A stretch of 64,000 nt of DNA from Candidatus Poribacteria bacterium (lineage in GTDB: Bacteria > Poribacteria > WGA-4E > WGA-3G): positions 192,001 to 256,000 of the forward strand of contig CAXXUA010000006.1 in the NCBI GenBank assembly GCA_963663765.2, read 5' to 3'. Numbering within the stretch: the stretch's first letter is position 1; the number at the start of each line of letters is the position of its first letter. The notes beneath the pieces were generated by a model. That model worked only from the letters and a program-made list of their open reading frames with translations. It did no database searches and was not told where the DNA came from. A program made the position numbers and the translations under genes. Shown here one piece after another: positions 1 to 64,000 of this stretch.

Positions 1-385
1 AATTGAAACTTTATTGCTTTGATTTCTTCGTCACTTCTTACTGGGTTCTGAAAGTCGTTCCCGTTTGAAGGGAATTGAAATTTCGCAGGCACTGGATTGA
101 TTTCGCCAAACATGCAGTTCTGAAAGTCCTTCCCGTTTGAAGGGAATTGAAACTCTCCGAAATATTTTCGGTTGCCTTGGTTATCGGTACGCTGTGTTCT
201 GAAAGTCCTTCCCGTTTGAAGGGAATTGAAACTCGTTATACTTGTCACCCAAGTAGCAGATCGCTTCCTCAAGTTCTGAAAGTCCTTCCCGTTTGAAGGG
301 AATTGAAACTTGAACTCGGAGTCGTTATCAATATGGCACTAGATAAATGTTCTGAAAGTCCTTCCCGTTTGAAGGGAATTGAAAC
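1..385 (+). CRISPR. CRISPR array 1, trailer end (runs off left edge); 5 full repeats plus a partial one, consensus GTTCTGAAAGTCCTTCCCGTTTGAAGGGAATTGAAAC
   Basis: 37-bp repeats at 45, 117, 196, 273 and 349, partial repeat at 1-9, unique 35-42 bp spacers; the 3' ATTGAAAC handle sets orientation. Confidence 0.97.
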
Positions 386-769
386 TTGCCTCTACCCACC
401 GTTAAATTCCGAGTGGCTTGTTCTATATTTAATTGAAATTGGATCGAATAGTTCGCTCACAATCTTAGATGTAGTCCTACATCTCTACCAATAGCGTTAT
501 GTAAAACATTGTTGTTTATTCTTGTGTTAATATTTGTTTTATATTCCTTGTATTTTGTGCTCTAATAGCCTTTGATAAATCCGCTTATACGACGCTAATA
601 TAGGGTTTGGGATACCGATTTTGTGAGTTTGATAAAGGTAAATGTCACGTGTATTGTTGTCAAAAATATTATCCGAAAACTACTCACTCTGGAAGATTAC
701 TGAACTGAAGTCTTGGCTTTGATTTAATGCCAAGTTTTTAGAGATTGTTAGTATGTTGAATATTTCAAG

Positions 770-1190
770 CGAGTGGTATCTGCGTAGCCCGGTGCGTTTT
801 TTACCGTTCTGGTTGAAAGTAAATACTATCCATGGCAGAAGGTTGATCGCCTCACCGATGAGGATCAGGTTGTAGGCAAGTCTATCGCCGGGGCGTATTC
901 CAGTTTCCCCGTGTATGGCGGTTCAAGAACGAAAGGGTGCGATGCAAACGTCTGACCGCGGAGGAACAGGCTATCGTCAAGCATAGGCGTTTCAAAACAT
1001 CTGGAATAGACCACTTATCAAGGAATTGGCAAGTTGTCGCATGCATTAGTATTACCGATATAGGTAGTATCACGAAGCGAATACCCAAATCGACTTGGAA
1101 AACGTTGCCTTTGTAGGGTGGGAGTTTCAGCGAATCTTGGACGGTGTAGGTGAAGCGATAGCGAGCAAATTGGAAATTTCGTGGTATGAA
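770..1190 (-). pseudogene. cas6: Decayed cas6 paralogue
   Basis: Translates NFQFARYRFTYTVQDSLKLPPYKGNVF, matching the N-terminus of intact Cas6 at 12864 (NFRFAQYRLTYTVQEPLKMPTYKGNIF); other frames give RCFETP, HPFVLEPP and NLILIGEAINLLPWIVFTF; frameshifted, no C-terminal half. Confidence 0.88.
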
Positions 1191-1231
1191 ACGGAGTGAA
1201 TTTGCTTTGATCTTCAAAAATTATGACATGG

Positions 1232-2368
1232 TTAGATAGTCGGTTTTAATGGCGTTTTTGAATCCATTGGTTTATTCTTTTCATCTTGGAACCAGTCATA
1301 CTTTGGATAATGAATAGGCTTTCTGGGGTCATCAGTGGCATAGATTAACATGGAACGCAGTTCTCTCATTGTTAAATCCGTACGATCCCGAAACATTTTT
1401 GTCCGTTCGTTGAGTTCCTCTGTAAGGTTATCTTTTTCCAAGATGTCAGTCGCGTTCTTACGTCGGTAACGCGCCATTGCGTCCCCACACAATTCCATCT
1501 TCGTTATCCGAATGTGACTGGAGCCTGTCCCGTGAGGTTTAGCACCCCCTATTTTATGACGAAGCGGTCCCTCTAATACAACTGTATCCTCACCTGCTTC
1601 CCTACCGAGTGCTGCTGGACTAAGCGTGGCGGTAACCTGTTCTTCAAGTACCAAGCAGTAAAGCAGCAAATTGAGTTCGGCATCACCTAGGTTCGTAAAG
1701 TCCACTCTAAATGTGAAACACGTCCCTGGGGGAGCAGGTGTTACGTTGGTAGTTCGTGTGATACCACTATGTGGCTTGGTAAGTTGGGCAGCCTCCGATT
1801 CTGGGTGATGGTGATGGTAGAATTTGCGTCTGTTCTTCTTACCCGGATAAAAAGCAGCATGCTCTGGCTTCGGATGACTGCTGGCGATATTGTACTGTTT
1901 CCATTGACTCATTGGTAATGGTTCTACAGAAATTTCTGCATCACTGAAATGCACCAGACCCGTAAGCGAATTATTCCCATGCCAGTAGCCGAATATTCTC
2001 GCCACAGGATCAAATTGCACGACACCACCACTGGTTTTTCGTGCCTTCGCCAGTTCGTGCTCGCTATCAACTGACATATTTGCAGACGGCACCGTAGCGT
2101 TACCGATAACTTCTGCTAAGGAACGTATTGGACCCTTGAGTGAAGTTGAAGGTATATAGGGTTGTCCATTACGTCGGCGGGTAAATTTAACATTGTTCTG
2201 TTCACCATTACCGATCAACAGTGGGGTTAGTGCCTCAATTTCACACCAGAGACGACCAGAAATTCCACGCAAGGTATGGTGATAATTTGGCACATCGTGT
2301 TCGATAGGTTCATCGCTTACCGTAACCCAACGATAAGGGTTCCAGAAATTCTCTCCCTGTGGCATCAC
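1232..2368 (-). CDS. cas7: Type III-D terminal Cas7-group RAMP protein
   Basis: FWNPYRWV start, IEALTPLLIG, YIPSTSLKGPIRS, RRKFYHH, KIGGAKPHGTG G-loop; lies after csx19. Confidence 0.88.
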   Translation of the reverse strand: MMPQGENFWNPYRWVTVSDEPIEHDVPNYHHTLRGISGRLWCEIEALTPLLIGNGEQNNVKFTRRRNGQPYIPSTSLKGPIRSLAEVIGNATVPSANMSVDSEHELAKARKTSGGVVQFDPVARIFGYWHGNNSLTGLVHFSDAEISVEPLPMSQWKQYNIASSHPKPEHAAFYPGKKNRRKFYHHHHPESEAAQLTKPHSGITRTTNVTPAPPGTCFTFRVDFTNLGDAELNLLLYCLVLEEQVTATLSPAALGREAGEDTVVLEGPLRHKIGGAKPHGTGSSHIRITKMELCGDAMARYRRKNATDILEKDNLTEELNERTKMFRDRTDLTMRELRSMLIYATDDPRKPIHYPKYDWFQDEKNKPMDSKTPLKPTI

Positions 2369-2952
2369 TTTCCTCCCTCAAATGCATCAAGACCACACAG
2401 ACGAACGAAGTGAGGTGCCCCCGCGTTATCGTCCCACTGCTCTACAACAACTTTTACCCGCTCAGGATTACCAGTAATCGGATACCGAAAACGGTGTGGG
2501 ATCCGGAGTTCAATCCATTCGTCTGGCGTTTTTAAGGTCTGCTGCCCCCATAACAGAAAACTCTCTTGATGCGAATGCAACGCCTTCAGTGTATCAGAAT
2601 GGTCTTCCAATACCGGACCTACCCAATCAACATTTCCGATAAAGACCGTCCGCCAGCACAATTGACCCAATACCGGGATCGTCCGCCAACGGAGTTCGCC
2701 CGTTGACGCAAATAACCGACCTGCAGTAGAGCATCTGAGGCAGTCTTGAGTAGACTTTTTTATGGACTCACAACCCGCTCCATACCAACGCAGTTCATTT
2801 TCATCATTCCACCGATCCAAAGTCCAGCCATCAGGAGCCTCCAACCAAATATAACAGAGGTCTGATACAGTATCAAGTTGAAGATCTTTAATGAGATTCA
2901 GAAACTGTTCTTGCGTCAAATCTGCCGCTTTCAAAAACGCAGTCATAATCAA
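2365..2952 (-). CDS. csx19: Csx19-like type III-D subunit
   Basis: 195 aa; GRLF..GELRW, FLLWG, ELRIP and C-terminal FVRLCGL motifs; sits between cas7 genes. Confidence 0.8.
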   Translation of the reverse strand: MIMTAFLKAADLTQEQFLNLIKDLQLDTVSDLCYIWLEAPDGWTLDRWNDENELRWYGAGCESIKKSTQDCLRCSTAGRLFASTGELRWRTIPVLGQLCWRTVFIGNVDWVGPVLEDHSDTLKALHSHQESFLLWGQQTLKTPDEWIELRIPHRFRYPITGNPERVKVVVEQWDDNAGAPHFVRLCGLDAFEGGK

Positions 2953-2957
2953 CGCTC

Positions 2958-3923
2958 CTATTCGTCAGTGGATTTGGACGCTGACACCTCTCCCTGAGGT
3001 CCAGGGTGCCACCCTAAAAAATCCTCAAACGACGGTAAAAGAGGATCCAGTTTTTTACACCAATCAGTACTCAGAACGTATCGGTTCCGCAATCCGCGAG
3101 AATCGCCCTCTGGTAGGTTAATAGCCATAGGTGGTGTCCAATCATGTAAACAATAGTTATCCCGCTCCTCCTCAGTCGCCAATTCGTACAAACCAGCAAG
3201 ATGCTCCACCTCCCTTACATAGGTTAGACAGTAGGCAGGGACGGTAATACGCACGCGCCCAAGCCCCCTACTGCGTCCAGAACCGATGGTAATCATTTCA
3301 TCTTTCAGATCAAATAACAACAGATTCAGTGCCGCCAGTTGCCAGAGTTCAAAGTTTATCAACCTTAGGTTCGCTTTAAATTTTCCGCCGATGAGTACTT
3401 TTAGGTCGAACAAAGCACCCCGTACTGTCCCACCGGTGAAACGATCAATCGCGATGCCATCGCGCGCTTCAGGTGACGGTTTATGATTTGGTAGCGGATA
3501 AGCATCACTGATACTGAACCGCCCCCCAAACTTCAATGAGCCGAACAAACGGCACGCTACGCACGAATCCGCGTAGGCAGTTGAAGATGAATTGGTATTA
3601 CCATCTTGCCGTGAACGAAACCCACACCCAAAAGAATCTTGTTCCGCTGCGATAGGTATCATATCTTTCTTGCTTGGCTTATCATAGTAAGGAATACACA
3701 CGCTGCCTTGTTTCAGAGTACGGGCAATACGTTCCAGATGACTACGGAGCACACCTTTGAGTGATGTACCCGGGAAGTAATAACTGCTTTCACCATCCTT
3801 GAACGTTGATACAGGCACCATTTCAGCATCGTCCAAAGTAGAATAACCACTCTTAATTAATACCGGATCCACTGGTTCAATGATAATTTTTATGTCAGCC
3901 TGACAAAGCCATTTCCGCAACAT
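2958..3923 (-). CDS. cas7: Cas7-group (Csm3-like) RAMP protein
   Basis: YFPGTSLKGVLRS, CVACRLFGS, GIAIDRFTGG, IGSGRSRGLG. Confidence 0.92.
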   Translation of the reverse strand: MLRKWLCQADIKIIIEPVDPVLIKSGYSTLDDAEMVPVSTFKDGESSYYFPGTSLKGVLRSHLERIARTLKQGSVCIPYYDKPSKKDMIPIAAEQDSFGCGFRSRQDGNTNSSSTAYADSCVACRLFGSLKFGGRFSISDAYPLPNHKPSPEARDGIAIDRFTGGTVRGALFDLKVLIGGKFKANLRLINFELWQLAALNLLLFDLKDEMITIGSGRSRGLGRVRITVPAYCLTYVREVEHLAGLYELATEEERDNYCLHDWTPPMAINLPEGDSRGLRNRYVLSTDWCKKLDPLLPSFEDFLGWHPGPQGEVSASKSTDE

Positions 3924-3925
3924 GG

Positions 3926-4759
3926 TTAGCCCTCCTCAGTTTCAGGTGCCGGTTTTAGCTGCCGTTCGATGTGCTTCGTAAAATAGGTCTCCCAATCCCC
4001 CAAATCACTGAAGCGTTCTTTAGCATCTGTTTTGGTAAGGAAATTTACGCGTTGCTTCGAGTCATTCATATCAACACCAGAAAGTTTGACATCTTTTAAG
4101 TGGAAACGTCCAAGACCGCGGCTCGTAAATCCTCCAATGCTGCTACCAGCACACCATTCAAACAGCGCGGCACCGACTAAAGCCAGATCTGCGTCAGTCG
4201 GGTTTTCGAGATCAATGCACAGTTCAAATCGGCTATCTGGGGGCACGACTTCGTAGTCGTATTTAAGGTTGTCTACGGCTGTCTGGCTATCGCGATCAAT
4301 CACCACGCCATCGCGAACCTGCATAACCGATGCCCATTCTTTCAGTTTCCCGTCGCTTAACGACAATCGGCTTGTCTGCACCGCAGAGCCGAACAATTTA
4401 CAAACATCACAGGTGTTATCTTCAATCCATTTCAAGCGAGCCTGTAACCCTTTTTGTAGTGCTTCTTGATATGCTTGACGTAGAACCCCGCTGTAATAGT
4501 TGATGTCACTGGTGCAGCTAACCCCGCTTGCGGCGTGGTTTAACATACATGCACTCAGTCCTAATGCGTGTGACAAAACCTCACAAGTACTCCGCAATTT
4601 ACCCTTGAGAGAGGAACCTGGAAGAATAGGTTGTCCCTTGGAATCAATCATCACTCCCAAATCGCTCGTGGTTTGCCCTTCTTTGCCAGAACCGATCCGC
4701 CATGCGGTGTCAAACACAAGGGACGCTGTAAGGCGAATTTTCTTCTCTAACTGAAACAT
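3926..4759 (-). CDS. cas7: Cas7-group (Csm3/Csx7-like) RAMP protein
   Basis: RIGSG, PILPGSSLKGKLRS, CDVCKLFGS, RDGVVIDRD, IGGFTSRGLG. Confidence 0.93.
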   Translation of the reverse strand: MFQLEKKIRLTASLVFDTAWRIGSGKEGQTTSDLGVMIDSKGQPILPGSSLKGKLRSTCEVLSHALGLSACMLNHAASGVSCTSDINYYSGVLRQAYQEALQKGLQARLKWIEDNTCDVCKLFGSAVQTSRLSLSDGKLKEWASVMQVRDGVVIDRDSQTAVDNLKYDYEVVPPDSRFELCIDLENPTDADLALVGAALFEWCAGSSIGGFTSRGLGRFHLKDVKLSGVDMNDSKQRVNFLTKTDAKERFSDLGDWETYFTKHIERQLKPAPETEEG

Positions 4760-4766
4760 ATTATCA

Positions 4767-5300
4767 CTATTCCTTACTTGGTTGATGCATTTCGATCAAA
4801 GATTTACGATATAAACACTGCGTACAGAAACGTTGAAAAAACACTGGAATGTGCTCGGTTGTCCATTGATTAAGCCACTCGCGCTGACGTTTCCTCAGTT
4901 CATTACGGTGCCTTTGTTCTTCTTGTGTCATGCCCGATTGCCTTGCTGGAATATTTTCTTCACGGAGTTCTTCCGGTAGATGGGCATGTCCCTCCTTGAG
5001 GACCGACCAATCAGAAGTTTGAGCACCACATAAATTTAGCACCAGGGTCCAAAAGTCGATTTCCGCTTCCAATTTCAATTTTGCTGTTTCAGAAGCAATT
5101 TCACATTTGCGTTCAGCGCGTTCCTTCTGGTGTCCGGCAAATTCTGAAACTTTAGCAGGCTGCTGCCGAGCGATTTGGCGCAATCCGTGAATCTGTGAAG
5201 TCTCTACTGGAAATTTAACGGCATTCTGCACTAATGAATGCAGTTCTTTTACTGCTTGATCACGGTAGACAGTATCAGATAATAGGTCAATGAGTCTCAT
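4767..5300 (-). CDS. Helical small protein, putative Cas11/Csm2-like subunit (second copy); start re-called to ATG 5300
   Basis: ATG at 5300 overlaps the upstream TGA (ATGA coupling); helical and charged; SQIHGLRQI motif resembles AQIRNLENI of its neighbour. Confidence 0.6.
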   Translation of the reverse strand: MRLIDLLSDTVYRDQAVKELHSLVQNAVKFPVETSQIHGLRQIARQQPAKVSEFAGHQKERAERKCEIASETAKLKLEAEIDFWTLVLNLCGAQTSDWSVLKEGHAHLPEELREENIPARQSGMTQEEQRHRNELRKRQREWLNQWTTEHIPVFFQRFCTQCLYRKSLIEMHQPSKE

Positions 5301-5737
5301 GAATTTTCCCTCATCTGATCGCGCGCGACCTGATAAAGATATTCGCCGACAACTGCACGCACCCAACCGCGAGCGAGGTGTAGACGCAAAGCCATACGGA
5401 TGTAAGGATCAGCATCCAATTCTTGGCTTTTGTCGCGCAGCTGCTTTAACTGTTGCAGTACCTCTCCCCCTAACGCCTTCCACTTTAGCGGATTCCGCTC
5501 ATCTGTTCTTTCTTTCCCCATCTGGTTCTTAACAAAATCTTCAATGTCCGTAAAGCGCGTCGCGGAGCAGGTGATGTTTTCCAGATTGCGAATTTGGGCA
5601 CTAACTCGGTTTTTACTTTTGTCATAACTGAATTTCTCAAAGAAACGTTTGCCTAATTCAGAAAACGTTTGATGGTTCTCTTCAATGTAAAGATTTACCT
5701 CTTGGATTAACTGGTCATTCAAGACAATCACGCTCAT
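5297..5737 (-). CDS. cas11: Cas11/Csm2-like small subunit
   Basis: 146 aa, helical; SAQIRNL...DIEDFVKNQMGKE...W pattern; directly after csx10. Confidence 0.75.
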   Translation of the reverse strand: MSVIVLNDQLIQEVNLYIEENHQTFSELGKRFFEKFSYDKSKNRVSAQIRNLENITCSATRFTDIEDFVKNQMGKERTDERNPLKWKALGGEVLQQLKQLRDKSQELDADPYIRMALRLHLARGWVRAVVGEYLYQVARDQMRENS

Positions 5738-6975
5738 TCCTCCTGATTGCGAAACTGACGATGGAAATCGTCCGAGATGATTACTATACCAAAACCTTCA
5801 TTGCGTCTCAACCCCACACCATCTTTGGATAGTGTCATAAGTTTTTCCAAGAGTGTCTCGCGTTCTTCGGCTGTTCCTCGGAAGCAATAAACATAGACAG
5901 AGCCACGTGCCACACCCCATTCATCCTGACGCGGCAAACCCTGTGCTGTGTTCCAGCCATGTAGATGCTCATGCCGAGTTGCGGCAGCGATCCAACCGAC
6001 CGTGCCACCAAATGAAGGCTGGAGCGTCAGGCGATTTTCTATCGGAAACGCGTCATCCACAGAGGACATAGACGACAACCACGGAATCATAGAAGCCGGA
6101 TCAAGACTGTAGCGCAAAAACTTGTCCACGAATACAGCACCCGTCGGAAACGATAGACTAAAATAAAAATCCTCGGAATCAAGTCCAGGAACAGAGAAGG
6201 GTTGGTTACTGAGAAAATCAATCAAGTCAAGACTCCATTTCTTCCAACGTTCCGGATGCGCCTGCGAATCGTCCGAATCATCGACTTCACCTAATGTGAT
6301 ACGCATATCTCCGTAGCCGCGGGTGCGGTGCTGTCCAACGGATATACGATAATCTTCTGATTCCAAGAGTTGCTTCAAACCAACAAGTGCATTGTCATCT
6401 GCCATAAACCAGCCGTATAGGTCTTCTGCTTGATCTGAAGGCAATATGGATTCGGGCGTATACAATATGGATTCCGCTGCGGTGACAGTGTGTCGATCAA
6501 TGCCAACATGCGTAGCAACGTGGTGACGGTTGTCGCTCATCTCTTGTAAACTGCTGTTTGCCCCTTCATTCCAAAAACCCGCATATCCTTTCAAGTCAAG
6601 ATCGCATGCTTTACATTGTCGCCAGTCAACGCCTACATCTTTTGGCATACGACCAGCCATATAGTGTTGGGCAGTCCGATACCACAGTAGGTCCACCAAA
6701 GCATGCTCTCTCCCTTCACGCTTGCAGACAGCCGCAGTCAATGGTGAATTTTTCCTTCCCGGATCCAACGGACCAAATCGGCATGAAGCCTCATTCAAAA
6801 ACAAGCTCCTGAAAGTCTCATCTACTTCTCCATGGTGTTGCAAGTAGATCGTCGCCATCCCGCCACGGACCGCTGTACCGGTTATGTAACGTCCACCTTC
6901 GGCATGTTCGGATTTCCAGTCACTTTTAATAACCACCGGCGAAAGCAGTTTTGCTGTTATCCCTATTTTTTTCAC
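5734..6975 (-). CDS. csx10: Csx10 (Cas5-group RAMP), type III-D signature
   Basis: YITGTAVRGG, HVGIDR, VGQHRTRGYG and a second G-loop GVGLRRNEGFG. Confidence 0.88.
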   Translation of the reverse strand: MKKIGITAKLLSPVVIKSDWKSEHAEGGRYITGTAVRGGMATIYLQHHGEVDETFRSLFLNEASCRFGPLDPGRKNSPLTAAVCKREGREHALVDLLWYRTAQHYMAGRMPKDVGVDWRQCKACDLDLKGYAGFWNEGANSSLQEMSDNRHHVATHVGIDRHTVTAAESILYTPESILPSDQAEDLYGWFMADDNALVGLKQLLESEDYRISVGQHRTRGYGDMRITLGEVDDSDDSQAHPERWKKWSLDLIDFLSNQPFSVPGLDSEDFYFSLSFPTGAVFVDKFLRYSLDPASMIPWLSSMSSVDDAFPIENRLTLQPSFGGTVGWIAAATRHEHLHGWNTAQGLPRQDEWGVARGSVYVYCFRGTAEERETLLEKLMTLSKDGVGLRRNEGFGIVIISDDFHRQFRNQEE

Positions 6976-7730
6976 GCAATTGGCTCCTCACGCAACATTT
7001 CCAACATTAGACCCCATCCATCAGGTTCATCCTTGAAACTCTGAAGAGCTTCATCTGATGAAATGTTTTGACTGTTCCAACACAAAGAATCCTCTTTGAG
7101 CAGGATCTCACATCGACCTAAGCCAATACTTTTGTCCCCACCTAAGGTGTCGAGAGACAATAGCGCGGCGATTAAAAGCGCGTACTCGTATGGAAATCCA
7201 CCTTTATACTGCGTCAGAATGTCTGCCGGATGCCGGGCGCGAATAGCCCCTTGAAGGTTCACACCACGCTCCGCAAACTCAGTTGTGAACAAGTGCTGTT
7301 CTGCTACTGTTCCTGTGACGCGATCCAAGGCTGTCCGAGGTTGAACGGAAGTAATTGCTTTATCTTCTGGTGACACGGGTTTCGCATTCGTTACAAACAG
7401 ACATTCCCCTTGGTAACGGCTGCCGAACAACCGATCCACTACCAAACTCGACTCCGCCAGCGGCTTAAAATGCTTTACCAGTTTTTGGTTATCTTCTTTT
7501 ATGCCGTCGTGTGGGTTAACCGCTTCAAGACCTAAGGCAAAAGCAAATCGTTCGCATTGATGGCGCAGAACACCCTTGATTTGAGAACCCGGAACAAAAG
7601 GGGATCCATCAACGCCGCCCATGCGCTGCAACAATCTATTCGTTGCCGCTGACTCGTAGCCACTCCCGACGTGCCACCGTCCTTGCCAAACGATGTGGTA
7701 TTCCAAATCCAAACGTTGGGGCTTCTTCAT
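6972..7730 (-). CDS. cas7: Cas7-group (Csm3-like) RAMP protein
   Basis: HVGSG, PFVPGSQIKGVLR, RLFGS, TALDRVTGT, LGGDKSIGLG. Confidence 0.92.
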   Translation of the reverse strand: MKKPQRLDLEYHIVWQGRWHVGSGYESAATNRLLQRMGGVDGSPFVPGSQIKGVLRHQCERFAFALGLEAVNPHDGIKEDNQKLVKHFKPLAESSLVVDRLFGSRYQGECLFVTNAKPVSPEDKAITSVQPRTALDRVTGTVAEQHLFTTEFAERGVNLQGAIRARHPADILTQYKGGFPYEYALLIAALLSLDTLGGDKSIGLGRCEILLKEDSLCWNSQNISSDEALQSFKDEPDGWGLMLEMLREEPIA

Positions 7731-7745
7731 AGATCGGACTCCTCT

Positions 7746-9350
7746 CTACTCAGGAAATAAGCGATGGGCATCCACCAGATCCGCCACACAGAGCAACCGT
7801 TGATCCCCATTTTCAAACCACGGAAAGTTAAAACTGTATCCTTCCGGACACAGACGCTCTACCGCCTCCCACAATGCACGCCGTTGGGATCGATCTCTCC
7901 CATGCCGACAGCGGGCAAAGATGTCACAAATACGCCATTCCGCCTGACTTTCCGATGATGCCAAAGCGACTTCTTGTAGTTCGTGTAACTTACTGCGTGG
8001 AAACATAACCGCGTCCAGTTCTTGTATACTCGTCCGTAATGTCTCCAATTGGGAGCAAGACATCGGGCGAAGTGTGCGGCGCGCGTCGGTAAGTATATGA
8101 TAGGTATCTTCACGCACCTGTTTAAGGGCATAACTGTTTGCACTAGCCACAATATGAAAATCAATGCGAGCACGGTCTTGTTCAGAGTGTTGCTGAGTAT
8201 AGGTGTCCTGTCGTTTGGCGTTCTTCAACAGTTGCTCTGCTAAATCAAGTGCCAGATAGAATGGATAGTTGCTTCTCGCAACAGCAACACCACAGGAAAT
8301 CGTGAAACCCTGATCGCCAAGTCTATCGCGGAAAAATTGCCTCTCAGCATCTGGAAGGTCAGCGATTTTTGCTTTCGTCAAACGTTCAAACGCGTTTGTA
8401 ACCCTCAAGGCAAAATCAAGGGCGCGGTCAGCTGGCACTGCGACCAACAAATCATCACCACCTAAGAGTAAAATGTCGGCGGGGAGTGGCTCAGGATACA
8501 CCTGTTGTTCAAAAGCTTCTTGAACTTTGTTAATTTCTGATTTCAGAACCTCGTTGAGGGAACTGAAACATGCTTCTCGTATGCTTTCATCAACGATTCT
8601 GCTAAATTGGCGGAACGTCTCTCGTTGATCGATTGCCTGAACAAATTTCCCCATAGCGTTTCCATCAGCATAAACGACACCAAGATAACCGTTCCACGAG
8701 GATCGATCTCCGATCTCTGTGATACTCTGACATCGTAATTCCTGCCAATCTTCCTCTGCTAACCACGGTCCGGTACGGGCTAAATGCGCCATCCACCCGC
8801 TCCAAAGTCCATAGTGCCGTGTCCTACGTCCTTCTTCTGCCTTTTCATAACTCGATTTGGATAATATATCACCGTTTCGACCTATACAAGATGCTGGCAA
8901 ATCCGAAGCAGATTCACATTCCATCATGATTGGAATTAGCGAGCTACTCCGATGACAGGTTGCGAACTCACGTTGGCAGCGCAACTGAAAATGTGCCATT
9001 CGTGCTGCCTCCGAATAGGATGCGTCATCTTTAAATGGTGCAATACCGTAGACAACACCTACTTCACCGCCTGTCTGCTCACGGATATAGCGAGTCATGC
9101 TTTCACAGGCTGCTTTGATTGTTGTAGCATCTGACCTATGAACTAAGAACTGTGCTGACCCGCCATTGGCATAAATCTTGTCCACATCTCCTATACTGGG
9201 GTATTCGTTCAAACACTTTTCCATCTCGGATCGGTTCAGCCAATCTAACCGAGCACTTGCACCTCGTATCTCATTCAACGGATCAGTACCAAATACATAA
9301 TTCTTGATAGAAGGGATGTCAATTACAATGACAAATGATTCGTTGTTCAT
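7746..9350 (-). CDS. cas10: Cas10, no HD domain, intact cyclase palm
   Basis: IDIPSIKNYVF, EIRGAS, YANGG, YADGNAMG, LLLGGDDLL; 534 aa with no N-terminal HD domain. Confidence 0.95.
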   Translation of the reverse strand: MNNESFVIVIDIPSIKNYVFGTDPLNEIRGASARLDWLNRSEMEKCLNEYPSIGDVDKIYANGGSAQFLVHRSDATTIKAACESMTRYIREQTGGEVGVVYGIAPFKDDASYSEAARMAHFQLRCQREFATCHRSSSLIPIMMECESASDLPASCIGRNGDILSKSSYEKAEEGRRTRHYGLWSGWMAHLARTGPWLAEEDWQELRCQSITEIGDRSSWNGYLGVVYADGNAMGKFVQAIDQRETFRQFSRIVDESIREACFSSLNEVLKSEINKVQEAFEQQVYPEPLPADILLLGGDDLLVAVPADRALDFALRVTNAFERLTKAKIADLPDAERQFFRDRLGDQGFTISCGVAVARSNYPFYLALDLAEQLLKNAKRQDTYTQQHSEQDRARIDFHIVASANSYALKQVREDTYHILTDARRTLRPMSCSQLETLRTSIQELDAVMFPRSKLHELQEVALASSESQAEWRICDIFARCRHGRDRSQRRALWEAVERLCPEGYSFNFPWFENGDQRLLCVADLVDAHRLFPE

Positions 9351-11092
9351 GATGATAAATCCGTAGGCGTGTCAAGCCAGTCAAAATCACTTTTGACAAA
9401 CGGATTGTCTGCCTGCTCATCTGACGAGCGTCGATCAATGAGGACGAAACGCCTCACCGGTCTATCCAGTTTTTGTGCTTCTTCCACGAGTCGTTGAACA
9501 ACTACGCCCATGAGTGTTGTGCCACCAGTCATGTTAGCTACGACCACATCCGCATGCAATAAGTAGTGGAGTGCTTGCTTTGTTATTTCATTGATTTCAT
9601 TAAAGCCTCCTTGTGGATCGTCCATTTGAATTTGATGAACACAACCTGTAAAGTGAGCATGTTTGGCGGCTTCAGGAACACTGTTTGCTGAAGCATCTGA
9701 ACAGATAACAAGACAAGTATCGGCTTCAGCAACCTTTAATGCCGAAAACAGAACACCCGGTCGCGTCCCTTGTGGTGAAATAAGCATTTTACCGCCTCCG
9801 CCACCCAGTAATGGTATATCTATGCAATCTTTTTTTAATTGATTCCAAAAACACTGAACTTTTTCAAAAGATGAGGGTGGTTCTTCAAGTGCCTCTGTTC
9901 GCATCCCATGATGGTGTAAAGCATTTCGCAGTGTATTCGTCAGTTGATTCCAAAAGTTTCCGAATTCCTGCTGTTCCAATGTAATAGTTGACCGAAACTT
10001 ATTGCTTCTCGCAAACGCCCCGATAGCACCGAGCCGACGTTCATAGCACACTCGAACTTTGTTATTTAACCAGTTTTTATGTTCTTCAGTCTTTCCTGAC
10101 TTCCAAATCGCCCAAGAGACAACCCACTCCCGCATTAACCCTGTTGCGAGAGGGATTTGCCCGCGACCTAAATATAAATCAATCATACGAGCCTGACGCT
10201 CTAACTCATTCTTATCTAAATGAATGCTCTCTTTCCAGATACCATCTTTGCTTAGTGGTTCTTCGAATGCCGATTTCTTCGCTGCGTTAATAACCGTTTT
10301 AATCAGTTCAGTAAGTAGTGGCGGTAGACCGGGATTTTCTATGGCAGGTAGATCTTGGATCAAATTGATAAGTCTTTTACTCGCTTTTCCCATTTCCAGA
10401 GGCAACGCGGATTCGTAGGCAAATGCTTGTTTTTCAAGCGAATCAATGGAATGTTTGACCAGTTTCAGTTGCTGTGACTGTTCTTTTCCTGCTGCTTCCT
10501 CCCCATCCTTGAACAATCGTCGAGTTTGCTGATTCAACGTATCTGCCAACGGCTGGAGGCGGTCCGCGATGGGCTTTGTCGTTCCCTGATCTCGAAACAT
10601 CCGAACTGCATGGAACCACTCCGGCAATTCAAGCAATGGCTGCAGGTTAACGATAGGCTTCGGAGCATCTTTTGGTGTTCCTTCTATCATACCGTAGTAC
10701 GCACCACGAATCTTTACGTTACGGAGCGATGTGAGGTAGAGCACTAGGGCATAAAAGATAAAAGGGAAGTGACGGAATCCCTGCGTAACATCAAGCGTAA
10801 GATCCGCACCTTTTGGAATGCGATTCGCAACAGATTCAAGTATCTGATGAATTTCATCAGGACTATTTCCGTCAGGGATCTCAACTAATTCAGGACTAAA
10901 CTTGAGAATCCTACAAATTCCCGCACGAAAACGTTGCCACGTTTCACGCTTCGCACCTTCTGTAACCAAAGTGACAACATGATTCGGTAAAGCTGACTTT
11001 TCCAGAAACTGTACTAAAGCGAGAGGAGACAGATCTGCCTTAACAGTTTTCTCGTTCCACTCGTAGGTTGTTGGGATGGCTTTCATTCCCAA
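9347..11092 (-). CDS. csx1: Csx1/TM1812-like CARF-HEPN effector with a C-terminal second CARF-like domain; 5' end cut off by IS630
   Basis: LDVTQGFRHFP (DxTHG-like), HEPN RNALHH, C-terminal LISPQGTRPGVL...ANMTGGTTLM; N-terminal strand HILLTS lies across the IS. Confidence 0.85.
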   Translation of the reverse strand: MGMKAIPTTYEWNEKTVKADLSPLALVQFLEKSALPNHVVTLVTEGAKRETWQRFRAGICRILKFSPELVEIPDGNSPDEIHQILESVANRIPKGADLTLDVTQGFRHFPFIFYALVLYLTSLRNVKIRGAYYGMIEGTPKDAPKPIVNLQPLLELPEWFHAVRMFRDQGTTKPIADRLQPLADTLNQQTRRLFKDGEEAAGKEQSQQLKLVKHSIDSLEKQAFAYESALPLEMGKASKRLINLIQDLPAIENPGLPPLLTELIKTVINAAKKSAFEEPLSKDGIWKESIHLDKNELERQARMIDLYLGRGQIPLATGLMREWVVSWAIWKSGKTEEHKNWLNNKVRVCYERRLGAIGAFARSNKFRSTITLEQQEFGNFWNQLTNTLRNALHHHGMRTEALEEPPSSFEKVQCFWNQLKKDCIDIPLLGGGGGKMLISPQGTRPGVLFSALKVAEADTCLVICSDASANSVPEAAKHAHFTGCVHQIQMDDPQGGFNEINEITKQALHYLLHADVVVANMTGGTTLMGVVVQRLVEEAQKLDRPVRRFVLIDRRSSDEQADNPFVKSDFDWLDTPTDLSS

Positions 11093-11204
11093 ACTAGTAG
11101 ATAGTCCATACTAAAAGTTTGTATTTATTTTTTTGTTTCTTAGTATCTTGACAAACAAGAGTTTTTCTCTTATAGTATAGCAAAACTTAAGGAGGAACAC
11201 AACC

Positions 11205-11648
11205 TTGACTAAGAAATATGTTGTAAAACTCACTGATTCGGAGCGGCAGGAGTTGTTAGATTGTATAAACACAGGTAAAAAAGAGGCGTATAAGATAAGG
11301 AATGCTCATATTTTGCTGAAATCAGATGTCAATGGTCCCGGTTGGACTGATGGGAAAATAGCTGAAGCGTATGAGTGCACTGATAGGACAGTCGCGAAAG
11401 TGCGTAAGCGTTTTGCTGAAGGTGGTTTTTCTCGTGTCTTATTTCGTGCTAAGCGAGAGCATCCTCCCACACCTCGTAAACTTGATGGTGAAGCTGAAGC
11501 ACGCTTGATAGCACTGAGTTGTAGCGAACCTCCCGAAGGTGCTGCTAAATGGACTTTACGCCTACTTGCGTCAGAATTGGTAAGACTTGAAATCGTGGAA
11601 AGCATTTCTCCAGAAACGGTAAGACAGACACTAAAAAAAACGCTTTGA
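11205..11648 (+). CDS. IS630 transposase OrfA (HTH)
   Basis: KKYVVKLT..ER, PPEGAAKWTLRLLA; A8 run near 11633-11640 is a likely frameshift site into OrfB. Confidence 0.9.
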   Translation: MTKKYVVKLTDSERQELLDCINTGKKEAYKIRNAHILLKSDVNGPGWTDGKIAEAYECTDRTVAKVRKRFAEGGFSRVLFRAKREHPPTPRKLDGEAEARLIALSCSEPPEGAAKWTLRLLASELVRLEIVESISPETVRQTLKKTL

Positions 11649-12331
11649 AGCCGCACCTTCAGCAACAGTGGGTGATTCCCCCTGAAAAAGATGCTGAGTT
11701 TGTAAAGTCGATGGAAGAAGTGCTTGATCTTTACCAGAAACCTTTAGATACAGAAATACCTGTTGTGAACATGGACGAACAATCTGTCACGCTTAGGGAT
11801 GATGTTCGGGATCCGCATCCTGTGAAACCGGGGCAAGTCAAGCGTGTAGATAATGAGTATAAACGCAAAGGCACGGCAAATATCTTCCTATTCACAGAAG
11901 CATTATCGGGATGGAGGCGTGTGTCTGTTCGGACGCGCAGAAAGGCAGAGGATTGGGCAGAAGAAGTAAAAATACTATTGGATCAGGACTACTCATCAGC
12001 AAAAAGTGTGATTTTAGTTTGTGACAACCTGAATATACACAAACTTTCGACGCTCAATAAAGTGTTTGGAGATGAGGAAGCAAATAGGTTGCGTAAGCGT
12101 TTAGAAATCGTGCATACGCCAGTACATGGAAGTTGGTTGAATATAGCGGAAATAGAACTGAGTGTCCTTACGCGTCAATGTTTGTGTCGGCGTATCCCAG
12201 ATATAGAGACACTCCATAGAGAGACACAAGCCTGGCAAAAACGGCGAAATGCAGAGCAAAAGCAGGTAAACTGGCAATTTACAACGGACGATGCACGCGT
12301 ACGATTAAAACATCTATACCCGAACAATTAG
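11645..12331 (+). CDS. IS630 transposase OrfB (DDE)
   Basis: MDEQ, VCDNLNIH, HTPVHGSWLNIAEIE. Confidence 0.92.
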   Translation: MKPHLQQQWVIPPEKDAEFVKSMEEVLDLYQKPLDTEIPVVNMDEQSVTLRDDVRDPHPVKPGQVKRVDNEYKRKGTANIFLFTEALSGWRRVSVRTRRKAEDWAEEVKILLDQDYSSAKSVILVCDNLNIHKLSTLNKVFGDEEANRLRKRLEIVHTPVHGSWLNIAEIELSVLTRQCLCRRIPDIETLHRETQAWQKRRNAEQKQVNWQFTTDDARVRLKHLYPNN

Positions 12332-12345
12332 AATGGACTATCTAC

Positions 12346-12412
12346 TAGTCAGTAGAATATGGGGGGTATCTGATGGTTGGTAGGTTGTAGTCTCTATGAT
12401 GATTCTCTCCAA
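12346..12412 (-). pseudogene. Severed 5' fragment of the csx1-like gene
   Basis: Removing the IS and one TA restores the frame TTG-ERIIIETTTYQPSDTPHILLTS|LGMKAIPTTYEW; start codon uncertain. Confidence 0.8.
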
Positions 12413-12465
12413 TTTTTAGACAAATCCGCATCGTCTAAATTCTTCTTTCAGGTGTTGACAACTAT

Positions 12466-12494
12466 AGTATAACACAACAATACGCTGCCGGCAA
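12466..12494 (-). promoter_or_regulatory. Putative sigma70 promoter of the type III operon
   Basis: TTGCCG-17 bp-TATACT with TG extension on the minus strand, just upstream of the severed csx1 start. Confidence 0.55.
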
Positions 12495-12531
12495 CACTTT
12501 TTACTGAGCATTACCTAACCTAATTATGTTA

Positions 12532-12761
12532 CATTAGTTTGGATAGTTTCTATCTGATGCATGTTGAATTATCACTGATAAGTTTTTTTTCTACGTGTTT
12601 CTTTATGATAGGAACCTCAAAACCACTCACTCCAGTGGATATATCAGTTCATTATGCCACTATAAACATATTGCTCCGCTGAAGAAAAAAGAACTTTCAT
12701 TTTGTCCATTGTATCTTGATAAGGCATATCAACTTATGTATAAAAATTGTCCAAACTATAG
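12532..12761. mobile_element. MITE family B copy (TIR CTATAGTTTGGACAATT), inverted relative to the 32249 copy
   Basis: Right end AATTGTCCAAACTATAG-TA, degenerate left end, internal CTCCAGTGG and CTCCGCTG motifs shared with 31815-32873. Confidence 0.7.
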
Positions 12762-12863
12762 TAATTGTTATGTTACCGTGCTATAATAGTTTTGATAATT
12801 CTACGCAAAGAACTATCAGAACTTCATAGATTTCGCAGTATAAGAGAATAATACCTTCAACCC

Positions 12864-13841
12864 ATGCTCACAAACTTCCGATTCGCCCAATACCGACTCA
12901 CCTACACCGTCCAAGAACCGCTGAAGATGCCAACATACAAAGGCAACATCTTCCGCGGACGGTTCGGATACCTACTCCGCCACATCGCGTGTATCGGAGA
13001 TGCGGGTGAATGCGAAAAAAAGTGCCAACACGCAGACCGATGTGTCTACTCCAAGTGCTTTGAAACACCTGTTCCTAAAGATAGTCCCATGTTGCGAGGA
13101 CAACCCTTTGCACCGCACCCCTTCATCCTTCAGCCACCTCACACATCTAAAAAGGATTATGTCCGAGACGATACCTTTACTTGTAATATCACGCTCATCG
13201 GAGAGGCGATTGACCTATTGCCGTGGGTTGTGCTGACCTTTCATGAGATGGGTAAACGACGCATCGGACTACAAGGCAAACGCGGACAATGTAAACTGGA
13301 CACAGTGGAAAGCCTACCTGCACATAGCAATCCTCAACCTCAGACAATCTTCACCGCAGTGACCGAGATGTTGACAGATGATGGTATCATACTCAACCTT
13401 GACGATGTGATGCACAACACACTCGACATCACTGATAAGATTGAATTAGAGTTTATCACACCTACCAGCATCAAGGTAGATGGAAAATGGACGAATGAGT
13501 TGACATTTGAACACCTTATTCGTAATCTACTCCGACGTATCCGATTTTTGAGTTATTTTCATTGTGGAGAGGATTTAGATGTAGATGCACATGCGTTGAT
13601 TGATGCTGCACGTGCTATTTCACACGAATCCCGTTTCCGTTGGCTCAAGTCAAACCGTTATTCTTATCGTGCGGAGAGTTCTATTCCAATGGACGGGTTT
13701 ATCGGGAAGGTGCGTTATATGGGTGAATTAGGGCAGTTCTTGCCGTTCATCCATCTTGGTGAGTATATGCACATCGGACACCACACAGCGTTTGGATACG
13801 GGCAATATCGTCTAATCTCACCTGAGACACCGATTTCGTAG
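12864..13841 (+). CDS. cas6: Cas6 pre-crRNA endoribonuclease
   Basis: FRGRFG, C-rich motif, PHPFIL, LEFITPT, C-terminal HIGHHTAFGYG G-loop. Confidence 0.95.
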   Translation: MLTNFRFAQYRLTYTVQEPLKMPTYKGNIFRGRFGYLLRHIACIGDAGECEKKCQHADRCVYSKCFETPVPKDSPMLRGQPFAPHPFILQPPHTSKKDYVRDDTFTCNITLIGEAIDLLPWVVLTFHEMGKRRIGLQGKRGQCKLDTVESLPAHSNPQPQTIFTAVTEMLTDDGIILNLDDVMHNTLDITDKIELEFITPTSIKVDGKWTNELTFEHLIRNLLRRIRFLSYFHCGEDLDVDAHALIDAARAISHESRFRWLKSNRYSYRAESSIPMDGFIGKVRYMGELGQFLPFIHLGEYMHIGHHTAFGYGQYRLISPETPIS

Positions 13842-13883
13842 GAATATGATAAACTGATAAGGATATAACAAACAGAGGGAAAC

Positions 13884-14162
13884 TTGGTGTTTTATGTTAT
13901 TTGTTACGATGTCCCAGACAATAAAAGGCGGAATCAACTTGCGAAAACACTAAAGGGATTCGGCACTCGTGTCCAATATAGCGTGTTTGAGGCACAATTG
14001 AACCGAAAGCAGTTTAATGAGCTAATAAACACAGTTGCTGGTATCATTGATGCTTCAGAAGACTCAATCCGTTACTACGCACTCTGTAATGCTTGCGTTG
14101 AACGCATTGAAGTGCCTGCTGTTGGGGACATAACATCGGAATCGAATACAATTATCGTTTGA
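13884..14162 (+). CDS. cas2: Cas2
   Basis: YVICYDVPDNKRR, RVQYSVFE, DSIRYYALC. Confidence 0.96.
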   Translation: MVFYVICYDVPDNKRRNQLAKTLKGFGTRVQYSVFEAQLNRKQFNELINTVAGIIDASEDSIRYYALCNACVERIEVPAVGDITSESNTIIV

Positions 14163-14217
14163 TATGTAATCCAAATATTGGATTTACATAGAACTTAAGA
14201 ACAACATCAGTAGCAAT

Positions 14218-14250
14218 AAAGGCGCGCTTCAAAAGCGCGCCTTTTTCTTT
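14218..14250. terminator. Possibly bidirectional intrinsic terminator between cas2 and the array 2 trailer
   Basis: AAAGGCGCGCTT-CAA-AAGCGCGCCTTTTT hairpin. Confidence 0.75.
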
Positions 14251-14304
14251 GCATGACTCGTGGATTAGTGAATATCAGCGTTTATAGTCGCACGATTCAC
14301 TGCA

Positions 14305-16585
14305 TATTCAATTCCCTTCAAACGGGAAGGATTTCCGAACTAGTTAATGACTGGAATGATTATTATATCTTTGTTTGTAAGTTTCAATTCCCTTCAAACG
14401 GGAAGGACTTTCCGAACTTGTCAAAGACGTTACACCCGATGAGTTAAGTTTATCGTTTCAATTCCCTTCAAACGGGAAGGACTTTCCGAACTACATCGTA
14501 AAGAAGTGTCCAGCAAGGAAGAGTTTCAATTCCCTTCAAACGGGAAGGTCTTTCCGAACTCGGAGTTCATTGACATATATTTATCAGTTCTAACAGTTTC
14601 AATTCCCTTCAAACGGGAAGGTCTTTCCGAACGAACGGTTGCATTTTATCCTGATGCATGGAATAAAGTTTCAATTCCCTTCAAACGGGAAGGTCTTTCC
14701 GAACTATGGGATTACGAAGTTGCCTTAAACGGAACTGCGGAAACTCAGTTTCAATTCCCTTCAAACGGGAAGGACTTTCCGAACTATACCGTCTATATGT
14801 TATGAGATACGCATACAGGTAGTTTCAATTCCCTTCAAACGGGAAGGACTTTCCGAACTTATTTAGGCGAGACTCATATTGACTTAGGTGAGATAGAGTT
14901 TCAATTCCCTTCAAACGGGAAGGTCTTTCCGAACTCACCAAGCACACGTCAGCATTCGCCAAATTGATGATGTTTCAATTCCCTTCAAACGGGAAGGGCT
15001 TTCCGAACATGATTTCATAGAAGCAAGGATAAAAACCGATGAATAATGTTTCAATTCCCTTCAAACGGGAAGGGCTTTCCGAACGCTACGATGTGTCTCA
15101 CCCCGAAATGCAGGGGTACTACGAGTTTCAATTCCCTTCAAACGGGAAGGGCTTTCCGAACATTGCTTACAATAGCAATATACTGTTCAATCAAAAGTTT
15201 CAATTCCCTTCAAACGGGAAGGGCTTTCCGAACTCAGCGCGGAGATACAGTGGATTTTGCAAAGGCTTTTGAGTTTCAATTCCCTTCAAACGGGAAGGTC
15301 TTTCCGAACCTCTGCTTGCCTGCCCCACAACTCCAACGGGACGTAGTGGAGTTTCAATTCCCTTCAAACGGGAAGGTCTTTCCGAACTGTACAGGCAGAA
15401 CATATCTACGAAGATGATTGGCAGTTTCAATTCCCTTCAAACGGGAAGGACTTTCCGAACTGTACCAAAAAGAAATGCTTGATGTTGTAGAAGATCCCGT
15501 TTCAATTCCCTTCAAACGGGAAGGTCTTTCCGAACGCTATGTTCATTTTAGAGAACGCAGAAATAGAGGTGTGTTTCAATTCCCTTCAAACGGGAAGGTC
15601 TTTCCGAACAAATCCTCAACGCAGAAAACGAAGTTCAAAGCATACGGTTTCAATTCCCTTCAAACGGGAAGGTCTTTCCGAACGGAAAAGCACAAGGTAC
15701 CGTTAAAGTACTTTACAGCCAGTTTCAATTCCCTTCAAACGGGAAGGTCTTTCCGAACTTGAAAATCTGTTCTCAACTGTTGTGAAAGCATTTCTGAGTT
15801 TCAATTCCCTTCAAACGGGAAGGTCTTTCCGAACTTGAAAAAAAATATGACAGTGAGTCTCAGCGATGGAAGTTTCAATTCCCTTCAAACGGGAAGGTCT
15901 TTCCGAACGAAAAGAAACAGATTACAGCCGTGACCCGTTTTGTCTGGTTTCAATTCCCTTCAAACGGGAAGGTCTTTCCGAACTTAACACAGATAACAGA
16001 GGCATTTGAAAGTGGCGATATGGTTTCAATTCCCTTCAAACGGGAAGGTCTTTCCGAACTATACCCTTGCCTATTCAGCAGAAAGAAATGGACTTTGTTT
16101 CAATTCCCTTCAAACGGGAAGGTCTTTCCGAACTCCTGGACCAACACACACTTATTTCGGTTCTGAAACTTTGTTTCAATTCCCTTCAAACGGGAAGGTC
16201 TTTCCGAACTAGAATTAATTGGACATTCTGTTATGTTCGGAAACCGAAGTTTCAATTCCCTTCAAACGGGAAGGTCTTTCCGAACTTAGCAACAACATCG
16301 TCCCACGCATCACCCTCAATCAATAATAATGTTTCAATTCCCTTCAAACGGGAAGGTCTTTCCGAACACCCTATACTTGTCTCGTCAACGTCAGCGGGTA
16401 ACGTTTCAATTCCCTTCAAACGGGAAGGTCTTTCCGAACCAACCGACTCCTGAAGGACAACGTCAAAAAGAGCTTGGTTTCAATTCCCTTCAAACGGGAA
16501 GGTCTTTCCGAACGCAATTGCACAAGCAAATCGGACAAACGCCATTGAGTTTCAATTCCCTTCAAACGGGAAGGTCTTTCCGAAC
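14305..16585 (-). CRISPR. CRISPR array 2: 31 repeats, 30 spacers, transcribed leftward
   Basis: Repeat on + is GTTTCAATTCCCTTCAAACGGGAAGG(T/A/G)CTTTCCGAAC; degenerate terminal repeat at 14305 (trailer); leader on the right. Confidence 0.98.
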
Positions 16586-16854
16586 AGCACCCCTTGCGAA
16601 GCCAGTCACAGTGCGGTCTAAATTAGCCGAAACCAAACGCGACGAATTTTAGCCATTTTTTTTTGCCCCAAATTTGGTCAAATTGCCTCTAAACCCGCAT
16701 GAACACTGAACCTTACGCGATTTTTTGTGCAAACAGGCTTAGAATCCAGTCACCATCTATATTCACAGGCAATATTAAGTGTATCAACACGCGATTTGAA
16801 AATCGCGTTTGGTTTTTCTGCATAAAATATACATTAAATCTGAATAAAAGTCAA
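16586..16854 (-). promoter_or_regulatory. Leader of array 2 with promoter
   Basis: Inverted homologue of 18183-18449; TTGACT(16849-54)-17 bp-TATATT(16826-31) on the minus strand. Confidence 0.8.
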
Positions 16855-16888
16855 GTAATATTTTCATATTACAATCAAATGAACAGGT

Positions 16889-16928
16889 AAAAAAAAGATG
16901 GAAGGATAACGTTACTTCCATCTTTTTT
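16889..16928 (-). terminator. Terminator downstream of cas1
   Basis: A-run-GATGGAAG-loop-CTTCCATC-T-run hairpin. Confidence 0.7.
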
Positions 16929-16950
16929 CTGTTGGGACGGCATATATTTT

Positions 16951-17943
16951 CTAAGTCCGAATGAGAAAAGGTTTGTATATTGCTTCTTTGCCTCTAAGCA
17001 TGCGTGCTAAATGTCTAACCTGAAGCTCAATACAACGAAGATAAGTTGTTTTCTCATTTTTTGTTGGGTGTTGAAACGTCTGCTGCATTCGCTCATAATA
17101 TCCGCCGAGGAAACTGTCCAACGCTTTCTTGGTAAAGCGAATACCTTTTTCTGTCTTCTGAAAGTCTTCCTGTTTTATCCTGTTGTTATTGACAAGTGTA
17201 AGGACATATCCATCTACGATGATTTGTCGGAATTCTTCCATCAGATCTGATGCTAATGCAGCGTGACCGTGTTTAGGTTGATGGAAATATCCACAATACG
17301 GGTCGAACCCGACGACGTTAATGAATGTGTAAACGTGGTTGTGTAGGAGCGTATAACCGAGTGAAAGCATGGCGTTTATTGGATCTGGTGATGGACGAAA
17401 TTGTCGGGTCGTAAACCCCCAATCGCGTGTGAGGAATTGTCTGAATGCGCGGTAATGTGCGACGGTGCCACTTCCTTCGTAACCGAGCAGTGAATCCAGA
17501 TTTTTAGCACGTTCAAGTTTTTCCAATGTTTGACGTATTGTGCTTGTTGCTGCCTTCACTTCAGCATTTTGCGAACGTTGTCGTTGAGAGAACCGGATAG
17601 CGTTGGTAAGTTTGCCATGGACAAAACATTTCGCTAATTCAAGACACTGTGGTGTGTCTTGTGCAACTGCATATTGATACTGTCGAAGGAGCGTGTCTTT
17701 AGCAAAAGGCGGTTGAAGTTTTCCTTTGTATTTTCCTTGTGAAGACAGAAATGAAACAGGTATATTTTTATGAAGTAAAAAACCCATCGTTTGAGTCGTA
17801 ATATGTCCATTACCAAAAATAACAACTTCGTCGACCTTGACGATTGGTATTTCTTGCAGCACATCCTGGTCTTTTTTAACGATGATACGATTTCCAGATT
17901 TATGGAGAACCGCTCCTTGCTGTGTGATATAGAGTATTGCCAT
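16951..17943 (-). CDS. cas1: Cas1 (no RT or Cas4 fusion)
   Basis: LYITQQGA, LLGYEG, DPINAMLSLGY, GYFH, LASDLMEEFR. Confidence 0.97.
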   Translation of the reverse strand: MAILYITQQGAVLHKSGNRIIVKKDQDVLQEIPIVKVDEVVIFGNGHITTQTMGFLLHKNIPVSFLSSQGKYKGKLQPPFAKDTLLRQYQYAVAQDTPQCLELAKCFVHGKLTNAIRFSQRQRSQNAEVKAATSTIRQTLEKLERAKNLDSLLGYEGSGTVAHYRAFRQFLTRDWGFTTRQFRPSPDPINAMLSLGYTLLHNHVYTFINVVGFDPYCGYFHQPKHGHAALASDLMEEFRQIIVDGYVLTLVNNNRIKQEDFQKTEKGIRFTKKALDSFLGGYYERMQQTFQHPTKNEKTTYLRCIELQVRHLARMLRGKEAIYKPFLIRT

Positions 17944-18182
17944 CTGTTCCTCCTAAATGTATAAACAATTATATTTTTTAAGTTGACATAACTGGTTCGT
18001 TAGAGATGTTGTTTCAATGTGGCTAAACAATGAGTTTCCTCCTTTTCTGTGCACATGTGAGTTTGTGTGTCTATTGAAGAACATAAGTGTGTTTTGGGTT
18101 ATTAAGAACATAAAGAATTGAGTAGACGGCTGTATAGAGTCTAAATAAGTAAAAAAGGATAGTAAAAGTTATAAAAATGGTA

Positions 18183-18449
18183 TTGACATTTTTGAGAACT
18201 TCATATAAACTATGCATATAAACCCAAACGCGAATTATTTTTAAGCGCGAATGTATACAAAAACACCTCTGAACACAGACAGGAACACGGTTTAGGACAC
18301 TTCTATTAAAAAAATCGCGTATGGTTCAATGTTCATGCGGGTTCAGAGGCAATTTGACGAATATTGGGGGGTTGAAAATGTGCCAAAAATCGTCGCGTAT
18401 GGTTTTGGCTAATTTAGCCCGCACTGTGACTGGCTTCCGAAGGGGTGCT
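18183..18449 (+). promoter_or_regulatory. Leader of array 3 with promoter
   Basis: TTGACA(18183)-17 bp-TAAACT(18206); proximal ~140 bp closely similar to the array 2 leader. Confidence 0.8.
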
Positions 18450-20869
18450 GTTCGGAAAGTCCTTCCCGTTTGAAGGGAATTGAAACGATACTGGGAACAA
18501 TACGATCGGGCACACAATTCCTACGTTCGGAAAGTCCTTCCCGTTTGAAGGGAATTGAAACTGAGATAAATCCTTACTCGTGTCCCGAACACCATTGTTC
18601 GGAAAGTCCTTCCCGTTTGAAGGGAATTGAAACTCGTAACTTGGAATGGTGCAAAAACAGGATAATCTTCGTTCGGAAAGTCCTTCCCGTTTGAAGGGAA
18701 TTGAAACTTGAGCTTCATCTACAGGCTGACGCAAAGGCAGAATTGAGTTCGGAAAGTCCTTCCCGTTTGAAGGGAATTGAAACTTCTGCTTTCGCTTCTG
18801 CAATTAACTCTGCTTTTTCTGTTCGGAAAGTCCTTCCCGTTTGAAGGGAATTGAAACTTGGGACCTAAGTATAAAAACGTCACGCTGCTGGGTTGGCAGT
18901 TCGGAAAGTCCTTCCCGTTTGAAGGGAATTGAAACTCAAACATATCCAGTCTTCATTAGAAGACAAATTCATATTCACAGAACAGTTCGGAAAGTCCTTC
19001 CCGTTTGAAGGGAATTGAAACTTAATGTTCCAGCAGATGATTGCCCATCTCCCCATTTTGTTCGGAAAGTCCTTCCCGTTTGAAGGGAATTGAAACATCG
19101 GTAATTTTGACGTATTCGGTTTTATCTGTGAAGTTCGGAAAGTCCTTCCCGTTTGAAGGGAATTGAAACTCGGTCTGCCAGTTCCCATGCATCAATGGTT
19201 TCTTCGTTCGGAAAGTCATTCCCGTTTGAAGGGAATTGAAACTTTATTCTGGCTTCCATACACTCATGGCAGCAAAGTTCGGAAAGTCCTTCCCGTTTGA
19301 AGGGAATTGAAACTTCTTTTAATGCAACTGATAGAGGTTGCAAGTCGTTCGGAAAGTCCTTCCCGTTTGAAGGGAATTGAAACTATGCCCATATAGCAGG
19401 ATTCTTTTCCTCGCGTTTAGTTCTGAAAGACCTTCCCGTTTGAAGGGAATTGAAACACGATGTCGCCAGTGTACGTGTAATCAACATTTGTGTTCGGAAA
19501 GTCATTCCCGTTTGAAGGGAATTGAAACACACAGACGCTGATTGCGTCTTGTACGTTATAGAATGGTTCTGAAAGTCATTCCCGTTTGAAGGGAATTGAA
19601 ACCCGACCTGCACCAGGGTTGCCTCCACCTGAATCACTTTCGGGTTCTGAAAGTCATTCCCGTTTGAAGGGAATTGAAACTCAGGCGGAAAACACGTTAT
19701 GCTATACTTCGTCATTATGCGTTCTGAAAGTCCTTCCCGTTTGAAGGGAATTGAAACTTCATAATTTTTTCATAGCCAGGCACATATTTCAGTTCTGAAA
19801 GTCCTTCCCGTTTGAAGGGAATTGAAACTCAACTCCATCGGGCGTGGTCCACGCACTGAGGCAGTTCTGAAAGTCCTTCCCGCTTGAAGGGAATTGAAAC
19901 AATGTTCTGTTTGGTGTTGCAGTTACGCCTACATGTAAAGTTCGGAAAGTCCTTCCCGTTTGAAGGGAATTGAAACCGTGCGAGTACCAACCCTGCTGCC
20001 CTATGATGCCCACCGAGTTCTGAAAGTCCTTCCCGTTTGAAGGGAATTGAAACAGGATATACTCATAGTCAGGATCAGGAACAATAGAGTTCGGAAAGTC
20101 CTTCCCGTTTGAAGGGAATTGAAACTTTTTTGAAAATCTATATCTGCTGTAGCACTTGGATCAGTTCGGAAAGTCCTTCCCGTTTGAAGGGAATTGAAAC
20201 TTTGTTTTCTCTTCGTCCGTAAACGCATTCGTGTCATTGTTCTGAAAGTCCTTCCCGTTTGAAGGGAATTGAAACGCAACTTCTGCCTGCCTGCCCCACA
20301 TTTCAAGGGGTACAAAGTTCGGAAAGTCCTTCCCGTTTGAAGGGAATTGAAACTTAGCTTCCGATAGTGTAATCGCTTTTTCAACTGGTGTTCTGAAAGT
20401 CCTTCCCGTTTGAAGGGAATTGAAACCTAACGGCAAATTCACCATACAGAATATCAATAAAGTGTTCTGAAAGTCCTTCCCGTTTGAAGGGAATTGAAAC
20501 TACTCCGTTTCTGCATAATGATCATTGTAAATATTACGAAAGTTCTGAAAGTCCTTCCCGTTTGAAGGGAATTGAAACTCATCAACTTCCACTGTAACAT
20601 CGTTCAGCTTCCAGTTCTGAAAGTCCTTCCCGTTTGAAGGGAATTGAAACAGTTTTGTCAATAACTGGATAGACATATCAGCAAAGTTCTGAAAGTCCTT
20701 CCCGTTTGAAGGGAATTGAAACTCGGTTGTTAAACTCAACAAAATATCGGGGTTTTCGTTCAGAAAGTCCTTCCCGTTTGAAGGGAATTGAAACATAATA
20801 CATACACAGTATTACATCCCGCCCCCCTGCAAGTTCTGAAAGACCTTCCCGTTTGAAGGGAATTGAATC
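18450..20869 (+). CRISPR. CRISPR array 3: 33 repeats, 32 spacers
   Basis: Repeat GTTC(G/T)GAAAGTCCTTCCCGTTTGAAGGGAATTGAAAC; degenerate last repeat at 20833-20869. Confidence 0.98.
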
Positions 20870-21070
20870 TCGCCTCTACCACCCCTACCGTTAAATGCCG
20901 GGTGACTTGTTCTATATCTATTGAATCGAATAGTTCCCTTACAATTACAAATGTAGCACCCGCATCTCCACCAATGGCGTTATGTTAACATTATCGTTTA
21001 TTCCTGTGTTGATTTTTGTTTTATATCCCTTGTATCTGTATTATGTTAACGTTGTATAAGCCTATTGACA

Positions 21071-21739
21071 CAGGGTTATTCAGTTTTAAGAATCTATCGT
21101 TATGTCGGTTAACTTTGGGTTAAGATTAGTAATTTTATAGGATTTTTATGGTATTCTTGATTTTGGTCTGAAATAGGATTTTCAGTATTAGTAGATTATC
21201 AAGATATTTCTCATCAGATCCTATTCCAAAATAGGGCATAAACACATATCAAAAACCCTTGACGAGGTAAATCCTGAAAATCTGGTAATCCTGAAAATCC
21301 TGGTTCAGACAAAGAATGGGTTAACTCCCAAAAATAAGCTAACTCAAGGATCAACAACTGTGATAGAATTTACTCAATATATTAAAAACTGAATAACCCA
21401 GGATGAAACCAGGGTTATTCAGTTTTAAGAATCTATCGTTATTCCAGTTAACTTTGGGTTAAGATTAGTGATTATATAGGATTTTTATGGTATTCTTTAT
21501 TAGCGTCTGAACCAGGATTTTCAAGATTAGTAGATTATCAAGATTATCTCATCAAATCCTATTCCAAAAGTGAGCATAAACACATATCAAAAACCCTTGA
21601 CGAGGTAAATCCTGAAAATCTGGTAATCCTGAAAATCCTGGTTCAGACAAAGAATGGGTTAACACCCAAAAATAAGCTAACTCAAGGATTAACAAATGTG
21701 ATAGAATTTACTCAATAAATTGAAAACTGAATAACCCTG
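21071..21739. mobile_element. Tandem dimer of MITE family D (~330 bp units 21071-21401 and 21410-21739; TIR CAGGGTTATTCAGTTTT)
   Basis: Two near-identical non-coding units, each bounded by CAGGGTTATTCAGTTTT/AAAACTGAATAACCC with internal IR GTCTGAACCAGGATTTTC. Confidence 0.85.
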
Positions 21740-21822
21740 CACCCGCATAATTTTTCTTTACATCATTCTGAAAATTCAATATACTTTTAAACCCATGCAC
21801 TTGAAATATCTGCTATCCAAAA

Positions 21823-23700
21823 ATGAGAAACAAGAACTTCAATAGGAGGCGCACAATGCAAACCCCAACTTCTGCCCTTGAAGAAACCGGCATCGGTTCC
21901 ATCCACGTTGATCCAATTCCACCAACAGAAATAGATGATTCCCAACTCATCTACCACCAACTCTGTCCCGCTGACGATTTTGAGGAACTGGAAGGCAAAC
22001 CCTTCCATGTCAACGGCACGCATCTGGCTGTCTTCAAGAACAACGATAATTACTTTGCAGTTGACAACCGTTGTCCACACATGGGCTATCCAATGTCTAA
22101 AGGAAGTATTCGTGACGGTGTCCTAATCTGTCACTGGCATCACTGGGAATTTGACCTCAGATCCGGTGCCTGTTTCCTCGCTTCAGGGGATGATCTGAAA
22201 GCATTTCCGGTTGAAGTCCGAGAGGACGGTTATCTATACGTTGGATTAGCAAAAGGTGAAAGAGAAGCAGCAAAACAACGTGTCATCGCAAACGGCAAAC
22301 GTGCATTAGAGCGCGGACTAAAAGACCGAAGCACATTCTTCATTGCAAAAGCAGTTACTGCACTTCGTGACGCAGGTGCGCCACCAGCAGAGATTATTCA
22401 TCAGGGACTCCACTACGGTGCACACAAAAGCAGTGATGGTTGGTCGTCAGGTGTGGCAATCCTTACACTCGCTGCGAACATGTGGGACGATGTCGACCCA
22501 AATGACCATAATCTGTTCCTTGTCCACGGATTAAGCCAGATCAGCCGAAGAACTTCAGGAAGCGCAAGACCCTATCGCGCACCATTTCCACGAGTCAAAG
22601 AGGAGCACGACCTTGAAACACTGAAACGTTGGTTCCGTTATTTTATCAATAAACGCCACAGAGGTGCAGCAGAACGTATTCTACTCACACTAAATGACAG
22701 AGGTTTTGACAAATCTATCATCGCAGACTTCATTTACACTGCAGCAACCGACTATTACTTCACTGGTGACGGACACGCAGTTGATTTTGCAAATAAGATG
22801 TTTGAAGCATTGGAATATATTAACTGGGAAGAATCACACGAAATCTTGAGACCAATCGTCGTGGATTTGGTCAGTAGAACACGGCATGAGGAAACTTCAA
22901 GATGGGCAGACGCTGTACCTGTCCTTAGACCTGTGTTTAAGAGGATTGAGAGTATTTGGGAAGACAATCAAAATAACGAAGCAGAACTGGATATATCGGC
23001 ATTCTCACAAACACTGCTCGCAGACGACTTTGAACCCACAGTCGCCATAGTTGAGGAAGCACTCCGTAGCGGCGTCAAACCAACTGACATCTGCCGCGCA
23101 ATGACCTATGCATCAGCAGTGCGCACTGCACGATTCCATCTCAAAAACGAAGGTGACTGGCACGATGTCGCTAACATATACTCTTATGCACACGCACTTT
23201 ACAAAGCATTTCAATATGCACCAAGCGCAGATATGCTACGCGGTATATTCCACGGTGTGGTGTTCTTAGCATACATGCGTTGGTTGAACATGCCTGCTGC
23301 CCGTGTCCCTAAACCAGGGCAACGAATCCCAGATGAAACTTACACCTCACCAAAGAAAATGTTAGAACGTCTTCAAGAATTCGCTGACTTCCAAAAAGTC
23401 TATGAAGCAGAGATTTTGGTAAATCAGTATCTTGAAGAAGGACATGACGTTGATGCACTCAAGCAAACGCTTGCACATATCTTACTCCGTGAAGACGCTG
23501 AACTCCACATGTTCCAAGTGCTTGAAGTCGCCTTCAGACATTACGACCTGTCAGATGACTTTGAAGAACAACGCATGCATCTGTTGGCAGCGACACGTTA
23601 CATCACAGCACAAAAACTGATGAAGAACATCCTGTGGTCCACCGAAAACGCAGAACGACTCGCGCGCGGTGAACTACTCAGCGAACGCGACGATGACTAA
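21823..23700 (+). CDS. Rieske [2Fe-2S] domain fused to a large helical domain (start possibly ATG 21856)
   Basis: NRCPHMGYP...CHWHHWEFDL Rieske motif; AGGAGG before MQTPT. Confidence 0.85.
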   Translation: MRNKNFNRRRTMQTPTSALEETGIGSIHVDPIPPTEIDDSQLIYHQLCPADDFEELEGKPFHVNGTHLAVFKNNDNYFAVDNRCPHMGYPMSKGSIRDGVLICHWHHWEFDLRSGACFLASGDDLKAFPVEVREDGYLYVGLAKGEREAAKQRVIANGKRALERGLKDRSTFFIAKAVTALRDAGAPPAEIIHQGLHYGAHKSSDGWSSGVAILTLAANMWDDVDPNDHNLFLVHGLSQISRRTSGSARPYRAPFPRVKEEHDLETLKRWFRYFINKRHRGAAERILLTLNDRGFDKSIIADFIYTAATDYYFTGDGHAVDFANKMFEALEYINWEESHEILRPIVVDLVSRTRHEETSRWADAVPVLRPVFKRIESIWEDNQNNEAELDISAFSQTLLADDFEPTVAIVEEALRSGVKPTDICRAMTYASAVRTARFHLKNEGDWHDVANIYSYAHALYKAFQYAPSADMLRGIFHGVVFLAYMRWLNMPAARVPKPGQRIPDETYTSPKKMLERLQEFADFQKVYEAEILVNQYLEEGHDVDALKQTLAHILLREDAELHMFQVLEVAFRHYDLSDDFEEQRMHLLAATRYITAQKLMKNILWSTENAERLARGELLSERDDD

Positions 23701-23713
23701 TATCTATCAAGTA

Positions 23714-23943
23714 ATACCAATTCAAATAAATCTTGTCTCATTAAGGAATTCTACTGTTTACTGGCAGGGGGTTACTCTCTTCGGTAGGAGCGAACTCACG
23801 GTCGCGACCGGGAGGTCGCTCCTACCAGTGTTTACTGGCAGGGGGTTACTCTCTTCGGTAGGAGCGACCTCCCGGTCGCGACCGTGATGTCGTTCCTACC
23901 AGATTTCCGCTGCTAATGAGACATTATCACATGAAAATGGTAT
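23714..23943. mobile_element. MITE family A copy with duplicated REP-like core
   Basis: TIR ATACCAATTC/GAAAATGGTAT, inner IR GTCTCATTA/TAATGAGAC, GTAGGAGCG...CGCTCCTAC hairpins; other copies at 26328 and 31647. Confidence 0.85.
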
Positions 23944-23965
23944 AATAATCAATCAAGAGACATCC

Positions 23966-25249
23966 ATGACAGAAAATCATACACAACATACTACAATGAC
24001 CAACCAACAGTCGATTTCTGATAACCATTCAAGACGGGGTTTTCTTACCAAGGTAGGTAAGGCAACACTTCTCACGAGTTTAGGCATGTTTGGCGCAGGT
24101 TGTGATGCAGTCAAACGGGGTTTGTTAGATAGAGAACTCATGCCTGTTGTCACGGAAGACCTGACAGCAGCAGATCTTCCAAAAACAGGCATGCTTGTCC
24201 ATTCTAATCACCCCTTTAATGGTGAGTTTCATCCACATCTCCTCAATGACGATGTTACACCTACAGCACGGCATTTCGTTCGCAATAACGACAGCCTGCC
24301 AAAACGAGCAATTACAAGAGATTTAAACGAATGGAAATTAGTTATTGATGGTGAAGTACATAAAGAACTTGCTTTAACGATGGATGATTTACTACGTTAT
24401 CCGCAAGTGACCATGCAGATAGTTCTGGAATGCGCAGGAAATGGTAGAAGTCTATTCGATCCTATGGTTGATGGCAATCCATGGGAACGCGGAGCAGTCG
24501 CCTGTAGTGAATGGACCGGTGTACGATTGCGTGATGTCTTACAAGCATCTGGTGTAAAACCAAGTGCCGTTTATACCGGAAACTACGGAGACGATGTCTC
24601 CACCGATGGAAGTGAGCAATTCTCACGTGGAATCCCAATTGAAAAAGCAATGGATGAACACACACTCATCGCTCTTAGAATGAATGGAGAAGTGCTACCC
24701 GCAGCACACGGATTCCCAGCAAGATTGATTGTCCCCGGGTGGATCGGTAGTGCTATGCAGAAATGGCTAAACCGTATCTGGATAAGAGATCGGATTCACG
24801 ACTCAGAAAAAATGAGTGAATATGCATATCGAATCCCAGCGTATCCTGTAGAACCCGGTGTTATCCCACCCATAGAGGATATGATAATAGCAACATCGTT
24901 GCGGGTAAAGTCGCTCATCACACAACCTGAACCACTTCAGAAATTCAACATAGACACACCATTAAAGATACGAGGACACGCTTGGGCAGGAGAAAACCTA
25001 ATTGAAAAAGTCCTCGTCTCTACCGATTTCGGTATCCAATGGGAAGAAACACAGCTGATGCAACCCACAAATAAATACGCGTGGTACCATTGGCAAACAG
25101 AACTCAACTTTAGGAACAGAGGGTATTATGAAATCTGGGCACGCGCTAATGATGATAAAGGTAACGTGCAACCATTCACCCAACCGTGGAACCCAAAAGG
25201 ATACCTCGGTAATGCCATTCACAGACTACCTATAACTATAACAGCATAA
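23966..25249 (+). CDS. Sulfite oxidase family molybdoenzyme, Tat signal, possible lipoprotein
   Basis: SRRGFL Tat motif, GAGC lipobox-like, LECAGNGR, HGFPARLIVPGWIG, WNPKGYLGN. Confidence 0.9.
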   Translation: MTENHTQHTTMTNQQSISDNHSRRGFLTKVGKATLLTSLGMFGAGCDAVKRGLLDRELMPVVTEDLTAADLPKTGMLVHSNHPFNGEFHPHLLNDDVTPTARHFVRNNDSLPKRAITRDLNEWKLVIDGEVHKELALTMDDLLRYPQVTMQIVLECAGNGRSLFDPMVDGNPWERGAVACSEWTGVRLRDVLQASGVKPSAVYTGNYGDDVSTDGSEQFSRGIPIEKAMDEHTLIALRMNGEVLPAAHGFPARLIVPGWIGSAMQKWLNRIWIRDRIHDSEKMSEYAYRIPAYPVEPGVIPPIEDMIIATSLRVKSLITQPEPLQKFNIDTPLKIRGHAWAGENLIEKVLVSTDFGIQWEETQLMQPTNKYAWYHWQTELNFRNRGYYEIWARANDDKGNVQPFTQPWNPKGYLGNAIHRLPITITA

Positions 25250-25265
25250 AGCAAAAGGACTTATT

Positions 25266-25748
25266 ATGAAACTTGGTGTCATGTCCGACAGTCACGACAA
25301 CATTCCAAATGTCAAACGCGCTGTCGCACTCTTCAACGAAATCGGGGTAGACCTTGTCGTCCATGCAGGTGATTTTATCGCACCTTTTGCAGTTGACCCA
25401 TTAGCCGATTTAAACTGTAAAGTCGTCGCTGTTTTTGGTAACAATGACGGTGAACGTGTCGTCCTCGTAAAAAAGTTTGAACCTATCGGAGAGGTGCATC
25501 CCAACCTTGCCAGCGCAACACTCGGTGACAGAACCATCGCTGTGATGCACTATCCTGAACTCGCCATCCCAATAGCAAAGAGTGGTGAATACGACATCGT
25601 CATCTATGGACACACACACAAAATAGACATCCAAAAAGAAGCAGCGCTTTTACTCAACCCAGGTGAAACAGGGGGTTGGACAACAGGAAAAGCAACAGTT
25701 GCTGTCGTAGAAATAGATACGCTTGAAACGAAAATACATGAAATTTGA
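25266..25748 (+). CDS. YfcE/MJ0936-like metallophosphoesterase
   Basis: SDSHD, HAGD, GNND, GHTH, LNPGE. Confidence 0.93.
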   Translation: MKLGVMSDSHDNIPNVKRAVALFNEIGVDLVVHAGDFIAPFAVDPLADLNCKVVAVFGNNDGERVVLVKKFEPIGEVHPNLASATLGDRTIAVMHYPELAIPIAKSGEYDIVIYGHTHKIDIQKEAALLLNPGETGGWTTGKATVAVVEIDTLETKIHEI

Positions 25749-25794
25749 TAAGGTTGTTCGTTCGTGTTTCTGTTTTATGGCATTTACACGGTTC

Positions 25795-26310
25795 TTATGA
25801 AAAGAGATGCTTTGCTGCGTCTAAGCCTTTTAGGGAATCCGCCACCTCAACCATTCTATCCCAATATTTGCATTCTTGGCCAGGTTCAGGGATTAACGTC
25901 TTATCCATTGCTTCAAAAGAAGTATTGCTACAGGACATCAATATTCTTCCGTATTTGAGTTGATTCGCTTTTAATTCTGTGGGATGTTCCTCTCCAAAAT
26001 GAATGTTTGACCAGTGAACGCGCAATTCTTGTTGTATGACAGAATCTAACAACATGATCTCTCGTAAAGTTCCATCAGCGATCAGCATACGCATCACTGA
26101 AACTTGTTTCGGATCAGGATACAACTTCAAAAATGGTGTCTTTTCTGATACATAAGCTATCTGTTCTGCTGATGTAGAATAAGCAAGTCGAGATTCTATT
26201 CCTACAGCTGCAGCTCTCAAAATACCATCTGCATAAGCAATACGTTTCAAACCAACGGCTTCAAGTATATAAATGTCTTCATGTAAATCTACAAATTCAT
26301 CATTCTTCAA
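25795..26310 (-). CDS. Hypothetical protein (171 aa)
   Basis: Fills the intergenic gap, GGAG RBS upstream of a TTG start; no motif recognised. Confidence 0.65.
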   Translation of the reverse strand: MKNDEFVDLHEDIYILEAVGLKRIAYADGILRAAAVGIESRLAYSTSAEQIAYVSEKTPFLKLYPDPKQVSVMRMLIADGTLREIMLLDSVIQQELRVHWSNIHFGEEHPTELKANQLKYGRILMSCSNTSFEAMDKTLIPEPGQECKYWDRMVEVADSLKGLDAAKHLFS

Positions 26311-26327
26311 AATTAAGCTCCTTTGTT

Positions 26328-26483
26328 ATACCAATTCAAATAAATCTTGTCTCATTAAGGAATTCTACTGTTTACTGGCAGGGGGTTACTCTCTTCGGTA
26401 GGAGCGACCTCCCGGTCGCGACCGTGAAATCGCTCCTACCAGATTTCCGCTGCTAATGAGACATTATCACATGGAAATGGTAT
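26328..26483. mobile_element. MITE family A copy (156 bp)
   Basis: Near-identical to the 31647-31802 and 23714 copies. Confidence 0.88.
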
Positions 26484-26561
26484 TACATGGCAAATGGAAT
26501 GTTTGCAATGCAATTATAAGAGACCATACTACGAATAGGTCGTTCCCATGGAAACACAGTA

Positions 26562-27098
26562 ATGCAACATCATCTCGGTATTTTTACACAACCGTTGCTC
26601 GATCTTATCTTAATGGGAAGGAAAACAATTGATAGTCGATTCTCAAAAATTCGGTGTGCGCCATATCTCAAAGTTAATACTGGAGATCTTGTCTACTTGA
26701 AGGAAAGTGGCGGATATGTCAAAGGACAATTCACTGCATCCAAAGTGGAAACTTACACAGACTTGACTCCCGAACTGCTTCACGATATTTGTAGAAGTTA
26801 TCATCGTCAAATTTTTGTCAATACACATTATCAAGATTTTTGGGAAAAGTGGACCGTCTCAAAATATGCAACTCTCATTCACATCGAAAATGTAATTGCA
26901 TATCAAAACCCGTTTTCAATCCAGAAAAAGGATGCGCGTGCTTGGGTGGTATTAGATCAACCACATAGGTGTCAACTTAAGAAAAAAGTGTTGGCATATT
27001 CTCTTGTGGGAGGGGTTTGTAACCCCGATTTGAGTGGAAATGAACATAAAATCGGGGTTGCAAACCCCTCCCACAAGAGGTCAGAATCCTTAAGTTGA
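26562..27098 (+). CDS. ASCH/PUA-like domain protein with MITE-derived C-terminal extension
   Basis: LDLILMGRKTIDSRF, GDLVYLKE; last ~44 codons lie inside a MITE. Confidence 0.8.
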   Translation: MQHHLGIFTQPLLDLILMGRKTIDSRFSKIRCAPYLKVNTGDLVYLKESGGYVKGQFTASKVETYTDLTPELLHDICRSYHRQIFVNTHYQDFWEKWTVSKYATLIHIENVIAYQNPFSIQKKDARAWVVLDQPHRCQLKKKVLAYSLVGGVCNPDLSGNEHKIGVANPSHKRSESLS

Positions 27099-27106
27099 CA
27101 CCTATG
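26964..27106. mobile_element. MITE (TIR CATAGGTGTCAACTTAAG) with a 19-bp target duplication
   Basis: Perfect 18-bp TIRs; GGTGGTATTAGATCAACCA at 26945-63 and 27107-25; internal GTGGGAGGGG...CCCCTCCCAC hairpin. Confidence 0.92.
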
Positions 27107-27152
27107 GGTGGTATTAGATCAACCACTTCCTGACAACTGATAGATGCTGATT

Positions 27153-28418
27153 CTACTCAATATATCCTAAGTTCCGCAGCCTCCCCTCCAAAATCTGTTT
27201 TTCCTCGGGAGTGGAAGATTGTACCTGCAGGTGTTGATAATTGGAATTCATCAAAATCTCATCATAAGTATCACGGAATCGTTCAGTATCTTCGCAGACC
27301 GTATCTTCACCGCTCATTATGTGCCGATACACATATTCACCAGTCTGTTCATCTTCACGGTATAGGTATTCACCATCTGTCAGTGACCAGAGTCGCACTC
27401 CTTGGGAATAACTGCTAATTTCTTCGTTGTCTACCGTCGTCCGAGAAGTCACACGGTGATGCGGCATCTCCAAGTTTTTCCGACTAAGGAAACCAATACC
27501 ATACAAACTATCTAACTCTGACAATACAAAACGATCCTCATCAATATCCGTTGGAGACAGTAAATCTTGACCATAACCCTGATAATCTGTTTCAATACCA
27601 GCAAGTTTTATTATAGTTGGAAACAGATCAATTGCCGAAATCGGTGCATTCGGAAATGATATGGTATCAACATCGGGGATATGTGCTAACAACGGTACAT
27701 GCAACACGTTCTGATGTAGTGTTCCACCATGGTCAACAATTTCGTCACAGATACCTTCCCCGTGGTCCCCGAAAATAAACACAGTCCATTCCGGTAACTC
27801 AAGCTGCTTTAGTATTTCAACCAACTTGAACTCAAGAATATGTATTGCAGCTGCATAATAAAATCGCAGTGCTTCATCTGTCTTACCTTTTTTCACAAGT
27901 GACGCCAGACTCGGTGCACCAGGAATACCATTCATGCCATACCCACCGTGCGTATACCAAAAATGCAGAAAACAGAACTGTGGCGTATCCGATGGTTGCT
28001 TAAGATGATGCATCAAGTCCTCAAGCGAACCGAGTTGTTGTGCATCCGCATTGGGGTCAATCGGTGTGATGAACGACTCATAATCAAGGAAACGGAATAC
28101 CTCAGCGCGTTCAGAACGTCCCGTGATGTGATAGCCAGCATCAGAAAAAATCTGAAAAAGGTTTGGAATACCTTCAAACATTTTGAGATAAGTTTGTCCA
28201 TAAACCCCGTGCTCAAACGGATAAAGTCCTGTGAAGTATGACGTATGAGAAGGACGGGTCGCAGGAGCAGATACAAAGAACTTGTCAGCAAGTGAGAAAT
28301 CTTTAGTCAGCAGGTCGAACTTTGGTGTGTTGAAGAAGGGATTAGTCCGACTTAGTGCATCATATCGCCAACAATCAATCGAGATGAGAAGGAACTTATT
28401 TATAGGTTGGTTAGCCAT
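27153..28418 (-). CDS. Sulfatase-like hydrolase (alkaline phosphatase superfamily)
   Basis: ISIDCWRYD, APATRPSHTSYFTG, GDHGE, HVPL, RLRNLGYIE. Confidence 0.88.
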   Translation of the reverse strand: MANQPINKFLLISIDCWRYDALSRTNPFFNTPKFDLLTKDFSLADKFFVSAPATRPSHTSYFTGLYPFEHGVYGQTYLKMFEGIPNLFQIFSDAGYHITGRSERAEVFRFLDYESFITPIDPNADAQQLGSLEDLMHHLKQPSDTPQFCFLHFWYTHGGYGMNGIPGAPSLASLVKKGKTDEALRFYYAAAIHILEFKLVEILKQLELPEWTVFIFGDHGEGICDEIVDHGGTLHQNVLHVPLLAHIPDVDTISFPNAPISAIDLFPTIIKLAGIETDYQGYGQDLLSPTDIDEDRFVLSELDSLYGIGFLSRKNLEMPHHRVTSRTTVDNEEISSYSQGVRLWSLTDGEYLYREDEQTGEYVYRHIMSGEDTVCEDTERFRDTYDEILMNSNYQHLQVQSSTPEEKQILEGRLRNLGYIE

Positions 28419-28421
28419 TAT

Positions 28422-29780
28422 TTAATCAATTAACCTTGCATTGTACTGCCGCGCAGTGTGTTGATAACCCTCATATCGCTCAGGAACAAAAGGATCAGGT
28501 GTATAGATATAAACAGCATCACTATATGGGTCATAGAGGACAACCTCTTCGCGTACATCCCCACAAACATCAGCAGGTATGCAGTGATACCACCCCATTT
28601 TACCGCCAGTCGGCGGTGGAAGGTTTGGAAACGTTACTACCTTATTGCCTTCGCCTTCATAAAGTGCAGCGGGACTGTATATCAGTTCGGAATCATCTAA
28701 TCCGTTCCAGCGGATAACCTCTAATCCTGTGTTGTTCGGGGATTCATCGGCGCGAAAACGACTCCGAATCTGTCCCTTGTTGTCCACGACCATCAAATCG
28801 GGATAGTGTCCGTTATAGCGGATAACTAAGTTCGGCGATGCGTTCGGAAGCAGGTTTCCATAACGGATTTCTTGTCCATGCGGTATAACCTCAAAACCGA
28901 GAGAGAGAACAGCATTACCAGTTGAGTCAAGAACTTGTCCACCACCTGAAAGGATAGCCCGTTTTTTTCCATTCCACTCCTCAACTAAAACCGAGTCTAT
29001 ATTTTCACCAAGGTATTTATCCCATAGCACTGTTCCATCAGAAGCAAGTCCAAAATTACCACCGTTGACTTCATCAAGACCATCACCGTTGAAATCACCA
29101 ACTGCCGGGATATATGCAGAATGCTTCGGATAGCGAAACCATCTGTCTGTATGTTTCCAAAGCAGGTCAAGTTTATGGTTAAACGCGAGTACATTCACAC
29201 CAACCTTGACCACAAAATCTTGTGGTTGTTGATTACCACTGAAATTGGCAATCATCAACCGTTGATGTACATAATTTGGGATATGACGTTCACCTTCTGC
29301 GACAGCATTACACTGCTGAAGTTCTTCAGATACGACACAACGTTTAACATCACCAGTTGCCCCATCTAAAATCATCAACTTGATTGCAGACAAATCCCAT
29401 TTGCTTGCTTCAGTCACTTCATTGTCTAACCAAAAACAGATAACCTCTGAATGTCCATCCGCGTCTATATCGTAAATTGCAACGGGACCAGGTCTATCAG
29501 GTGAACGTGTAGTTAGACGGTTATGCTTATTATCTTTGTCTTTGATTTCAAGATGTTTGTCACCGATGTGCCACAGTGGTTCACCCGCAAGATTAAACGC
29601 ACCGAGAAAACATGGATGAATACCACCGAGTGACTTGTACACGAGAAAATCAACATCTCCATCACCTGTGAGATCCCCTATTCTAATATCTCCACCCCAT
29701 GATTGACCGTCAGTTTCATTGAGAAAATCGGATGGGATCGCAACTCGCTTATAGAGATGTGCTGCTTGTGGTGTGTTCAT
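28422..29780 (-). CDS. FG-GAP/beta-propeller protein, rhamnogalacturonan lyase (PL11)-like
   Basis: Repeated GDLTGDGDVD, YDIDADGHSE, GDFNGDGLDE, ADVCGDVREE calcium-binding loops. Confidence 0.7.
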   Translation of the reverse strand: MNTPQAAHLYKRVAIPSDFLNETDGQSWGGDIRIGDLTGDGDVDFLVYKSLGGIHPCFLGAFNLAGEPLWHIGDKHLEIKDKDNKHNRLTTRSPDRPGPVAIYDIDADGHSEVICFWLDNEVTEASKWDLSAIKLMILDGATGDVKRCVVSEELQQCNAVAEGERHIPNYVHQRLMIANFSGNQQPQDFVVKVGVNVLAFNHKLDLLWKHTDRWFRYPKHSAYIPAVGDFNGDGLDEVNGGNFGLASDGTVLWDKYLGENIDSVLVEEWNGKKRAILSGGGQVLDSTGNAVLSLGFEVIPHGQEIRYGNLLPNASPNLVIRYNGHYPDLMVVDNKGQIRSRFRADESPNNTGLEVIRWNGLDDSELIYSPAALYEGEGNKVVTFPNLPPPTGGKMGWYHCIPADVCGDVREEVVLYDPYSDAVYIYTPDPFVPERYEGYQHTARQYNARLID

Positions 29781-30544
29781 TTAGACAAAGCTTTGAATAG
29801 TCCAACATAAAGGGCGAGGACCTTCTCAGGATCCGGTCCAGTATATGCACATTCATTGGAGATGTAACCTGTGAAGCCGATGCGATTGAGCCATTGAAAC
29901 ATCTGCCTGTAAAGTTCAAATGTCTCTGGTAATTCCACTTTGTGCGTATGCACTGCTGTAATATGCTGTGCAACCTGTGAAAAGAGAGGGTCAATACTGC
30001 CATTTTCGCAACCAACAAATTGTGAATTGAAAACGAATCCGACATTCGGTAGATTGACACCTTCAATCACTTCCATCGCAGAGTCTGGGTTTGTGAAAGA
30101 ACCGTGCATCTCAATAGAAACAGTAATATCCTTCTCTCCAGCATAGGAACCTAATGCCTTAAGTCCATCAGTCACATAACCGATAACTGCGTTCCGGTTT
30201 TCATTGGTGTATCTATCACCGAGTACCCGCACGTGATCACATTCCATATAGTCTGCCATATCAATGACGCGTGAAACACGTCGAACGGTTTCTTCGCGAT
30301 CAGATTCATTTTCTGAGTGAAAGTTCTGGCAACTTGTTAGTGAAGAAATAACAACTCCGCTTGCATCTACTTTTGCTTTCAGCTCTTCCCATTGATCTTT
30401 GGGTGTATCCCACTCAAATCCGTGTTTCTGTTTGTAATCCATTAGGAGTTCTACACCGTGATACCCTGTTGCTTCGGCGGTATCAAGGATACGTTTGAGT
30501 TCCCAATCTTGACATGTCTGATATGTGTTTAATGACCACTTCAT
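29777..30544 (-). CDS. Sugar phosphate isomerase/epimerase (xylose isomerase-like TIM barrel)
   Basis: GYHGVEL, IEMHG, GFTGYISNE. Confidence 0.85.
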   Translation of the reverse strand: MKWSLNTYQTCQDWELKRILDTAEATGYHGVELLMDYKQKHGFEWDTPKDQWEELKAKVDASGVVISSLTSCQNFHSENESDREETVRRVSRVIDMADYMECDHVRVLGDRYTNENRNAVIGYVTDGLKALGSYAGEKDITVSIEMHGSFTNPDSAMEVIEGVNLPNVGFVFNSQFVGCENGSIDPLFSQVAQHITAVHTHKVELPETFELYRQMFQWLNRIGFTGYISNECAYTGPDPEKVLALYVGLFKALSK

Positions 30545-30550
30545 ACTTTT

Positions 30551-31633
30551 TTACTCCTGAATAGGTATTGGATACCAGAGTCCTCCAGTTTTTGATGATA
30601 GTGCGAGGTGTGTAGTATCAGGAATGCCGATAACATCTACGATGATTTTGTTCTGTTGACACTGCCGCAACACATCTAATAATTGGTATGATCCTTTACT
30701 TGCCTCGTCTGTCACAAGGACAAACCTTCTTTTTGCTTCCTCCCGAAATTTGACCCGTCGAATTGCTTTGACAATTGCATTATGTGCACGTTCATCCCCT
30801 GCAGCAGCAACGACATGAGATGTCAATAACCGTTTATACTGATCTATATTCTGTTTGGGTTGATGAACGATGGTGTCACCCTCAAGGTATCGAAAAATGA
30901 CAATACCCAACCGAAAGTCAATCCCCTTTTCTTCAAATACTGTAGCCATCTGATTGAGTTGTCTACCGACAGCGCGGATATTATCTATCATACTTCCACT
31001 GATGTCAAGTAGAAATACAACATCAACAATGCTGTCATCTGTGGCGTCAGCAACACTTTCTGCTATTCCCTCTAACGCCTCACCCATCATACCATCTCTA
31101 TCAACAGGCATAGGAGCATTCTCCGAACTATCTTGTGATTCTTCAGTTTGTTCTTGCGACATTTCTGCTACGGGTGCTATAGTCGGTGTTGTTGGGTTCT
31201 TTATCGCTATCGCTTTCCATTGCGGAGAATCGATAACGATTTCACTGAGGGATGTCTCTGCTATTGGTAATTCTGCATCTGTTCCAATTGTTGTCAGTGC
31301 GTTCCCAGTAGTAATTGGGCGCGTCGAATTAATCGGTTGAGCAGCACTATGTTCAGTGATTTTCACAGTATTGGAAGACAAAGAACGTCGTCTTGGTATT
31401 GATCGTTTGCGCTTGCTACTGATATGGAAACGTTTGATTGAGGAAACAGTGATTTCATCTTTCGTTAAAGGGACAGAAGCATACATCGGACGATAGATTG
31501 TAATATAACTCAGACTTATTAGTGCGATTGCAGCGATATGCAATGCTAACGACATCAGAAATGCCCGTGTCATTTTCTTTCTTTTTTGTTGTAGTTTTGT
31601 TGAGTAATCTAAAATATACATGTGCTGTTTCAC
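30551..31633 (-). CDS. Membrane-anchored vWA domain protein
   Basis: SLALHIAAIALI TM segment; MIDAS DISGSM; LVTDE. Confidence 0.85.
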   Translation of the reverse strand: MKQHMYILDYSTKLQQKRKKMTRAFLMSLALHIAAIALISLSYITIYRPMYASVPLTKDEITVSSIKRFHISSKRKRSIPRRRSLSSNTVKITEHSAAQPINSTRPITTGNALTTIGTDAELPIAETSLSEIVIDSPQWKAIAIKNPTTPTIAPVAEMSQEQTEESQDSSENAPMPVDRDGMMGEALEGIAESVADATDDSIVDVVFLLDISGSMIDNIRAVGRQLNQMATVFEEKGIDFRLGIVIFRYLEGDTIVHQPKQNIDQYKRLLTSHVVAAAGDERAHNAIVKAIRRVKFREEAKRRFVLVTDEASKGSYQLLDVLRQCQQNKIIVDVIGIPDTTHLALSSKTGGLWYPIPIQE

Positions 31634-31646
31634 CTAATAGAAACTA

Positions 31647-31802
31647 ATACCAATTCAAATAAATCTTTTCTCATTAAGGAATTCTACTGTTTACTGGCAG
31701 GGGGTTACTCTCTTCGGTAGGAGCGACCTCCCGGTCGCGACCGGGAGGTCGCTCCTACCAGATTTCCGCTGCTAATGAGACATTATCACATGAAAATGGT
31801 AT
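31647..31802. mobile_element. MITE family A copy
   Basis: TA-flanked, 156 bp, same sequence as the 26328 copy. Confidence 0.88.
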
Positions 31803-31814
31803 TACTAAGTCATA

Positions 31815-32873
31815 CTATAGTTTAGACAGTTTTTTACAAACATGAGTTGATAAGAAATTGATTCACCGCTTATGTTACCAAATCAGGACTTACGCAGTTT
31901 TCATGATTTGATGAAGAATTATGACGAAAATTGTGTAAGTTTCAGCATTTTTTCGGTTTCCAGCGCCAAATCAACGGTATGAATGCCTTTTGGCATTCCC
32001 TGCCTACAAAGCGCCAAATCAACGGTATGAATGCCATTTAGGCATTCCCCGCCTACCGTTGGGTGCGTAAGTCCTGCAAATTAAGACACAACGAACAACA
32101 CGCAAACCCTCTTTACTCCAGCGGAGCAATATGTTTATAACCACATTGTCAACCGACATTTCCGCTCCAGCGGAGCGGTATGTGATTTCCAACACATAGC
32201 ACTCCGCTGGAGTGCAAGATTGTGGGTATACCGTTTTCTATAAACATACTATAGTTTGGACAATTTTTTCCAAACATGAGTTGATAAAAAATTGATTCAC
32301 CGCTTATGTTACAAAATAAAAAAACAACGAAAAAAACAGAATCCCTCTTTGCTCCAGCGGAGCAATATGTTTATAGCCACATTGTCAACCGAAATCTCCG
32401 CTGGACAGGGTTATTCAGTTTTAGGTATTTTTGATAAGTATTTACTATAACGTTAATTTTATTTATTGCCATCTTGTCCATGTCTTTAGTCCCGTAGGGA
32501 CGATATGTTTATAGAAAAATGTTATCTACCCCTATGGAGTTCCGTAGGAACGGCATAGAATAATAAACATATCGTCCCTACGGGGCTAAAGACCGATGTT
32601 CATGTTTCAAGAATCTAAACTTGATGTGTAAGGTGCAGTTAGGAAACCTCATTTGGGTATTAACTTTCAGTAAATCTCAATAACAGAAAACTTTTAAAAC
32701 TGAATAACCCTCTCCGCTGGAGTACAAAATTGTGTGTATACCGTTTTCTATAAACATAGCACTCCGCTGGAGTGCGTAATTTTCTTCAGTTTCATAATAT
32801 ACGAAACTCGTAGAAAAATAGGAGTTATATTGAATACTCAACTTCTACAAAATGAGAATTGTCCAAACTATAG
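31815..32873. mobile_element. Nested MITE cluster: two family B copies (31815-32248 truncated; 32249-32873) containing MITE C (31884-32076) and MITE D (32406-32711)
   Basis: B TIR CTATAGTTTGGACAATT; C TIR CAGGACTTACGCA with CAAAT TSD; D TIR CAGGGTTATTCAGTTTT with (C)TCCGCTGGA TSD. Confidence 0.85.
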
Positions 32874-32985
32874 TAAGTAGTAGCACAATCTGTTAGATAG
32901 TGCTACAAAAACTTCCAAGCAAGGCACAACTGACAGTTTGTGCTACAAAAACTTCCAAGAAGTGTATTATACTCTATTAGAAATG

Positions 32986-35529
32986 TTAGGATAGCAAAGA
33001 AACTGTTCCTTGATTTCCATCTACCTGAATTACTTGTCCGTCACTTATATTTTGTGTTGCATTTGATATATTTACAACAGCGGGGAGTCCGTATTCTCTT
33101 GCAACAACAGCCCCATGTGACAACATCCCACCCCGTTCCATCACCAAGCCGGCAGCATTGAGAAACAACGGTGTCCATGCTGGGTCTGTTGAAGGACAAA
33201 CGAGAATATAACCTTTTTCAAATGCGTGCAGGTCGGATGGGTTTGATAGGACTTTGGCGGGTCCCTTTGCAATCCCTGCTGAAACACCTACACCTGTATA
33301 AGTGTCCGCTGATTCTGTTGATAGTGATGTTCCTATACAATCCACCGCATCACTAAAGACGACATCAGGCACTTCAATCTGCAGTAAGAGTTCATGTCTA
33401 TTTTTGCGTTCTGCTATTTTCTCACTGAAGTCGTGACCTTGTATAAGTAGATACAATTCATCAGGTAGAAGATAGAATATTCCTCCATTGAGTTTATATC
33501 TGTTATCCAACACAACCAAAGCACGCCGAATCTGTTCATATCCGAGCATCAGATAGAATTTCGCTGTTTCTCGAAACGGCATATATCGTCTTGTAAAAAC
33601 TAGTTCGCTTACTATCTGATTGTGCAACCCCTTTTTCTTAACTAAAATTCCAGTGAGTTCTTTCTCCGCAGCTTCCCGCAGTTTTTCTTGTCGCGCAAAG
33701 TGTTGATTTTCAATCTGTTTTTGTTGTCCGTTTTCAGCATCTTCTTTAGAAAGGGATGCGATGATCTGTTCAAGAAAAGTAGTGTCTTCACGCCACCTGG
33801 GTTTTGCCAATTCGAACTCTCCAACCGCACGGTGTCCGTATACCTTTAGGAAATCTATAAGCGTCAACTCACCAGTTCCAACTTGCTGTAGTTTTGCATT
33901 TGTTTCAACCGTAAGATTACCAGCAATCCCACTGATGAGACGACTTGCGAGGTTTTTTGCTGTTGTTTCATCAACACATTTCTGTAGTGCAGCTTCCAAA
34001 CGTTGTAACGAAAAAGCAGCAAGTACGGTAGCAGTCAGTGCTTTCGGTGCAAAGTCATCCAACGTCTTGTTACACCATTCCTTAAACTTCTTGACTAATT
34101 CCGTGTCCGATAGTTCTGAATACGACAAGTTTTGTTCATTAACAACATTTTCCTTGAATATTGGAAAGATTTCTGCTGTTAACTCTGTGTCAAATTTAGA
34201 TCGTAATTTTCTCAGTCGTAATTCTGCTTTCGTCATACGTACAATGTAGAGAGGCAGTTTGAACCAAAATGCTGCAGTGCATTTTTTGATATTAAATGTT
34301 GCTTGCGCATACATAGCTTTTGTGGGATTCTGCTTCACCGCATCAAAATCGTGTGCGAACGGGAATCCATCAAAGAAAAGTTCAGTCTCACGATTCAAAT
34401 TAACGAAGATTCTTCCGCAGATTAGGTCAAGAATCCCCATTTTATGAACGCGATTGCTTGGATAAAAACCTAAACCACGATATGCTGTACCTAACCCGCC
34501 ATCTGCAGACATAAAATGCTTCATGATCTCCCATGTCAATGGTAATGGTGCAGGTAATACTTCTGCGAGATTGTGATGACTCCAGATCGTTGGGTTAGCT
34601 TCTGTTAACGTTTTGAGTTTTTGAATTTCCTCCTGTCGTAACATCTCAATTTTGCTATCAGAGTTTTTAATTGGTGCATGTGTTTGTGTCGTTATTGGTC
34701 GTGCTTGCAATAAGTGTAACACGTTATTTGCTATTGCCCACTCAATATCCATCGGTTGACCGTAGCGTGTTTCAACATCAAGTCCGATTTGTATGAGTTG
34801 TTTTAACTGAGCATGGGTTAAGCTTGGTATGTTCTGTTGGTCTGTGGTCACCTCATTCACACCAGTTGCGGTGATCATCTCTTGTTTCGTTGCAATAGCA
34901 CTTTCTAATACATCACCAGTGTCACGTGAGATTTGGAAACTGTCCGGTGTTATTTCACCAGACACCACCGATTCACCTAATCCCCAATTGGACTCAACGA
35001 TACTAACGTTTTTGTTGAAAGGACTGACGGTGAATAACACACCAGAAACATCTGCGTTGCACATTTCTTGCACAACAACTGCCATTGCTAATCCGTCACT
35101 TTGGATGTTTTTTGAACGTCTATATGCAATTGCACGGTCTGACCAGAGAGATGTCCAACACTTCTTTATAGCGTGGAAGAGTTCATCGGTTTTAACATGC
35201 AAAAAGGTGTCTTGTTGTCCAGCAAAACTTGCTGTATCCAAATCTTCTGCAGTTGCGCTGGACCGAACAGCCACTGTGTTTGTCTGCAATTTTTCACGCG
35301 CTTTCAGAATTTCCTCAATTAACACATTTGATAATTCTATGTCTATGATGCTGCTCAAGTTCTGTTCAGATATACTCTCAACAGACTTTCGGTAAGCATC
35401 TGTAGTCACACAGAATCCGTTTGGTACTTGAAATCCTGCTTGTGTTAATTTTCCGAGATTCAACCCTTTTCCACCTACAAGTGGTAGATCGTCCTCATCT
35501 ATTTCTGGAAAATGTTTTATTAATTGCAT
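32986..35529 (-). CDS. PEP-utilizing enzyme with PEP synthase/rifampin phosphotransferase-like architecture (start re-called to MQLIK)
   Basis: VGGKG..LG, AVRSSATAED..SFAGQQDT, DIEWA, LQARPIT; C-terminal swivel TDPAWTPLF..GGMLSHGAVVAREYG. Confidence 0.9.
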   Translation of the reverse strand: MQLIKHFPEIDEDDLPLVGGKGLNLGKLTQAGFQVPNGFCVTTDAYRKSVESISEQNLSSIIDIELSNVLIEEILKAREKLQTNTVAVRSSATAEDLDTASFAGQQDTFLHVKTDELFHAIKKCWTSLWSDRAIAYRRSKNIQSDGLAMAVVVQEMCNADVSGVLFTVSPFNKNVSIVESNWGLGESVVSGEITPDSFQISRDTGDVLESAIATKQEMITATGVNEVTTDQQNIPSLTHAQLKQLIQIGLDVETRYGQPMDIEWAIANNVLHLLQARPITTQTHAPIKNSDSKIEMLRQEEIQKLKTLTEANPTIWSHHNLAEVLPAPLPLTWEIMKHFMSADGGLGTAYRGLGFYPSNRVHKMGILDLICGRIFVNLNRETELFFDGFPFAHDFDAVKQNPTKAMYAQATFNIKKCTAAFWFKLPLYIVRMTKAELRLRKLRSKFDTELTAEIFPIFKENVVNEQNLSYSELSDTELVKKFKEWCNKTLDDFAPKALTATVLAAFSLQRLEAALQKCVDETTAKNLASRLISGIAGNLTVETNAKLQQVGTGELTLIDFLKVYGHRAVGEFELAKPRWREDTTFLEQIIASLSKEDAENGQQKQIENQHFARQEKLREAAEKELTGILVKKKGLHNQIVSELVFTRRYMPFRETAKFYLMLGYEQIRRALVVLDNRYKLNGGIFYLLPDELYLLIQGHDFSEKIAERKNRHELLLQIEVPDVVFSDAVDCIGTSLSTESADTYTGVGVSAGIAKGPAKVLSNPSDLHAFEKGYILVCPSTDPAWTPLFLNAAGLVMERGGMLSHGAVVAREYGLPAVVNISNATQNISDGQVIQVDGNQGTVSLLS

Positions 35530-35774
35530 ATTACAGATTTGACGGCTAATGATGGTAGAAGTTGAATTAGTATAGCAGCGCCGACCTATAGAATGCAAAT
35601 CTGATTTTTTTGTCTGAACCAGGGCTTCCAGAATTTACAGCAGGACTTACGCAAAATAAGGCTATCAAGTCCAAAGAAAAAACCGAGTATTTTGGGATAC
35701 CTCCAGATCAAAAGATAATCCTAAGAATTGTTTCTTTTAGAGGCTACCCTCAAAAATCGTATACTACATCAAAA

Positions 35775-35860
35775 AATTACGGTACAACTCTACAACGCCA
35801 CTCTTTTAGTTTTTACCTCAAAGCCAAATTCATTATCACGCCTGTATAGGTAAGGATTTA
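35775..35860 (+). repeat. ~85-bp direct repeat, second copy 37388-37474
   Basis: AAATTACG(G/A)TACAAC...TATCACGCCTGTATAGGTAAGGATTTAG occurs twice. Confidence 0.85.
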
Positions 35861-35898
35861 GAAGGATTCTAAAAACTGGGAGGGTACTAAAGTTAATA

Positions 35899-36775
35899 GA
35901 GCGTATCTCATAAATATTAAATGGTTTGATTTTTTCTTTTAATTTCTCATCATCTCTGCTAAACTATATCTATTTCTACTATAAGTAAGGAGATGATTTG
36001 AATGGAACTTAGTGATAAGGAATGGGAAATTATTGAACCCCTAATGCCAGAACCACCATCGGATAAACCGGGGAGACCTTGGCGTGGTAATAGAGAAGTG
36101 TTAGATGGGATACTGTGGGTGTTGCGAACAGGAGTTCCCTGGCGGGATTTACCAGAAAAGTATCCACCCTATCAAACCTGTCATCGTCGTTTTCAGCAAC
36201 GGTCATCGGATGGAACGCTTGAAAAAGTTCAAATGGCACTCACAGAAATGCTTGAAAAACGAAAAAAAATAAATATGAGTGAGTGTTGTATTGATGCGAA
36301 ATTCGTTCCTGCCAAGAAAGGAGGCACTTGTGTTGGTCCAACGAAGTGCGGCAAAGGGACAAAACTGCTAGCGATTACAGAAAAGTCTGGTAGACCTGTG
36401 AGTGTTCTGATTACAACGGCTTCTTGTCATGAAGTGCGCTTGGTTGAACCGGCATTGGATGCGTGTTGGACATCCGAAAACCCCGCAGTGTTGATTGGGG
36501 ACAAAGCTTATGACTCCGATCCTTTAGATGCTTCTTTGAGGGAACGTGGTATTGAAATGGTAGCACCTCATAAAAAGAATCGTCCAAAACAGGCTACACA
36601 GGATGGTCGGCGTTTACGACGGTATAAGCGTCGTTTCAAAGTAGAAAGATTTTTCAGTTGGTTAGAGGATTATCGGCGTTTAGTTGTTCGTTGGGAATAC
36701 TACGCTGAAAATTATTTAGGTTTTGTACTTCTTGCTTGCATACCTATGTCGCTAAAATATTTATGAGATACTCTG
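35899..36775 (+). mobile_element. IS5-family insertion sequence (877 bp)
   Basis: IRs GAGCGTATCTCATAAATA / TATTTATGAGATACTCTG, TA flanks, single transposase ORF. Confidence 0.92.
36002..36766 (+). CDS. IS5-family transposase
   Basis: LSDKEWEIIEP, LRTGVPWRDLP, CIDA, GDKAYDSD, RFKVERFFSWL. Confidence 0.95.
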   Translation: MELSDKEWEIIEPLMPEPPSDKPGRPWRGNREVLDGILWVLRTGVPWRDLPEKYPPYQTCHRRFQQRSSDGTLEKVQMALTEMLEKRKKINMSECCIDAKFVPAKKGGTCVGPTKCGKGTKLLAITEKSGRPVSVLITTASCHEVRLVEPALDACWTSENPAVLIGDKAYDSDPLDASLRERGIEMVAPHKKNRPKQATQDGRRLRRYKRRFKVERFFSWLEDYRRLVVRWEYYAENYLGFVLLACIPMSLKYL

Positions 36776-36868
36776 TACAAAGTTCGTGAACCCGTTTACG
36801 GTTATTGACATCCGTTCTACTTTCCAACTTCACACTACGTTTTCGTACCACTCCTTTTTCCACACGCA

Positions 36869-37114
36869 CTACACGCTTACACAACAAATAATACTTACGA
36901 GACGCACGAGTCCGCCTGCCGAACTCACGAAGCAAACACTCATAAGGTGTATATCAACGGAATTCGGAACACGCCGACGAGATTGCTTACGAGACTCCCA
37001 ATGCCAACGATAATACGAACCAACACTCACTCCCGCTTCTTCACATGCCAAACTCACAGAAGTGCGCCTAAGCAACACAACCAGATCAGCAACAACCTCT
37101 TGTGACAACCGCAT
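36869..37114 (-). pseudogene. Short HTH-like ORF, probable transposase N-terminal remnant
   Basis: SVSLACEEAGVSVGSYYRW helix-turn-helix; GGAGG RBS; lies among IS debris. Confidence 0.45.
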
Positions 37115-37292
37115 CTAACCCTCCTTTTTCGCGAAGGTTTTTAATATAATGTTTTTCAAAAACACGGAATTATAATGCAATTAATGCAACATACTCTTAA
37201 GGATGCCATATTTTCAACCCAAAACACTACATAACATCCTTTCAAGGTCTGTTCTGGCAGTTGGGGATCCTATCCACTCTTTGAGTAATTTA

Positions 37293-37384
37293 CAACCTAT
37301 CTCATAAATCGGGGTTTCTAACCTCAATTTACTGGACACTCGATCAGCTGAATTTGAACAAATATGCATTTATGAGATACGCTG
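37293..37384. mobile_element. IS5-derived MITE (~92 bp)
   Basis: Ends CCTATCTCATAAAT/ATTTATGAGATACGCTG match the IS5 IRs; TA flanks; second copy at 59035-59131. Confidence 0.85.
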
Positions 37385-37449
37385 TAGAAATTACGATACA
37401 ACGCTACAACGCCACTATTTTAGTTTTTACCTCAAAGCTAAATTCGTTA

Positions 37450-38253
37450 TCACGCCTGTATAGGTAAGGATTTAGTCGGAGTTGCTAACTTATACAACGC
37501 TTTACCGAAATGAGCCGCATTCTCACGCTCCGCAACATAACGTATGCTTGGTGTTCTCGCACTCGGTGTCGCATCAGAACTATTTGGAGGTTGTGGATAA
37601 TCTCTATAAATACAACCAACTTTGGTTTCTTTCCACCCCTCTTGTGAGTTGGTGTCGCATCCATCACAACTCACATACCAACACTGATTGTCTTCAAGGG
37701 TTTGGCATTCTACTTGTTCACACACATTCAAATCTTCTGAACATTCAAGCACTTTTTCACGCACTGTCGTATGGCACACTTCTATCCCTTGAAAAGACAA
37801 CTCTTGTACCGCGGCTCTATAGTCAAAATGCACAGCAACATTACACATCCGTTCTACAACACGACGCGTCCATTTACCTTTCAACTTTTGCCGCACATCC
37901 CAAGGTCTATGATAATGTCCCGAACTACATTTATACACCCAACGGTTCACATGGATCTTGCCACAAAGTGTCGTGATATTCACACCGTGCTTCTGTATCG
38001 GACGACACACTTGTTCACATTCTGGGCATTCAACAGGTTCTTCTGATTGCTGAGAAGCATCTGCTGATACAAAACTTCTACTAACTTGTGAGCACTTAGC
38101 ACTTCTAAGGATAAGGTCTCGCACACAAGCCTCAGCTTCTTCTAATGGGACGCAAGGGGATGACGAAAGTTTTCCAGTAACCTCAGCGATCTCTTTTAAA
38201 ATCTCCTTGATTTCGAGACACTCTGATGGTATACATATAATAATATTGAGCAT
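37450..38253 (-). pseudogene. Truncated ISKra4/ISLre2-like transposase
   Basis: CPEC, TTLCGKIHVNRWVYKC, YVSCDG, WKETKVG; lacks the C-terminal catalytic half. Confidence 0.75.
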
Positions 38254-38488
38254 TGGTATCCTCTCCTATAAATATGATTATATTCTGATTATTAGGAAAG
38301 GGTGCCATTTTTTATTTAATTTCGCAACATCTTTTTACACATCAGTATTTCTACAAAAACTTTACACACCCTATCATTTATTCGCTTAACTTTTGCTTTT
38401 TATCGTCAAATGTGTTATTATTTTAGACGTTGATTGAACGGTGTAATTTATAAAGGTTTCTGAAGGTTAGTTTTGTCAAAATGGGTGA

Positions 38489-39217
38489 ATGATGCGTAAC
38501 TATTATATTGAGTCCTTTGAAGTAACTCAGCTGTGGGGGTATCAAAACATTAATCTGCCTTTTAACAGTGATGTAAATATATTGATAGGTCCAAACAGAT
38601 CTGGTAAAACCACTGTTCTGCACTTTTTATATTCTATATTATTGGTCAATTTACAAAATATCTTAGACATTAAATTAATTTCCTTAGTGCCAATCGTTTG
38701 GCTTCCTGTAAGTCGTCGTTTGCCTGAAAAAGAGGATGAGGAAGAACGATAATATATAAGAAGTGAAGGTTTAGAATCTGTAGACTTACGGCTCAAGGAA
38801 TTGTTAGCCGGTCTCTCTCGTTATCACTCTGTCTTAAACGGTCAGCTCTCTGAGCGTTATAGGGAGTTTGAACGCCAAGTCTTATCGGTGATACTTTACA
38901 GTAAACAACATGACCAAGTAAATTCAATACTAAAAGCGATACCTTCTTCGTTGCCAACAGAATCTGAGAAAGATTAATTACGGAGAGCTTTTGATGATGC
39001 AGTACTTCTTGACGAACAAATGCAAAGTAGGATTAATGATCATTTTGCTGCAGCAGAACAAGCAGTCAAACGAATAAGTGAAAGCAAAGACCCTGACTTG
39101 GAATTAGAAGATTTTCTTGTTTTTCCACTTATAAGTCGAACCAAAGACATGGTTGAATATGCAAGGGAACTTGAAGAAGATAGAGAAAGTATTTTCGCTT
39201 CGTTAGTTAGTTCTTAA
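38489..39217 (+). pseudogene. Decayed ABC/AAA-type ATPase (AAA_15/AAA_21-like)
   Basis: VNILIGPNRSGKTT Walker A; one frame broken by two in-frame TAA (~38750, ~38975); no Walker B. Confidence 0.75.
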
Positions 39218-39236
39218 TAAAACAATTTGTTATATA

Positions 39237-40010
39237 ATGGACAATACATCCGAAACCTTAACCTGTAGAAACTGCAGCGAAGATATACAATTAAAAGCCT
39301 TTATTGATAACCTCAAGGTATGCCCCGCTTGTGATGCTCATTTTCCAATGAGTGCTCAAGAACGGCTAAATCTACTTGTGGATGCAGACACTTTTAATGA
39401 AACTGATGTAAACCTGTACTCTATTGATGCGTTAGAATTTCCGGAATACACCGATAAACTTGAACGAGACATAACAAAGACCGGTCTCCGATCAGAAATG
39501 CTATCTGGCACTGCACAAATTGGGAGTTATCCAGTCGCAATCGCAATTGGAGATGTCGGATTTATAGGTGGCACTTGTGGTGCTGTCATCGGAGAAAAAG
39601 TAACACGCTGCATTGAACATGCTGCAGACAACGACTTACCACTTATAATTGTATCTGTGAGTGGTGGCATGCGGATGCAAGAAGGTACAATGGCATTAAT
39701 GCAAATGGCAAAAACTGCTGCCGCATGTGTTAAGTACGCACAAAAAGGCGGAATCTATATATCTGTCGTTACGGATCCAACATTTGGTGGTGCCACCGCA
39801 AGTTATACCTCTCTCGGTGATGTGATTATTGCTGAACCGGGGGCACGCGTGGGTTTTGCCGGTCCGCTTGCTGTCGCTAGCCTACAAGAAGAATTACCTG
39901 AGAACTTTCAAAAGGCAGAATCATTAGTAGCACACGGATTTATAGACCATATAATACACAGAAATGCAATGCAACAATTACTAACCGACCTGCTCTCTTT
40001 TATCTATTAA
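39237..40010 (+). CDS. accD: Acetyl-CoA carboxylase carboxyltransferase beta subunit
   Basis: CxxC..CxxC zinc finger, SGGMRMQEG..LMQMAKT, PTFGG..AS, AEPGARVGFAG. Confidence 0.95.
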   Translation: MDNTSETLTCRNCSEDIQLKAFIDNLKVCPACDAHFPMSAQERLNLLVDADTFNETDVNLYSIDALEFPEYTDKLERDITKTGLRSEMLSGTAQIGSYPVAIAIGDVGFIGGTCGAVIGEKVTRCIEHAADNDLPLIIVSVSGGMRMQEGTMALMQMAKTAAACVKYAQKGGIYISVVTDPTFGGATASYTSLGDVIIAEPGARVGFAGPLAVASLQEELPENFQKAESLVAHGFIDHIIHRNAMQQLLTDLLSFIY

Positions 40011-40241
40011 AGTATCTAATGCTTCTCTCGTAACATCCAAAATAAAATAACCACATTGGCTAAACTTACGAAACTCCCCTTTTTCTGTCACTATATTGTA
40101 AATTACACGTTTAAGATAAATATACATACATTCGCTTAATCTCTATGAACTAATAGAGACTACATTCATCTCGATAGTTATTATATCTTAAGAACACATA
40201 CTATAATAAATGTTAATATCAGAAGGACATACGAATTCAAA

Positions 40242-42518
40242 ATGCCAAAATCATTAGTTGTCGTTGAATCACCTGCTAAAGCCAAAACAATAGAAAAAAT
40301 ACTTGGGAAAGACTATATCGTTGACTCCTCTGTTGGACATATCCGCGATCTACCAAGAAAAGAACTCGGAGTTGATCTTGACAATCATTTTAAACCAAAA
40401 TATGTCATGATTCGAGGGAAAGGTCCTGTCGTCAAAGCTATTCAAGATAAAGCAAAAAAGGTAGATTGTATTTACCTCGCAGCAGACCCAGATAGAGAAG
40501 GTGAAGCAATCTGTTGGCACCTCGCAACCGAACTCAAAAAAGCGAATAAACCTATCTATCGCATTATATATAATGAAGTTACACAAAGTGCAATTTTAGA
40601 AGCTATTGAAAATCCTGGAACGATAAATCAAGCTCTTGTGGACGCACAGCAAGCTCGACGGGTATTAGATAGACTCGTTGGCTACAAAATAAGTCCTATT
40701 TTATGGCGAAGTGTAAAACCCGGTTTGAGTGCAGGTAGAGTTCAATCCGTTGCTGTTCGACTAATATGTGAACGAGAAGCGGAAATAGAAGCATTTAACC
40801 CAGAAGAATATTGGACACTCACAGCTACTCTTACTCCTAAACAAAATGAACACCTTTTTCCAGCGAAACTACATAAGATAAGTACAAAGAAAGGTGAAAT
40901 AAATAATTACGGTTTCAAAATAGATGAAGAACGCGCAAAAGAGTTAGCATCCGATGCAAAAGACCAAACATATATAGTAGAAAAGGTCCAAAAACGTGAA
41001 AGAAAACAGAATACAGCTGCACCTTTTAAAACAAGCACTCTACAGCAGGAAGCTTCACGCAAACTGCGATTTACTGCAAAAAAGACGATGATGGTCGCAC
41101 AAAAACTATATGAAGGTCTGAATATCGGCAAAGAAGGACTAGTTGGACTCATCACCTACATGCGTACAGATTCAACAAGAGTGGCACAAGAAGCTCTTAC
41201 AGCCGTAAGAAAATATATCAAAGGATCTTATGGATCTGAATACCTACCTGCACGGGCAATAACACACAAGAGCAAAAACAACGCACAGGACGCACATGAA
41301 GCAATCCGACCGACAACACCACTACATACACCAGATTCTTTAAAACAACATTTGACTAAGGATCAATACCGTTTGTATGATCTTATCTGGAAACGATTTA
41401 TCGCAAGCCAAATGAAACCAGCAATCTTTGACGCGACGACGATTGACATTAAAGCCGGTCGATATCTATTCCGCGCTACTGGTTCTGTAATTAAGTTTGA
41501 TGGTTTTAGACGTGTGTATATGGAAGGTCAGGATGATGCTGCCTCAAATGGAAATGATGGAGATGGGGAAAATGTCAATTTACCTGAACTTAAGGATGGG
41601 GAAATACTTGATCTACGTAAGTTAGATCCAAAACAGCATTTCACACAACCCCCTCCACGTTTTAATGAAGCTACTCTTGTCAAAGCATTAGAAGCAAAGG
41701 AAATTGGTAGACCAAGTACCTATGCAACAATAATTTCTACAATTCAAGATCGTGGATATATAACAAAAGAACAGCGAAGACTACTACCTACTGACATTGG
41801 TAGACTCGTCAATGAATTATTAGTTCACGGTTTTCCTGAAATCGTAGATGTTGAATTTACGAAGGAGATGGAACAAAAACTTGACACTATTGCTGAAGGA
41901 AAAGTAGACTGGGTTGACACTCTGGGTGAATTCTACCCACCGTTTCAAGAAGCACTCAAAGAAGCACCTGATAAAATGTACGAAGCACGAAAAGCAATGG
42001 AAGTTGAGTCAGATGAAAAGTGTGAAAAATGTGGGGGTAACATGATTGTCAAATGGGGTAAATATGGAAGATTCCTTGGATGTTCCAATTATCCTGAATG
42101 TGAAAATATCAAGGCAATAAATGGAGACGATACCCCTGCTGCGGAACCTGAAGAAACAGATACACTATGTGAGAAGTGTGGCGAACAGATGGTCATAAAG
42201 CAGAGTCGATCCGGCGCACGGTTCTTGGCATGCAGCGGTTATCCAAAGTGTAAGAATGCAAAACCTATTCCGATGGGAGTTGACTGTCCAGAAACAGAAT
42301 GTGACGGTTATTTAGGTGAACGTCGCAGTAAACGTGGTAGAGTATTCTACGGGTGTAGCAACTACCCAAAATGTGGATTCGCAAGTTGGGATAAACCGAT
42401 TCCAGAACCATGTCCAAAATGTGATGCAACATATCTAGTCGAAAAGACACAAAAGTCTGGTGAAATTATAACAACTTGTGCTTCAAAAGAATGCGATTAT
42501 TCCAATACTCCTGCTTAG
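40242..42518 (+). CDS. topA: DNA topoisomerase I
   Basis: VVESPAKAKTI, DPDREGE, SAGRVQS, LITYMRTDS, AHEAIRPT, C-terminal Zn ribbons. Confidence 0.98.
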   Translation: MPKSLVVVESPAKAKTIEKILGKDYIVDSSVGHIRDLPRKELGVDLDNHFKPKYVMIRGKGPVVKAIQDKAKKVDCIYLAADPDREGEAICWHLATELKKANKPIYRIIYNEVTQSAILEAIENPGTINQALVDAQQARRVLDRLVGYKISPILWRSVKPGLSAGRVQSVAVRLICEREAEIEAFNPEEYWTLTATLTPKQNEHLFPAKLHKISTKKGEINNYGFKIDEERAKELASDAKDQTYIVEKVQKRERKQNTAAPFKTSTLQQEASRKLRFTAKKTMMVAQKLYEGLNIGKEGLVGLITYMRTDSTRVAQEALTAVRKYIKGSYGSEYLPARAITHKSKNNAQDAHEAIRPTTPLHTPDSLKQHLTKDQYRLYDLIWKRFIASQMKPAIFDATTIDIKAGRYLFRATGSVIKFDGFRRVYMEGQDDAASNGNDGDGENVNLPELKDGEILDLRKLDPKQHFTQPPPRFNEATLVKALEAKEIGRPSTYATIISTIQDRGYITKEQRRLLPTDIGRLVNELLVHGFPEIVDVEFTKEMEQKLDTIAEGKVDWVDTLGEFYPPFQEALKEAPDKMYEARKAMEVESDEKCEKCGGNMIVKWGKYGRFLGCSNYPECENIKAINGDDTPAAEPEETDTLCEKCGEQMVIKQSRSGARFLACSGYPKCKNAKPIPMGVDCPETECDGYLGERRSKRGRVFYGCSNYPKCGFASWDKPIPEPCPKCDATYLVEKTQKSGEIITTCASKECDYSNTPA

Positions 42519-42584
42519 TTAAAATGTAAAGTCTTCAATTCATGAGATTCCATAGGTTTTCCTCCTACTATAAAGTGAATAATA

Positions 42585-43256
42585 ATGATCCAACTCCATC
42601 AAGTCAGTTACAGTTATGATAATCTAAGCGTGCTTGAAAAGGCAAGTTTTCGACTTGAAAGGGGTGAATTCGCGTTCCTCGTTGGTGAAAGCGGTGCAGG
42701 TAAGACTACATTGCTAAAGCTACTATACAGAGAATTTATCCCATCGTCAGGTACATTAAATGTACTCGGGCAATCACTTTCAGATCTAACACCATCAACC
42801 CTACCTATATTCAGACGAAAAATAGGTATTGTATTTCAAGACTGTAATCTGGTTGAAACGAAAACTGTTGAACAAAACCTCGCAATTCCACAGAAATTAA
42901 TCGGAACGAAAAAACAGATCCTGCGAGATAATGTCAATAATTTACTACACCAAATGGGGTTAATACACCATAGAAAAGCATTTCCAAAAGATATTTCAAG
43001 TAACGAAAGAAATCGACTGGCTATAGCACGTGCGATCATAAACAGTCCATTGTTATTGATCGCAGATCAACCTACAGAAATTCTTGATCCAATGCTTACA
43101 CTTGAAATGCTTACGCTTTTTGATACACTAAATTTTCAAGGAACTACGGTATTAGTCGCAACCGCAGATCCAGAACTCCCTGAAAAATTTGTGCAATCAA
43201 AAAATGCTACAACCAAACGGGTTTTCACACTGAAGGATGGTTATATTACAACCTAA
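42585..43256 (+). CDS. ftsE: FtsE-like ABC ATP-binding protein with degenerate catalytic motifs
   Basis: GESGAGKTT, RRKIGIVFQD, upstream of ftsX; signature ISSNE, Walker B DQ, H-loop ATAD. Confidence 0.85.
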   Translation: MIQLHQVSYSYDNLSVLEKASFRLERGEFAFLVGESGAGKTTLLKLLYREFIPSSGTLNVLGQSLSDLTPSTLPIFRRKIGIVFQDCNLVETKTVEQNLAIPQKLIGTKKQILRDNVNNLLHQMGLIHHRKAFPKDISSNERNRLAIARAIINSPLLLIADQPTEILDPMLTLEMLTLFDTLNFQGTTVLVATADPELPEKFVQSKNATTKRVFTLKDGYITT

Positions 43257-43367
43257 GTTTCGCTATCTGAAACAATCTCAAGAGAAAGAATCTGTCTCGT
43301 CTTTTGAATCATTACAAAGTGATTGTATCCAAAAAAATAATTAATCAACAAGAAGTTAGAATTAGAT

Positions 43368-44246
43368 ATGCGTTATCAGTTTCAAAACGCCTTTACTCAC
43401 ATTAGACAGAAAAGTACAATCAATTTATTTTGTATTATTACGCTCTGTTTTCTTACTTTATTACTGAGTACATTTCTTTTTAATCATTCCTCAATTTACA
43501 ATGAACTATTACATAGAAAAACCACCGCCCCAATTATAGCATTTGCAAACGACATCGTTATTGAGGAAGATGCACGGCTTTTTGCAAATCAAATTCGCAA
43601 GACACAGCAAATCCTTCATATTGAATATGTTTCAAAGGAAGAACATTATAACCGTGCTGAACAACAATTTGGACATCTCGGTACAATAATTAAGAATGCT
43701 ATGTCCGGAAGTAATCCCTTTCCAGCTTTATTAGAAATATATGTTGATCCTACAAAAACATCACGAAAATCATTAGAGAAAATTGCTTTTGAGTTAGAAG
43801 CGTATGACAAGATTGATGATGTTGTACTCACCGGACACGGTGTACTAACAGATATATTTCGTCAAACAAATCGAATGACAGTTGCAAGTATTGCTATAAC
43901 CATTCTTTTGTCACTCCTATTCATATATACTGCCGTTCTTAAAACTGGTAAGAATAGACATCAAGAAATACAACTATTGAATCTAATTGGAGCAACACGA
44001 GGCTACATTCGGATTCCATTCGTACTTCATGGGATGTTCATCGGTCTTATTGGTGCTACCTTAGGTCTGGCATGTTTCTATTTCCTGTACAGCGTGTTCA
44101 CTTTTCAACTTGGTGTGTTAGAGTTTCTACCATATTATCAACTAATTGCTGTTGTAACATCCAGTACAATAATTGGAATGTTTGCTGGTATTCTTGCCTA
44201 TCGTAATTATGTAGTTTCTTGCAGTAAAAATAAGGTTATATATTAA
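43368..44246 (+). CDS. ftsX: FtsX-like permease
   Basis: 4 TM segments, YVSKEE, NPFP, EIQLLNLIGATRGYIRIPF. Confidence 0.88.
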   Translation: MRYQFQNAFTHIRQKSTINLFCIITLCFLTLLLSTFLFNHSSIYNELLHRKTTAPIIAFANDIVIEEDARLFANQIRKTQQILHIEYVSKEEHYNRAEQQFGHLGTIIKNAMSGSNPFPALLEIYVDPTKTSRKSLEKIAFELEAYDKIDDVVLTGHGVLTDIFRQTNRMTVASIAITILLSLLFIYTAVLKTGKNRHQEIQLLNLIGATRGYIRIPFVLHGMFIGLIGATLGLACFYFLYSVFTFQLGVLEFLPYYQLIAVVTSSTIIGMFAGILAYRNYVVSCSKNKVIY

Positions 44247-44308
44247 TACATAGAACGAACAAGCTTCAAATTTTATTCAAAACTGAATTCTTTATTCAAA
44301 ACTATATC

Positions 44309-46066
44309 ATGAAGAATATTGAAATTAGCAAAATTTTCAGTAATATTGGCGAATTCTTACAAATACGCGGAGATGCATCATTTCGTATCAGATCCTATGA
44401 AAAAGCCGCAAGAGTTATTGCAGACCTTACTGTTGATGTTAGCGAATTAATTGAAAGTGGTACTTTCCAAAATATATCCGGTATAGGAAAGACGATTGAG
44501 GAAAAGACAAAGGAGATCCTTGAAACGGGAACTTGCCAAGCCTATGAGAAACTGAAGGATGAGATGGGAGTAGGGGTTCTGCAACTCTTGGATATACAGG
44601 GGATTGGTAGTAAAACAGCAAATCGTCTATATTCAGAATTGGGTATAAAAAACCTGAATCAACTCACAGAAGCACTTGAAGAAGGAAGACTTCAGGGAAT
44701 GAAAGGTTTTGGGAAAAAGACACTTGCTACTATATCAAATAGTCTACAGTTCCAAAATGAGAATCGGGGTGTAAGGGTAATTTCAGTGTCCTTTGCACTC
44801 GCAGAGAAACTAACTGATGTCTTGAATGCTTGTTCTGATATCACAAGGTTTGAATTAACAGGTGAATTACGAAGACGTGAAGAATTAATCCGAAGTCTTG
44901 AAGTTGTAGTAGAATGTGCTGAAAACATAGATACAACACGGGATACAATACTACAACAACTAACAGAACATAAACAGCAATTTCATTCCAATCTCATCGA
45001 TTCTGACAATCAGCAAATAGCAAATAAGCCATTATTACAAACTATTGAGAACATTATACTTTTTATAGACAATGATTTTCCTGTAGTTATCTATCTGACA
45101 ACACCATCATCGTTTGAATGCATCCTATTCCTTTCAACAGCAACAGATGCACACATTTCAGCACTACCCATTGACAAACACATTCTAAACCAGACAAATG
45201 ATTTTCTGCAGCAGTCACAAGATAGCACTGAGATAGAGATTTATGAGAAGCAAGGAATGTCATATATTCCTCCCGAATTACGCCAATACGCTGATACTGT
45301 TCAGTTAGCATTGGATAATAATTTGCCAACACTCATTAAATTAGAAGACATGAAAGGCGATTTGCATGCGCATACTGAATGGAGCGATGGAAGAAACACC
45401 ATGGATGAGATGATAACCACCGCTATTGAATTCGGTCTTGATTATTTTGCAATTACAGATCATTCAGCCTCCTCAACGGTCGCTAATGGATTGGACCAAA
45501 AACGGCTGTTAGCACAGATAAAGCATGTCCGCGAGGTGGATTCTCAAACGGAAGATATAACAATACTTGCAGGATCTGAAGTAGATATTAGAAGGGATGG
45601 TTCGCTGGATTATTCAGACGAGATTCTTGCACAGCTTGATATAGTTATAGCAAGTATTCACAGTCATTTTACTTTATCCGAAACAGAAATGACAAAAAGG
45701 ATGATAGCTGCTATTGAGAATCCTTATGTATATATCATAGGTCACCCGACAGGCAGACTGCTCGGTAGTAGACCGATGTACCCAATCAATCTTGATGAGA
45801 TAATCCACGCGGCTGCAGAGAACAATACAATATTGGAGATAAACGGTTCTCCGAGTAGATTGGATTTAGGACCAGAATATGTCCGCAAAGCAAAAGACGC
45901 AGGTGTTCTAATTTCCATCAATACTGATGCCCATGCTGTACGCCAATTTGTTCACCGTAAGTATGGTGTGAATGTAGCAAGACGCAGTGGATTGACCAAA
46001 GAAGATGTAATTAATACCTACCCATTAGATAAACTCCGAAAGATATTACATAAGAATGGAGAGTGA
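44309..46066 (+). CDS. polX: PolX/PHP DNA polymerase-exonuclease with non-canonical polymerase site
   Basis: FRIRSYEKAA, HhH GIGK, YIPPELR, PHP DLHAHTEWSDG, TDHS, GHPTGR, NTDAH. Confidence 0.93.
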   Translation: MKNIEISKIFSNIGEFLQIRGDASFRIRSYEKAARVIADLTVDVSELIESGTFQNISGIGKTIEEKTKEILETGTCQAYEKLKDEMGVGVLQLLDIQGIGSKTANRLYSELGIKNLNQLTEALEEGRLQGMKGFGKKTLATISNSLQFQNENRGVRVISVSFALAEKLTDVLNACSDITRFELTGELRRREELIRSLEVVVECAENIDTTRDTILQQLTEHKQQFHSNLIDSDNQQIANKPLLQTIENIILFIDNDFPVVIYLTTPSSFECILFLSTATDAHISALPIDKHILNQTNDFLQQSQDSTEIEIYEKQGMSYIPPELRQYADTVQLALDNNLPTLIKLEDMKGDLHAHTEWSDGRNTMDEMITTAIEFGLDYFAITDHSASSTVANGLDQKRLLAQIKHVREVDSQTEDITILAGSEVDIRRDGSLDYSDEILAQLDIVIASIHSHFTLSETEMTKRMIAAIENPYVYIIGHPTGRLLGSRPMYPINLDEIIHAAAENNTILEINGSPSRLDLGPEYVRKAKDAGVLISINTDAHAVRQFVHRKYGVNVARRSGLTKEDVINTYPLDKLRKILHKNGE

Positions 46067-46078
46067 AGGGAATATGCT

Positions 46079-48010
46079 ATGAAACGATCACAACTTGCCC
46101 CTGCAAAACGCGCTATCATTATCGGTATGGATGGAGCAAGCATGGAACTTGTCAATAACATGATTGCTTGGGGTCATGCACCCAATATGGAAAAAATCCG
46201 AAATACAGGCGTCTACCGTCCAATGCTTGGTGTTTTTCCTACATTAACACCACCAGGTTGGACGGCTCTTTCTACCGGGTCTTGGCCTGGTACCCATCAA
46301 GTTATGGATTTTAACATACGCGCTTTAGGTAAAGAACTCAATAAGACAGTATGGGGTATAAACACAGGTTTGTGCCAATCTGAATATTTATGGAATCTTG
46401 TTGAACGCGCCGGTGGAAAACCCATACTTGTAAAATGGGAAATGTCCTGGCCACCCACAGTGAAAACCGGTATTCAGGTAGAGGGAACAGGACCGGGTGT
46501 TTCAAATCACCATCAAATCGCTGGGTACCATCTATTTGTATCGGGAGAATGGGCACCGCGACCAATCGGGGGACAACGTGACCCTGAAACACTTGATCCA
46601 AGTGCATTACAAAAGATTAAACACATCGATTCTGTGAATATTGTACCAGTTGATTTAAATAAATGGCAAGGAGAACTCCCTGATTCAGAGAAACCTTTGC
46701 TGGAAGTGGAACTAACGATCCAACCATTAGCACGTGGAAGAGCGGATATGAATCGGGGTAAAACCGGCAAATCAAAAACATATTATGCCCTTATATATGC
46801 AATGGGACAAGATGGTTATGATAGAATTAGGGTGTTCAGTAAGCGTTCTGATGATGATGTTGTCGCTGATCTTGCTGTAAGTGATTGGAGTGACTGGTGG
46901 ATTGATTCATTCGTTATTGATGATAGTGATGTTGAAGGATATGTGCGAATGAAACTCGTTACTCTTACTCCGAATGCAGATGCTTTTGAACTCTTTGTAC
47001 CACAGATTTGGCCAAGAACAGATTACACTGTCCCATCAGAAATTGCAACTGACATTGATAAGCATGTTGGTTCATTCCTACAGAATCCTGCACGTGACGC
47101 ACTTGGGAAAGTAGATGATGACACCTATTTTGAGTTGTTAGATTACCATCATCAACGACTCGCAGATGTAGCGACATATCTTGCATCCGAAAATGAATGG
47201 GATGTACTCATGGTAGAAACACATGCGCCAGATTATGCAAGCCACTTCTTCCTGAGTCAAGCAGATGAGGTTAGCGGTGCCTCAGCAGAAACAATCCATC
47301 GTTGCAGAGAAGGATTGCGCCGGACCTATGAATCTGTTGATAGAATGATAGGACAGATTGCTGAACTTGCTGATGAAGATACGGTAGTTCTTATCTGTGC
47401 TGACCATGGAGGCACTCCGAATCAATTCCGTGCAGTAGATATTGAGAAAGTCTTGGAAAAGACTGGGTTTATCGTCAAGCAGAAAAATGGTGATATTGAT
47501 TGGACTAAAACACGAGCTTTAAATGTTGGATTAGTTCATATTTTCATCAACCTCGCAGGTCGTGAACCTAACGGCATAGTTGCTGCAGAAGACTATGAGA
47601 TGACACAACGTGAGATCATCGCAGCATTGCATGCATATAAGGATGAAGAGACCGGTAGACACCCGTTTTCATTAGCGGTAACACGTGAGGATGCAGAAAT
47701 GTTGAACCTACAAGGCGATCTTGTCGGTGATGTAGTTTACGCACTTCGTCCAGAATTCGATGGTGCCCATGGCAAGCAGCTACCATCTGTGAGTTTTGGT
47801 ATAGGAGGTCAACATTCCACATTTATTCTTTCTGGCGCGGGTGTTAGGAATGGAGTTTCTTTGGAACGTCAAGTCCGTGTAGTTGATGTCGCACCAACGA
47901 TCTGCTATCTTTTGGGGTTACCAATGCCTGAAAATGTAGAAGGCGGTGTAGTTTATGAAGCATTAGAGAATCCCAATTGGCATTTAACTCGTCTTGCTGA
48001 ATTGGAGTGA
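46079..48010 (+). CDS. Nucleotide pyrophosphatase/phosphodiesterase (AlkP superfamily)
   Basis: IIGMDGA, PTLTPPGWTALSTG, ADHG, VDVAPTI. Confidence 0.88.
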   Translation: MKRSQLAPAKRAIIIGMDGASMELVNNMIAWGHAPNMEKIRNTGVYRPMLGVFPTLTPPGWTALSTGSWPGTHQVMDFNIRALGKELNKTVWGINTGLCQSEYLWNLVERAGGKPILVKWEMSWPPTVKTGIQVEGTGPGVSNHHQIAGYHLFVSGEWAPRPIGGQRDPETLDPSALQKIKHIDSVNIVPVDLNKWQGELPDSEKPLLEVELTIQPLARGRADMNRGKTGKSKTYYALIYAMGQDGYDRIRVFSKRSDDDVVADLAVSDWSDWWIDSFVIDDSDVEGYVRMKLVTLTPNADAFELFVPQIWPRTDYTVPSEIATDIDKHVGSFLQNPARDALGKVDDDTYFELLDYHHQRLADVATYLASENEWDVLMVETHAPDYASHFFLSQADEVSGASAETIHRCREGLRRTYESVDRMIGQIAELADEDTVVLICADHGGTPNQFRAVDIEKVLEKTGFIVKQKNGDIDWTKTRALNVGLVHIFINLAGREPNGIVAAEDYEMTQREIIAALHAYKDEETGRHPFSLAVTREDAEMLNLQGDLVGDVVYALRPEFDGAHGKQLPSVSFGIGGQHSTFILSGAGVRNGVSLERQVRVVDVAPTICYLLGLPMPENVEGGVVYEALENPNWHLTRLAELE

Positions 48011-48049
48011 AAACGTAGCCGATTGAATTGGTTTAATCCTATTTTCTAA

Positions 48050-49450
48050 CTATTGTAATCGTTGTAAATAAATGTCGTGATCTTTACCACGTGCATCACT
48101 CCAAACGACGATGGCACTGCCATTTCCTGTTGCGATTGCCATAGGTGAAATCTGTTGCTTTTCTGCATCACAAACCGGTATCCCATTTTCTTTCCAAAGT
48201 GACTTCCCGTTCATATCAATCCATTGTGCATAAATTGCATCTTCAGTTGAATCCCCAAAATCTTGTCTATAATCTAACCAGTAGATAATAGCACCTTCAG
48301 CCCCATCAGAAACAAGTTTAGGATTCTGTTGTACACCACCAGCAGTACATACATGTACACCTGTTTTGTTCCATAATAACTTACCATCTGCATTGACGCG
48401 TTGAGCATAGATGTCAGCAAAGATATCCCTATCATCCCACCACACCACGATGAACCCTCCATTGCCATCACTGATACACTCTTGTTGTTGTTGATTTGCT
48501 TTGACATCACAGATAGAAATTCCGTCTTTTTGCCATAATGCTTTTCCATTTGCATCTATATGTTGTGCATAGAGTTGTGCAGTCGTGAGGAAATTTGGGT
48601 CATTTCTATAGTCGGGCCATACACAAAAAACACCACCATTACCATCCGCGACGATTTTAGGACCGCCTTGGTTTCCTTGTGCTGAGCAGATAGGAATGGG
48701 AGATTCCCATACAGCATTTCCCATGCTATCAATACGTTGTGCTAATATATCCCAATCGGGTGTGCTGATATCCCACCATACGAATATTGCACCCCCATCA
48801 CCGTCACTAACTAATGTGGGATCATATTGGTCTGCTTTTCCCTCAAATACTGATACTCCATTCTGATTCCAAATTGGTTTACCATCAGCAGATATTTTCT
48901 GGGTGTAGATATCTTGGTTACCAGAACGCCAATCCTCCCAAACAATTATCGCCCCACCGTTTCCATCTGCGATTGCAGAGAAATCGTCTTGAAGAGTAGG
49001 TTCAGTACAAATAGAAACACCATTTTCTTGCCATAATTTCTTACCGTTTGCATCAATCCGTTGGGCAAAACTGTCCTGGGAACCGTTGCGTGTATCACCC
49101 CACACCACTATAGCACCGCCAGTTGAGTCTGATACGATGACTGGTGCACTTTGTGAACTGTTGTGTTCACAGACAGCGATACCATTAGCATCCCAGAGTA
49201 TGTCTCCAGTGTCAGTTACCCTTTGTGCAAATATATCGTAGTTTTCATTTTGCGCATCTCTCCACGCAACAATTACCCCGTTTTCGCCATCAGATGTCAG
49301 CACTGGAAAGAGTTGTGCGTTCTTTGCAGCGCATATAAGTAGGTTGTCTGATACCTGCCATTCTGAATTAGCAATTAACAGGAATAAATTTAAGCATAAA
49401 ATTATAAGAAGGGAATTTAGTAGGAAGTACTTAGTCAAAGTAATATCCAA
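48050..49450 (-). CDS. Secreted repeat protein, probable beta-propeller
   Basis: About 7 repeats of SDGxGGAIIVWxDxR...DIYAQRIDANG..LW..NG; N-terminal hydrophobic segment. Confidence 0.8.
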   Translation of the reverse strand: MDITLTKYFLLNSLLIILCLNLFLLIANSEWQVSDNLLICAAKNAQLFPVLTSDGENGVIVAWRDAQNENYDIFAQRVTDTGDILWDANGIAVCEHNSSQSAPVIVSDSTGGAIVVWGDTRNGSQDSFAQRIDANGKKLWQENGVSICTEPTLQDDFSAIADGNGGAIIVWEDWRSGNQDIYTQKISADGKPIWNQNGVSVFEGKADQYDPTLVSDGDGGAIFVWWDISTPDWDILAQRIDSMGNAVWESPIPICSAQGNQGGPKIVADGNGGVFCVWPDYRNDPNFLTTAQLYAQHIDANGKALWQKDGISICDVKANQQQQECISDGNGGFIVVWWDDRDIFADIYAQRVNADGKLLWNKTGVHVCTAGGVQQNPKLVSDGAEGAIIYWLDYRQDFGDSTEDAIYAQWIDMNGKSLWKENGIPVCDAEKQQISPMAIATGNGSAIVVWSDARGKDHDIYLQRLQ

Positions 49451-49561
49451 TTAACGGGATACGTATTAGTAGGGTGCGGTTTCCTAACCGCACCGGATCC
49501 GAGAACATCAGAACAGTTAGGAAACCGAACCTAACGTTAAAAAAGATAAACCCCTTAATTG
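49448..49561. mobile_element. Small MITE (TIR CAATTAA(C/G)GGG) with REP-like GTAGGGTGCGG hairpin
   Basis: CAATTAACGGG...CCCCTTAATTG; internal GGTGCGGTTTCCTAACCGCACC and TTAGGAAACCG. Confidence 0.65.
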
Positions 49562-49645
49562 AAAAAAGTTGTTGTATATCTTTTTAACGGATGATATGAG
49601 AGTGTGGAAAATCAAATTTCCTGAACATAATCAAAATACTCTTTT

Positions 49646-51223
49646 TTACATCAATAATTCTTCACCGATTGGGAAAAACTGGTCTGCCATTGACTGCAAG
49701 TCCATTGATGTATTATGCTCAAACGCAACTACCTCAATTCGTTTATGCTGCTGTTTGATGAGTTCTGCTAATGGACAAAAATCTCCGTCACCACTAGCTA
49801 AGATTATAACGTCCAAAGAACTCAGCATGGAAACCACATCAACTGCAATCCCTACATCCCAATCCCCTTTAGCAGAACCATCTCCGCGTAAACGCAAGTC
49901 TTTACTACGAATTGTATATCCGTTATGTTCTAAAAGTGAGAAAAAGTTTGATTGGTCAATCTCTGGTATTTGCACAATGTAAGCATAAGCAGATATAAGT
50001 TGGCGGGGACCTACGATTAGGTCAAGAAGTTTAATATAATCTACACGTCTTTCAAATCTGTCTTTTGCTGCGTAGAACATATTTTGTACATCAACGAAAA
50101 CACCTACACGGGGTTGTGTAGTTTCTTTTACATTGTCTTCTTTCGTCTCTTCCTGTTGTAAACTCAATTGATTTACCGTTTGACGAATATTGTTTAGCGC
50201 ATTTCGGGATACAACATGCGATCTTTCAAAATTGTCAAATTGATGCTGAAGATTAGACTTAAACTCTTCATAAGTTTGGGATTGTCTAAAGAGCGCTTCT
50301 TCAACCAGTTTTAGTTCAACAGTAAAAACTTCTTTAGATGTTCTGAGCTGAGATAGTTCATTTAGCTGTAAGGAAATTTGATCATACTTCGTGATTAACT
50401 GTTGGTGTTCAACATCTAATTTCATAAGTGAAGCATTTGTTTCGTTATATTGTGCTTCTTTTTCATGCAAACTTTCATTTTCCTGTTGAAGAAACACTAA
50501 CTTTTTTTCTATATCTTTAAATGCAGTTACCTTTATTTTGTTCTGCTTGTTTTCATCAGTTAGAAACTGACAATGTTGTTCCAACATTCTATTCTTTTTT
50601 TCTATTGCAGCGAATTTATCTTTTAACTCATTATAGTCACTGTCTAACAATTCCAAATTGCTTTTCAAATCATCAATTCTTATTTCTGATTCCTGATTCT
50701 CAACAGGACAATCTTTTTGGATGACTTGTATCTCGGTAGAAGGAACTATTGGTTTGGTTGGATTTTCAACAAAACGAAATTGTCCGTTACATACATTTTG
50801 TACATTGTATGTATCATAGGCAGTATTTAACAAATGGCATCCATGGGCGTGGACTTCTTCACGATTATCTATTATTAAAGCCCAAACAACTTCAGGAAAT
50901 TCTCCTGATTCAATCAAGGGACCGGGTGATTTAAAATAAGTATGTATTTCATCTTCCAACATATATCCCACTCTTGAAATTGCTTTCGAAACTTTCTGTG
51001 ATAAATGTTCAAAGACAATTTCATCAATGTCGGATTGTCTAAAAAAAGCATTTGTTAATCTATTTAATAGCTCATGTTTTGAGGAAGAATATAACTTGTC
51101 AGGATCACTGACAAGTTTTGTATTCATTAGAATACTGAAAAGTTCCCTCTCATTTAATAACATTTCAAGAAACCATTTTAGTTGTTCTCGATGTAATTTT
51201 AATTTTAGGTTTAGTTTAGACAT
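49646..51223 (-). CDS. NYN (LabA/DUF88) domain protein with a long coiled coil
   Basis: C-terminal VFVDVQNM, KGDWDVGIAVD, LASGDGDF; central heptad-rich region. Confidence 0.88.
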   Translation of the reverse strand: MSKLNLKLKLHREQLKWFLEMLLNERELFSILMNTKLVSDPDKLYSSSKHELLNRLTNAFFRQSDIDEIVFEHLSQKVSKAISRVGYMLEDEIHTYFKSPGPLIESGEFPEVVWALIIDNREEVHAHGCHLLNTAYDTYNVQNVCNGQFRFVENPTKPIVPSTEIQVIQKDCPVENQESEIRIDDLKSNLELLDSDYNELKDKFAAIEKKNRMLEQHCQFLTDENKQNKIKVTAFKDIEKKLVFLQQENESLHEKEAQYNETNASLMKLDVEHQQLITKYDQISLQLNELSQLRTSKEVFTVELKLVEEALFRQSQTYEEFKSNLQHQFDNFERSHVVSRNALNNIRQTVNQLSLQQEETKEDNVKETTQPRVGVFVDVQNMFYAAKDRFERRVDYIKLLDLIVGPRQLISAYAYIVQIPEIDQSNFFSLLEHNGYTIRSKDLRLRGDGSAKGDWDVGIAVDVVSMLSSLDVIILASGDGDFCPLAELIKQQHKRIEVVAFEHNTSMDLQSMADQFFPIGEELLM

Positions 51224-51921
51224 GAAAGTCCTCCGTTTCCTCTAAGTTCATATAGCATTACGCGTTAAATTCAAAAAACAAATGAAATATATCAATTGAG
51301 AAAAACTATATGACGGTAGGGAGTATTAGTTTCTTTCCTCCTATCTAAAGGATAAGCAGTTTTTGTTAAAATAACCCAAGTTACCACCCATGTAGCATTA
51401 CCTGTTAGATTGTGCATCTTAAATCACAAACTGACAGTTTGTAATGCAAAAACATCTTAAAAGTGTATAAAAACCTATTAGAAACGGTGTATGTATGTAT
51501 AAACCTAATGGTAGCAACTTCAATTATATTAATGTTTTTAGTCACAATTATTTGTTTTTTCTACGATAAACATAATTCTAACAGGTGGATTTTCAGGAAA
51601 ATACTGGTATTTGTGATGGCGCAAATTGTGATTAATTGTCATATATGTTCTACAGTACTATCATTTAATGTTCTTACAACAAAATATGCACCGTTTTATG
51701 TAAATGATCCTTATTTTTTTAATTGATTAGTATCTACTTCACTAGTTAATACACTATTTGATAAGTCATTATACAAAAAATGCACTACATAGTCAAGCAT
51801 TAAATGTAATAATTCAACCATTCTGATTCCTTATTGACAGTAAAGATAACTTTCGTATTCGCCAAATAAATCATGGTTCAATTAAATAAGAATGTTGAAT
51901 TCCTTACGAAAAATGGATATT

Positions 51922-52497
51922 TTATTTATTTACTATCCAATGTGATACGGTATAGAGGTTTGTAAAAATCCAATCAGGCTTTGACGTCTTGTTTGTTAGA
52001 TGAGGAATCATATAATGTTGATAAGAATTATAACCGTGTCCTGTTAATACGAGAATAGGAGATACACCAGCAGATTGAGCAGCTTGAATATCTGAAATGG
52101 AATCACCAATGAAAAATGTTTCAGATAGATTAAAGTTATATTCATGGGAAGCACGCATCAACATACCAGGTTTTGGTTTCCTACAATTACAATTGTCATT
52201 AGGATGGTGTGGACAATAATATATTTTTTTAATTTTACCGCCAAATTTTTCAATTTCAACAAGCATTTGACGATGAACATCAGCAAGTTGCTGCTCAGAA
52301 AAAATACCGCGTCCAATTCCTGCTTGATTGGTCACAATATAGATTTCATAACCGTGATCAGTGAGTTTCTTAATTGCTTTTTGACTATTAGGAAGGAATG
52401 CGAAGTCTTTCCAGTTACAAACATAGCCATTATCGGGAGGATTCTTATTGATGACACCGTCTCTATCCAGAAGAACGGTTTTCATTGTTTTCTCCAA
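51922..52497 (-). CDS. gmhB: D-glycero-D-manno-heptose-1,7-bisphosphate phosphatase
   Basis: LDRDGVIN, VTNQAGI, CPHHP...CNCRKPKPGM, IGD. Confidence 0.93.
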   Translation of the reverse strand: MEKTMKTVLLDRDGVINKNPPDNGYVCNWKDFAFLPNSQKAIKKLTDHGYEIYIVTNQAGIGRGIFSEQQLADVHRQMLVEIEKFGGKIKKIYYCPHHPNDNCNCRKPKPGMLMRASHEYNFNLSETFFIGDSISDIQAAQSAGVSPILVLTGHGYNSYQHYMIPHLTNKTSKPDWIFTNLYTVSHWIVNK

Positions 52498-52550
52498 TTA
52501 GACGAACATGATTTATACAATACACAATCATTGACACTACCTAATAACTA

Positions 52551-53600
52551 TTACTGCATTGTGTGAATTTCCTTATGGAGTTCATCTGGCGTGACAACTG
52601 CACACCCCATCTTCCTGACAACAATTCCTCCAGCAATGTTTGACAGTTGTACAGCACTATAGTTATCAGCATTTGATGCAAGAGCAAGTGCATAAATAGC
52701 ACAAACTGTGTCACCGGCACCCGTTACATCAATGACTTTGTGTGTATGAGGTAGAAAGTGTTTAACTTTTAAAATGCCAGCACTGTCTCGTTGAAATAGA
52801 GACATGCCCTCTTCTTCACGCGTAATCAATAGTGAATGTAATGATAACCGATCTAATATTCTTTCTCCCACAGAAATTAGGTGAGAAATATCAGTTATTT
52901 CTTCCAATACGGCAGCACCAGCTTCTTTGTGGTTAGGTGTAAGTGCTGTGACACCTTCATAGTCCCAAAAATTATTTCTTTTGGGATCTACTATTATGGG
53001 TATATCTTGATGCTTTGCTTGCCCGACGACTGCTTTAATTAACTCGGAATTAATCGCTCCCTTATCATAATCTGCGAATATGACAGCATCACTATTTGCT
53101 ATGTGAGATAATGTGCCTCTTAACAACCGTTCACGTATTAACCCACCAATTTCTTGCTTAGATTCATTATCAATTCGGAGAAGATGATAACCTTGTTCTA
53201 AAATCAGGTTTTCAGAATTCTCCTGATTTTGGGTAGTTGAGTTGTGGATTTTAGGACGGACAATTACACGAGATTTCTTACTCGTAGGTCGTTGAATATC
53301 TAAACAGATGTCAGTAGACCCGATACCCAATGTATTCAACATCCGGATGAGTTTTTCACCGTCTCTATCTTTACCGATGACTCCAATTAATTCTACCTGT
53401 CCTCCTAAACTGACAACATTTTGTGCAACGTTTGCAGCTCCTCCACAACCAATATGTTCACCGACACTCTCAAAAACAGGTACTGGCGCCTCTGGTGATA
53501 TACGGTTGACATCACCCCAGACATATTCATCTAAAATAATATCTCCGATGATAGTAACCTTTTTATTTTGAAATTGTGCTAATATTTTTGTTAAGTTCAC
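52551..53600 (-). CDS. rfaE1: D-glycero-D-manno-heptose-7-phosphate kinase (stand-alone RfaE domain I)
   Basis: IGDIILDEY, RISPEAPVPV, GGAANVA, DYDKG, TPN, DVTGAGDTV. Confidence 0.92.
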   Translation of the reverse strand: MNLTKILAQFQNKKVTIIGDIILDEYVWGDVNRISPEAPVPVFESVGEHIGCGGAANVAQNVVSLGGQVELIGVIGKDRDGEKLIRMLNTLGIGSTDICLDIQRPTSKKSRVIVRPKIHNSTTQNQENSENLILEQGYHLLRIDNESKQEIGGLIRERLLRGTLSHIANSDAVIFADYDKGAINSELIKAVVGQAKHQDIPIIVDPKRNNFWDYEGVTALTPNHKEAGAAVLEEITDISHLISVGERILDRLSLHSLLITREEEGMSLFQRDSAGILKVKHFLPHTHKVIDVTGAGDTVCAIYALALASNADNYSAVQLSNIAGGIVVRKMGCAVVTPDELHKEIHTMQ

Positions 53601-53959
53601 ATCATTATATTATCATAACTAAGCAAGTTTTTGCAACAAACATTGCAGGAAAGGGTCTGTAAATATTTTGCACAACAAATCATTCTCCATAGTAGCGCGA
53701 AATCAAAGGTATGAATGCGATATTGCCATACCTCGGATTTCTCGGATTAGACTCTTATATCTTATTGTATGCCTTAGATAACGCTTTTGCTTAGCAATAC
53801 AACCTAATGTTGGTGTATTATCCGTGTCATCCGGGGAATGCAAAAGGCATTCATACCCGGGGAATGCCATACGCGGATTCATATCGTTGATTTCTTGATT
53901 TGGTGTAATCTGTGATTCAGTCTAAAAATAACTTTACACAATATACATTTTAAAAAAAG

Positions 53960-53988
53960 TTGACAACATCTTTGAAAAGGTGTATACT
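53960..53988 (+). promoter_or_regulatory. Sigma70 promoter of the tRNA pair
   Basis: TTGACA-17 bp-TATACT ending 16 bp before tRNA-Leu. Confidence 0.85.
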
Positions 53989-54004
53989 ATAGTATTGTAT
54001 TTTT

Positions 54005-54091
54005 GGTCGAGTGGTGGAATCGGTAGACACAATGGACTTAAAATCCATCGCCCATACAACAGGCGTGAGGGTTCAAGTCCCTCCTCGACCA
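54005..54091 (+). tRNA. tRNA-Leu(TAA)
   Basis: GGTCGAG/CTCGACC acceptor stem, ATGGA-CTTAAAA-TCCAT anticodon arm, long variable arm, GTTCAAG T-loop; no encoded CCA. Confidence 0.95.
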
Positions 54092-54118
54092 CTTCTCATA
54101 CCAAAGAGTATATCTTAT

Positions 54119-54192
<74 letters not shown>

Positions 54193-54241
54193 TCTCACTC
54201 TTATTTCTCTACTATTCCTACTAAAAGCAATTAACTTATTT

Positions 54242-55306
54242 TTACGATAAGACACTTACATCATCGGATGTATGTACCGGATATGGACTGATGTCATAGT
54301 TTCCTTCCAATGAAATGTCTTCTACCATAACTACCCTTTCTGATAAAGCAGATTTATACATTGCGAAAATAGTTTGGACAATATGCAGGTTGCTACGTCC
54401 ATCAGTAAGCGGCTTTTTCTCGGTTTGCAAGCAATCAAGAAAGTGTACCATTGCATTACCAAAGGCATCGGGAAACCATGTGCCATGTATTTCAGGTCTA
54501 ATCTCCTGAATTTCTGGTTCTGTGAGATAGACAGTCATGTCTGCACTGTTTCCAATGATAGCTCCCTTCGTTCCCTGTATTCGGATTTCTTCATGTGGAT
54601 GTTGAAAATTATGTCCAGTATTCGCAAGAAATGACCAATTGCATGAAAGCAAACCTTTTACACCATTACGACATTTGAAGAGTACTACAGACATTGTTTC
54701 CCCTTCTTCAACGGAACGATCATGTCCATGTGCTTGACAATAAACGCTTTCTATTTCTCCAAACCATTTATTGATAAGGCTGATGTGATGCACTTGCATC
54801 ACTGCTATGAGATGTTTAGCGGGATACCCTGTATAGAATCCATTGCAAGTTATGGATACATGGTAGATATCACCAAGGTGTTCAACATTGATGTAAGGTC
54901 CAATGGTGAGAAACCCAGGTACGAAACAAGCGTTCTGATTGATCATCAGCTGCACGTTGTGCTTTTCACACGTATCTACCATTTCAACTGCTTGCTGCAT
55001 CGTCATTGAAAAGGGTTTTTGACAGAAGATGTGTTTACCTGCTTGTGCTGCGGCGTGTACTATGGGGGATCGTATCCATGGATGCACTGCTAAATCAATC
55101 ACATCAATTTGCGTGTCAGTAATCAAATCAACAATGCGCGTATATCTTCTGTTGATTCCAAATCTATCGCCAACTTCGTGTAGTCGTGTTTCATCTTTAT
55201 CGCAAATTGCTGCAACATGCAAATCCTTGCGTTGATAACCGTGTAGGTGTTGTTGTCCTATACCTAAACCTATTAGTCCGATGCCGAAATCTTGATTATT
55301 TAACAT
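54242..55306 (-). CDS. Gfo/Idh/MocA family oxidoreductase
   Basis: IGLIGLGIG, GKHIFCQKP. Confidence 0.9.
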   Translation of the reverse strand: MLNNQDFGIGLIGLGIGQQHLHGYQRKDLHVAAICDKDETRLHEVGDRFGINRRYTRIVDLITDTQIDVIDLAVHPWIRSPIVHAAAQAGKHIFCQKPFSMTMQQAVEMVDTCEKHNVQLMINQNACFVPGFLTIGPYINVEHLGDIYHVSITCNGFYTGYPAKHLIAVMQVHHISLINKWFGEIESVYCQAHGHDRSVEEGETMSVVLFKCRNGVKGLLSCNWSFLANTGHNFQHPHEEIRIQGTKGAIIGNSADMTVYLTEPEIQEIRPEIHGTWFPDAFGNAMVHFLDCLQTEKKPLTDGRSNLHIVQTIFAMYKSALSERVVMVEDISLEGNYDISPYPVHTSDDVSVLS

Positions 55307-55356
55307 GTGAAGTGTGATTCTTCTGTTTGGTTGAGAAATACGCTTGATAAGTAAAT

Positions 55357-56619
55357 CTAAATACCTATCCCTTCGTCTATTTCTCGTTGGTAAGTATTGA
55401 TAGATTCATCTAACATTTTTTCTATATGGATAATATCGCCAGATGCACCAGATTCTAACATCGCATAAGAAACGGCTACAGAACGCGTGCCATTATACGA
55501 ATCTACTTCAATAGCACAGTTTCCTACAATTGCTTCTGCAAAATCACCATACTCAATAGCGATGATTTTTGCATCCGTATCAGCAAACGGCAAATCATAC
55601 TGCCACAGTCGGTCACCACCAAACAGGTCAGTAGTTACAGCATCAAGACTGAAATCCGGTACAAGTTCCAATACCTTCTCATCGTTAATAGTACCTATTC
55701 CATCAATCTGTAATGATATATTTCTTCCGCTTCGGTCACCGGGTAACGTCATAGACCCTTGTGAACCGTGTATTTGACGCAGCCAACTACCTTGTCCCCA
55801 TGCACCATGGTCTTCTATGTATTGTCCAACGACTCCATTCTTGAATGTCAATGTTGCATAAGCTGCATCTTCAGCGGACGCTTCAAATTCAGCAGGCATC
55901 TTCCGTTGCCATTCAGTATAAACCCCAGCAGGATTTGAGCCGGATTCGCCAGTTGTCGCAGCCGGATTGTGACGGATAGGTTCATGTAAACGTGTTTGTG
56001 CATACACAGTAGCAATCTCACCCAATAGATATTCCATCATGTCTGCATAATGCACACCGACATCAAGCAGTACCCCGCTTTGATCCTTCTGATGTCGCCA
56101 AACAGAGATAAGCATGCGATTTGATCCGCCAATTGCATGATGAACAAGAAAGCGCGGTTCTCCAATAACTTCAGCAGTGAGCAGTGCTTTTGCAAGACGA
56201 TTGATAGGATCACGACGATAGTTTTCTGCTACGCTTAGCACTGCATCTGAGGATTCTACAGCACGACGTATTAAGTTACACGCGCGAACGGTTAACCCCA
56301 TCGGTTTTTCCACCATTGTGTGCCATCCACGCTCAAGTGTCTCCACTGCAACTGTGTGATGATACGGGGGTGTAGTCGTTACGTCTACAGCGTCTACGCC
56401 AACAGCAGCAAGCTGTTCAAGGTTTTCAACAACAGTTAGTTTTTTTCCGAAACGTTCTTCAGCTTTTTTTGCAAGTGATTCTGCATTTTCAATCACAGGA
56501 TCACACGCACCCACAAGGTCAAACCGTTCCCAGCCTACACGATGCAGTTCTGCTAATCCATACATGTGCCTATGTCCCATCCCACCACAACCAACAATTG
56601 CAAGACGAATTTTATCCAT
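55357..56619 (-). CDS. Gfo/Idh/MocA family oxidoreductase
   Basis: AIVGCGGMG, MVEKPM, LLDVGVHYAD. Confidence 0.92.
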   Translation of the reverse strand: MDKIRLAIVGCGGMGHRHMYGLAELHRVGWERFDLVGACDPVIENAESLAKKAEERFGKKLTVVENLEQLAAVGVDAVDVTTTPPYHHTVAVETLERGWHTMVEKPMGLTVRACNLIRRAVESSDAVLSVAENYRRDPINRLAKALLTAEVIGEPRFLVHHAIGGSNRMLISVWRHQKDQSGVLLDVGVHYADMMEYLLGEIATVYAQTRLHEPIRHNPAATTGESGSNPAGVYTEWQRKMPAEFEASAEDAAYATLTFKNGVVGQYIEDHGAWGQGSWLRQIHGSQGSMTLPGDRSGRNISLQIDGIGTINDEKVLELVPDFSLDAVTTDLFGGDRLWQYDLPFADTDAKIIAIEYGDFAEAIVGNCAIEVDSYNGTRSVAVSYAMLESGASGDIIHIEKMLDESINTYQREIDEGIGI

Positions 56620-56627
56620 ATCACTTC

Positions 56628-58217
56628 CTAACGGTTTAGAATTATGTCTAATCTTTTCAAATCGGTTTCAAACAACCTTGTATCTTTACGGTATATATCG
56701 CGTCGGTTTAACACTTTCGCAGCATAGATTTTACCCCTACTGATAAGCGGTCCGCCTACCCTAACTCTACCCGGTCCAACATTATATGCACCAAGCGCTA
56801 ATGTAAGGTTATTTTCATATTTTCTCAGAAGTCTTTTGAAGTAGATCAGTCCTGCTTCAAGGTTCTTCATAGCATCAAATCGCTCATCAACACTTCCATT
56901 CAGACTCGGTTTGAGTCTGTTTTTGTAATAAGGAACATTCAACCCGATTTCCCTTGCAGTTCCAGGTACCAGCTGCATCAACCCACCAGCACCTGTTTTT
57001 GATACTGCAACAGGATTGAAGTTGGATTCAACATATATAATTGCAAGCAAGAGTTCTATTGATATTTTGTGCTTTTTGGCTATTTGTAGACTATTTTTTC
57101 TTGTTGAATCTTGTGAAGAATTATCAAGGGTTTTGGGATTTTTGCCAGAGGAAGAATCACTAATGCTTGAATCGTTATCTTTCGGTTCAATAAATATCTG
57201 GTCATTGGCACTTGTAGATGTTTTTTCATTATTTACACTATTACCGTAGGCAAATATATTCTGTGAACCACCAAATGTGATACCTAGGGCAAACATGTGC
57301 TTATACTTTAGATTCTCATCATGCAAGAAAGTATAATATGTTTGCTTTCCCCACTTATTGAATGATAAACCTAAACTCCAAGATTGATGAGACGACTCTG
57401 TATCGAAGGAGAAGAGTGACCCAATATTTGCTGCAAAGGGTCCAGTAACAAGTTCAAGACTCGTACCAAAACTTGCAGGATAGACATTATAGCAGGAATG
57501 CCACCTAATCACAGGATGGGGGGTTAATGTTGTTCCAAGAGCAATTTGCTGATCAAATGTTTGTAATACTGTACCATTCTGATGCGGTATAGATACACCA
57601 CTAATATCCTTATACTGCATTCCCACAACAACATAAGGGGAAAGTACCAATGATGCACCAACGTCATAGTTTGGTGCCCAAAGACTGTTGCTTAATGGTG
57701 CGCGCGTATATCCAGTACTTGCACCAAACTGCAGCGGACCGAATTTTCTTGCAAAGGAGAGTAATGCCTGATTGTAACCATACTCAAATGTACCAATAGG
57801 ATTAGAAATATGGTCTACAAGGAAACGGTCAGATGTGTTCAGATCAAGGAAGTTGATACCAAAAGTACCAATCCGTTTGATGGGGTAAGCAAAAGAAAAG
57901 GCACCTTGAGAGAAATCATAGATAAGGTTACCATGATGCAGAGACGCAAGTCCAGCAGGATTCCATAAGGGACTTGTCGCATCATCATTAGTGCTGATAA
58001 AAGCGTGGCTTAAACCCAAACCACGTGTACCAACAACGGGTCTCAGGCCATTATTACCACTTTTGGACTGACTATTGCGTGTTTCAGCAAACAAATCCTT
58101 ATTAAAAAGGGGAACCGTGAAAAAGAGAAGAAAGAAGACTAATAAAAACCAACTTCGTTCACGGTATATCAAGGTGTCGAGCTGGGTTTTCACTTTTGTC
58201 TTTGTACCTGATTTCAA
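56628..58217 (-). CDS. Putative PorV/FadL-like beta-barrel fused to a C-terminal lytic transglycosylase (SLT)
   Basis: GTRGLGLSHAF..DDATSPLWNPAGLA; AIIYVESNFNP.AVS..GAGGLMQL, ALGAYNVGPG. Confidence 0.75.
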   Translation of the reverse strand: MKSGTKTKVKTQLDTLIYRERSWFLLVFFLLFFTVPLFNKDLFAETRNSQSKSGNNGLRPVVGTRGLGLSHAFISTNDDATSPLWNPAGLASLHHGNLIYDFSQGAFSFAYPIKRIGTFGINFLDLNTSDRFLVDHISNPIGTFEYGYNQALLSFARKFGPLQFGASTGYTRAPLSNSLWAPNYDVGASLVLSPYVVVGMQYKDISGVSIPHQNGTVLQTFDQQIALGTTLTPHPVIRWHSCYNVYPASFGTSLELVTGPFAANIGSLFSFDTESSHQSWSLGLSFNKWGKQTYYTFLHDENLKYKHMFALGITFGGSQNIFAYGNSVNNEKTSTSANDQIFIEPKDNDSSISDSSSGKNPKTLDNSSQDSTRKNSLQIAKKHKISIELLLAIIYVESNFNPVAVSKTGAGGLMQLVPGTAREIGLNVPYYKNRLKPSLNGSVDERFDAMKNLEAGLIYFKRLLRKYENNLTLALGAYNVGPGRVRVGGPLISRGKIYAAKVLNRRDIYRKDTRLFETDLKRLDIILNR

Positions 58218-58971
58218 AGTGGAGATGGGGACCTGTAGAAAGTCCAGAATTTCCTGTTAAGCCAATCGCCTGTCCCTGCTTGACAATATCACCTACGGAG
58301 ACACTTATTCTTGATAAATGCGCATACGCTGTCGAAAAATCATCTGTATGTTGTATCACAACTATTCTACCATAACCGCTCATCCATTTTGCTTTACTAA
58401 CCCTACCTGTCTTGGATGCATATACGCGTGTACCTGTAGCTGCACGGAAATCTATACCTTCATGCATCATGTATCTGCGTCTAATCGGATGGTGACGATA
58501 ACCATACTTTGATGTAACATACAACTTTATTTTCAAGGGATTCGCAAAACCTATTATTTCTTCATTTGGTATATAGATTTTCTGATCAATTCTAAGACGT
58601 CTTGGATTGGAAATATCATTAATTCGTTGAAGTTGTTTCCAATTTTGAAAATTGTATTTTTGAGAAATACTGTATAACGAATCTCCAGCTTTTACTACGT
58701 GCCAAACTCCATCAGAACTATTTTCACCATTTACCGGTTTAGTAGCAATTGGGATAAGTAACTTTTCACCGATTTGTAAACGATCATAAGATGTTATACT
58801 GTTAGTTTGAGCAATGGATTTCATAGGCACATCATATTTTCTGGCAATTCCCGATAGAGTCTCCCCTCTTTTGACTTTATGCAGCATTCCAATACACGAA
58901 GATGTCCACGATTCAGATAAAACTATTATGAACAAAACGATTAAAATAGCTTGTATTTTGTTTTTCTTCAT
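58159..58971 (-). CDS. LysM-LysM-M23 peptidase
   Basis: HKVKRGETL, HVVKAGDSL; HEGID, YAHL, TGPHLHFE. Confidence 0.93.
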   Translation of the reverse strand: MKKNKIQAILIVLFIIVLSESWTSSCIGMLHKVKRGETLSGIARKYDVPMKSIAQTNSITSYDRLQIGEKLLIPIATKPVNGENSSDGVWHVVKAGDSLYSISQKYNFQNWKQLQRINDISNPRRLRIDQKIYIPNEEIIGFANPLKIKLYVTSKYGYRHHPIRRRYMMHEGIDFRAATGTRVYASKTGRVSKAKWMSGYGRIVVIQHTDDFSTAYAHLSRISVSVGDIVKQGQAIGLTGNSGLSTGPHLHFEIRYKDKSENPARHLDIP

Positions 58972-59034
58972 TTCATTCCTTATTTTAGTATTGCTAATCA
59001 GAGTTAACTTGTTAATAGTAAGTAAATAGTATTA

Positions 59035-59131
59035 CGACCTATCTCATAAATGGTAGGAGAGGTTTCTAACCCCAATTTAACAGACACATGAACCTGTGAT
59101 TTTGAACAAAATCGCATTTATGAGATACACA
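59035..59131. mobile_element. IS5-derived MITE copy
   Basis: CCTATCTCATAAAT...ATTTATGAGATAC, TA flanks, interior similar to the 37293 copy. Confidence 0.8.
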
Positions 59132-59230
59132 GTAGTTTTAGTAAGTAAAGGTTTATATTAATTTATGACATAATTATGTAATTAAAGTTCGTAACTCCAA
59201 TTTTATTTTATTTTATTTTGCTGCTAAATT

Positions 59231-59755
59231 CTATTCTTGAACAATTTTTAGTAATATTTCATTTGTTTCTGTGAGTATTTGTGTGTCAGTCTTAATTCCA
59301 GAAGAACCAACAGAGACAACCTCACTAATTGCTGTCACGACAAGTTGGAGAACTTCAACTTGGGTATTTTCTTCTCCTAAAGTACTGGGTGCAGTCCAAG
59401 AAACAGAATAATCTTTTGTGGAAGAAAGAGTTCCATATTCTGTTATATTGAGCCAATTTAACACGATGTCCGATGCATTTACTCCCTGAACCGATGCTGT
59501 TAACTCTATCTGTTCTCCCGGTGTTACAGTTGTTTTTGTAACGGTTATTGTAACATCAAGATCACCGGCTTGTTCCTCATCCTCTGTTGTTACTACTTCA
59601 ATAACTGAATCATCACCATTCTCCATTTCATCATCCATCACATCTGCATCTGATACAGTGTCTGTCACACTGCTTCCACCACAACTCAAACTGCTAAGAA
59701 CAAGACATACAATTAACAACACATTAAACAATACAAGACAACGACTAACTAACAT
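59231..59755 (-). CDS. Hypothetical lipoprotein with an Ig-like segment
   Basis: Signal peptide ending LSC; acidic linker; beta-rich WTAP motif. Confidence 0.7.
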   Translation of the reverse strand: MLVSRCLVLFNVLLIVCLVLSSLSCGGSSVTDTVSDADVMDDEMENGDDSVIEVVTTEDEEQAGDLDVTITVTKTTVTPGEQIELTASVQGVNASDIVLNWLNITEYGTLSSTKDYSVSWTAPSTLGEENTQVEVLQLVVTAISEVVSVGSSGIKTDTQILTETNEILLKIVQE

Positions 59756-60003
59756 AACTCCACCCTAATTTTATAATATTCCTATAACAATCATAAAATG
59801 ATAACTTGATTCTATCCATCTATATAAAATAAGCATAAAAAGCATTTAAAAAATGCTGACACATTATACAGAATTTTGCATCTATGTAAAACCTTAATAC
59901 AACGATACGTTATAAAATACGAATGAATCAGTAATATAGTTACATGAATAGGTGAGTTTGCTAAAATAATTTTAGCAGAGATGGTCATCCCTGCTAAAGT
60001 GTA

Positions 60004-60783
60004 TTATCTTGCAGTACTCTCTAACTGCTCTCGTAAGAATGCAAGTAAGTCAGCAATATCTTGATCACTCAGGATATCCGAGGCATAAAAAGGCATAAGT
60101 ATGGGACCTCCACCTCGAATCGTCTTTGCCCAACGAATTACTGTTTTATCAACATCCCGTGGTAATCTTGTACCAACGATCCGTGGTCCGATACCAGCTT
60201 TGAAGGGTGTGGTATGACAAACGATGCATGCACGACCAAAGAGTTTCCAACCTTTCTTAGAATCTCCACTCATCGCAGCAATTTTCTCGGATGCAGTTGT
60301 TTTTGCTTCCTCATCAAGCATTTCCATTGTAAATTCAGGACCTTTGTTGTCACCTGAGATAACTTCAAAATATGCCATGAGCGCTTCTGCATGTTCAGCT
60401 GGAATAGCAGTTGGGTTAACTTTGTCGGGAGCGACCTTTTGTAAGAAATGTTCGTAGCAGAATCCACCGCCACCAGCGGCACGCGCAAAGTCTGCACCAG
60501 TAATCATCCCACCTTTTGCTTCACCACGTTGTGTCACACCTATGACACTATGTCCTGCACGAATTAAACCATCTGGATTTGCTTCCTCGTCAAAATCCGC
60601 GTGACAGTCAGCACAAGCAAGACCACTCACTCTTTTGGGGCTTAAAGTCCCCTTAAAAGTCGGGTCGTGGAATAACTCTCGCCCCAGTTGTGCTTTGTCA
60701 GGCAGCTTTTGCGCTTGTGTAAAATATACCAACACTGCTACCAATATTACACCAATTGTAAGCGAAACGATTTTACGCATCAA
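60004..60783 (-). CDS. Exported diheme c-type cytochrome
   Basis: Signal peptide; CADCH and CIVCH motifs. Confidence 0.88.
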   Translation of the reverse strand: MMRKIVSLTIGVILVAVLVYFTQAQKLPDKAQLGRELFHDPTFKGTLSPKRVSGLACADCHADFDEEANPDGLIRAGHSVIGVTQRGEAKGGMITGADFARAAGGGGFCYEHFLQKVAPDKVNPTAIPAEHAEALMAYFEVISGDNKGPEFTMEMLDEEAKTTASEKIAAMSGDSKKGWKLFGRACIVCHTTPFKAGIGPRIVGTRLPRDVDKTVIRWAKTIRGGGPILMPFYASDILSDQDIADLLAFLREQLESTAR

Positions 60784-61004
60784 AAATCTCCTTTATACAA
60801 GTAAAAATCTATTCATTTAAATATTTTAACAATTCTAACTTAATTAGTCAAGATAATTTATACCATTATTCCTGCAATACCATTATTTGACAGAATATTA
60901 TGAAATTCGTTTATTTCATAACAAATAAATTGTCCCCACTAAAGTACACACCGTTGAATAATGAAAAAAATGCTAAAAGAAATGTTTTGTATGGATTAGA
61001 TAAA

Positions 61005-61841
61005 TCATGACCAGACAAAGACCTCATTATCATCAGGAGAATATCCGACGAATACAGCTAAGACAATTCTGGCACGTGTTCCTTTGACAGGTGGAACTTC
61101 GTGTATACAACGAGTATTGAAAAAATACAGATCCCCTTGTTCTAAATTGACTTGACAATTTTCAATGTTATTCTCGCTGGCATATTTATCAAATGTTACA
61201 GCCTCAATGAACGGTTGCACCTCTTCCGTCCATAGACATCTATGAAGTATAGCCTGTGTACCATCACCAGATTCATCTGCATTTTGCATACACAACACAC
61301 CCGCGAATTGGTGTTCAAAGCGATACACCGCATAGTCTGTGCGATTCTCACGGTATTTTACGCTATCAATATGTGGTTTGTAGCTATGTGTTTCATAATG
61401 AACTCTGAATATCGCAGGACCATATTTCTTGCTATCAGGTTCTTGTGCAACCCTTACCTCTTTACCAGGAGCAAGCGCAGCAAGGGAATGATATATTAAG
61501 TTTATTGGATTCTCATACCCATCAAATAGGAATTGGAAGAGATGATGTGTTGCTTCGGCATGTGCGAAAAAACCCTCTCTATCACTCCCACGATTACCAA
61601 GACTTGTCCCAATATCAATCCTTTTTCGCTTGTCAGCGGAATTAATATCTGCTTCATCACGCATCAAACCCATATTTGTGAACCGGTTGATTAATCCATC
61701 ACACTGTTCACGAGGATAAGCATTTCGCAGAATTATAGCAGGTATCTCCACTTGCGAAAGTGTGTAAATTGGGTTACTATAGGTATCACAAACCGTTTTG
61801 AGATCAGGTTCCGTTGGTAACCAGTCATTTCTTTTGTGCAT
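61005..61841 (-). CDS. 2OG-Fe(II) oxygenase superfamily protein
   Basis: PHID (HxD), GDLYFFN..IHEV, downstream Arg. Confidence 0.75.
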   Translation of the reverse strand: MHKRNDWLPTEPDLKTVCDTYSNPIYTLSQVEIPAIILRNAYPREQCDGLINRFTNMGLMRDEADINSADKRKRIDIGTSLGNRGSDREGFFAHAEATHHLFQFLFDGYENPINLIYHSLAALAPGKEVRVAQEPDSKKYGPAIFRVHYETHSYKPHIDSVKYRENRTDYAVYRFEHQFAGVLCMQNADESGDGTQAILHRCLWTEEVQPFIEAVTFDKYASENNIENCQVNLEQGDLYFFNTRCIHEVPPVKGTRARIVLAVFVGYSPDDNEVFVWS

Positions 61842-61915
61842 AGTTCACTCACAACCTTGGTAAAGTCATCCTCATCAAATTCTGAAGTCTTATATGTTTG
61901 TAGCGTATGATATAT

Positions 61916-62740
61916 TCAAAATTTTGGATTGAATAGATAATCATTGAGTTTATCTGAGACAAATTCTGCATTATGATCAAGTTCACTGTTTTCAAAGGCT
62001 GCTTCACAACCTGTTTGATACTTCAAACGTCTTCTGCTTCGAAGCCAATGTATACGATGTATCATAGCTATCATGTGTCGTGGTTCGTTGGATAGATTTG
62101 GGACACCTCTATGCCACAAACGTATATCCCGAATCATTGCACTACCTTTTTTAGCATTTCCCCTGATAGGTGGGGCGATTTCGCGTCGTTTCGCTTCAAT
62201 ATTGGCATCAATGTCTGTACCACCGAATACCAAATGGGAACCGGGCCAAAGTTCAACGCTGCCATTTTTCTCTGTTGTGTCTTGTGGGGATATATTTACT
62301 ACGACTTCAGCAGCTGGGTGTGCTACCTCCTGATTATTCCACAAATGACCACCATCTCTATGAAGCGGTTGAGTCATACTTCCCGGACAATTGGTGTTCC
62401 CGTTGTAAAAATTATTGTATACACCAGGTCCAAGTAAAGCCTTTGTTACCTGCACTACAAAAGGATTTGCAACAATATCACTAAAGATGTATGGTGCAAA
62501 CGGTGGTGGTCCCTGTTGAAGATGTCCCTTTAACATGCCAGCACCACCCCAATGCTTAGACTTCAACAACAATTGAGAATCTGCATCCATCTTTTCTCGC
62601 AGTATATCAAGACTTTTGTGATTGATAATGTTCTCAATAATAACATAGCCTGCAACTTTAATAGCATCAACCGCTTGCTTGACCCGTTTTTCTGTTAGTA
62701 GACTTGAGGAAATTTCCTTAGGCTGAACTGTTATCACCAT
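61916..62740 (-). CDS. Phytanoyl-CoA dioxygenase (PhyH) family protein (start re-called to MVITVQ)
   Basis: QPLHRD, NGSVELWPGSH, RLWHRGVPN.S..PR. Confidence 0.88.
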   Translation of the reverse strand: MVITVQPKEISSSLLTEKRVKQAVDAIKVAGYVIIENIINHKSLDILREKMDADSQLLLKSKHWGGAGMLKGHLQQGPPPFAPYIFSDIVANPFVVQVTKALLGPGVYNNFYNGNTNCPGSMTQPLHRDGGHLWNNQEVAHPAAEVVVNISPQDTTEKNGSVELWPGSHLVFGGTDIDANIEAKRREIAPPIRGNAKKGSAMIRDIRLWHRGVPNLSNEPRHMIAMIHRIHWLRSRRRLKYQTGCEAAFENSELDHNAEFVSDKLNDYLFNPKF

Positions 62741-64000
62741 TGAAGAATTCCTTATACAGCGCTCTAACCGCAGTGGCCATGTCAACAGATTTCACTCCAA
62801 ACATCATACTCACCTCATTTGAACCTTGGTTTATAATCTCTATATTGACTTTAGAATCTGCTAATGCGGTTGTTGCTCGTGAAGCAATACCCACCGTGTG
62901 CTGCATGCCTTCACCAACGACCATTATGAGACTTAACCCACGTTCAACTGATATATCCTCAGGCGCAAGGGTTTTACGTATCTGTTCGACTACTCTTTTC
63001 TCTTTATTCGTTGGTAAGTTCTCTTCACGTATGATAACAGATAGATTGTCTATACCTGACGGGATGTGTTCAAAGGAGATATTCTCACTTTCAAAAATCT
63101 GTAATAAACGTCTACCGAAACCAATCTGTCTATTCATCAGATATTTACTTAGATAAATACAGCACACATGACCCATCGCAGCGATACCTACAACAGGAGT
63201 TTCTCTTGAATTGCAGTGAGGAACAATCAATGTACCTGCAGACTTCGGATTGTTTGTATTGCGAATGTGAACAGGTACCATAGCACGATATACCGGTTCA
63301 AGTGCTTCATCATGAAACACTGAAAAACCTGCATAAGAGAGTTCACGCATTTCACGGTAAGTAAGTTCTGAGATTGGAGCAGGATTGGTTACAATGGATG
63401 GGTTTGCAGCAAATACTGAATCAACATCAGTGAAATTTTCATAAACTTCTGCTCTTACAGCACCTGCAAGGATAGCACCAGTTATGTCAGAACCACCACG
63501 TGAAAATGTTACAATGTGACCCTCTTTTGAATATCCAAAGAATCCTGGAAAAATCGTTATTCCTGGTCGTTCACTCAGACTGCGCAGACGGTTGTATGCT
63601 TCAGGAAGCACTTGTGCATTCCCCGGTTCATCAGAGAGAAGCAAGCCAGCATCCTTTGGGTTCACATAGTGTGCATCAACATCACGGGCTTGCAATACTT
63701 GCGCTATTAAACGGGCACAATTATCTTCTCCACCCGCTTTCATCGTATCCATATAGAGATCAGCATCATCTGTGTCGTTTTCAAGACGTTCAGTTAAATC
63801 TCGGGCTATCGGTTCAGCGACTTCAGCGGGGAGCTTCAATTCTTTTACGATATTCCTGTAACGTTCAATAGCCTCAGCGCAGTCGGATGCACCGATTTTT
63901 CCAGCGAGTCTTTCTGATGCCGCTGCAATCAGTAGATCCGTCACCTTAATATCTTGACTGTGTCGTTTTCCCGGCGCTGATACGACAATTAAACGTCTGT
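62718..64000 (-). CDS. lysC: Aspartate kinase (5' end beyond window)
   Basis: VVSAPGKR..KVTD, TFSRGGSDITGA, YENFTDVD, ELTYREMRELSYAG, two ACT domains. Confidence 0.95.
   Translation of the reverse strand, partial: RRLIVVSAPGKRHSQDIKVTDLLIAAASERLAGKIGASDCAEAIERYRNIVKELKLPAEVAEPIARDLTERLENDTDDADLYMDTMKAGGEDNCARLIAQVLQARDVDAHYVNPKDAGLLLSDEPGNAQVLPEAYNRLRSLSERPGITIFPGFFGYSKEGHIVTFSRGGSDITGAILAGAVRAEVYENFTDVDSVFAANPSIVTNPAPISELTYREMRELSYAGFSVFHDEALEPVYRAMVPVHIRNTNNPKSAGTLIVPHCNSRETPVVGIAAMGHVCCIYLSKYLMNRQIGFGRRLLQIFESENISFEHIPSGIDNLSVIIREENLPTNKEKRVVEQIRKTLAPEDISVERGLSLIMVVGEGMQHTVGIASRATTALADSKVNIEIINQGSNEVSMMFGVKSVDMATAVRALYKEFFNGDNSSA

Follow-up and report, generated by a model that had tools for sequence, protein, structure and literature searches.

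An IS630-interrupted csx1 of the CARF-HEPN-CARF kind heading a type III-D CRISPR-Cas operon, with a C-terminal CARF that is a candidate quencher of cyclic oligoadenylate

In the window, a stretch of 64,000 nucleotides, a csx1 gene heads a type III-D CRISPR-Cas operon. Most of the gene is contained in a minus-strand ORF (9347..11092) of 581 codons plus stop, which encodes 581 amino acids and is the only copy in the 6.35-Mb genome. This open frame is the 3′ part of csx1; missing from it are the native start, the promoter-proximal region and strand beta1 of the N-terminal CARF. The type III-D locus is HD-less, and the broken csx1 is the only effector of cyclic oligoadenylate (cOA) seen there.

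Upstream of this frame lies an IS630-family insertion sequence of 1249 bp (11097..12345, plus strand), recognized by its transposase, its inverted ends and the TA duplication. The element terminates in perfect inverted repeats of 13 bp, the TA is duplicated at 11095-96 and 12346-47, and the transposase is encoded by two overlapping frames (11205-11648 and 11645-12331), of which the second scores 130 bits and the first 70 bits with NF033545 transpos_IS630 (cut-off 100). On the other side of the element, at 12346..12412 of the minus strand, is a 5′ remnant of csx1 of about 22-23 codons at 12347-12412, whose translation, LERIIIETTTYQPSDTPHILLT, carries the CARF strand beta1 (HILLT). The remnant consists of a TTG at 12412-12410, which is presumably the csx1 start codon, the codons for ERIIIETTTYQPSDTPHILLT and the first base of a split Ser codon, and a stop codon is found immediately upstream of it. 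Across the junction, uninterrupted homologues read ...KLERIIIETTTYQPSDAPHILLTSLGMKAIPTTY / ...IIIETTTYQPSDAPHILLTSLGMKAIP. The element divides the gene some 23 codons from its start and severs beta1 from the N-terminal CARF, so that csx1 is not intact here; the initial annotation had hinted at this break by referring to an "IS-repaired" protein.

This csx1 copy is inactivated by a recent IS630 insertion, the recent date being indicated by the identity of 85-88%, over the full length, between the csx1 remnant and several of the listed homologues. The truncated product, if made at all, is probably non-functional, with a sensor CARF that lacks beta1. Since the only cOA effector seen at the locus is broken by a recently active element, immunity based on cOA signalling is probably disabled in this genome. 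One could go further and regard the gene as an annotation artefact or a decaying remnant, in which no selection acts on the C-terminal domain in its own genome; the frame has no native 5′ end, and the interrupting element has 12 full-length copies in the genome (97-100% identity, besides one disrupted copy in two pieces). We consider this improbable, because the 581 codons hold no further stop or frameshift, the identity to homologues speaks for a recent insertion and conservation is clear throughout the family.

The ORF, its motifs and its C-terminal stretch are all present as the initial annotation described them, the profile matches and the HEPN conservation given below speak against chance as their source, and the CARF-HEPN-CARF order is borne out by TIGR02221, by a PADLOC profile (PDLC01840) and by the AF2 model. 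Residues 1 to about 170 (10583..11092, minus strand, as all domains below) form the N-terminal sensor CARF of the TM1812/Csx1 type, delimited by TIGR02221 and AF2. The NCBIfam model TIGR02221 (cas_TM1812) matches residues 69-179 with 86.1 bits, above its cut-off of 76.25. The motif DVTQGFRH (D101-V-T-Q-G-F-R107-H108, residues 101-108) agrees with DxT[HQ]GxRH, and D101, T103, G105, R107 and H108 each reach a conservation of 90% or more in the aligned homologues. The best sequence match of this domain in the PDB is the CARF of the Marinitoga Csx1-Crn2 (8y75/8y7g, E 0.004). At its motif-I Ser position the homologues have R, N, Q or K and no conserved Ser, for which reason the sensor looks non-degrading by the criterion of PMC10018336.

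Next come a helical (HTH-like) region and the HEPN RNase domain (residues ~171-429, 9806..10582), all-helical in AF2. The catalytic R-x4-H motif of HEPN is R389-N-A-L-H-H394 (RNALHH, 9911-9928); all 138 aligned homologues have R389 and H394, and 136 of them have N390. A linker of five Gly (GGGGG, residues 430-434, 9791..9805), recognized from the sequence and lying in a region that is Gly-rich in most of these 138 proteins, leads to the C-terminal CARF (C-CARF; residues 436-581, 146 aa, 9350..9787). This last stretch, MLISPQGTRPGVLFSAL...VANMTGGTTLMG, begins at M436 (position 9787) and is delimited by AF2, fold searches and a profile match. The AF2 model of the whole chain (pLDDT 94.4, pTM 0.88) has a predicted fold that resembles solved Csx1 structures, and the best Foldseek matches are Csx1-Crn2 8y7g (E 9e-12, TMq 0.50) and then SisCsx1 6qzt (E 1.2e-8). 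The first of these is itself a Csx1 joined to a ring nuclease.

The CARF-HEPN-CARF architecture is already catalogued in PADLOC-DB, in three named models (CARF2--CARF_HEPN_CARF, PDLC01838-01840). PDLC01840, a profile of 547 positions, aligns from position 12 to position 544 with residues 2-574 (E 1.7e-134). Taken by itself, the C-domain aligns with the final ~135 positions of each of the three (E 9e-36 to 4e-28). The architecture of these models is identical to that found here, the difference being the 5′ truncation by IS630, and the gene is a broken member of this catalogued kind of Csx1. The CARF2 model names presumably go back to Makarova et al. 2020 and their CARF classification. The component had initially been called under-described, which does not hold for the architecture, as it is already named, and does hold in that our literature searches found no paper testing CARF2--CARF_HEPN_CARF; the Makarova et al. 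2020 classification may already assign it a role. Whole-protein homologues numbered 399 at E<=1e-3 among 7996 scored candidates; the 120 listed are 59-100% identical to the query, with a query coverage of 98% or more in 119. For the C-domain, 438 protein clusters (50% identity) were recovered at E<=1e-3 across many bacterial phyla, and 98 of the 150 listed are proteins of 517-638 aa that carry the domain C-terminally.

The C-domain was modelled by AF2 (pLDDT 96.4, pTM 0.90) as a six-stranded Rossmann-like fold in the order beta1-alpha1-beta2-alpha2-beta3-alpha3-beta4-alpha4-beta5-beta6, with T522-G-G after beta4. Its 22 best VIA-align matches are CARF domains, and the listed Foldseek matches are likewise all CARF. 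On this model we are confident that the domain is a genuine canonical CARF, in agreement with the Rossmann-like domain first suggested. The closest fold matches are the CARFs of Can2, Card1 and Can1 (DUF1887 / CARF4; 8bao, 8q3y, 6wxw and 6sce), with VIA-align Z of 14.2 (rmsd 2.4 Å, 120 residues), 14.2, 13.1 and 12.1, against 11.4 for the Crn1 protein Sso2081. The sole significant profile-to-PDB sequence match is also Can2 (8bao, E 5e-6), and Pfam CARF_Card1 remains below threshold (E 0.053; 14 bits, cut-off 24.6). The assignment to a Crn1/Csx14 type was therefore not sustained, the sensor CARFs being closer and no Csx14/NE0113 model matching. Membership in Can1, Can2 or Card1 was also ruled out: in those proteins the CARF is N-terminal to a PD-(D/E)xK nuclease and keeps the motif-II Lys (K99/K102), whereas here it either follows a complete Csx1 or forms a protein by itself, no nuclease domain comes after it and Thr replaces the Lys.

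The conserved positions of the domain are grouped in three loops. Motif I is G442-T-R-P-G446 (9755-9769). In 147 representatives, the counts at its third position, the Ser11-equivalent, are S 57, T 22, R 41 and A 8, giving 79 with Ser or Thr; this protein has R444. Motif II is T522-G-G-T-T526 (9515-9529), invariant or nearly so in the same representatives and without a basic residue. T522, G523, G524 and D553 are invariant, and the stretch D553-R-R555 (9428-9436) is called invariant as well. The Crn1-type ring-nuclease signature is only half present: motif I reads G442-T443-R444 in place of G-T-S, and the G-R-K of motif II is replaced by T-G-G-T-T, the K99 of Can2 aligning with T526. No PADLOC, Pfam or NCBIfam model of Crn2/DUF1874, Crn3/Csx3, Csx16, Csx20, Csx15 or Crn4 matched the C-domain at E<=1, and Csx3 was the only positive control for the detection of ring-nuclease families with PADLOC.

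These loops bear on whether C-CARF could be a structural module that no longer binds nucleotides, and that would instead pair Csx1 dimers into higher oligomers and stabilise the HEPN site. The report on Csx1-Crn2 (PMC11317161) offers a precedent for such an oligomeric arrangement, in that the C-terminal domains are ~45 Å apart within a dimer and come together with those of another dimer, and loss of the tetramer destabilises HEPN. In addition, C-CARF lacks the motif-II Lys that binds the ligand in Can2/Card1 and Crn1. On the other hand, G442, G446, T522-G-G-T-T526, D553 and R555 are conserved in 147 diverse representatives, and they are situated in the loops after beta1, beta4 and beta5, which are CARF ligand positions. 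They point to a conserved pocket and not to an interface alone, and the stand-alone forms of the domain retain them; we thus give little credence to a purely structural role.

Stand-alone forms occur within and outside the phylum of this genome. The C-domain is carried by 18 of 176 genomes of the phylum, with 15 copies fused and four stand-alone; two of the latter directly follow a plain Csx1 gene, one follows a Can2-type nuclease and one is the head of a cmr operon. In a metagenome scan, complete stand-alone ORFs of 140-172 aa were present in 23 of 46 loci. The neighbours of 18 stand-alone metagenome loci were scanned: CRISPR-Cas neighbours are present at 12 of them, and six have no CRISPR neighbour at E<=1e-8; Csx1 is directly upstream at two loci and Can2 at one. 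Motif I has Ser in all nine aligned stand-alone forms. In the domain tree, the stand-alone forms fall into two clades and singletons, and at least three changes between the fused and stand-alone states are required on well-supported branches. In our view, these stand-alone homologues in type III loci give the idea of an off-switch independent comparative support.

The same distribution weighs on the proposal that C-CARF is a second sensor, which would bind the same or a different cOA and act allosterically on HEPN, whether by co-activation, as an AND/OR gate or by inhibition, with the signal left in place. Its closest relatives are indeed the pure sensor CARFs of Can2, Card1 and Can1, the motif-II basic residues of ring nucleases are missing with motif I reading G-T-R here, and the whole-chain model is compact (pTM 0.88), with the C-domain predicted to be packed against the rest. 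C-terminal modules can affect HEPN, as deletion of the C-terminal domain of Csx1-Crn2 lowers RNase activity more than 10-fold (PMC11317161). Nevertheless, allostery in cis fails to explain effector-less stand-alone forms beside Can2 PD-(D/E)xK or cmr genes, and the interconversions of fused and stand-alone forms also count against it. We regard this role as unlikely.

The best explanation, to which we assign a probability of about 0.55, is that the gene is a CARF2 csx1 at the head of a type III-D operon, inactivated by IS630, whose intact relatives would limit themselves through a cOA-quenching C-CARF. In these relatives, the Cas10 cyclase would make cOA, most probably cA4, and binding of it by a dimer of the TM1812-type N-terminal CARF would switch on the HEPN RNase (R389/H394) allosterically. 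C-CARF would be a second, autonomous module for binding cOA, and it would lower the signal reaching the sensor, either by cleaving cOA or by sequestering it. In the case of cleavage, a non-canonical ring-nuclease site might be built from G-x-S/T/R, TGGTT and D553/R555/Q560. The outcome would be a self-limiting RNase, as with Csx1-Crn2.

A ring-nuclease reading of C-CARF is plausible, and members of its family may reasonably be put forward as candidate ring nucleases or cOA sponges. It is favoured by the sister models in PADLOC (CARF2--CARF_HEPN_CSX3, _CSX16, _CSX20 and _Unk_f1), in which the C-terminal place on Csx1 is taken by partners described as known or demonstrated ring nucleases (PMC8284326; PMC12830947; for Csx1-Csx15, 10.64898/2026.10.26.761840). 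It is also favoured because stand-alone forms of 140-170 aa adjoin Csx1, Can2 and cmr genes in type III loci. It is disfavoured because the nearest relatives, the CARFs of Can2, Card1 and Can1, are reported to bind cA4 without cleaving it (PMC10018336, Discussion; PMC9704534, Table 1), and because TGGTT replaces the Arg-Lys of motif II and Arg replaces the motif-I Ser here. More tentatively, and with the odds somewhat against it, C-CARF and its 140-170-aa stand-alone relatives may constitute widespread, uncharacterised cOA quenchers, namely CARF-fold ring nucleases with a non-Crn1 active site that serve more than one cA4 effector (Csx1, Can2), fused or in trans. The proposed active site would comprise G-x-S/T/R after beta1, TGGTT after beta4 and D-R-R...Q after beta5.

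The duration of the cOA alarm is what type III CRISPR immunity hinges on. In the survey 10.1101/2024.09.24.614671 (section 11), only about a third of the loci with Csx1 as single known effector encode a known ring nuclease. If the C-CARF family degrades or sequesters cOA, it would explain part of the missing ring nucleases at Csx1 loci, and the two-motif rule that separates degrading from non-degrading CARFs would prove incomplete.

Several known systems share features with the protein. The Csx1-Crn2 of Marinitoga (8y6z, 8y7g; Samolygo 2020; Zhang 2024, PMC11317161) has the same order of CARF, helical region, HEPN and C-terminal module, the last of which binds cA4; the module here differs from that DUF1874/Crn2 domain, as the initial annotation held, in being a six-stranded Rossmann CARF with no conserved His. 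Crn1 proteins (Sso2081, Sis0455 and Sso1393) are, like the stand-alone forms, small CARF-only type III proteins, and the two share a G-x-S motif I. In contrast to Crn1, the C-domain family lacks the G-R-K of motif II, its conserved positions reveal no evident counterpart of Tyr133, and it occurs in many bacterial phyla, Crn1 being described as restricted to Crenarchaeota (PMC8284326). The fusions Csx1-Csx15, Csx1-Csx3, Csx1-Csx16, Csx1-Csx20 and Csx1/Csm6-2-Crn4 follow a like logic, with a cOA-quenching module C-terminal to a CARF-HEPN RNase, but their folds and catalytic residues differ from those of C-CARF; Csx15, for instance, is described in 10.64898/2026.10.26.761840 as five-stranded with an essential His8. 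Csm6-2 (CARF-HEPN-CARF-HEPN; Hoikkala 2024, PMC11229360) likewise has a second CARF after HEPN in one chain, but it is a cA6-activated, fused pseudo-dimer of ~795 aa with two HEPN domains, in contrast to the one HEPN and terminal CARF found here.

The neighbourhood of the fused genes was also searched. Among 132 small ORFs within 6 kb on either side at 33 of 66 fused loci, no ring-nuclease family was detected, Csx3 being the only positive control. Within the phylum, a csx3-family gene is directly upstream of the fused gene in two of the 15 fused loci (PADLOC Csx3, E 4e-26 and 7e-15), and a third has a degraded copy. The adjoining csx3 gene of some relatives disfavours the ring-nuclease reading, and it indicates that a separate ring nuclease can coexist with the C-domain.

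ORF 9347-11092, on the minus strand, encodes 581 residues and is nearly certainly a member of a catalogued family of CARF-HEPN-CARF Csx1 proteins. The motifs quoted in the initial annotation were all found in it: DVTQGFRH (residues 101-108), RNALHH (residues 389-394; 9911-9928, minus strand), a GGGGG linker (residues 430-434), and a C-terminal stretch beginning with M436 (9787, minus strand). The N-terminal part matched the NCBIfam model TIGR02221 (cas_TM1812) with 86.1 bits against a cut-off of 76.25, and Pfam gave only sub-threshold CARF hits on the ORF. In PADLOC-DB, the whole chain matched PDLC01840, 'CARF2--CARF_HEPN_CARF' (E 1.7e-134, covering positions 12-544 of the 547 in the profile), and the last 146 residues alone matched the C-terminal ends of all three CARF2--CARF_HEPN_CARF models (E 9e-36 to 4e-28). 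According to these matches, the architecture that had been read by eye is real and was also catalogued before, and the copy in the window is a new, defective member. The names of the PADLOC models reportedly go back to the classification of Makarova et al. 2020, which may already comment on the C-terminal domain. Our literature search found no paper testing a CARF-HEPN-CARF Csx1, and the term 'CARF-HEPN-CARF' retrieved only Csm6-2.

Directly upstream of the ORF lies an IS630-family element (11097-12345), recognized by a transposase match, inverted ends and a TA duplication. Its transposase occupies two overlapping frames, 11205-11648 and 11645-12331, with NF033545 scores of 70 and 130 bits, respectively; the ends are perfect inverted repeats of 13 bp, each flanked by one copy of the duplicated TA. 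Where the transposase frames overlap there are eight consecutive A, which may be a programmed frameshift site. Past the element, the csx1 reading frame resumes as LERIIIETTTYQPSDTPHILLT (12412-12347), and the junction in intact homologues reads ...KLERIIIETTTYQPSDAPHILLTSLGMKAIPTTY..., so the insertion cuts csx1 within beta1 of the sensor CARF. This break of csx1 is nearly certain. Since the 6.35-Mb assembly holds 12 full-length copies at 97-100% identity, the element appears to have been active recently. The remaining 581 csx1 codons are uninterrupted and their product is up to 88% identical to homologues; together with the near-identical copies, this makes the insertion, into the only csx1 of the CARF-HEPN-CARF kind in this genome, a recent one.

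The C-terminal domain (residues 436-581) was modelled with AF2 from 147 representative sequences, and a six-stranded beta-alpha-beta Rossmann-like fold was predicted (pLDDT 96.4, pTM 0.90). Foldseek against the PDB returned 74 matches at E<=0.001, and the best ones were all CARF domains: TtCsm6 (E 2.4e-7, TMq 0.71), those of Can2, Csa3 and Cam1, and Crn1 Sso2081 (E 7.7e-6). In VIA-align, an independent all-against-all structure search, CARF proteins fill the first 22 rows, among them Can2 8bao (Z 14.2, rmsd 2.4 A over 120 residues), Can2 8q3y (Z 14.2), Card1 (Z 13.1), TtCsm6 (Z 12.8), VC1899 (Z 12.2), the second CARF of Can1 (Z 12.1) and Crn1 Sso2081 (Z 11.4). A profile of 22 short family members, run against PDB sequences, matched Can2 8bao (E 5e-6), Can1 (0.002) and Card1 (0.17). 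Judged by this predicted fold, the domain is nearly certainly a CARF, and the failure to fold as one, which the initial annotation had named as counter-evidence, was not seen. The proposed likeness to Crn1/Csx14-type proteins did not hold, the nearest relatives being instead the Can2-group sensor CARFs. Two identities were also rejected: Csx14/NE0113, prompted by the 'SPxGxxPG' look of motif-I, had no NCBIfam or Pfam match, and Csx15, compared only by its description in 10.64898/2026.10.26.761840, differs in topology and has a catalytic His that is absent here. Foldseek against BFVD gave no viral matches at E<=0.001. A complex prediction for two copies of the domain scored 0.37 against a mark of 0.42, which speaks neither for dimerisation nor against it. 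For the model of the whole chain (pLDDT 94.4, pTM 0.88), the nearest structure was that of the Marinitoga Csx1-Crn2 fusion (E 9e-12), with SisCsx1 next.

Of the candidates scored against the full-length protein, 399 are homologues at E<=1e-3; among the 120 listed, identity ranges from 59 to 100%, and 119 have a query coverage of at least 98%. The C-terminal domain alone gave 438 clusters at 50% identity, 318 of them at E<=1e-10, and among the 150 clusters listed it stands at the C-terminus of 517-638-aa proteins in 98. Scanning one genome per species yielded 103 relatives and 80 kept loci, with MAG labels of Poribacteria, Binatia, Pseudomonadales, Dehalococcoidia, Acidimicrobiia, Planctomycetota, Acidobacteriota, Gemmatimonadota, Latescibacterota, Cyanobium and others. 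These comprise 66 fused genes of at least 540 aa, in which the domain is attached to Csx1, 7 genes cut by contig ends, and 7 short forms. None of the seven short forms (L042, L056, L068, L069, L075, L080 and L083) is counted as stand-alone, that is, as encoding the domain only; in at least L042, L056, L069, L075 and L083 an upstream frame opens with the Csx1 N-terminus, so these are fused genes split by a frameshift, or else errors in the assembly. The fused gene is usually followed by a type III-B operon (cmr). Some fused homologues exceed the usual size by 100-200 aa (L035, L057 with 691 aa, L037 with 778 aa, and L094 with 791 aa), which suggests extra N-terminal domains or mis-called starts. 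No Pfam or NCBIfam model reached threshold on the C-terminal domain or on its stand-alone forms, and the nearest ESM Atlas clusters are unnamed 'hypothetical proteins' of 140-166 aa with CARF as a minority label, to be taken as a lead only.

Stand-alone relatives do occur. Among the 176 genomes scanned from the phylum of the window, 18 carry the domain, with 15 fused copies in 14 genomes and only frames of 143-167 aa in four. The short genes of loci L014-L017 have their own start codons: in L014 and L015, which are type III-A loci, only 15-18 bp separate it from the preceding gene, which encodes a plain Csx1 (436 or 414 aa); in L017 it directly follows a Can2-type nuclease cut by the contig end; and in L016 it heads a cmr operon with a further gene for a 207-aa CARF1-like protein. 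A trio of stand-alone CARF, 288-aa protein and 207-aa CARF1-like protein is conserved at the head of the cmr operon in L016 (2870-4359) and L101 (1236-2725), and the 288-aa protein matches no PADLOC family.

In a metagenome scan of 46 loci, complete ORFs of 140-172 aa were found in 23 and a 193-aa form in one; the rest were 11 complete fused genes, 10 contig-end cuts and one fragment. Neighbours were listed for 19 stand-alone loci, and 46 of the 80 neighbour ORFs were run against PADLOC; 18 loci were scanned, L102 being left out because its gene order is the same as in L101. CRISPR-Cas neighbours at E<=1e-8 were present in 12 of the 18. In L132 and L139 the gene immediately upstream encodes Csx1, which in L122 is two genes off; in L100 that place is taken by a 294-aa Can2-type protein. 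Genes of cmr or III-D type are near in L099, L101, L118, L119, L120 and L130; L099 and L103 have CARF5 proteins; and a type I-B cas8b is downstream in five loci. In loci L104, L106, L107, L109, L110 and L111, no CRISPR or defence gene could be recognised up to three genes away, except an RmrA-like ORF in L104. The small stand-alone CARFs of these six loci form a tight subclade (98% support) and may have left CRISPR loci or may ride mobile elements. The domain tree, of 136 rows (31 stand-alone and 105 fused, with four identical rows merged), left out proteins of 176-539 aa and those cut by contig ends. Its stand-alone forms fall in a clade of 13, a clade of 6 (98% support) and as singletons within the fused clade, with a minimum of 12 changes between the two states, at least 3 of them forced by well-supported branches.

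A 145-aa CARF without an output domain, found beside differing effectors, can act only on a shared ligand or a shared partner, and this distribution is that seen for ring nucleases. We propose, with a probability of roughly one in two, that the C-terminal CARF works as an autonomous module for quenching the signal, which would lower cyclic oligoadenylate (cOA) by cleavage or sequestration; cleavage is somewhat less likely than quenching overall, and sequestration makes up the remainder. A second allosteric sensor would suit the closeness to Can2-group sensor CARFs and is an unlikely function, set beside stand-alone forms that carry no output domain. We consider an oligomerisation module that binds no ligand quite improbable.

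Several observations favour quenching. The C-terminal slot of CARF2-type Csx1 holds Csx3, Csx16, Csx20 and Unk_f1 (Crn4) in sister PADLOC models, and Crn2 and Csx15 occupy the same slot in published fusions, as described in PMC11317161 and 10.64898/2026.10.26.761840. In the N-terminal sensor CARFs of the family, Ser/Thr is not conserved at the motif-I position (after beta1); by the rule given in PMC10018336, such a CARF would not degrade its ligand. PADLOC, with canonical and divergent Csx3 as its only positive control, which it detected, was run on 132 small ORFs (70-260 aa) lying within 6 kb on either side of every second one of the 66 fused loci. No ring-nuclease family was found among these ORFs, and the finds were only Cmr5, Cmr6, Csm2, Cas2, Cas3 fragments and one HTH/RmrA-like protein. 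In 10.1101/2024.09.24.614671, a known ring nuclease is reported in 34% of loci with Csx1 as the single known effector.

The residues of the domain argue against cleavage. The Crn1 signature consists of G9-T10-S11 in motif-I and G104-R105-K106 in motif-II, after beta4 (PMC10018336), whereas the domain has G442-T443-R444 in motif-I and an invariant T-G-G-T-T in motif-II. The third position of motif-I is S in 57, R in 41, T in 22 and A in 8 of the 147 representatives, and Ser in all nine aligned stand-alone forms. The Lys kept by Can2, itself non-degrading, aligns with T526. S465, D553, R555, Q560 and P564 are also invariant; in the AF2 model D553-R-R555 comes just after beta5, and by Rossmann topology it probably lies on the ligand face, where it could make up for the missing positive charge.

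A Pfam Csx3 search was positive in 13 of the 176 phylum genomes. In two of these genomes (G041 and G143) a csx3-like gene is directly upstream of the fused csx1-CARF (PADLOC Csx3 E 4e-26 and 7e-15), and in G170 (locus L146) the copy in the same position is broken into two frames. A minority of loci therefore have a separate ring nuclease alongside the C-terminal CARF. Divergent Csx3-family ORFs were found in L144 (2504-2869), L145 (1703-2209), L147 (2253-2594) and L148 (2468-2797), with PADLOC Csx3 E of 7e-15 to 9e-27; the protein has 109-121 aa, or 168 aa in L145 if counted from its first in-frame start codon. Related genomes within the phylum carry this divergent gene directly upstream of cmr1. 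A local profile built from these Csx3-like sequences gave no additional copy, either in the window or in the other loci examined. The Csx16 search (PF09652) gave 0 of 176 phylum genomes and also 0 in control genomes, and hence is uninformative.

In the window, the csx1 remnant is the first gene of a minus-strand operon of type III-D. The 534-aa Cas10 (7746-9350, minus strand) is HD-less and has an intact GGDD cyclase motif, and the further genes, on the same strand, encode a Csx7-like RAMP, Csx10, a Csm2-like small subunit, two Csx7, Csx19 and a TIGR03986 RAMP. The ORFs scanned in 1-20400 contained neither a recognisable known ring nuclease nor a further CARF or SAVED effector. With csx1 broken and no intact cOA-responsive effector seen at the locus, this strain may lack working immunity through cOA signalling. 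On the other side of csx1 are cas6, cas2 and then two CRISPR arrays (14455-16585 and 18524-20795) in opposite orientations, with the common 37-nt repeat GTTTCAATTCCCTTCAAACGGGAAGGTCTTTCCGAAC and with cas1 (16951-17943) between them. The ORFs listed at 15046-16652 and 18414-20384 are inside the arrays and thus are probably not genes. Beyond the arrays, at 21071-21737, a 338-bp unit occurs in two tandem copies with 92% identity, just upstream of a 625-aa ORF (21823-23700).
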